Positions 1-18,895 of a stretch of 18,895 nt of DNA are shown here, piece by piece. The stretch comes from a candidate division FCPU426 bacterium (GTDB taxonomy: Bacteria > Oederibacteriota > JAAXVQ01 > JAUVAV01), in the NCBI GenBank assembly GCA_030637655.1, contig DAOWGI010000110.1:1-18895 (forward strand), given 5' to 3'. Made by a program: the position numbers and the translations under genes. Positions within the stretch are counted from its first letter, which is position 1; each line of letters starts with the position of its first letter. The notes below the pieces were generated by a model. The model saw only the letters and a list, made by a program, of their open reading frames with translations. It did not search any database and was not told the DNA's origin.

Positions 1-2
1 AC

Positions 3-404
3 ATTAGTAAAACAGCTATTAATATTAATGTCATCACCATAGGTGATTCTCAAATATATGCCGATGAAAATCAGCTTTTCCAGGTAATATTGAATATGTT
101 GCTCAATGCCATACATGCGTCAAAAGAAAGGCAGACGGTGGCCATAACTATAAATAACAGCGGCAATCACACCGAAATATCTATAGATGACGAAGGGGAA
201 GGGATACCACCTGAGAACCTTAAAAGGATATTTGAGCCATTTTATTCCACAAAAATCTATGGCACCGGCCTGGGATTGTCTACATGTAAAAGGATAATAA
301 AATCTCACGGCGGTAGAATTGACGTAGAAAGTGAAGTTGGGAAGGGAAGTAAATTTACTATTATTCTTCCTCATAAAGTTTTGCAACAAAAGGCGATAGC
401 TTAA
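3..404 (+). CDS. Sensor histidine kinase, C-terminal HATPase_c domain (5'-truncated by window edge)
   Basis: Frame open from position 3; N box QLFQVILNMLLNAIHA, G1 DDEGEGI, F box IFEPFYSTK, G2 GTGLGL, HGGRI...GKGSKF. Confidence 0.93.
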   Translation: MSKTAININVITIGDSQIYADENQLFQVILNMLLNAIHASKERQTVAITINNSGNHTEISIDDEGEGIPPENLKRIFEPFYSTKIYGTGLGLSTCKRIIKSHGGRIDVESEVGKGSKFTIILPHKVLQQKAIA

Positions 405-411
405 AATAAGA

Positions 412-745
412 TTAAAACTTACTCCTCGGATGTGCTTTGATATACTCTTTTCGTTTTTTATCATTTGCCACATGGGTATAAATTTGAGTAGTTGCTATTG
501 ATGAATAACCTAATAGTTCCTGGATTGTGCGCAGGTCGCATCCTTTGTCCAAAATGAGTAGCGTATGAATGCCTGAGAGTGTGTGGAGTAGACGGCGGAT
601 CGATACTGGCCAGCAGGGAAGCGCGGTTGATGATCTTTTGGATCATATTTCTCGTTATCCCGAAAAGATTATCCTTGTCCTTGTTAGGCTTCTGAAGAGA
701 GCCGAGATACTTGATAATTGCCAAGTAGACATAAGAAAAATTCAT
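412..745 (-). pseudogene. XerC/XerD-like tyrosine recombinase C-terminal fragment, frameshifted
   Basis: TPHTLRHSYATH in one frame; after a shift near 553 another frame reads LDKGCDLRTIQELLGYSSIATTQIYTHVANDKKRKEYIKAHPRSKF* (stop 412-414). Canonical LGH is LGY; N-terminal part absent. Confidence 0.88.
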
Positions 746-762
746 TTTTTTAACATTTTTTC

Positions 763-791
763 TTGTCTGTACTACCTTGTATGAGTATAAT
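763..791 (+). promoter_or_regulatory. Sigma70-type promoter for tRNA-Arg
   Basis: TTGTCT (763-768), 17 bp, TATAAT (786-791), 12 nt upstream of the tRNA. Confidence 0.7.
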
Positions 792-803
792 TCTTATCTC
801 ATT

Positions 804-878
<75 letters not shown>

Positions 879-880
<2 letters not shown>

Positions 881-991
881 GTCTTCGTTCGGAGCGAAGC
901 GACGAAAGAAGACTGCCACGGCGAAGCCGATTTTAGGCAAAGCCGGGCAGCAAGTAGGAACTTCGCTCCGAACTACGCCTGGGCAAGCCAG
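879..991 (+). repeat. 113-bp tRNA 3'-attached repeat, copy 1
   Basis: Starts in the CCA of tRNA-Arg; same length as and closely similar to 1767-1879 (shared AAGCCGGGCAGCAAGTAG, AACTTCGCTCCGAACTACGCC, GGCAAGCCAG). Confidence 0.9.
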
Positions 992-1010
992 TAACGTTAT
1001 TACTCTCGAT

Positions 1011-1039
1011 TAGAAGGCGGGTATCTCACCCGCCTTCTA
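1011..1039. terminator. 12-bp perfect hairpin, possible terminator or processing stem
   Basis: TAGAAGGCGGGT-ATCTC-ACCCGCCTTCTA; no U-tract, so function uncertain. Confidence 0.4.
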
Positions 1040-1080
1040 GCGTAAAATGGCAAAAGTGTATACAGAATAGAATAACATTC

Positions 1081-1560
1081 ATGACACAATCCAAACCTGA
1101 TGAATACTACATGTCACTGGCCCTGCGGGAAGCGCGAAAAGCGTTTCGGGCCGGAGAAGTCCCGGTAGGCGCTATTGTGGTCAAAGCGGATCAGATTATC
1201 GGACGTGGGTACAATCGCGTTGAACAGAAACAAGAGGCTATGCAGCACGCAGAGCTCATTGCCATGCGACAAGCAGCGCGGCGATTAAAGAGTTGGCGAT
1301 TGGAAGAATGTCAGTTGTATGTCACCTTAGAACCGTGTGCCATGTGCGCCGGCGCAATTATTTGGTCAAGAGTCGAAAAGGTAATATTTGGAGCCAAGGA
1401 TCCCAAAGCCGGGGCTTGCGGGTCGGTTTTAAGAATTCTGGGACATAAAAAATTGAATCACCAACCAAAAGTCAGTAAGGGTGTAGCTGCCGCAGAAAGC
1501 AGTCAACTGCTTAAGACTTTTTTTAAAGCGCTGCGGAAGCAAAAGAAAGCGGAGAGATGA
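1081..1560 (+). CDS. tadA: tRNA adenosine(34) deaminase
   Basis: GEVPVGA, HAE and TLEPCAMC zinc motifs, FGAKDPKAGACGS, C-terminal FFKALR. Confidence 0.96.
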   Translation: MTQSKPDEYYMSLALREARKAFRAGEVPVGAIVVKADQIIGRGYNRVEQKQEAMQHAELIAMRQAARRLKSWRLEECQLYVTLEPCAMCAGAIIWSRVEKVIFGAKDPKAGACGSVLRILGHKKLNHQPKVSKGVAAAESSQLLKTFFKALRKQKKAER

Positions 1561-1642
1561 CCGAGCTGGTCGAAGGTGCACGACTGGAAATCGTGTAGGC
1601 GTTAATAGCGTCTCGAGGGTTCGAATCCCTCTCTCTCCGCCA
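1551..1642 (+). tRNA. tRNA-Ser(GGA), overlaps the last 10 nt of tadA
   Basis: GGAGAGA/TCTCTCC acceptor, CACGA-CT-GGA-AA-TCGTG anticodon arm, long variable arm, GGTTCGAATCC, GCCA end. Confidence 0.96.
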
Positions 1643-1651
1643 GAAAATTTC

Positions 1652-1681
1652 TGTAGAGACGCGATTAATTGCGTCTCTACA
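1652..1681. repeat. GTAG-capped REP-like palindrome
   Basis: TGTAGAGACGCGATTAATTGCGTCTCTACA; second copy at 1983-2011. Confidence 0.85.
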
Positions 1682-1691
1682 TTTCAACCAT

Positions 1692-1768
1692 GGGGCAGTA
1701 GCTCAGTTTGGGAGAGCGCCGCGTTCGCATCGCGGAGGTCGACGGTTCGATCCCGTTCTGCTCCACCA
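1692..1768 (+). tRNA. tRNA-Ala(CGC)
   Basis: GGGGCAG/CTGCTCC acceptor with G3:U70 alanine determinant, CCGCG-TT-CGC-AT-CGCGG anticodon arm, GGTTCGATCCC, ACCA end. Confidence 0.96.
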
Positions 1769-1879
1769 GTCTTCCATCGTCGCTTCGCTCCGAACGAAGA
1801 CTGGTGCGGCGTAGCCAGTTTAAGGCGAAGCCGGGCAGCAAGTAGAAACTTCGCTCCGAACTACGCCCAGGCAAGCCAG
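1767..1879 (+). repeat. 113-bp tRNA 3'-attached repeat, copy 2 (first loop inverted)
   Basis: Starts in the CCA of tRNA-Ala; aligns ungapped with 879-991. Confidence 0.9.
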
Positions 1880-1982
1880 CAAGTGATCCGCGGACTGGAA
1901 GTTAGTCTGTGGTGGAATATATCACCATCGAATCGTAGGGGGTTCGAGGCCATGCACCAGACGGTGCATGGCAGAGTATTTC

Positions 1983-2011
1983 TGTAGAGACGCGATTAAT
2001 CGCGTCTCTGC
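1983..2011. repeat. GTAG-capped REP-like palindrome, copy 2
   Basis: TGTAGAGACGCGATTAATCGCGTCTCTGC; both copies are preceded by ATTTC. Confidence 0.85.
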
Positions 2012-2017
2012 CATTGC

Positions 2018-2109
<92 letters not shown>

Positions 2110-2566
2110 GATTTTTTCGCTTTCAGCGAAAAAATCAGAGAAGATGTGGCTTATTTCCCCTATTTTTTCAATTTTCGCTCTCAATTATTTTTCCCAACGT
2201 GTTTCACTGCAAAACCAGCATTGATTTTAAAGGATAAAAAGAGTGCCAAGCCGAAACGAATAAAAAACCCCAAAACACCTAGGCTATACTTTTTTAGGTA
2301 ACATAAATTTTGTGTTTTGTTGTTTCGTGTTTTATACTACTTTATTAATATAGGTCATACTTGTCGGCATAGTCGATAAATTTTAGTTTTTTTCGATTAT
2401 ATATTAGGTAGGTCCTGAACTCCCCTTTCTACGATGTGGGCTGGGGGGGGGGGTGGTTGCGTGGCGGGGTTGTAAAAACCCTTCGCAAAAAATTTCTGCG
2501 CTGTAAAAACAATTGACCAAATAATCCTAAGCAGCAGAGAAATATTGTAAAGTCAGGGAGTCCCGG

Positions 2567-3601
2567 CTATTTAACCAAAATTCGCAGGGCCGAAGGCACG
2601 ACCTGGATATGGAGTTTTTGTCGTCCCAGATATTCACCATCCAGGTGAACGTATTGACTCTGATTATCGACCTCCAGCTGTTTGCATTGCAAATATTCAA
2701 CATCCAAATATTTTTCCAGTTTTCCCCGTCGTAACCCCCAGAGATAACCGATAAAATTGAAAAACCCCCGTTTTTTAAAGAGACAAACATCCAAATAACC
2801 GTCATTAATTTTGGCATGCGGCAGCAGGACCAAATCACCGCCGTAATATTTCATGTTGCCCACGATCATAAAATAGCCTTTGTGGATTTTTTTGCTGTGA
2901 TCGATTTTGACGCGCAGACTCCGGAAAGGATAAACAAAGAAACCAACCAGGGCGGTAAAAGCCAAGGCAATGACGCCAAAAATTTTTTTTAAATTTCTAT
3001 CAGTGGCCTTGATGACAAAAGCATCGAAGCCGATGCCTGCCATACAGACAAAGTAGCGCTGATTGACTTTACCGAGATCCATGGTAATTATTCGGCCGTT
3101 CCTGAGCAGGGTACAGGCCGCCTTGATATTGGTGGGGATATTCATTTGCAAACCAAAAATGTTAATAGTCCCGGTTGGGATAACAGCCAAGACGGTTTTT
3201 GATCCAGCCAGACCATTGACTACCGCATTGATAGTGCCGTCGCCACCAACAGCAATAACTAAAGTATATTTTTGCTTAGCGCATTTGCGTGCCAAAGCGG
3301 TCGCTTCTTCCGGAGAGGAGCTGATTACGGATCTGGGACGGATGTTGTATTTTGCGAGCTCTGCCTCAATATAATCCAGCTCAGCCATAGGACTATACTT
3401 GATAGCTGAAAGCCTTTTTTTGACACCTAAGATTTGCTGAAAAAAAGGAGGAAAGAGTCCTTGTCCGGAGTGTGGATTGAAAATGAGCATAGTTTTCTTC
3501 CAAGCGTACCCCTTGGTGTGTATATTGACCGGGTTTAGGGAGCTTGGCTTTTTTGAGGGACCAGCAGCAGTGGACACCGGAAACCTCCTCAGTTGAGTCA
3601 C
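2567..3601 (-). CDS. Diacylglycerol/lipid kinase, YegS/Rv2252/BmrU family (start may lie further downstream)
   Basis: IFNPHSG, VGGDGTINAVVNG, IPTGTINIF, AGIGFDA, NMKYYGG, DGYLDV, HLDGE. Confidence 0.92.
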   Translation of the reverse strand: MTQLRRFPVSTAAGPSKKPSSLNPVNIHTKGYAWKKTMLIFNPHSGQGLFPPFFQQILGVKKRLSAIKYSPMAELDYIEAELAKYNIRPRSVISSSPEEATALARKCAKQKYTLVIAVGGDGTINAVVNGLAGSKTVLAVIPTGTINIFGLQMNIPTNIKAACTLLRNGRIITMDLGKVNQRYFVCMAGIGFDAFVIKATDRNLKKIFGVIALAFTALVGFFVYPFRSLRVKIDHSKKIHKGYFMIVGNMKYYGGDLVLLPHAKINDGYLDVCLFKKRGFFNFIGYLWGLRRGKLEKYLDVEYLQCKQLEVDNQSQYVHLDGEYLGRQKLHIQVVPSALRILVK

Positions 3602-3765
3602 TGTATTTAGTCTAGCATAGAAAGTAAAAAAAGAGGAGAAGCAAAGGCGTTTTCATTCGGGTATTTCCGGCAAGGTGAATTGTAATCACAAGTGCAACAT
3701 TTTATCATTTATTATTGAACTATAAAGACTTAAAGAAAAAGATCCACCACAATACCCAAACTACG

Positions 3766-3879
3766 GGCACGAGAGGCACTAAGGCCACAAAGGTTCACTA
3801 AGCAGCATAACGATTAATAATTAAGGTCTATCTTAGGCTTTCCTTTGTGTATCTTAGTGTCCTTAGTGCCTTTGTGGTG
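3766..3879. repeat. Imperfect inverted repeat built from ~9-nt CACWAAGG units
   Basis: Left arm GGCACGAGAGGCACTAAGGCCACAAAGGTTCACTAAG (3766-3802); reverse complement of right arm (3843-3879) CACCACAAAGGCACTAAGGACACTAAGATACACAAAG. Confidence 0.8.
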
Positions 3880-3983
3880 AGTTTTTTAAGGATAAAGTAA
3901 CTATTTGCCTGTTTGTGTAGCAATCAGGTAATGTTGCAATATGAGTTACAATCTGCCGTATTTCCAGCGAAAAGATTATTCCC

Positions 3984-4012
3984 TTGCATGATCGAGCATT
4001 GCTGTGTACACT
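3984..4012 (+). promoter_or_regulatory. Putative sigma70 promoter of typA
   Basis: TTGCAT, 17 bp, TACACT, 40 nt upstream of the ATG. Confidence 0.5.
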
Positions 4013-4052
4013 ATGCGCTTACTATTTTTAAATGAAAGGAAATTTTTAAGTA

Positions 4053-5888
4053 ATGATTAGAAATAATGTACGTAATATTGCCATTGTGGCACATGTTGAC
4101 CACGGCAAAACCACCTTGATTGATGCCATGTTGCAACAGAGCGGCGTGTTTAGTTCTCACGAAGCAGTGCAAGAACGAGTGATGGACAACAATCCTTTGG
4201 AGCGTGAACGCGGGATTACTATATTTTCCAAGCACGCGTCAATTAAGTATCAGGATATCAAAATAAACATTATCGACACACCCGGCCACGCTGATTTTGG
4301 CGGCGAGGTGGAACGTATTCTGCAAATGGTCGACGGAGTACTCTTATTAGTGGATGCTGCCGAAGGACCTTTGCCACAGACCAAGTTTGTTTTACGCAAA
4401 GCCCTGGAGCGAGGGTTAAAAGCCGTGGTGGTGGTTAATAAAATTGATCGTCCGGATGCCCAGCCGCACGAAACCCTGGATAAAATATTTGATCTATTTA
4501 TCTCTTTGCAGGCTACGGACGAACAGCTGGATTTCTCGGTCTTGTATGCCAGTTCCCGCGAGGGGTATGCGCGTACGGAAATGGATGAAGAGAACAGTGA
4601 CTTAAGCCCTTTGTTTCAATCCATTGTGAATGATTTACCGGGGCCGAACGTGGAGCCGGATAAATCGCTGCAAATGCTCGTAACCAACACAGATTATTCA
4701 GAATATTTGGGACGGTTGGCCATCGGCCGGATTAGCCGGGGACAGATCAGCAAAACAACACCTGTGGTTATGATTAAACAGAAAGACAATAGCGTGAAAC
4801 CATTCAAAATTTCTGCTTTGTATCAATACGAGGGTCTCAAGCGCGCAGACGCTGAACAAGCACAGGCCGGGGACATTATAGTATTGGCCGGTGCCGAAGC
4901 GATCCAAATCGGCGATACCATAGCGGATCAGGAAACGCCGGAAGCGCTGCCGGGATTAACAGTAGATGAACCAACCCTTACTATGGTGTTTACGGTAAAC
5001 AATAGTCCCTTTGCCGGACGCGAGGGACAATATGTAACGACGCGGCATCTACGCGACCGCTTATATCGCGAAGCACTGACCAATTTGAGTTTGCGGGTGG
5101 AAGATACCGAATCACCGGACGCACTCAAAGTCTCCGGGCGCGGAGAATTGCACTTGGCCATTCTGATTGAAACCATGCGCCGGGAAGGTTATGAATTCCA
5201 GGTCAGTAAACCCGAGGTAATTTTGCATTATGAAGGTAAGCAGACGTTGGAACCGTATGAGGAATTGATTTTGGAAGTGAACAACGACGCAGTGGGCACT
5301 TGCATCGAACGCCTGGGGTCGCGCCGGGCGGAAATGATCAATATGCACGCCTCGCCGGATGGTAAAACACGCTTAGCCTTTATAGTGCCGGCCCGCTGCC
5401 TGATGGGATTCCGCACGGAGTTTCTTACCATTACCCGGGGAGAAGGGTTGCTGCACCATATGTTCTCAGGCTACCAAGCATATAAAGGCGGGAATGTCGG
5501 CCGGACCCGCGGTGTGCTGATTGCTTCTCATCCCGGAACCGCAACCGCATATGCGTTGTTCCAATTGTCGAATCGCGGCGATTATTTTATTGAAGCCACG
5601 GACGAAGTGTACATTGGCATGGTGGTGGGAGAGCATTCCCGGGATAGCGATTTAGCAGTCAACATATGCAAGACCAAGCAGCTGTCCAATATGCGGAGCA
5701 AGTCCGCGGATGAGGCTTTGACCATCGCGCCTCCGCGACGCATGAGCTTGGAACAAAAACTGGAGTACATTAATGAAGACGAGCTGCTGGAAGTCACGCA
5801 AAAATCGTTACGCATACGTAAAAAGATTTTAGACGCCGTAGAACGCAAACGCAGTGAAAGGGCCAGAGAAAAAAAAGAAAGCGGATAA
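4053..5888 (+). CDS. typA: Translational GTPase TypA/BipA
   Basis: RNIAIVAHVDHGKTTL, ERERGITI, DTPGHADFGGEVER, NKID, GRGELHLAILIETMRREG, K-LSNMR C-terminal domain; 611 aa. Confidence 0.98.
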   Translation: MIRNNVRNIAIVAHVDHGKTTLIDAMLQQSGVFSSHEAVQERVMDNNPLERERGITIFSKHASIKYQDIKINIIDTPGHADFGGEVERILQMVDGVLLLVDAAEGPLPQTKFVLRKALERGLKAVVVVNKIDRPDAQPHETLDKIFDLFISLQATDEQLDFSVLYASSREGYARTEMDEENSDLSPLFQSIVNDLPGPNVEPDKSLQMLVTNTDYSEYLGRLAIGRISRGQISKTTPVVMIKQKDNSVKPFKISALYQYEGLKRADAEQAQAGDIIVLAGAEAIQIGDTIADQETPEALPGLTVDEPTLTMVFTVNNSPFAGREGQYVTTRHLRDRLYREALTNLSLRVEDTESPDALKVSGRGELHLAILIETMRREGYEFQVSKPEVILHYEGKQTLEPYEELILEVNNDAVGTCIERLGSRRAEMINMHASPDGKTRLAFIVPARCLMGFRTEFLTITRGEGLLHHMFSGYQAYKGGNVGRTRGVLIASHPGTATAYALFQLSNRGDYFIEATDEVYIGMVVGEHSRDSDLAVNICKTKQLSNMRSKSADEALTIAPPRRMSLEQKLEYINEDELLEVTQKSLRIRKKILDAVERKRSERAREKKESG

Positions 5889-5891
5889 ACT

Positions 5892-6362
5892 TTATTCAAT
5901 CTCCGTTACATACATCTTGCGCATATCTTCAATATACGACGTGCTGTATTCTTGTGGATATCCGCGCAAGACTTGACGGGCGTAGGTGAAAGCCACAAAC
6001 AAAGGCAGGTGTCGATTGGTCTCCTCTGCGTAGAATTTGTCAACCAAAAATTTGATTTCGCTGTTAGTGTATTGGGTAGGATATTTAAGCATATCCATAA
6101 ATTCACCGAGATCCAAATTGTCATAATTTTGAGTTTCCACCACACCCTGCAATAAATTAAGCACATAGTCATAACCACTCACAAAACCTGAAGTATAGAG
6201 CAGCAAGGACCCCGGCGGAGAACGCTTATCCATCACAGCCCAAAACACACCATCCATGTTTTTAAGATTTTTTTCAGGGGAAGTGCTTTTAGGGTCTGCC
6301 GCGACGCCGGCAAGGGGAAGCAGCAGAGCACACACCAGGCATATACTCAGTATTCTTTTCAT
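5892..6362 (-). CDS. Exported hypothetical protein with N-terminal signal peptide
   Basis: ATG at 6362 preceded by GGAGG; MKRILSICLVCALLLPLAGVAA-D signal-like N-terminus; convergent with typA. Confidence 0.75.
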   Translation of the reverse strand: MKRILSICLVCALLLPLAGVAADPKSTSPEKNLKNMDGVFWAVMDKRSPPGSLLLYTSGFVSGYDYVLNLLQGVVETQNYDNLDLGEFMDMLKYPTQYTNSEIKFLVDKFYAEETNRHLPLFVAFTYARQVLRGYPQEYSTSYIEDMRKMYVTEIE

Positions 6363-6488
6363 ACTTTCCTCCACATACTATCTTCGTAAAAAACAGCCGG
6401 AGGCTGAAATTAAAAATCAGGTATATTGCGCTTAAAAGCAGTTGTGGGCCTAAACAGAAAAAAGCGCACGTTTTCCGCGAAAGAATAT

Positions 6489-6517
6489 TTGACAAGCGTA
6501 TGTCAGAGTGATAAAGT
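6489..6517 (+). promoter_or_regulatory. Sigma70 promoter of the cold-shock gene
   Basis: TTGACA (6489-6494), 17 bp, TG-n-TAAAGT extended -10 (6512-6517). Confidence 0.7.
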
Positions 6518-6571
6518 TCGAAAACAAGCCTTTTAGGCAGGGGTTGATTCTAAGCAAGGAGAAGTGACTTC

Positions 6572-6796
6572 ATGTCAGTACAAGGAAAAGTAAAATGGTT
6601 TAACAATGCAAAAGGGTATGGTTTTTTAGAGCAGGATGGCAGTGATAATGATGTATTTGTCCATTTTTCAGTGATCCAAGCAGACGGGTTTCGTACGCTG
6701 AAAGAGGGCGAAGCAGTTGAGTTTGAAATTACCGAAGGCCCGAAAGGAAAGCAAGCAGCGAACGTAAAAAAAGTGAGCAGCGAAGCCGGCAACTGA
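6572..6796 (+). CDS. cspA: Cold-shock protein (CspA family)
   Basis: [14 protein letters not shown] (RNP1), DVFVHFS (RNP2), [32 protein letters not shown]; paralogue letter uncertain. Confidence 0.95.
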
Positions 6797-6812
6797 ATTA
6801 TATACGCGCGAG

Positions 6813-6843
6813 AAAAAACCGGTCCTTAGGGGCCGTTTTTTTT
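6813..6843 (+). terminator. Rho-independent terminator, probably bidirectional
   Basis: AAAAAAC-CGGTCC-TTAG-GGGCCG-TTTTTTTT directly after csp. Confidence 0.8.
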
Positions 6844-6913
6844 GCCGGCAAAAGGTGGGCCTTGGCAGTAGCACACCATTCCCTACAGCTCAAAAAGCAA
6901 GGAGCCTTGAGTC

Positions 6914-7582
6914 ATGTCGCGTCCTGTTCAAAATGCCATTGTTATTGGGTTGCTGATGTTGCTGGCAGTACCAAGCCAAAGCGGCATTTTTAAAAAAAAA
7001 GAGGAACGGATAGACTTACCCAAACCCAGTATCACCGAGGGAAAGAGCGTTGCCCAGGCACTGCAGCAGGCGAAGGCAACCAAAAAGTACAAATCCACCG
7101 CACTGACATTGGAAACCATTTCGCAACTGCTGTGGGCAGGACAGGGAGTGATTGATAAAAAAACCGGAGAGCGGACCGCGCCTTCAGTCATGAACTTCCA
7201 TATGCTGGATACCTATCTGCTGGTGGATCAGGTGCAGGGACTTGACATTGGTCTTTACCGCTACCATCCGAAAAAGCACCAACTGGCATTGCTCCGGACC
7301 GGGGACGTAAAGAAAAAAATGTGTCAAGCCCTGAGGTATGGAGAAGTTCGACAGGCACCAGTGAGTGTGATATTGGTTGGGCTGAGTATTCGCACACCCA
7401 ATCCCGAATGGTTATACCTGGAAGCCGGCCATGCGGCGCAGAATATCATCTTGCAAGCCGCGGCCCTGGACCTGGGGACACGTGCCATGACCGGATTTAA
7501 AGAGAAGAAGATACGCGCGATTTTACAACTTTCGGAAAAAGAAATACCTATCTATGTATTGCCCATTGGGAAAAGAAAATAG
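6914..7582 (+). CDS. SagB/ThcOx-family nitroreductase-like dehydrogenase with hydrophobic N-terminus
   Basis: IDLPKP, LTLETISQLLWAGQG, RTAPS, GLYRYHP, YLEAGHAAQNIILQAAALDLG, YVLPIGK. Confidence 0.88.
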   Translation: MSRPVQNAIVIGLLMLLAVPSQSGIFKKKEERIDLPKPSITEGKSVAQALQQAKATKKYKSTALTLETISQLLWAGQGVIDKKTGERTAPSVMNFHMLDTYLLVDQVQGLDIGLYRYHPKKHQLALLRTGDVKKKMCQALRYGEVRQAPVSVILVGLSIRTPNPEWLYLEAGHAAQNIILQAAALDLGTRAMTGFKEKKIRAILQLSEKEIPIYVLPIGKRK

Positions 7583-7716
7583 AAGTAAATCCCTTGCCCG
7601 CATCAAAACCTCTAAAGACAGATTCTTCAGCCAAAAGTAATTCCTAAAAAAAGAGGAAATGAAATGATTATTTTAAACTGTTTGCCGATGACGTTGTATA
7701 TATAAAAGATATTTGC

Positions 7717-7745
7717 TTGCGTGAAAAGATAAGCAAGATTATTAT
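7717..7745 (+). promoter_or_regulatory. Putative sigma70 promoter at the start of the defence island
   Basis: TTGCGT, 17 bp, TATTAT; overlapped by inverted repeat TTGCTT...AAGCAA. Confidence 0.45.
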
Positions 7746-7760
7746 AGGGTGAATTCGATA

Positions 7761-7783
7761 TGAAGGAGTTGGGGTATGAATAA
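7761..7783 (+). repeat. hsdM-like 3' tail / RBS direct repeat, copy 1 (KELGYE*)
   Basis: TGAAGGAGTTGGGGTATGA (7761-7779) is 18/19 identical to 9591-9609. Confidence 0.65.
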
Positions 7784-8897
7784 AATCACAATAAAGAATA
7801 AAAATCTACTGCTGAAAATACGAGAGCTCATTCTATCAGCCCGCACAGCTGCGGTCCGCAGTGTCAACACCCTGCAAGTGTTGACGAATTTTGAAATTGG
7901 ACGCCTGATTGTGGAACATGAACAGGCAGGCGCGAAGCGTGCGGCATACGGCAAGAAACTGCTTAAGGAGCTCTCGGCCATTTTGACAAAAGAATTCGGA
8001 AAAGGATTTTCTTTAACGAATCTAAAATTAATAAGGCGATTTTTTGTTTTATATTCACCTGTAATTGGCCGGACACTGTCCGACCAATTGGAAAAACTTG
8101 GAAAAGGTCAGACAGCGTCTGACCAATCTCAAATAATGCAAACACCATCGGCACAAATGAAAAAAGGGAATAAATCTTCCGGACTATTTACACTCAGCTG
8201 GTCTCATTATGTTTTTTTGATGGGGCTTGATGATGACCAACAAAGAAGTTTTTATGAGATTGAGACAAGTCAACAGAATTGGTCATTACGTGAATTGAAG
8301 AGGCAGTTTGATTCCGGACTGTATGAACGTTTGGCGTTAAGCAGAGACAAGAAAGGAATTAAGAAATTGGCTCAGGAAGGCCAAGTTGTTTCGAAGCCTG
8401 AAGATGTGTTTAAAGAACCGTATGTGCTGGAATTCTTGGGAATCGATGAAAAAACGAAATATTCCGAATCCGATCTGGAAACCGCCATTATCAATAAACT
8501 TGAACACTTTTTGCTGGAATTGGGCAAAGGATTTCTTTTTGAGGCCCGTCAGAAACGCTTCACCTTTGATGAGGAACACTTTTTCATTGATCTGGTTTTT
8601 TACAACCGGTTGTTGCAGTGCTATGTCCTGATTGACTTGAAGATTGGAAAACTTACGCATCAGGACCTGGGACAAATGCAGATGTACGTGAACTATTTTG
8701 ATCGTCATGTCAAAAAGCAGGATGAACATCCGACAGTGGGCATTATTCTGTGCAAGAAAAAACATGATGTCTTGGTTGAAATTACCCTTCCCAAAGATAC
8801 AGCCATTTATGCCAAAGAATACAAGCTTTATCTGCCATCCAAAGCGGAATTAAGGCGGAAGCTAATTGCCTGGTCAGAGGAAGAGGGCAAGGCATGA
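7776..8897 (+). CDS. yhcG: YhcG/DUF1016 PD-(D/E)xK nuclease family protein
   Basis: LTKEFGKGFS, LSWSHY, FYEIE...WSLRELKRQ, KEPYVLEFL, FLLELGKGF, IDLVFYNRLL, LIDLKIGKLTHQDLGQMQMYVNY, GIILC. Confidence 0.93.
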   Translation: MNKITIKNKNLLLKIRELILSARTAAVRSVNTLQVLTNFEIGRLIVEHEQAGAKRAAYGKKLLKELSAILTKEFGKGFSLTNLKLIRRFFVLYSPVIGRTLSDQLEKLGKGQTASDQSQIMQTPSAQMKKGNKSSGLFTLSWSHYVFLMGLDDDQQRSFYEIETSQQNWSLRELKRQFDSGLYERLALSRDKKGIKKLAQEGQVVSKPEDVFKEPYVLEFLGIDEKTKYSESDLETAIINKLEHFLLELGKGFLFEARQKRFTFDEEHFFIDLVFYNRLLQCYVLIDLKIGKLTHQDLGQMQMYVNYFDRHVKKQDEHPTVGIILCKKKHDVLVEITLPKDTAIYAKEYKLYLPSKAELRRKLIAWSEEEGKA

Positions 8898-9466
8898 TTT
8901 GCAGTCCGGTAATCCGTCAACGCTGTTCGATACGATTACAGGGATACGATTATTCGCAGGCCGGATTATATTTCATCACTATATGTTGCCAAAACCGATT
9001 AAATTTATTCGGTGAAATCAAAAACCATGAAATGATTTTGAATAATGCCGGGGAAATGATTAAATGCCAATGGCTGGAACTGATAAATCGTTTTAATAAT
9101 ATTACATTACATGAATTTGTTGTTATGCCCAATCATTTTCATGGAATCATTGAATCCGTAACAATCGAACAAATTGTAGGGGTGCCCCTTGTGGGTACCC
9201 TAAAAACAAGGGATCAACAACCAATAATGGGGCAACCACAAGGGATTGCCCCTACGCTGGGTGATATGGTGGGGGCATTCAAATCATTAACAACGGATGA
9301 ATATATTCGAAATATTAAACAAAATAAATGGCAGCCATTTTCCGGCAAATTATGGCAACGCAATTATTACGAACACATTATTCGCGACGAACAATCCTAT
9401 TTAAAAACATCCGAATATATCATCAACAATCCGATGAATTGGGAAAAGGACGATTATTATGCCTGA
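8894..9466 (+). mobile_element. REP-associated tyrosine transposase (RAYT, IS200-like Y1 HUH family)
   Basis: SIRLQGYDYSQAGLYFITIC, HUH motif MPNHFHGII, WQRNYYEHIIRD, catalytic Tyr in YIINNP; ATGA overlap with yhcG stop; adjacent GTAG REPs. Confidence 0.92.
9176..9255. repeat. REPIN (inverted REP pair) inside the RAYT coding sequence
   Basis: GTAGGGGTGCCCCTTGTGGGTACCCT...GGGGCAACCACAAGGGATTGCCCCTAC; near-identical to 9492-9572. Confidence 0.9.
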
Positions 9467-9491
9467 ACATTTTTACGCAATCATTTAAATC

Positions 9492-9572
9492 GTAGGGGTG
9501 CCCCTTGTGGGTACCCTAATAAACAAGTGATCAACAAGCAAGCATGGGGCAACCACAAGGGATTGCCCCTAC
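9492..9572. repeat. REPIN copy downstream of RAYT
   Basis: Same arms as 9176-9255; spacer differs by one inserted T and four substitutions. Confidence 0.9.
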
Positions 9573-9574
9573 AA

Positions 9575-9613
9575 AAAATGCAGGGGTTTTTGAAGGAGTT
9601 AGGGTATGAGTGA
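9575..9613 (+). pseudogene. Remnant 3' tail of hsdM (KMQGFLKELGYE*)
   Basis: Resembles the usual HsdM C-terminus (..LKELGY) and overlaps the hsdS start as in hsdM-hsdS coupling; begins right after the REPIN. Confidence 0.65.
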
Positions 9614-10912
9614 GTGGGTCTCTTTAAAATTACGGGAACTCGTTGGCGCGCCAATATCCGGTAGACGGCCTGTTGGTGGCGTTAGCACTGAGACCGAAGG
9701 TGTACCAAGTCTTGGCGGTGAAAACATTCGCGCCGATGGTGGGGTTTCGCTAGAAAATGTCAATCGTGTGCCCGATAAGTTTTATCGGCATATGCCAAAA
9801 GGACGACTGCAAGCACTCGACGTACTTATCAATAAGGATGGGGCGCAAACAGGTAAGGTTGGTATCTATGGGGGTGACTTTCCGGAAGCTGGTGTTAATG
9901 AACATATCTTTATTCTTCGTTCGAATAATGGTTCTATCGATCAACGTCTTCTTTATTACTACCTGCTGTTACCTGATACACAAGCCAAGATATCCCGGCG
10001 AATTACTGGTTCGGCGCAGCCAGGTCTAAATAGCGTATTCGTAGATGCAATTGAAATCAAGATACCGAAAAATGCAACAAATCAACACCGTATCGCCTCA
10101 ATCCTCTCAACCATCGATGAAGCCATCGAACAGACCGAAGCCCTGATTGCAAAGACGCAGCAGATCAAAGCAGGGCTGATGCACGACCTCTTCACTCGAG
10201 GTGTTCTACCCAACGGCCACCTCCGCCCCTCGCACGAGGAAGCGCCAGTGCTTTATAAGGACTCACGTTCTCCACTTGGATGGGTACCGAAGGAGTGGGA
10301 GGTGGCTCCTTTGTCCGAATTCTTGGAAGGGGGGCCTAAGAATGGATATAGCCCACCAGAGGTTTTTGAATGGGATGGCATGTATTCACTTGGACTGGGC
10401 TGTCTGACGGTCGATGGGTTTAGGGCCAAACAACTAAAGATTGTCTCGGCTGTTTCCCAAGCTTGTCACGACGCCGTTGTGAAAGATGGTGATTTTTTGC
10501 TTAGTCGTGCTAACACACAAGAACTCGTTGGACTTTGTGGAATCTTCCGGGATGTAGGTGGGCCATGTATTTATCCGGACCTCATGATGAGATTGAAACC
10601 AAATCGAGGAGTCTCAACTGCGTTTCTCGAACAGCTGCTTCTTAGTCCACTAATGCGTCTCCAAATCACAGCTGCGGCAGTCGGAACGTCCGGGAGCATG
10701 GTCAAGTTAAATTCACGGTCAGTTTTACGATTAATGATTGCTGGTCCTCAAGAGGAAGAACAGCAACAGATTCTTGTGGCATTCAATTACAGCGACAGGA
10801 ACTGGCAGCTCTAGAAAGCGAACTCATCAAGTTCCAGCAACTCAAACATGGTCTCATGCACGACCTCTTAACAGGTCGGGTGCGGGTAACCAAAGAACAG
10901 GAAACGCACTGA
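9606..10912 (+). pseudogene. hsdS: Type I restriction-modification specificity subunit HsdS, frameshift near the 3' end
   Basis: Two TRDs; central conserved helix QHRIASILSTIDEAI...KAGLMHDLFTRG; main frame stops at 10814 while the -1 frame continues QELAALESELIKFQQLKHGLMHDLLTGRVRV...ETH* (TGA 10910-10912). Confidence 0.9.
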
Positions 10913-11751
10913 TGGATATGACAGAACTTAACAAGATAAGACAAGAAATAACTGATAATTTCAACGCCAACCTTGAAGAAGTTAATAAGCTATTGAATTT
11001 TGATACTAATGTTTTAGAAAATGTAATAGAGAAATTAAACGGACTTCATAATATGGCAATTGAGAGATTAAAGCTTCATGAAAATCATGATTTTATGAAA
11101 AAGATGGTAAATACTACAAAAGAAATAGAAAACATTCGGGATCATGGTTCGGTTAATCAATGCTACTATAGCACTATAAATAATCAGTGTGTCGTGCTAC
11201 TGGTGTCACATTTTTCAGCAACCTTACACGATTTGTTTAGAAAAGTGATTGAAGTATATATTAATAATTCATTCACCGAGCATTTGGATGATGTGGCCAA
11301 AATTGAGTTTACGGTTAAGGAACTGATAGATCATAAGCAAGATGAAAAATGTATTGGCGATATAATATTGGATAAAGATAAAACCAAAAGCGTCAACTTT
11401 CAGGATATGAAAAGCACAAAACGGGTATTTGACAGTTGTTTTCAGATTAATTTGTTGAAAAATATAAGTGTGCATGAGGAAAACGTTATATTTGCTCAAA
11501 CGGCAAGGCATAATATTGTTCATAATGGAGCAATTGTTAATCAGCAATTTATCACAAGAATAAAAGCAGCATCAGGTAGAAATCTAAAACAAGATGTAGA
11601 GTTTGAAGATGGGCAGGTACTGAAGTTTAATCAAGATGAAATAGAAATATTAGAGAATAGCATGAAGGAATTTGTGAGTGACATTTTTAATAAAATAGAG
11701 GTGTATTTTAAAAATAAAAAAGAAACTGCTTCGGTGATTTGTGATGATTAA
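10912..11751 (+). CDS. Hypothetical protein with HEPN-like RxxxxH motif (putative RNase), 279 aa
   Basis: ATG overlaps the restored hsdS stop (TGATG); helical-looking sequence with RHNIVHNG near the C-terminus; AT-rich (17/60 G+C in 11041-11100). Confidence 0.65.
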   Translation: MDMTELNKIRQEITDNFNANLEEVNKLLNFDTNVLENVIEKLNGLHNMAIERLKLHENHDFMKKMVNTTKEIENIRDHGSVNQCYYSTINNQCVVLLVSHFSATLHDLFRKVIEVYINNSFTEHLDDVAKIEFTVKELIDHKQDEKCIGDIILDKDKTKSVNFQDMKSTKRVFDSCFQINLLKNISVHEENVIFAQTARHNIVHNGAIVNQQFITRIKAASGRNLKQDVEFEDGQVLKFNQDEIEILENSMKEFVSDIFNKIEVYFKNKKETASVICDD

Positions 11752-11772
11752 AAAGATAAAAATCATTTTGCG

Positions 11773-11838
11773 TACCACCACGTTGAAAAACCATTCCTTG
11801 ACCAGTTTTCAGAATTGGGCAGGAAGGTCATTGTACAG
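11773..11838 (+). repeat. Degenerate duplicate of the hsdR 5' end
   Basis: 11778-11805 is identical (28 bp) to 13432-13459; translates YHHVEKPFLDQFSELGRKVIVQ versus HsdR YLHVEKPFLDQLSALGWTVIDQ; no start codon. Confidence 0.92.
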
Positions 11839-11876
11839 AGACTAAATTTTATTCTTTTTAAATCAGGAGACCGGAA

Positions 11877-13421
11877 ATGACCACTAAGCTACCAATCAAC
11901 CTCTCAGCCCTTCTCCGCCAACGCACTGTCGAAGGTGAGCGGATTGAATATAAAAAGGGCTGGAATCCTGATGCAATCATCAGAACGATTTGTGCCTTTG
12001 CCAATGATTTCGAAAATCTGGGCGGTGGGTATGTGGTTATCGGGCAGGATTGCGGAACAGACGGTCGGCCCGTTTTTCCGCCTGTTGGTTTAAAAGACAA
12101 TCAACTCGACAAGATTCAACGCGAGTTGCTCCAGGCCTGCAATTTGATTGAGCCGTCCTATTTCCCGGTCCTTAGTGCGGAGCGTTTTGAGGGAAAGAAT
12201 ATTATCGTACTCTGGGCGCCGGGCGGACAGAATCGTCCTTACAAAGCACCAAAAGCTGTTACAGCCAAAACCAAGGAGTATCGCTACTACATCCGCCGCT
12301 ATTCAAGCACAATTGAGGCGCGTAACCAGGATGAGCGCGAGTTGCTGAGTTTGGCTGCCAATGTTCCTTTTGACGACCGTTACTATCAAGCAGCCAAGCC
12401 GGATGACCTGTCACCACGGCTGATGCAGGAATTTTTAAGTGAAGTAGGCAGCAATCTTGCGGATGAGGCCAAAAATCTCTCGACCGTTGACCTGGGCCGG
12501 CAGATGAATGTTGTGGGCGGTCCTGCGGAAGCTGCTTTTCCGAAAAATGTCGGTTTGCTGTTTTTTAACGAACAGCCGTATAAATATTTTCCAGCAACAC
12601 AGATTGATGTAGTGTGGTTTCCGGAAGGTGCGGGCGGAGACCGTTTTGACGAGAAAAGCTTTAAAGGGCCTCTTGCCCGCATAACCCGTGAGGCGCTTGA
12701 TTACATTGAGCGTAATTATCTCAAGGAAACTGTTATCAAGCACCCGGACCGGGCTGAAGCAGAGCGTTTATGGAACTTTCCCTATGCTGCTATTGAAGAA
12801 GCAGTGGTTAATGCGGTTTACCATCGTTCCTATGAGGAACGGGAGCCTATTGAAGTACGGATCACTCCGGAAGATATGGTTGTGTTAAGCTTTCCCGGTC
12901 CTGATCGTTCCATAAAAATGAAAGACCTTAGGATTGGTAAGGCAGTCAGCCGCCGCTATCGCAACCGGCGAATAGGGGAGTTTCTCAAAGAGCTGGATCT
13001 TACAGAAGGACGTTCTACCGGAATACCGAAGATATTAAAGATTATGAGTGCCAATGGATCACCGAAACCTGAATTTGAAACGGATGAGGACAGAACCTAT
13101 TTTTTAATACGGCTTCCGGTCCATAAACATGCAGCGCAGGAAGTTGCGTCAAAAGGTAATAACCAAGCACCCCTCAAGTACCCCTCAAGTACCCCTCAAG
13201 TCACAAAGTTTATACAGACGATCAAAGGGGAAATGAGTCGGGAGGAATTGATGAAAAAACTGGGATTAAAGGACAGGATGCATTTTTCCAGAGAATATCT
13301 GCAACCAGCATTATCCGAAGGAATGATTGAAATGACGATTCCCGACAAACCCCAAAGCAGTAAACAGCAGTACCGGTTAACTGAGAAGGGACGGCAAATA
13401 GTCCAAGAGGCTGCGGAATGA
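11877..13421 (+). CDS. Schlafen/AlbA_2 domain protein with HATPase_c_4 (RecG-C-like) domain and C-terminal winged HTH
   Basis: EGERIEYK...TICAFAN...GGGYVVIG (AlbA_2); EEAVVNAVYHRSY, YRNRRI, EGRSTGI (HATPase-like); YLQPAL..G.IEMTIPDKP.S.KQ.YRLT C-terminal HTH. Confidence 0.88.
   Translation: MTTKLPINLSALLRQRTVEGERIEYKKGWNPDAIIRTICAFANDFENLGGGYVVIGQDCGTDGRPVFPPVGLKDNQLDKIQRELLQACNLIEPSYFPVLSAERFEGKNIIVLWAPGGQNRPYKAPKAVTAKTKEYRYYIRRYSSTIEARNQDERELLSLAANVPFDDRYYQAAKPDDLSPRLMQEFLSEVGSNLADEAKNLSTVDLGRQMNVVGGPAEAAFPKNVGLLFFNEQPYKYFPATQIDVVWFPEGAGGDRFDEKSFKGPLARITREALDYIERNYLKETVIKHPDRAEAERLWNFPYAAIEEAVVNAVYHRSYEEREPIEVRITPEDMVVLSFPGPDRSIKMKDLRIGKAVSRRYRNRRIGEFLKELDLTEGRSTGIPKILKIMSANGSPKPEFETDEDRTYFLIRLPVHKHAAQEVASKGNNQAPLKYPSSTPQVTKFIQTIKGEMSREELMKKLGLKDRMHFSREYLQPALSEGMIEMTIPDKPQSSKQQYRLTEKGRQIVQEAAE
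13164..13201 (+). repeat. 11-bp tandem repeat, about 3.5 copies, inside the Schlafen gene linker
   Basis: CAAGCACCCCT CAAGTACCCCT CAAGTACCCCT CAAGT. Confidence 0.9.
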
Positions 13422-16400
13422 GCGAATACCTCCACGTTGAAAAACCATTCCTTGACCAGCTTTCAGCTCTTGGCTGGACGGTAATTGATCAAGGCCAGGG
13501 GATTATTCCGACTGATCCTACCAAAAGTCTGCGCTCAAATTTTCGGGAATGGATTTTGCCGGATGTTTTTCAAGAGGCGGTACAGTCAATTAATCTACTG
13601 CCCAAGGGCAAGTCTTGGCTAACGGAGCGGCAGCTTGATGATCTGCGTGATCAAATTCTCAGACTGCCAAACCGGACACTGCTTGAAGCCAATGAGAATG
13701 TGCAAAACCTATTTTTTAAGGCACAGGTTGGTGTCAATGAAATAACCGGCGAAGACGATCCGGTAGTAAAGCTAATTGACTTTGAGCATCCGGAGAAAAA
13801 TCAATTCCATACTATCAACCAATTTCGCATTGATACACCGGGGTGCGTGAAAAGCTTTATTATTCCTGACATTGTGCTTTTTGTAAATGGAATGCCTTTG
13901 GTTGTGGTAGAAGCCAAGATCGGTGATCCGAATACAGCCAATCCTTTACATGAAGCTTTTGTACAACTTTTGCGTTATCGGGATGGACGATCAGAAACTC
14001 AAAAGGCCGGACTGAGAGAAGGGGAACCGCGACTATTTTATACAAATCTGCTATTAGTTCGTACTTGTGGAGAAAAGGCGGAATTCGGAACTATTACCTC
14101 CGGTCATGAACACTTTTATGCCTGGAAAGATATCCGGCTGGAGAGCAAACAGAAATATAAACCACCTTTAGGTATTGAACGCGAGCAGGAAAAATTAGTG
14201 CAGGGATTGTTTTCACCTGCGATCTTGCTTGATGTGCTTCGTACCTGCGCGGTTTTTAAAGATACGGATGACGGCTGTCGTATAAAAGTCGTATGCCGAT
14301 ACCAACAATACCGTGCAGCCAGGAAAATTGTTGAACGGTTGCGTACAGGCAAGACTTCGGAATTACGGTCCGGTGTGATCTGGCACACGCAAGGTTCGGG
14401 CAAGTCCTTGACTATGGTGTTTGTTGCCCGAATGCTGAGAGCGTCAACTGATCTATCTGATATTAAAATAGTACTGGTCAATGACCGGGTGGATCTGGAA
14501 GAACAACTTGCAAGAACAGCCAAGCTGATAGGCGGCAAAATCAATGTTATAGAAAGTAAAGATCAGCTTTGGGAAGACCTGAGTACTGATGCTTCGAATG
14601 TTAATATGGTGATGGTGCATAAATTCAATGAGCAAGAGGAAGAGATTCCCATGATGGTCGCCGAGGCGGTGGCAACGTATAACGGTATCCCTGCAAGCGA
14701 TACTTTTGGTGTTGTGAATTACTCTGATCGCATCTTACTCATGATAGATGAGGCGCACCGTACCCAGGGCTCGGATTTGGGAGATAACCTTTTTGAGGCT
14801 TTTCCCAATGCCACGCGCATTGCCTTTACCGGCACTCCGCTGATTACCGAACAGCATGGAACCAGAAGAACTGTAAAACGTTTCGGTGAATATATTGATA
14901 TGTATAAGTTAATGGATGCGGTTAATGACAATGCCACCTTGCAGATTCTTTACGAAGGAAGGACTGCTGATACGGCGTTGCAGGACAAGCACGGATTTGA
15001 TACCAAGTTTGAGGATCTTTTTAAGGAACGAAGTGAAGAAGAAATTCTGGCTATCAAGAAAAAATACGGCGCTACCGGGGATATCCTGGAAGCAGAGAAG
15101 CGTATTGAGGCCATTGCCCGTGATCTGGTTAATCACTATATTGATAACATTTTGCCTGATGGGTTTAAAGCACAGGAGGTTTGCCATTCCAAGCTGGCGG
15201 CAATTAGATATCAAAAAGCCATCCGGGAAGCTTTACTTGAGAGACTGGATCAAGAAAAAGTCAAACCAGAACCTGATCTGGAGCTTATCCGTAAAATTGC
15301 TTTTCTAAAAGCCGTGGTGGTGATTTCTTCTGATCCAACCAACGAACCCGCAATAATCACAATAGCCCGTAAGCAAGCCAGGCACTGGAATGCAGTTGAG
15401 AATTTTTGTAAACCTTTTGACTTCAATGATCCTGACAAAGTACTCACTGGCATTGCCATTTTAATAGTCTGTGATATGTTGATTACAGGATTCGACGCAC
15501 CCATTGAGCAGGTTATGTACATAGATAAGAAACTTAAAGAACACAGCCTGCTGCAAGCCATTGCGCGTGTCAATAGGGTAAATACAAACAAACATCGTGG
15601 GTTTATTGTGGATTATATAGGACTGGCCAATCATCTTGCTTACGCGCTGTCAATTTACACAAAAGAAGATGCTCAAGATATTAAAGAGGGACTAAAGAAT
15701 ATTCTGAGTGAGATTCCCATACTGGAAGAACGTTATCAACGCTTGATCCAACATTTCCAATCAAATGGAGTTAGTGATATAAAAGCCTTTGTAAAGGGTT
15801 CGTTAAGCACGCCAGAGGCGGAGGTGGCGGTGCTGCACAAGTCTGTTGCCGCACTAAAGGAGATCAAACCACGGGCTGATTTTGAAGTGTATTTGAAGAA
15901 ATTTTTGCAAAGCTTAAATCTTATTTTACCCAATCCTGCCGGACATTCATTTCGCGGCCCAGCCAGGCGCTTTGGTTATATTCTTCGCATGGTCAAGGAA
16001 AGGTATAAAGATGAATCACTGAATATTGCAGATGCAGGCGCCAAGGTGAAAGCGCTGATTAATGAGCATCTTATTGATTTAGGCATCGATCCCAAAATAC
16101 CACCCATTGAATTGTTGTCCGAAGCATTTCTGGAACATGTGCAGAAACACTCGGACGGCAACCCGGAAGCTAAAGCCAGCGAAATGGAGCATGCCATTCG
16201 CAAACACTGTACAATCCACTTTGACGAAGACCCGGCATTTTATAAGCGGCTTAGCGAGAAGCTCGAAAAGCTGATTCAGGAACATCACAATAACTGGAAC
16301 GCGCTTGCTGAGGGTTATGAACAATTGAGGAAAGAAGCAATGGAAGGAAGAACCGCGACCGTTGAGGGTCTTGATAAAGAGGCTGTGATATTTTATGATT

Positions 16401-16672
16401 ATATTATTCAATTGGCTTTTCATGGAGATGAAATTCCGGAAGAAAAAAGCAGGTCCCTGAAAAAACTAATGCAGCGCATTGTAGAGATGCTGCAAGATAC
16501 AATCGGTGTTCTTGATTTCTGGAAAAAATCGATTGAAGTGAAGAAACTGCGCGGCAATATTGACACTGAGATATTATTGGCTGATATTCCGGAATTTAAT
16601 GAAAAACATGAACGCCTTGCGGTTGAGATTGTTAAACTGGCTGAAAAAAGACACAAGGAGTTAATCAAGTGA
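13418..16672 (+). CDS. hsdR: Type I restriction endonuclease subunit R
   Basis: PDIVLFVNGMPLVVVEAK nuclease motif, RYQQY, GVIWHTQGSGKS Walker A, IDEAHR, AFTGTP, MLITGFDAP, LLQAIARVNR; 1084 aa, uninterrupted. Confidence 0.97.
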   Translation: MSEYLHVEKPFLDQLSALGWTVIDQGQGIIPTDPTKSLRSNFREWILPDVFQEAVQSINLLPKGKSWLTERQLDDLRDQILRLPNRTLLEANENVQNLFFKAQVGVNEITGEDDPVVKLIDFEHPEKNQFHTINQFRIDTPGCVKSFIIPDIVLFVNGMPLVVVEAKIGDPNTANPLHEAFVQLLRYRDGRSETQKAGLREGEPRLFYTNLLLVRTCGEKAEFGTITSGHEHFYAWKDIRLESKQKYKPPLGIEREQEKLVQGLFSPAILLDVLRTCAVFKDTDDGCRIKVVCRYQQYRAARKIVERLRTGKTSELRSGVIWHTQGSGKSLTMVFVARMLRASTDLSDIKIVLVNDRVDLEEQLARTAKLIGGKINVIESKDQLWEDLSTDASNVNMVMVHKFNEQEEEIPMMVAEAVATYNGIPASDTFGVVNYSDRILLMIDEAHRTQGSDLGDNLFEAFPNATRIAFTGTPLITEQHGTRRTVKRFGEYIDMYKLMDAVNDNATLQILYEGRTADTALQDKHGFDTKFEDLFKERSEEEILAIKKKYGATGDILEAEKRIEAIARDLVNHYIDNILPDGFKAQEVCHSKLAAIRYQKAIREALLERLDQEKVKPEPDLELIRKIAFLKAVVVISSDPTNEPAIITIARKQARHWNAVENFCKPFDFNDPDKVLTGIAILIVCDMLITGFDAPIEQVMYIDKKLKEHSLLQAIARVNRVNTNKHRGFIVDYIGLANHLAYALSIYTKEDAQDIKEGLKNILSEIPILEERYQRLIQHFQSNGVSDIKAFVKGSLSTPEAEVAVLHKSVAALKEIKPRADFEVYLKKFLQSLNLILPNPAGHSFRGPARRFGYILRMVKERYKDESLNIADAGAKVKALINEHLIDLGIDPKIPPIELLSEAFLEHVQKHSDGNPEAKASEMEHAIRKHCTIHFDEDPAFYKRLSEKLEKLIQEHHNNWNALAEGYEQLRKEAMEGRTATVEGLDKEAVIFYDYIIQLAFHGDEIPEEKSRSLKKLMQRIVEMLQDTIGVLDFWKKSIEVKKLRGNIDTEILLADIPEFNEKHERLAVEIVKLAEKRHKELIK

Positions 16673-17397
16673 AAGGGTTGAAAGAAAAGAGTATCCCATA
16701 CGAGGTCGTTCGCAGTCAACGAGCAACAGCTGATATTATCATTGAAAGGGATGGCAGTGTGCTGGTACGCGCTCCTGTTGAAATGGGGGACGAACAGATA
16801 AATGATATTGTAATATCAAAGTACTACTGGATGTATAAAAGCCTGGCTGAGTGGCGAGATTTGAACGCAACCCGGGAACTGCGGGAATACAAGAATGGTG
16901 AAGGATTTTTATATCTGGGTTGTGCTTACCGGTTGCTGTTGGTCCATAACCAGAAAGAACCGCTGAAATTAAAAGACGGTAGGTTTTGTCTCCGCCGGGA
17001 CATTGTTGAACAAGACGGAATTAGTAGGGGCACAAAATTTTGTGCCCCTACTGTCAAAAAGACCTTCCGAGACTACTATACCAAACGCGGAATAGAGCGT
17101 ATCAACCAGCGCGTGAGTTATTATGCGCCCAAGGTTGGAGTAATTCCGAAAGCAGTGAATGTCCGCGAGATAGGGCATCACTGGGCCACTTGCTCACCAA
17201 GTGGAATGCTGGCTTTTCACTGGAAATGCATGATGGCTCCTCAGACGATTATCGATTACATCGTGGTTCACGAGCTGTGCCACTTTCACCATCGAGATCA
17301 TACGGGTGTATTTTGGAATGAGGTTGATAAAGTAATGCCCAAGTACCGGGAGAGAAAAGAATGGCTCCGCAAGAATGGCGCGGGATTGGATGTGTAA
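16669..17397 (+). CDS. M48/YgjP (DUF45) family zinc metallopeptidase-like protein
   Basis: VLVRAP, NGEGFLYLG, IIDYIVVHELCH (HExxH), H...FWNEV; GTGA overlap with hsdR stop; typical hsdR neighbour. Confidence 0.92.
   Translation: MKGLKEKSIPYEVVRSQRATADIIIERDGSVLVRAPVEMGDEQINDIVISKYYWMYKSLAEWRDLNATRELREYKNGEGFLYLGCAYRLLLVHNQKEPLKLKDGRFCLRRDIVEQDGISRGTKFCAPTVKKTFRDYYTKRGIERINQRVSYYAPKVGVIPKAVNVREIGHHWATCSPSGMLAFHWKCMMAPQTIIDYIVVHELCHFHHRDHTGVFWNEVDKVMPKYRERKEWLRKNGAGLDV
17023..17052. repeat. Perfect 30-bp GTAG REP palindrome in frame within the M48 gene
   Basis: AGTAGGGGCACAAAA|TTTTGTGCCCCTACT, exactly codons 119-128 (SRGTKFCAPT). Confidence 0.9.
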
Positions 17398-17410
17398 AGG
17401 ATATGTTTTG

Positions 17411-17446
17411 AATGAATTACCCGGAATTAATTCCGGGTAATTCATT
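17411..17446. repeat. Perfect 36-bp palindrome at the end of the island operon
   Basis: AATGAATTACCCGGAATT|AATTCCGGGTAATTCATT. Confidence 0.9.
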
Positions 17447-17480
17447 TGTTCTATCTCTGGCATAAATATTAGGAGGTTTT

Positions 17481-17788
17481 ATGAATTTAAACGAGTTTGA
17501 AGGAGAGGCATTATCACGATTCACAAAAGAAAGCACAGAAAAACTATTTATAACAATGAATGGTAATTTTCGGTAGTGGATGTAATTGAAGCATTAACAG
17601 GAAATGATCGGCCAAGAAAATATTGGAGTGATCTCAAGAAAAAATTTATAGATAAAGGTTGTTCTGAAGTGTCCGAAAAAATCGGACAGTTGAAAGTAGA
17701 AGCTCCTGATTGGAAAATGCGTGAAACCAACTGCGCCAATACGACGCCCCTCGTGCATACCCAATGGGCACAAGGAGAAAGGGGCTGA
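17481..17788 (+). pseudogene. BRO-N / phage antirepressor-like pseudogene
   Basis: AGGAGG RBS plus ATG at 17481; after a frameshift reads RKTIYNNEW*FSVVDVIEALTGNDRPRKYWSDLKKK...EVSEKIGQLKVEAPDWKMRETNCANT; internal TAA and loss of the C-terminus. Confidence 0.82.
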
Positions 17789-17846
17789 ATTTTCTTATTG
17801 CACAACGACAAAAATGTATTAGAATAGTACGCGATAGCGGAACAGA

Positions 17847-18056
17847 TTATTCTTCCAGAAGATCCTTGGCTTTGATTTCCAAGCCGTTGGCTATGAGCTG
17901 AAGGGAATGAAGGGACATATCTTTTTCGCCGCGTAGAAATTCATATATAAAGCTCTTGCTCATGCCGATTTCATAGGCTAATTTTTCGGCTGATTTCGAG
18001 CTGCTATTCAAGTGCTTTTTAATATTTTTTGCTACTAATTGAGGCAAGTTTTTCAT
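17847..18056 (-). CDS. XRE/Cro-family HTH regulator, similar to R-M controller (C) proteins
   Basis: 69 aa; VAKNIKK...SAEKLAYEIGMSKSFIYEFLRG...SLHSLQLIANGLEI...DLL. Confidence 0.85.
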   Translation of the reverse strand: MKNLPQLVAKNIKKHLNSSSKSAEKLAYEIGMSKSFIYEFLRGEKDMSLHSLQLIANGLEIKAKDLLEE

Positions 18057-18118
18057 GGGCCAAAGGGTAGCATTTTTTAATGTCTCGATAGCACGCGATG
18101 GCGCACTAAGGAGTTAAA

Positions 18119-18466
18119 ATGACAACTCTCTGGATTATCGACGATGACCGGGTATTGCTGGAGAGCTTGAAGCTGGCTTTGGAGGAAAATTTTCAGGTCC
18201 GAACTTTTTTCGATCCTTATGCATGCCTGGAAGCAGCCAAGGTTGGAAAACCGGATGTGGTTTTGACGGATTTTGAGATGGAGAGAATGGACGGGTTGGA
18301 GTTGATTAGAATGCTGTCCAGTCTGGCCCGGGCGCCCAGAATGATTCTTTACTCAGCGAGGCTTACCAAATATTTACAGCAACAGGCGCTGGCGGCAGGG
18401 GCCTTGGCATGTTTTGGCAAACCGTTTGATTTAAATGAGCTAAAACGCGTAATAAGGCAGGAATAA
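18119..18466 (+). CDS. Single-domain response regulator (CheY-like receiver)
   Basis: WIIDDD, PDVVLTD (phosphoacceptor), MDGLELI, ILYSA, GA..CFGKPF; RBS AAGGAG. Confidence 0.92.
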   Translation: MTTLWIIDDDRVLLESLKLALEENFQVRTFFDPYACLEAAKVGKPDVVLTDFEMERMDGLELIRMLSSLARAPRMILYSARLTKYLQQQALAAGALACFGKPFDLNELKRVIRQE

Positions 18467-18470
18467 AAAA

Positions 18471-18499
18471 ATGTTCCCCGCACGGGCGGGAATGAACCG
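18471..18499 (+). CRISPR. Solitary type I-E-like CRISPR repeat (no array, no cas genes)
   Basis: 29 nt ATGTTCCCCGCACGGGCGGGAATGAACCG resembles the I-E repeat pattern GTGTTCCCCGC-N4-GCGGGGATRAACCG; single copy. Confidence 0.7.
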
Positions 18500-18543
18500 A
18501 AGGAAGTGAGGTCGTGACATTTTGTCATGGACTGAAACCGTTG

Positions 18544-18570
18544 GCAGGCGAACACAAGGTTCGCCCCTAC
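18544..18570 (-). repeat. Single GTAG REP
   Basis: Minus strand GTAGGGGCGAACCTTGTGTTCGCCTGC, related to the REPIN arm GTAGGGGCAATCCCTTGTGGTTGCCCC. Confidence 0.82.
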
Positions 18571-18593
18571 GGGTCGCCTGCTCGTACGTGTCC

Positions 18594-18632
18594 GTAAATC
18601 AAGTGTACGATATTTTCGTACACTTGATTTAC
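18594..18632. repeat. 17-bp perfect inverted repeat with 5-nt loop
   Basis: GTAAATCAAGTGTACGA-TATTT-TCGTACACTTGATTTAC. Confidence 0.9.
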
Positions 18633-18641
18633 TTGATCTAG

Positions 18642-18687
18642 CGCACGTCCGGTTCGGAGGGAGGGGGCGCAAGCTCCCTACCCCTAT
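18642..18687 (+). ncRNA. Group II intron 3'-end remnant (3' half of domain V plus domain VI)
   Basis: CGCACGTCCGGTTC (DV 3' strand), then GGGAGGGGGC-GCAA-GCTCCCT-A-CCCC hairpin with a bulged A 8 nt from a terminal AT. Confidence 0.75.
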
Positions 18688-18815
18688 CAGAAAAGATCCG
18701 GAGATCCCAGATCCGGGGACACCATATGCAATTATTTCGGCTCTTCCGGGTTTCGTGTGGGTAAATCAGACATCCTTTCTATTAACGGTAGGTACTTCTA
18801 TCGTCATTACAGCAT

Positions 18816-18895
18816 CGTCATTCCGGCATGATTCCAGCCGGAATCTATTGATTTTATAAACAAAATCAAAGGTACCTGGACCCCGGCTACAATCA
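18816..18895. repeat. GTCATTCC-type palindromic repeat element, truncated by the window end
   Basis: Left arm CGTCATTCCGGCATGATTCCAGCCGGAATCTA, inner stem TTGATTTT/AAAATCAA, start of the inverted arm TGGACCCCGGCTACAATCA. Confidence 0.75.

Follow-up and report, generated by a model that had tools for sequence, protein, structure and literature searches.

The 3' ends of tRNA and tmRNA genes are classical integration sites. Seg proteins contain a C-terminal DNA-binding domain in addition to their nuclease domain. The gene of SegB, a free-standing GIY-YIG homing endonuclease of phage T4, is located in the phage tRNA gene cluster (PMC2330249) and is a selfish GIY-YIG gene among tRNA genes that is present or absent between relatives, as is the cassette presented here. 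The Ssn proteins are single-domain GIY-YIG endonucleases of single-stranded DNA (ssDNA) with associated NTS/SRM hairpin repeats (Chenal et al. 2025, PMC11893778); the authors themselves remark on an IS-like architecture. Assignment of the protein to CDD cd10448 (GIY-YIG_unchar_3) and site-specific cutting of ssDNA beside the hairpin are among the features of that system.

The window, i.e. the whole stretch of 18,895 nucleotides analyzed here, contains two copies of a repeat that is attached to tRNA genes. We interpret these repeats, with a probability of about 0.75, as solo (ORF-less) units derived from a small selfish cassette, of which they represent the non-coding leader, and the loop inversion in copy 2 as a secondary accident. 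The full cassette would consist, in order, of a tRNA or tmRNA gene, a ~120-nt leader on the last bases of that gene, and a single-domain GIY-YIG gene.

The direct repeat is 119 nt long (876-994 and 1764-1882; 82% identity ungapped, spacing 888 nt), and copy 2 was recovered at E = 4.7e-27 in a search of the window's own 3.28-Mb genome. ARAGORN places the ends of tRNA-Arg(ACG) and tRNA-Ala(CGC) at 880 and 1768, and thus both copies begin within CCA. The first-pass annotation had reported a 113-bp repeat on the CCA of two different tRNAs; the repeat search and ARAGORN bear out the pair, with a unit of ~116-119 nt rather than 113. The two copies are mutual closest relatives, sharing 85.5% identity outside the hairpin, compared to at most 67% with any other copy. 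A third copy (C23:31247-31298) is cut by a contig end and lies downstream of a decayed tRNA-Arg paralogue that has the same promoter as the tRNA-Arg of the window, bringing the copy number in this genome to 2-3.

A REP/BIME-type repeat moved by the RAYT-like transposase of the window would be one explanation of such a pair. GTAG REP palindromes abound in this genome, with two of them located between the copies, and the window does encode a RAYT-like ORF. However, the leader has no GTAG-headed palindrome and is present in only 2-3 copies versus 113 GTAGAGACGCG half-sites, which led us to reject membership in this class. Homologues of the leader elsewhere are paired with GIY-YIG genes, and no Y1 transposase was seen by eye directly behind them. 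We regard a REP origin as exceedingly unlikely.

The leader is a conserved folded module of ~120 nt, which starts on the last bases of the tRNA or tmRNA gene (..CCA|G(T/G)CTTCG). Hairpin P1 includes the terminal CA of the tRNA, and its loop pairs with a stretch ~60 nt further downstream to form the pseudoknot P2. Another hairpin, P4, contains an insert that is variable, and the tail (..CTACGCCNNGGCAAGCCA) shows sequence conservation. Many copies have a perfect P1 of 12-16 bp. In the alignment, 94.8% of the cells are paired and 16 of 26 pairs have changed on both sides, a result equalled by none of 500 shuffles. This covariation supports the predicted P1, P2 pseudoknot and P4; the covariance model contains neither P2 nor P3, so that the covariation seen in these two helices is not a product of fitting. 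All helices are present in copy 1; copy 2 retains P1 and P4, with five mismatches in P2. Mismatches of the G-U (13) and A-C (14) types show no strand bias, so that RNA, ssDNA of either strand and protein-bound inverted repeats are indistinguishable for some helices.

A scan of window positions 1-4000 against Rfam 15 (E up to 1, self-cleaving ribozymes included) returned nothing overlapping 876-996 or 1764-1883; the leader, with its well-supported pseudoknot, belongs to no family in the library searched. The helix order is similar to that of HDV-like ribozymes, but the long perfect P1 of many copies leaves no P3/L3. A 3' helix of GGCG(T)AG with CTACGCC was also rejected: a compensatory change in one homologue (L072) fits P4 and not this pairing.

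Table 1. Positions of the leader copies, their helices and neighboring features in the window.
Feature	Position	Strand	Basis or remark
Integrase fragment	461-745	opposite to leader	94-codon remnant
Promoter-like site TTGTCT-17-TATAAT before tRNA-Arg	763..791	+	10/12 matches; duplicated at C23 end
tRNA-Arg(ACG)	804..880	+	ARAGORN, Rfam scan; terminal CA (879-880) forms the first two pairs of copy 1 P1
Leader copy 1, forward, without ORF	879..996	+	Covariance model match, 133.5 bits; pair counts
Copy 1 P1	879-886 with 908-915, loop 887-907	+	
Copy 1 P2 (pseudoknot)	887-896 with 964-973, extendable to 887-899 with 961-973	+	
Copy 1 P3	916-917 with 946-947	+	
Copy 1 P4	919-922 with 942-945 plus 926-927 with 937-938	+	
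Copy 1 conserved tail GAACTACGCCTGGGCAAGCCAG	970-991	+	
GC-rich hairpin TAGAAGGCGGG...CCCGCCTTCTA between copy 1 and tadA	1011..1039	+	No T-run; outside the repeat; no terminator-like site listed there
tadA (tRNA adenosine deaminase-type), between both copies	1081..1560	+	
REP units, separate from leader	1652-1681 and 1983-2009		
tRNA-Ala(CGC)	1692..1768	+	ARAGORN, Rfam scan; 3' CACCA pairs into the extended copy 2 hairpin
Leader copy 2, flipped hairpin, without ORF	1764..1883	+	Covariance model match, 100.9 bits
Copy 2 stem	1767-1774 with 1796-1803, extended 1764-1774 with 1796-1806; inverted loop 1775-1795	+	
Copy 2 P4	1807-1810 with 1830-1833	+	
Copy 2 tail	1858-1879	+	
Hairpin CCATGCACCAGACGGTGCATGG	1950..1971	+	Variant of a terminator-type hairpin that the genome also has at other places; outside the element
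RAYT-like ORF	8894-9466		

To define the distribution of the leader, DNA searches and a covariance model (R1) were used. Full-length matches of ~70% identity were found by DNA search in 3 of 40 other genomes (G001, G007 and G014). R1 places full-length copies in the first two among 10 other genomes of the family, and in G014 among 4 further genomes of the order. When 80 genome-contig loci were fetched by the tail pattern, R1 matched at 27 places in 24 of them at 47 bits or more; one locus of this set (L043) is G014's own contig. The positive records are labelled Desulfobacterales/delta, Verrucomicrobiota, PVC, Planctomycetota orders, Acidobacteriota classes and Omnitrophota. Thus, by the covariance model, full-length homologues extend beyond the family and order to metagenome-assembled genomes (MAGs) whose labels name at least six other phyla. 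Tail conservation in the copies fetched by tail is partly ascertainment; the tail is nearly intact also in relatives found by BLAST, and four copies fished with P4 have it either complete or with one to three alterations. A metagenome scan with the P4 pattern covered 80 loci and gave six full-leader matches (E up to 1e-6), located in five of them; the remaining matches were chance matches in coding sequence or stand-alone P4-like hairpins. Since the P4 hairpin alone occurs as a repeat in many metagenome contigs, the leader may be a mosaic of mobile hairpins. In viral contigs, the tail pattern matched seven times, always at 19 bits or less and never with a full leader.

Based on ARAGORN or Rfam calls, 20 of 31 full-length copies start on the final base of a tRNA (10) or a tmRNA (10). 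The remaining 11 comprise three that form the second or third unit of a tandem array, two truncated by contig starts, four with T-arm-like sequence upstream by eye only, and two with nothing tRNA-like upstream. The host genes of the homologues include tRNA-Pro, Val, Leu, Ala, Cys and Tyr as well as tmRNA, in MAGs of several labelled phyla, and leader, tRNA and ORF all lie on one strand. Seven relatives were inspected at each of the two tRNAs of the window, and the leader was found behind tRNA-Arg(ACG) in none of the seven and behind tRNA-Ala(CGC) in none of the seven. Presence of the cassette also varies at one site among close relatives: at the tmRNA loci of a single genus, the site is empty in G010, carries the leader alone in G007, and carries both leader and ORF in G001. 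The variety of hosts and the absences in relatives support the earlier suggestion of a small structured element that is tied to tRNA 3' ends and behaves as mobile. After CCA, the sequence differs completely between genera, and the 3' boundary of the insertion is therefore not definable by comparison with empty sites.

Such a location might instead reflect att-site DNA that tyrosine-recombinase elements left behind, the repeat then being the scar or an arm of a genomic island carried by an integrase. This would agree with the use of tRNA and tmRNA 3' ends as integration sites, with the integrase fragment in the window and, by eye, with a 3' fragment of tRNA-Phe preceding the G014 leader. However, the identity with the tRNA is confined to CCA or CA, compared to the longer duplicated 3' segment expected of an att site. 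The inserts are ~120-400 bp in size, and the downstream stretches inspected show, directly behind the leader, a GIY-YIG gene and never an integrase (judged by eye, with five ORFs family-scanned). In addition, compensatory helix changes and variable hairpin inserts are typical of a folded strand. An att origin was rejected as extremely improbable.

A GIY-YIG coding sequence lies within 600 nt downstream in 20 of 33 copies, some of these sequences being degraded or cut by the locus end, and the ORF is missing in 10 of 30 assessable copies. The ORFs (81-110 codons) are single-domain, with the GIY-YIG domain spanning nearly the whole length, and the start codon abuts the conserved tail of the leader or sits within ~150 nt. 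All five ORFs tested matched Pfam PF01541, and no NCBIfam model scored above its cut-off; among PDB chains, the best match is 1zg2, which is a UPF0213 protein (E = 1.3e-5). The first-pass annotation had suggested looking for a nearby nuclease or recombinase gene. The nuclease part of this suggestion holds, since a GIY-YIG gene follows most homologues, but no recombinase is linked to the element.

Neither window copy has an ORF or a GIY-YIG match within 600 nt. Since such an ORF follows 20 of 33 homologues, the window copies appear to be gene-less derivatives. By tblastn, the cognate nuclease gene is absent from the assembly, in which the single match (38% identity) is at the tmRNA locus on C86. 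The window copies are thus probably inert relics. With an assembly completeness of 91.5% and a C23 copy truncated at its contig end, the cognate ORF could have escaped assembly.

The persistence of ORF-less copies could also indicate a host-beneficial structured 3' trailer or non-coding RNA, acting in tRNA/tmRNA maturation, termination or stability, which has spread horizontally with GIY-YIG genes hitch-hiking. The conserved, covarying fold would fit such a role. Furthermore, other tRNAs of the family bear unrelated hairpins that start right at CCA, and tRNA-Arg, leader and tadA follow each other with no intervening terminator-like site. However, the leader is patchy even within one genus, is missing at the same tRNAs in all seven relatives, attaches to many different tRNAs and to tmRNA, and has no Rfam match. 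The tight link between the leader and a single nuclease family, whose start codon falls at the leader tail, is more in keeping with a cassette, and we consider a host function unlikely.

Among published systems, Ssn/SRM is the closest to this selfish cassette, although its motif does not match. Both combine a tiny GIY-YIG protein without a DNA-binding domain and conserved hairpin DNA flanking the gene, which also occurs in gene-less copies. However, the degenerate SRM motif (HGTCWY..RNCYNB) is present in none of 33 leaders on either strand, compared with 8 of 6600 shuffled rows. The non-coding part of the cassette has several helices and a pseudoknot within ~120 nt, lies to one side of the gene, is tied to tRNA-type 3' ends, and occurs in 2-3 copies per genome versus hundreds in the Ssn system. 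The main text of PMC11893778 contains no occurrence of tRNA or tmRNA; its supplements might list tRNA-adjacent homologues. In contrast to Seg and I-TevI type enzymes, the ORFs of the cassette (81-110 aa) are single-domain, with no separate DNA-binding domain, and they are chromosomal, located at the exact tRNA 3' end behind a conserved folded leader. Our literature search turned up no publication that describes GIY-YIG genes or folded leaders located at the 3' ends of bacterial tRNA or tmRNA genes.

The two window copies differ in the orientation of the P1 loop. Both have the stem CAGTCTTC/GAAGACTG, and when the copy 2 loop is reverse-complemented, 19 of its 21 positions agree with the loop of copy 1. 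The entire hairpins (874-915 and 1767-1808) are 95% complementary across 42 nt. A distal segment, CTTCGCTCCGAAC, occupies 961-973 in copy 1, where it is complementary to the loop (878-899 with 961-982, 86%), and 1849-1861 in copy 2, where it is a direct repeat of the 3' part of the loop. The copy 2 stem reaches 11 bp (CACCAGTCTTC/GAAGACTGGTG) by pairing with the tRNA 3' CACCA. The shared stem, the inverted loop, the direct repetition of the remainder of the unit, the relation of the downstream segment to each loop and the 11-bp stem had been described in the first-pass annotation and were reproduced here.

The same annotation had inferred an invertible segment giving two RNA folds. As a programmed switch, it would alternate between the P2 fold and a long CCA-sequestering hairpin, and so modulate tRNA 3' processing. 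The inversion is real and clean, fold prediction gives different folds for the two orientations, and flips recur in unrelated lineages (copy 2, L026 and, by eye, G004). However, forward is the norm: among 31 copies, 22 are forward, two are flipped and seven are too palindromic to call. The flipped copies, window copy 2 and L026, are both decayed cassettes without an intact ORF. In copy 2, P2 cannot form because its distal arm is now a direct repeat of the loop. The P1 arms are only 8-12 bp long, no recombinase is associated with the element, and the integrase in the window is a remnant on the other strand. Logan contigs of three samples (X1, X2 and X3), which drop rare variants, give only the flipped orientation at copy 2, with no strand-changing joint. 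We therefore read the flip, which destroys P2, as a quasi-palindrome inversion and not as a programmed switch, which we regard as very unlikely.

Small hairpin-associated inversions and quasi-palindrome template switching are known from chloroplast non-coding DNA and from E. coli quasi-palindrome mutagenesis. Copy 2 resembles these cases in that a loop is inverted between short arms and the stem is lengthened by 'correction', with CCA changed to GTG, complementary to CAC. A template switch during replication would have flipped the hairpin and, in the same event, lengthened the stem by CAC/GTG and destroyed P2. This mechanism is offered for the flip only, and the inversion looks like an accidental, secondary one. 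Small hairpin inversions could pass for regulated switches in annotation. A P1-only hairpin after tRNA-Tyr in G004 also looks flipped by eye.

The following model is proposed for the selfish cassette. It would be expressed from the tRNA promoter, and the leader may insulate tRNA 3' maturation from the mRNA, limit translation of the nuclease, or both. By analogy with the Ssn enzymes, the nuclease could recognize the hairpin of its own cassette as ssDNA and nick near the end of the tRNA gene; copying of the cassette into further tRNA-type 3' ends would be driven by such nicks. Units consisting of the leader alone could be moved in trans or spread by recombination. If the nuclease indeed recognizes its hairpin as ssDNA, the family would offer new sequence specificities for ssDNA tools and a testable model of site finding by domain-less nucleases. 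The distribution points to cross-phylum minimal selfish cassettes that parasitize tRNA/tmRNA 3' ends and probably also their promoters. It would also account for conserved 'orphan' repeats fused to tRNA genes and for contig breaks at tRNA loci.

A more specific and doubtful proposal is that the leader is a putative nucleic-acid partner, RNA or ssDNA, which gives the domain-less GIY-YIG nuclease its address and directs cutting or copying to tRNA-type 3' ends across phyla. The leader would present the P1 hairpin, paired with the terminal CA of the tRNA, together with the invariant tail. If correct, this would represent a new kind of structure- or base-pair-guided homing, with gene-less leaders mobilized in trans. 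In a weaker variant, the leader would be a new self-cleaving RNA that frees the tRNA 3' end.

The surroundings of copy 1 suggest how it may be transcribed today. A promoter scan found no promoter-like site on the + strand of 881-1080, and a site scan found no terminator-like site separating tRNA-Arg, leader and tadA. Thus, tadA is probably transcribed by read-through from the tRNA-Arg promoter across copy 1, which now probably lies inside the read-through leader of tadA.

The window holds a direct repeat of 119 nt (82% identity, no gaps), whose two copies lie 888 nt apart in the repeat search and both start within a tRNA CCA, since the ARAGORN calls for tRNA-Arg(ACG) and tRNA-Ala(CGC) end at 880 and 1768. 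These repeats are gene-less leaders of a family of GIY-YIG mini-cassettes at tRNA and tmRNA ends, in which a folded, non-coding leader of ~120 nt starts on the 3' end of the RNA gene and, in the full cassette, is followed by a nuclease ORF. The repeat next to two tRNA CCA ends, reported by the first-pass annotation, is real. Read from the sequence, the copy 1 loop agrees with the reverse-complemented copy 2 loop at 19 of 21 positions, and the repeat search finds the two hairpins 95% complementary across 42 nt. The search agrees that a downstream segment, CTTCGCTCCGAAC, can pair with the loop of copy 1 by complementarity, whereas it directly repeats the copy 2 loop, and that the copy 2 stem has 11 bp and takes in CAC from the tRNA end.

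Features of the window (positions in nt)
Feature	Position	Strand	Remarks
Integrase remnant, 94-codon ORF	461-745	-	just upstream of tRNA-Arg promoter
Promoter-like site	763-791	+	ahead of tRNA-Arg
tRNA-Arg(ACG)	804-880		ARAGORN
Copy 1	876-994
Copy 1 hairpin	874-915
Copy 1 loop	887-907
CTTCGCTCCGAAC, copy 1	961-973
tadA-type deaminase gene	1081-1560		directly behind tRNA-Arg(ACG); order kept across family
tRNA-Ser(GGA)	from 1551		start overlapped by last 10 nt of tadA ORF (804-1642 region)
GTAG REP palindromes	1652-1681, 1983-2009		separate from leader element
tRNA-Ala(CGC)	1692-1768		ARAGORN
Copy 2	1764-1882
Copy 2 hairpin	1767-1808
Copy 2 loop	1775-1795
CTTCGCTCCGAAC, copy 2	1849-1861
Terminator-type hairpin	1950-1971		type seen at other gene ends; separate from leader element
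A/T-rich post-CCA hairpin	2110-2136
Gene cluster	7776-17397		in order: YhcG/DUF1016 nuclease, RAYT-like ORF, type I restriction S and R subunits, Schlafen/AlbA_2, YgjP-like
RAYT-like ORF, 190 aa	8894-9466	+	NCBIfam REP-associated tyrosine transposase, 69.7 bits, below cut-off of 80

A search of the window's own genome, G000 (3.28 Mb in 120 contigs, with a completeness of 91.55% and the window as the entire contig C91), returned the second copy with E = 4.7e-27. The genome-wide check for copies also yielded a third leader, C23:31247-31298, truncated at the contig end. Its locus (C23:31175-31298; L003, L158) consists of a decayed tRNA-Arg(ACG) paralogue, the leader start and the contig end. The paralogue has the anticodon ACA, is labelled tRNA-Cys(ACA) by ARAGORN and carries mismatches in the anticodon and T stems; the locus is a segmental duplicate, as its promoter region is shared with the tRNA-Arg of the window. 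An analogous decayed copy, labelled tRNA-His(ATG), adjoins the tRNA-Arg of genome G007.

BLAST detected full-length matches (~70% identity) in three of 40 other genomes. In G001 and G007 the leader directly joins the tmRNA gene at its CCA, and that of G014 lies, by eye, behind an apparent 3' fragment of tRNA-Phe. A covariance model, R1, was built from four leader copies; across the family (11 genomes) and order (15 genomes) it found no full copies beyond those detected by BLAST, and it picked up a P1-only hairpin behind tRNA-Tyr in G004. Scanning genome_contigs with a pattern for the conserved 3' tail gave at least 119 stretches, where a rough estimate expects ~140 by chance. R1 scored 27 places in 24 of 80 retrieved loci at 47 bits or more, one of these loci (L043) being G014's own contig. 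Taxon labels on these records comprise Desulfobacterales, "delta proteobacterium", Verrucomicrobiota, PVC group, Pirellulales, Planctomycetales, Phycisphaerae, Acidobacteriota classes and Omnitrophota; one further label, Bathyarchaeia, is suspect. Rfam contains no family matching the leader.

An R1-based alignment, A3 (33 rows, 31 full-length copies), supports the proposed element with tRNA 3' ends as its target. The start of 20 of the 31 coincides with the last encoded base of an ARAGORN- or Rfam-called gene, which is a tmRNA in ten cases and a tRNA in ten (Arg, Ala x4, Pro x2, Val x2, Leu); the tail pattern used to fish for homologues contained no tRNA sequence. Three others are second or third tandem units in arrays that open with a tRNA- or tmRNA-linked copy, two are cut by contig starts, four have upstream sequence that is, by eye, only T-arm-like, and two (L067, L094) have nothing tRNA-like upstream. 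The junction reads ..CCA|G(T/G)CTTCG. In several host genes this CCA is C71-C72-A73 and not the encoded 3' terminus (e.g. the tRNA-Ala of L096, CGTCTCC-A-GTCTTCG), so the leader adjoins the last encoded base with either type of CCA. Second units of tandem arrays (L043, L062, L099, L050, L093) start CTTCG.., without the first CCAG(G/T), and in L093 the stop codon of one GIY-YIG ORF is directly followed by the next leader; these joints may show where the unit truly ends or where it inserts.

The check for a neighbouring nuclease gene was positive. Immediately 3' of most homologous leaders is a small ORF with the motifs YVYIL..HYTG.T.DL..RL..HN.G, and tblastn places a GIY-YIG-type coding sequence within 600 nt downstream in 20 of 33 copies. 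Three of the other 13 have less than 50 nt of available sequence, so that ten of 30 assessable copies, including copies 1 and 2, are ORF-less. All five ORFs tested match Pfam GIY-YIG (PF01541; E 1e-12 to 1e-14); these ORFs, at 81-110 aa, comprise the nuclease domain alone, and in several cassettes the start codon overlaps the leader tail (..GGCAAGCCATG). The assembly thus lacks a nuclease gene cognate to the window copies, since the sole related ORF in G000 is a 38%-identical GIY-YIG gene on C86, behind tmRNA and with a different leader. At that locus (C86:17900-18343; L157, L166) a ~125-nt leader, closed by long-range inverted repeats, begins at the first base past the tmRNA CCA and precedes this distinct GIY-YIG ORF (MNWYVYILQC...). 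Yet another GIY-YIG type lies behind the tmRNA of genome G006 (C1, L164); thus, several cassette families use the tmRNA 3' end.

By A3 counts, the leader folds into P1 (8 bp, including the tRNA CA), P2 (10 bp, a pseudoknot between the P1 loop and a segment ~60 nt downstream), P3 (2 bp) and P4 (4 + 2 bp). Paired cells amount to 94.8%, with both-side changes in 16 of 26 pairs and 79 cells, a level reached by none of 500 shuffles; sliding partner columns by 1-3 lowers pairing to 24-43%. The alignment was not fitted to P2 and P3, as neither is part of the R1 model. P2 arms vary by lineage (GGAGCG/CGCTCC, GAAAC/GTTTC, GCCGC/GCGGC, GCAGCGC/GCGCTGC, TCGACC/GGTCGA), P4 shows a G-C to C-G swap in L072, and several copies have an extra hairpin within the P4 loop. 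At positions 12-15 a local P1 extension covaries (GTCC/GGAC) and P2 does not (six C-A cells); therefore, P1 probably has 12 bp, with P2 confined to the loop proper. Mismatches of the G-U and A-C types occur equally often (13 vs 14), and the fold may act either as RNA or as single-stranded DNA. The tail, CTACGCCNNGGCAAGCCA, is the most conserved leader sequence. It has one to three changes in the BLAST-found relatives, in whose detection it played no part, and in four copies retrieved by a P4 pattern it is complete or altered by one to three changes. The P4 module, (C)TTGTCACGGCG(A/T)AGC..loop..GCGAAGCCGG, is also found alone, at times in tandem, in many unrelated metagenome contigs (e.g. L171, L181, L185, L196, L228, L231, L234, L241), where it forms a short hairpin whose internal loop is a symmetric GAA/GAA; mobile hairpins of this kind may have been the building blocks of the leader.

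The inverted loop had been taken for an invertible segment giving two functional folds, a reading that the results do not support. With the P1 interiors set against the distal arm in both orientations, 22 of 31 copies are classed as forward, two (copy 2 and L026) as flipped and seven as too palindromic to call. Both flipped copies are without an intact ORF; copy 2 lacks one altogether, and only 47 residues align in L026. P2 cannot form in a flipped copy because the flip puts the complement in place of the loop; copy 2 has five P2 mismatches. Just 3' of its stem, copy 2 has GTG in place of the consensus CCA, and pairing with the tRNA CAC lengthens the stem. Loop inversion together with stem lengthening is a known outcome of template switching during replication of a quasi-palindrome. 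Copy 2 is flipped in contigs of three samples, X2 (1709-2009) and X1 (1777-2008) without differences and X3 (1712-2009) with seven; no strand-changing joint was found among these samples' contigs, which are blind to minor variants. The preferred reading of the flip is a rare inversion of the hairpin, degenerative in nature.

The tmRNA 3' flank within one genus is empty in G010, holds a leader only in G007 and a leader with ORF in G001. The gene order tRNA-Arg/tadA/tRNA-Ser/tRNA-Ala/tRNA-Ser is kept across the family, and none of seven relatives has a leader behind tRNA-Arg(ACG), and none of seven behind tRNA-Ala(CGC). With the hairpin excluded, identity between copies 1 and 2 is 85.5%, vs at most 67% with any other copy, so one was the parent of the other within this lineage. 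This duplication involved either leader-only units or units whose ORF was later lost identically from both. We infer the cassette's mode of movement, as well as its mode of expression; copy 1 probably lies within a read-through transcript taking in tadA. The plus strand has no terminator-like site from 881 to tadA and no promoter-like site in 881-1080 by our scan.

Going by the main text of PMC11893778, the closest published system is that of the Ssn family, whose members consist of a single GIY-YIG domain and cleave single-stranded DNA beside NTS/SRM hairpin repeats flanking their own genes. A term search of that main text returned no mention of tRNA or tmRNA, and none of the 33 leaders matches the degenerate SRM pattern as described there. 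Phage Seg endonucleases, such as SegB of the T4 tRNA cluster (PMC2330249), share a selfish GIY-YIG logic with the cassettes but are not known to share their single-domain size, exact 3'-end site or leader. Full-text literature searches at main-text level did not find the tRNA/tmRNA-end arrangement. The nearest solved chain to the cassette ORF is 1zg2, a UPF0213 protein (E = 1.3e-5).

tRNA-Arg(ACG) is the tRNA edited by TadA. In the integrase remnant, similarity to tyrosine recombinase/integrase models is limited to part of their C-terminal region (Pfam profile positions 105-140 of 172). The REP family has 113 GTAGAGACGCG half-sites of the GTAG palindrome in G000, and the RAYT-like ORF, which also has a weak Pfam Y1_Tnp match, is a candidate for its RAYT gene. 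The surrounding cluster looks like a restriction/defence island; its Schlafen/AlbA_2 protein has a Fic-like C-terminus, and its last gene encodes a YgjP-like metallopeptidase. Behind many tRNA genes of the family, A/T-rich hairpins (GATTTTTTCGC-loop-GCGAAAAAATC) begin right at the first base past the CCA, as in the window and at relatives' loci L146, L147, L151 and L153. In one genus, a further ~60-nt repeat (AGAGCATTTGAG...) comes after these hairpins.

Follow-up and report, generated by a model that had tools for sequence, protein, structure and literature searches.

Probable decay of a type I restriction-modification operon carrying embedded defence genes in a candidate division FCPU426 bacterium

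The 18,895-nucleotide stretch analyzed here (hereafter, the window) comes from a candidate division FCPU426 bacterium and includes a locus that is very probably a type I restriction-modification (R-M) operon of a widespread subfamily, now decayed and deprived of its restriction function, with cargo defence genes embedded in it. A preliminary description of positions 7761–17397 had offered three readings, namely a decaying R-M system, an HsdR served by HsdM and HsdS in trans, and a novel methylase-less module of HsdR and RNases. Of these, decay is the one that our analysis supported, and we rejected a methylase-less novel defence machine as the identity of the locus. The gene layout itself is real: profile identifications bore out the seven co-oriented genes, including the HEPN and Schlafen genes, and overlapping stop and start codons were seen at five junctions. 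The features are:

7760–7783, + strand: hsdM 3′-end remnant 1 (MKELGYE-stop), overlapping the yhcG start; likely site of the deleted hsdM body
7776–8897, + strand: yhcG, cargo, a YhcG/DUF1016 PD-(D/E)xK nuclease (PF06250, 1e-52; PF17761, 2e-37; PADLOC candidate PDC-S02, 4e-136)
8894–9466, + strand: RAYT-like HUH tyrosine transposase (NF047646, 2e-19, 69.7 bits, short of the cut-off of 80; Y1_Tnp, 9e-6)
9478–9572, no strand assigned: REP pair, REPIN-like, directly 5′ of the second hsdM tail (hairpin z −3.0)
9574–9613, + strand: hsdM 3′-end remnant 2 (MQGFLKELGYE-stop), overlapping the hsdS start; a cassette spacer that duplicates the hsdM end
9606–10912, + strand: hsdS pseudogene in three-frame view (PF01420), its ORF ending at 10814
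10912–11751, + strand: HEPN gene, 279 aa, GC 0.305, putative RNase cargo (Rx4H motif, fold, PF18735 matches of relatives)
11773–11833, + strand: decayed copy of the 5′ end of hsdR without start codon, a spacer ahead of the Schlafen cassette
11877–13421, + strand: prokaryotic Schlafen, cargo (SLFN_AlbA_2, HATPase_c_4 and winged helix; PF04326, PF13749, PF21247)
13418–16672, + strand: hsdR, open frame (TIGR00348 above cut-off; nuclease and helicase motifs)
16669–17397, + strand: ygjP, a YgjP/DUF45 metallopeptidase-like (M48-like) gene (PF01863, 5e-50)
17409–17448, + strand: perfect 18-bp hairpin, terminator-like, 3′ of ygjP (z −7.6)
17510–17788, + strand: Bro-like pseudogene, just outside the island coordinates (PDC-S13, 8e-16)

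The claimed absence of hsdM held in that the window contains no full-length copy; its 3′ tail, however, survives at both remnant positions. The two remnants share 92–96% nucleotide identity with the hsdM end of a same-family relative in which the gene is intact (G001), and an ELGY-type ending is the usual HsdM C-terminus in the subfamily. Specifically, remnant 1 matches that end at 22 of 23 nt, and remnant 2 is identical at 34 of 37 nt to the true hsdM end of G001 and equally to a duplicated tail in G001, its first bases agreeing with the duplicate form and not with the hsdM body. The intact order hsdM–yhcG–tail copy–hsdS is present in a Thiorhodococcus minor locus (L053). The hsdM-tail duplication is not a general trait of the subfamily, as a protein motif scan detected it in 1 of 40 loci. 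A genome-wide search for hsdM, which the preliminary description had proposed as a check, found no cognate gene by family, protein or DNA searches of the 91.55% complete assembly: it recovered only three unrelated methylase loci and the tail scars, with a best match of 36% identity versus the 66–79% that cognate homologues share among one another.

Homologous loci are complete M-S-R operons (39 of 40, and G001), with the subfamily order hsdM–hsdS–cargo–hsdR–ygjP. Among relative hsdR loci with ≥8 kb of upstream sequence, hsdM lies upstream in 39 of 40 (with just the 3′ part visible in one of them), the exception being a collapsed copy. At least half of hsdM is in view in 36; the remaining four comprise a locus with the hsdM 3′ part at the contig edge (L040), two with hsdM 12 and 14 kb upstream (L090 and L098, respectively) and the collapsed copy (L028). 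Close relatives thus have hsdM, an outcome that the preliminary description had named as counting against a novel module. Within the phylum, this HsdR subfamily occurs in 2 of 99 genomes, and the other one has hsdM. Of 10 genomes tested, four (L078, L064, L056 and L038), whose contigs end 2–7 kb upstream, yielded no cognate hsdM, so that other orphan hsdR genes may exist. Cargo stands between hsdM and hsdR in 33 of 46 loci, amounting to 80 ORFs in 50 clusters, and 32 of the 50 cluster representatives have PADLOC matches, e.g., AbiE, DarTG, pAgo, Dsr1, Kiwa, and Nsn. G001 is a mirror image of the window locus, with hsdM and hsdS intact, yhcG and Schlafen collapsed, and an IS-type insertion interrupting hsdR. 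The window genome itself has, on contig C62, a second copy of the operon that has collapsed.

Judging from the remnants and the relatives, the ancestral order would have been hsdM–yhcG–RAYT/REP–[hsdM tail copy]–hsdS–HEPN–[hsdR start copy]–Schlafen–hsdR–ygjP. The hsdM body would then have been deleted down to its last 20-odd bases; these are seen as remnant 1 and would double as the yhcG ribosome-binding site. The deletion may have proceeded by recombination between short repeats flanking hsdM: in G001, the same 13-mer lies 58 nt before hsdM and at the hsdM end. Since the window has no detectable similarity to the upstream region of G001, we regard this as one possible route, and a 13-mer upstream of hsdM was found in G001 only. 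We rejected a general deletion route through hsdM-tail repeats upstream of the gene, as 46 loci yielded only two 10-nt matches, probably by chance.

The hsdS frameshift is a further lesion, which may have preceded or followed the hsdM deletion. The frame shifts near 10780–10790 and the ORF stops at 10814, while the conserved C-terminal helix is encoded further on in a different frame, whose stop at 10910–10912 overlaps the HEPN start. The frameshift takes away this helix, and we did not count hsdS as intact. The lesion, already noted in the preliminary description, was reproduced gap-free in contigs of sequencing runs X1, X3 and X4. Phase variation was discarded as an explanation, as no simple repeat tract occurs at the break.

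The claim that damage was confined to the M and S components did not stand: a REP element is inserted in ygjP, seven otherwise invariant residues of HsdR are changed, and the Bro-like gene contains a stop. Nor would a pattern confined to M and S have been strong, because, going by length only, two random lesions would both fall there with a probability of about 0.1. HsdR retains its full length and every named motif (PD-(D/E)xK nuclease and SF2 helicase), and its substitutions R385W, D394N, R406Q, V587E, E653Q, F681I, and L689I affect residues invariant in 58 homologues. Departures at conserved residues were in the top tail for HsdR and YgjP (3 of 58 HsdR homologues and 3 of 63 YgjP homologues are as high) and unremarkable for the cargo (equally high in 45 of 117 YhcG and 94 of 116 Schlafen homologues, YhcG showing 3 departures at 149 conserved columns). 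With divergence allowed for, HsdR had 17 departures versus 13.1 ± 2.9 predicted, about 1.4 SD high. Over residues 1–677, the G001 HsdR departs more (16 versus 12 in the window HsdR), and hsdM is present in the genomes of all three HsdR homologues with as many departures. These sequence comparisons weakly suggest relaxed selection on HsdR, a signal confounded by divergence; the nearest hsdR, 79% identical in DNA, is too divergent for dN/dS to reveal a recent relaxation. Relaxation would be expected, because a type I HsdR needs M2S to load on DNA or cut and would, without it, be harmless and drift. ygjP is a fixed companion of this HsdR subfamily (65 of 71 related hsdR loci), and its in-frame REP palindrome (17023–17052, hairpin z −6.8) inserts 8 residues absent from 63 of 63 homologues. 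The hsdR 5′-end duplicate is 85% identical over 61 nt to 13427–13487; G001 holds two such copies.

The catalytic motifs of YhcG, HEPN, and Schlafen are kept, and these genes are probably independent passengers, i.e., stand-alone nuclease or RNase defences if active, which would act, if at all, independently of the restriction enzyme. The Schlafen motif E19-x4-E24-x-K26 is invariant in 117 sequences, and 5756 relatives scored E ≤ 1e-100 among 8000. The RAYT contains an in-frame REP pair at about 9162–9255 (hairpin z −2.7), to which the pair at 9478–9572 is 93% identical over 86 nt, and a regular-expression scan counted 88 REP-like hairpins genome-wide.

The HEPN protein alone had no match in Pfam (E ≤ 0.05), NCBIfam or PADLOC, and nothing useful among PDB sequences. 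Its family comprises 414 clusters at E ≤ 0.001, with R199 and H204, which form an Rx4-6H motif, invariant across 132 aligned members, 27 of which match PF18735 weakly (best 2e-6). The structure model (pLDDT 92.9) is nearly all-helical; Foldseek returned no match at E ≤ 0.001, and the top structural match was the HEPN entry 4nqf (Z 8.4, middling for a helical protein; rmsd 4.8; 143 aligned residues), with further HEPN entries matching over the whole length of the model. We based the HEPN assignment on fold, motif and Pfam matches taken together; the gene appears to belong to an uncharacterised stand-alone family, distantly like RiboL-PSP-HEPN, and encodes a putative RNase. That the 279-aa family is an undescribed stand-alone anti-phage RNase is a tentative proposal, somewhat short of an even chance, and makes the family a usable lead worth a phage test. 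Of 33 family loci flanked by ≥5 kb, only 4 had any type I-like match.

One could imagine that HsdR was kept after hsdM loss as a methylation-independent helicase-nuclease partnering with or guarding HEPN, Schlafen, and YhcG, in a module too young to recur. An HsdR acting without M2S would contradict a fundamental principle of type I enzymes, and the evidence points away from it. hsdR is indeed open with motifs intact, five of the 71 related loci have Schlafen immediately ahead of hsdR (two are visible only as pieces at a contig edge), and methylase-free HEPN/helicase proteins have been proposed, though as giant fusions in the available text (PMC3710099). However, both Schlafen-hsdR loci with enough upstream sequence (L073 and L090) have hsdM, a recurrence check across 71 related hsdR loci encountered this HEPN gene in none, and one across 80 HEPN-family loci turned up neither this HsdR nor this Schlafen, YhcG or YgjP, the hsdM remnants point to recent loss, and V587E, R385W, and R406Q alter residues invariant in 58 homologues. 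We thus consider this module, left without support, very improbable. Literature on orphan or solitary hsdR yielded no methylase-less HsdR system, though one may be in print. Service in trans by HsdM and HsdS from one of three other type I methylase loci in the genome (contigs C36, C100, and C68) is just as hard to credit: each locus carries its own hsdR, the other M subunits are 25–36% identical to the cognate M, and the R subunits are 23–26% identical or without match. Type I subunits as distant as these are not known to exchange. Complementation and sequence are the criteria by which type I families are defined (PMC3874165).

It is also very unlikely that hsdM exists but was missed, whether lost in assembly at the REP repeats that separate RAYT from hsdS or left on an unbinned contig. 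The assembly is in 120 contigs and 91.55% complete, several contigs terminate in the same REP family, and, among the contigs listed, none bridges 9154–9547, the REP-to-tail junction having 27 letters on the REP side. Yet hsdM ancestrally lay ahead of yhcG, where the junction is crossed unchanged in at least two samples (X1 from 7595, X3 from 7602, X4 over 6824–7985), and the tail at 9574 has the form of the duplicate and not of the hsdM body. The system would be broken even with hsdM, because hsdS is frameshifted in X1, X3, and X4, three runs of one study, one of which may be the source sample. Run X5, from a second study, had no depth over 10210–11472.

Decay of a cargo-bearing operon is in line with published systems. 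Type I R-M loci often contain embedded genes ("guilt-by-embedding"; Payne et al., bioRxiv 10.1101/2024.01.29.577857). As in the loci described in the available part of that preprint, cargo here occupies the hsdM-hsdS and hsdS-hsdR slots, YhcG corresponds to PDC-S02, and the slots of relatives hold other known systems; the difference is that the host operon no longer functions, with hsdM deleted and hsdS frameshifted, and that the cargo is seemingly intact. Only some hsd genes were present in 170 of 2145 genomes, and hsd disruptions are common (Loenen et al. 2014, PMC3874165). The partial hsd set, the remnants and the second collapsed copy resemble such systems, with no difference in kind apparent from the accessible text of that review; the hsdM-tail scar makes the event unusually legible. 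The locus is a clear example of type I R-M operons as landing pads, where passenger genes accumulate, bounded by short duplications of gene ends, and can persist longer than the enzyme that hosts them. For annotators, it is a caution: when a metagenome bin shows an open hsdR and no hsdM, decay is usually the reason.

As in EcoprrI-PrrC, hsdS and hsdR flank a putative RNase of the HEPN type. PrrC is described as an ABC-ATPase-HEPN fusion that an intact type IC enzyme keeps latent and that is nearly confined to type I loci (PMC3874165, PMC12707154, available portions), whereas the window protein is a lone 279-aa HEPN without an ATPase match and 4 of 33 family loci are type I-linked. A PrrC/RloC anticodon nuclease was accordingly rejected, there being no N-terminal ABC-ATPase fusion and no tight type I linkage. 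With RiboL-PSP-HEPN (PF18735; Anantharaman et al. 2013, PMC3710099, as far as its text was available), the protein shares the HEPN fold and an Rx4H motif with a polar residue after R; it differs in having no Pfam match (E ≤ 0.05), with weak matches in 27 of 132 relatives, and in being about 280 aa and unfused. The Schlafen protein, with Ex4ExK, fits the pSlfn motif Ex4(E/D)xK (PMC13056530) and shares the domain order of Slfn-HisKinase-HTH pSlfn (19.2% of pSlfn in that report), if HATPase_c_4 is equated with "HisKinase". In the available text of the same report, pSlfn defence was demonstrated only for DUF262 and Ig-like fusions; HisKinase fusions were among the architectures chosen, none being named as active.

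Both island boundaries had been placed inside the window; we found that only gene content changes there, with no boundary repeats listed and no integrase adjoining the island. No sigma-70-like promoter exceeded the threshold before yhcG, and the regional site count (25 versus 20 ± 4.3 shuffled) was within range. GC of the island region was 0.434 versus 0.451 for the genome. Beyond the island, the Bro-like pseudogene has an internal stop (about 17510–17743) and is 42% identical to residues 9–84 of a 280-aa gene of the type I locus on C36.

We evaluated the gene content and state of the island (window 7761..17397), which is very probably a decayed, cargo-laden type I operon, real but ordinary. 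Annotation (Pfam, PADLOC, and NCBIfam) bore out the seven co-oriented genes of the preliminary description, and the stop/start overlaps it had noted were seen at five gene junctions:

YhcG (PF06250/PF17761; PADLOC PDC-S02)
RAYT-like transposase (NF047646, score under the model cut-off)
hsdS, frameshifted
279-aa orphan gene, previously described as the HEPN gene
Schlafen/AlbA_2-HATPase_c_4-winged-helix protein, directly 5′ of hsdR
hsdR (TIGR00348, above cut-off)
YgjP/DUF45 metallopeptidase-like gene, last of the seven

The labels RAYT, REP, REPIN, Bro-like, and IS-type draw partly on general knowledge of their motifs. As reported, hsdS is frameshifted: its reading frame changes near 10780-10790, and the conserved C-terminal helix runs on in another frame, where the stop overlaps the next gene's start codon.

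The body of hsdM, initially described as absent, is gone from the island, but two remnants of its 3′ end persist, encoding the HsdM C-terminus as MKELGYE-stop (7760-7783) and MQGFLKELGYE-stop (9578-9613); the first overlaps the start of yhcG and the second that of hsdS. G001, a same-family relative genome, carries an intact hsdM (847 aa) whose final bases are identical to these remnants at 22/23 and 34/37 nt; there, the hsdM end leads into a collapsed yhcG piece and a duplicate of the hsdM tail, and Thiorhodococcus minor (L053) has the full order hsdM-yhcG-tail copy-hsdS. Since the remnants match the G001 hsdM end and the L053 order is complete, we infer that hsdM formerly lay 5′ of yhcG and that its body was since removed, i.e., judging from sequence, hsdM was deleted from the operon and left scars. 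Recombination between short repeats flanking hsdM could yield such a clean deletion: in G001, an identical 13-mer lies 58 nt upstream of the hsdM start and at the hsdM end. We can only infer this route, because window DNA upstream of the island does not align to the G001 upstream region and no 13-mer-type repeat was seen in 46 other loci. Likewise, a 61-nt duplicate of the beginning of hsdR (11773-11833) brackets the Schlafen gene.

An assembly artefact is a highly improbable cause of the missing hsdM. We compared the window with contigs from four of the seven listed metagenome runs, three of them (X1, X3, and X4) from a single study and one of these possibly the source sample; the runs containing window DNA are cold-seep metagenomes. 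X1 contigs cover 7595-9154 and 9547-17052 with zero differing letters and zero gaps, X3 contigs cover 7602-9154 and 10004-10908, and X4 contigs cover 6824-7985 and 10613-11058. Because these contigs reproduce both the left junction, where an assembly error had been considered (~7590-7760), and the hsdS frameshift, both are real in the sample DNA, even if the three runs share one study and no bridging piece spans the REP repeats at 9154-9547 among the contigs listed. In X5, from a second study, depth was zero over 10210-11472.

The preliminary description also considered an HsdR served in trans by HsdM/HsdS of another type I locus. A genome search found no cognate hsdM in the 91.55%-complete source genome (3.28 Mb, 120 contigs; the window is contig C91 entire). 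Three further type I methylase loci could in principle fill this role, but each has its own hsdR, their M subunits (contigs C36, C100, and C68) are only 36, 28, and 25% identical to the G001 cognate M, compared to 66-79% among 38 cognate M homologues, and, among the R subunits, two show 26% and 23% identity to the window HsdR and the third gave no match, so that supply in trans is very unlikely. These loci are:

C36:81036-91126, complete type I operon (Schlafen-like gene, hsdM, hsdS, Bro-like gene, hsdR, ygjP-like gene)
C100:23190-34674, type I operon with cargo, including a Schlafen-like gene and a DarT/DarG-like pair (called by visual inspection of the N-termini)
C68:9233-14613, type I system in which hsdR precedes a fused HsdM-HsdS (865 aa)

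Across genome contigs, 524 HsdR relatives were confirmed, of which the best 80 were kept, representing 71 loci (73-82% identity, many phyla); within the phylum, G001 was the only other genome of 99 searched to carry the subfamily (E ≤ 1e-100). At least half of hsdM was visible in 36 of the 40 loci with ≥8 kb upstream, the other four including an hsdM 3′ part at the locus edge (L040) and an internally deleted hsdM (L028); in L090 and L098, hsdM shares the contig and strand of hsdR and lies 12 and 14 kb upstream. Relatives with hsdM were the outcome expected from decay, and this option of the preliminary description is favoured by these genes together with the hsdM scars. Among ten genomes searched because full hsdM was missing from their locus, five held a cognate gene, one a remnant, and four none, the latter being metagenome bins with contig ends 2-7 kb upstream of hsdR. 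At L078:4560-7811, a well-conserved hsdR has 4.5 kb of unrelated genes upstream and no cognate hsdM in its genome bin, possibly a true orphan or a binning gap.

Because ygjP follows hsdR in 65/71 loci, we consider it part of the chassis (the hsdM/hsdS/hsdR/ygjP core) and not cargo. Between the hsdM end and hsdR, 33 of the 46 loci with both visible contain at least one mechanically called non-HsdS ORF (≥100 aa), giving 80 cargo ORFs in 50 clusters; representatives of 32/50 matched PADLOC (E ≤ 1e-10), including AbiE, DarTG, SIR2-pAgo, Dsr1, Kiwa, Olo, and Nsn models. The cargo slot is thus interchangeable between relatives. Of the genes in the island, Schlafen lies directly 5′ of hsdR in 5/71 loci (two as contig-edge pieces), YhcG occurs in 2/71, and RAYT in 1/71. 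Two further cargo types had no PADLOC match at E ≤ 1e-10:

L040, L042, L044, L055, L057, L061, L077 (Verrucomicrobiota), two-gene cargo (about 350 + 281 aa) directly 5′ of hsdR, commonest in the subfamily and possibly a defence pair
L081, L085, L091 (about 8180-9870), lone 560-aa cargo gene in the hsdS-hsdR slot

The retained HsdR nuclease and helicase motifs would suit an HsdR acting without methylase together with its cargo, as proposed earlier. Such a module is nonetheless most doubtful: the island's HEPN family was found in 0/71 related HsdR loci, HsdR, Schlafen, YhcG, RAYT, and YgjP of the island were all absent from the best 80 of 180 metagenome HEPN loci, and hsdR+Schlafen+HEPN did not recur without hsdM, both Schlafen-hsdR loci with enough upstream DNA having hsdM. 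In the active type I form, R2M2S1, S binds DNA only with M2 (PMC12707154). Loss of M and truncation of S would leave HsdR without a loading platform, so the R-M system would be inactive and non-toxic. Most likely, YhcG, HEPN, and Schlafen are putative independent defences, acting, if expressed, as nucleases or RNases. Earlier work describes genes embedded in type I RM loci (Payne et al. preprint, bioRxiv 10.1101/2024.01.29.577857), and the island likewise carries cargo; partial and disrupted hsd loci are described as common (PMC3874165), HEPN genes as commonly linked to R-M (PMC3710099), and Schlafens of this architecture as common in prokaryotes, activity not being demonstrated in the part consulted (PMC13056530).

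Damage extends beyond M and S, to which it had been thought confined: an 8-residue REP insertion sets YgjP apart from all others in a set of 64 sequences, and seven of the 17 HsdR departures from consensus, R385W, R406Q, and V587E among them, fall at positions that never vary in the 58 homologues. With homologue sets collected in different ways per gene, departures numbered 17/556 conserved columns for HsdR (as many in 3/58 homologues), 6 for YgjP (3/63), 3 for YhcG (45/117), 1 for Schlafen (94/116; Ex4ExK motif intact), and 0 for HEPN. The divergence-corrected excess was about 1.4 SD for HsdR and about 2.3 SD for YgjP, and the shared part of HsdR had 16 departures in G001 vs 12 in the window. 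These counts hint at a drifting chassis with maintained cargo. Just 3′ of the island, a Bro-like gene has an internal stop.

A second copy of the operon, shrunk to about 600 bp, lies at C62:431-1035 (−; L018) and consists of a REP, the hsdM tail, a frameshifted hsdS start joined to the end of the Schlafen gene, and hsdR codons 1-25. Its hsdS recognition domain differs from that of the window, and alignable parts are 92% identical in nucleotides. An X1 contig joining 9617 to 13327 (depth 12.6 vs 13.2 for the island) probably represents this relic. Decay at the G001 locus is the reverse of that in the island:

L099:6712-17739 (G001:C36), intact hsdM and hsdS flanking a different Schlafen, yhcG and Schlafen both collapsed, two copies of the hsdR start, hsdR interrupted by an IS21-like element, and a REP palindrome in frame within hsdM

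The uncharacterised HEPN family is the single lead of the locus worth keeping. At E ≤ 0.001, it has 414 relatives in a set of representatives clustered at 50% identity; neither R199 nor H204 varies across 132 aligned members, 27 of which weakly match RiboL-PSP-HEPN. For the AlphaFold model (pLDDT 92.9), Foldseek gave no match at E ≤ 0.001, and the best structural match was the HEPN 4nqf (Z 8.4, rmsd 4.8, 143 residues), with further HEPN entries along its length. PrrC was rejected as an identity, the HEPN protein having no ABC-ATPase, unlike PrrC. By its neighbors, the gene is a roaming passenger: a type I-like match occurred in 4/33 loci with ≥5 kb flank, and among adjoining ORFs (69 of 73 scanned, four from two near-duplicate loci being left out), Eco57I/MmeI-type methylases adjoin it in six loci, other neighbors being defence-like, housekeeping, or unknown genes.

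Other features of the source genome and window were:

REP family (GTAGGGG...CCCCTAC hairpins), 88 genome-wide by strict regex, in the window at 9162-9572, 17023-17052, and 18550-18630; also as in-frame insertions within genes and at several contig ends
5892-6374 (−), 160-aa predicted secreted protein between typA and a cold-shock gene, no Pfam/NCBIfam match
461-745 (−), 804-994, and 1692-1882, integrase fragment beside tRNA-Arg, plus a repeat of 119 nt that follows two tRNA genes
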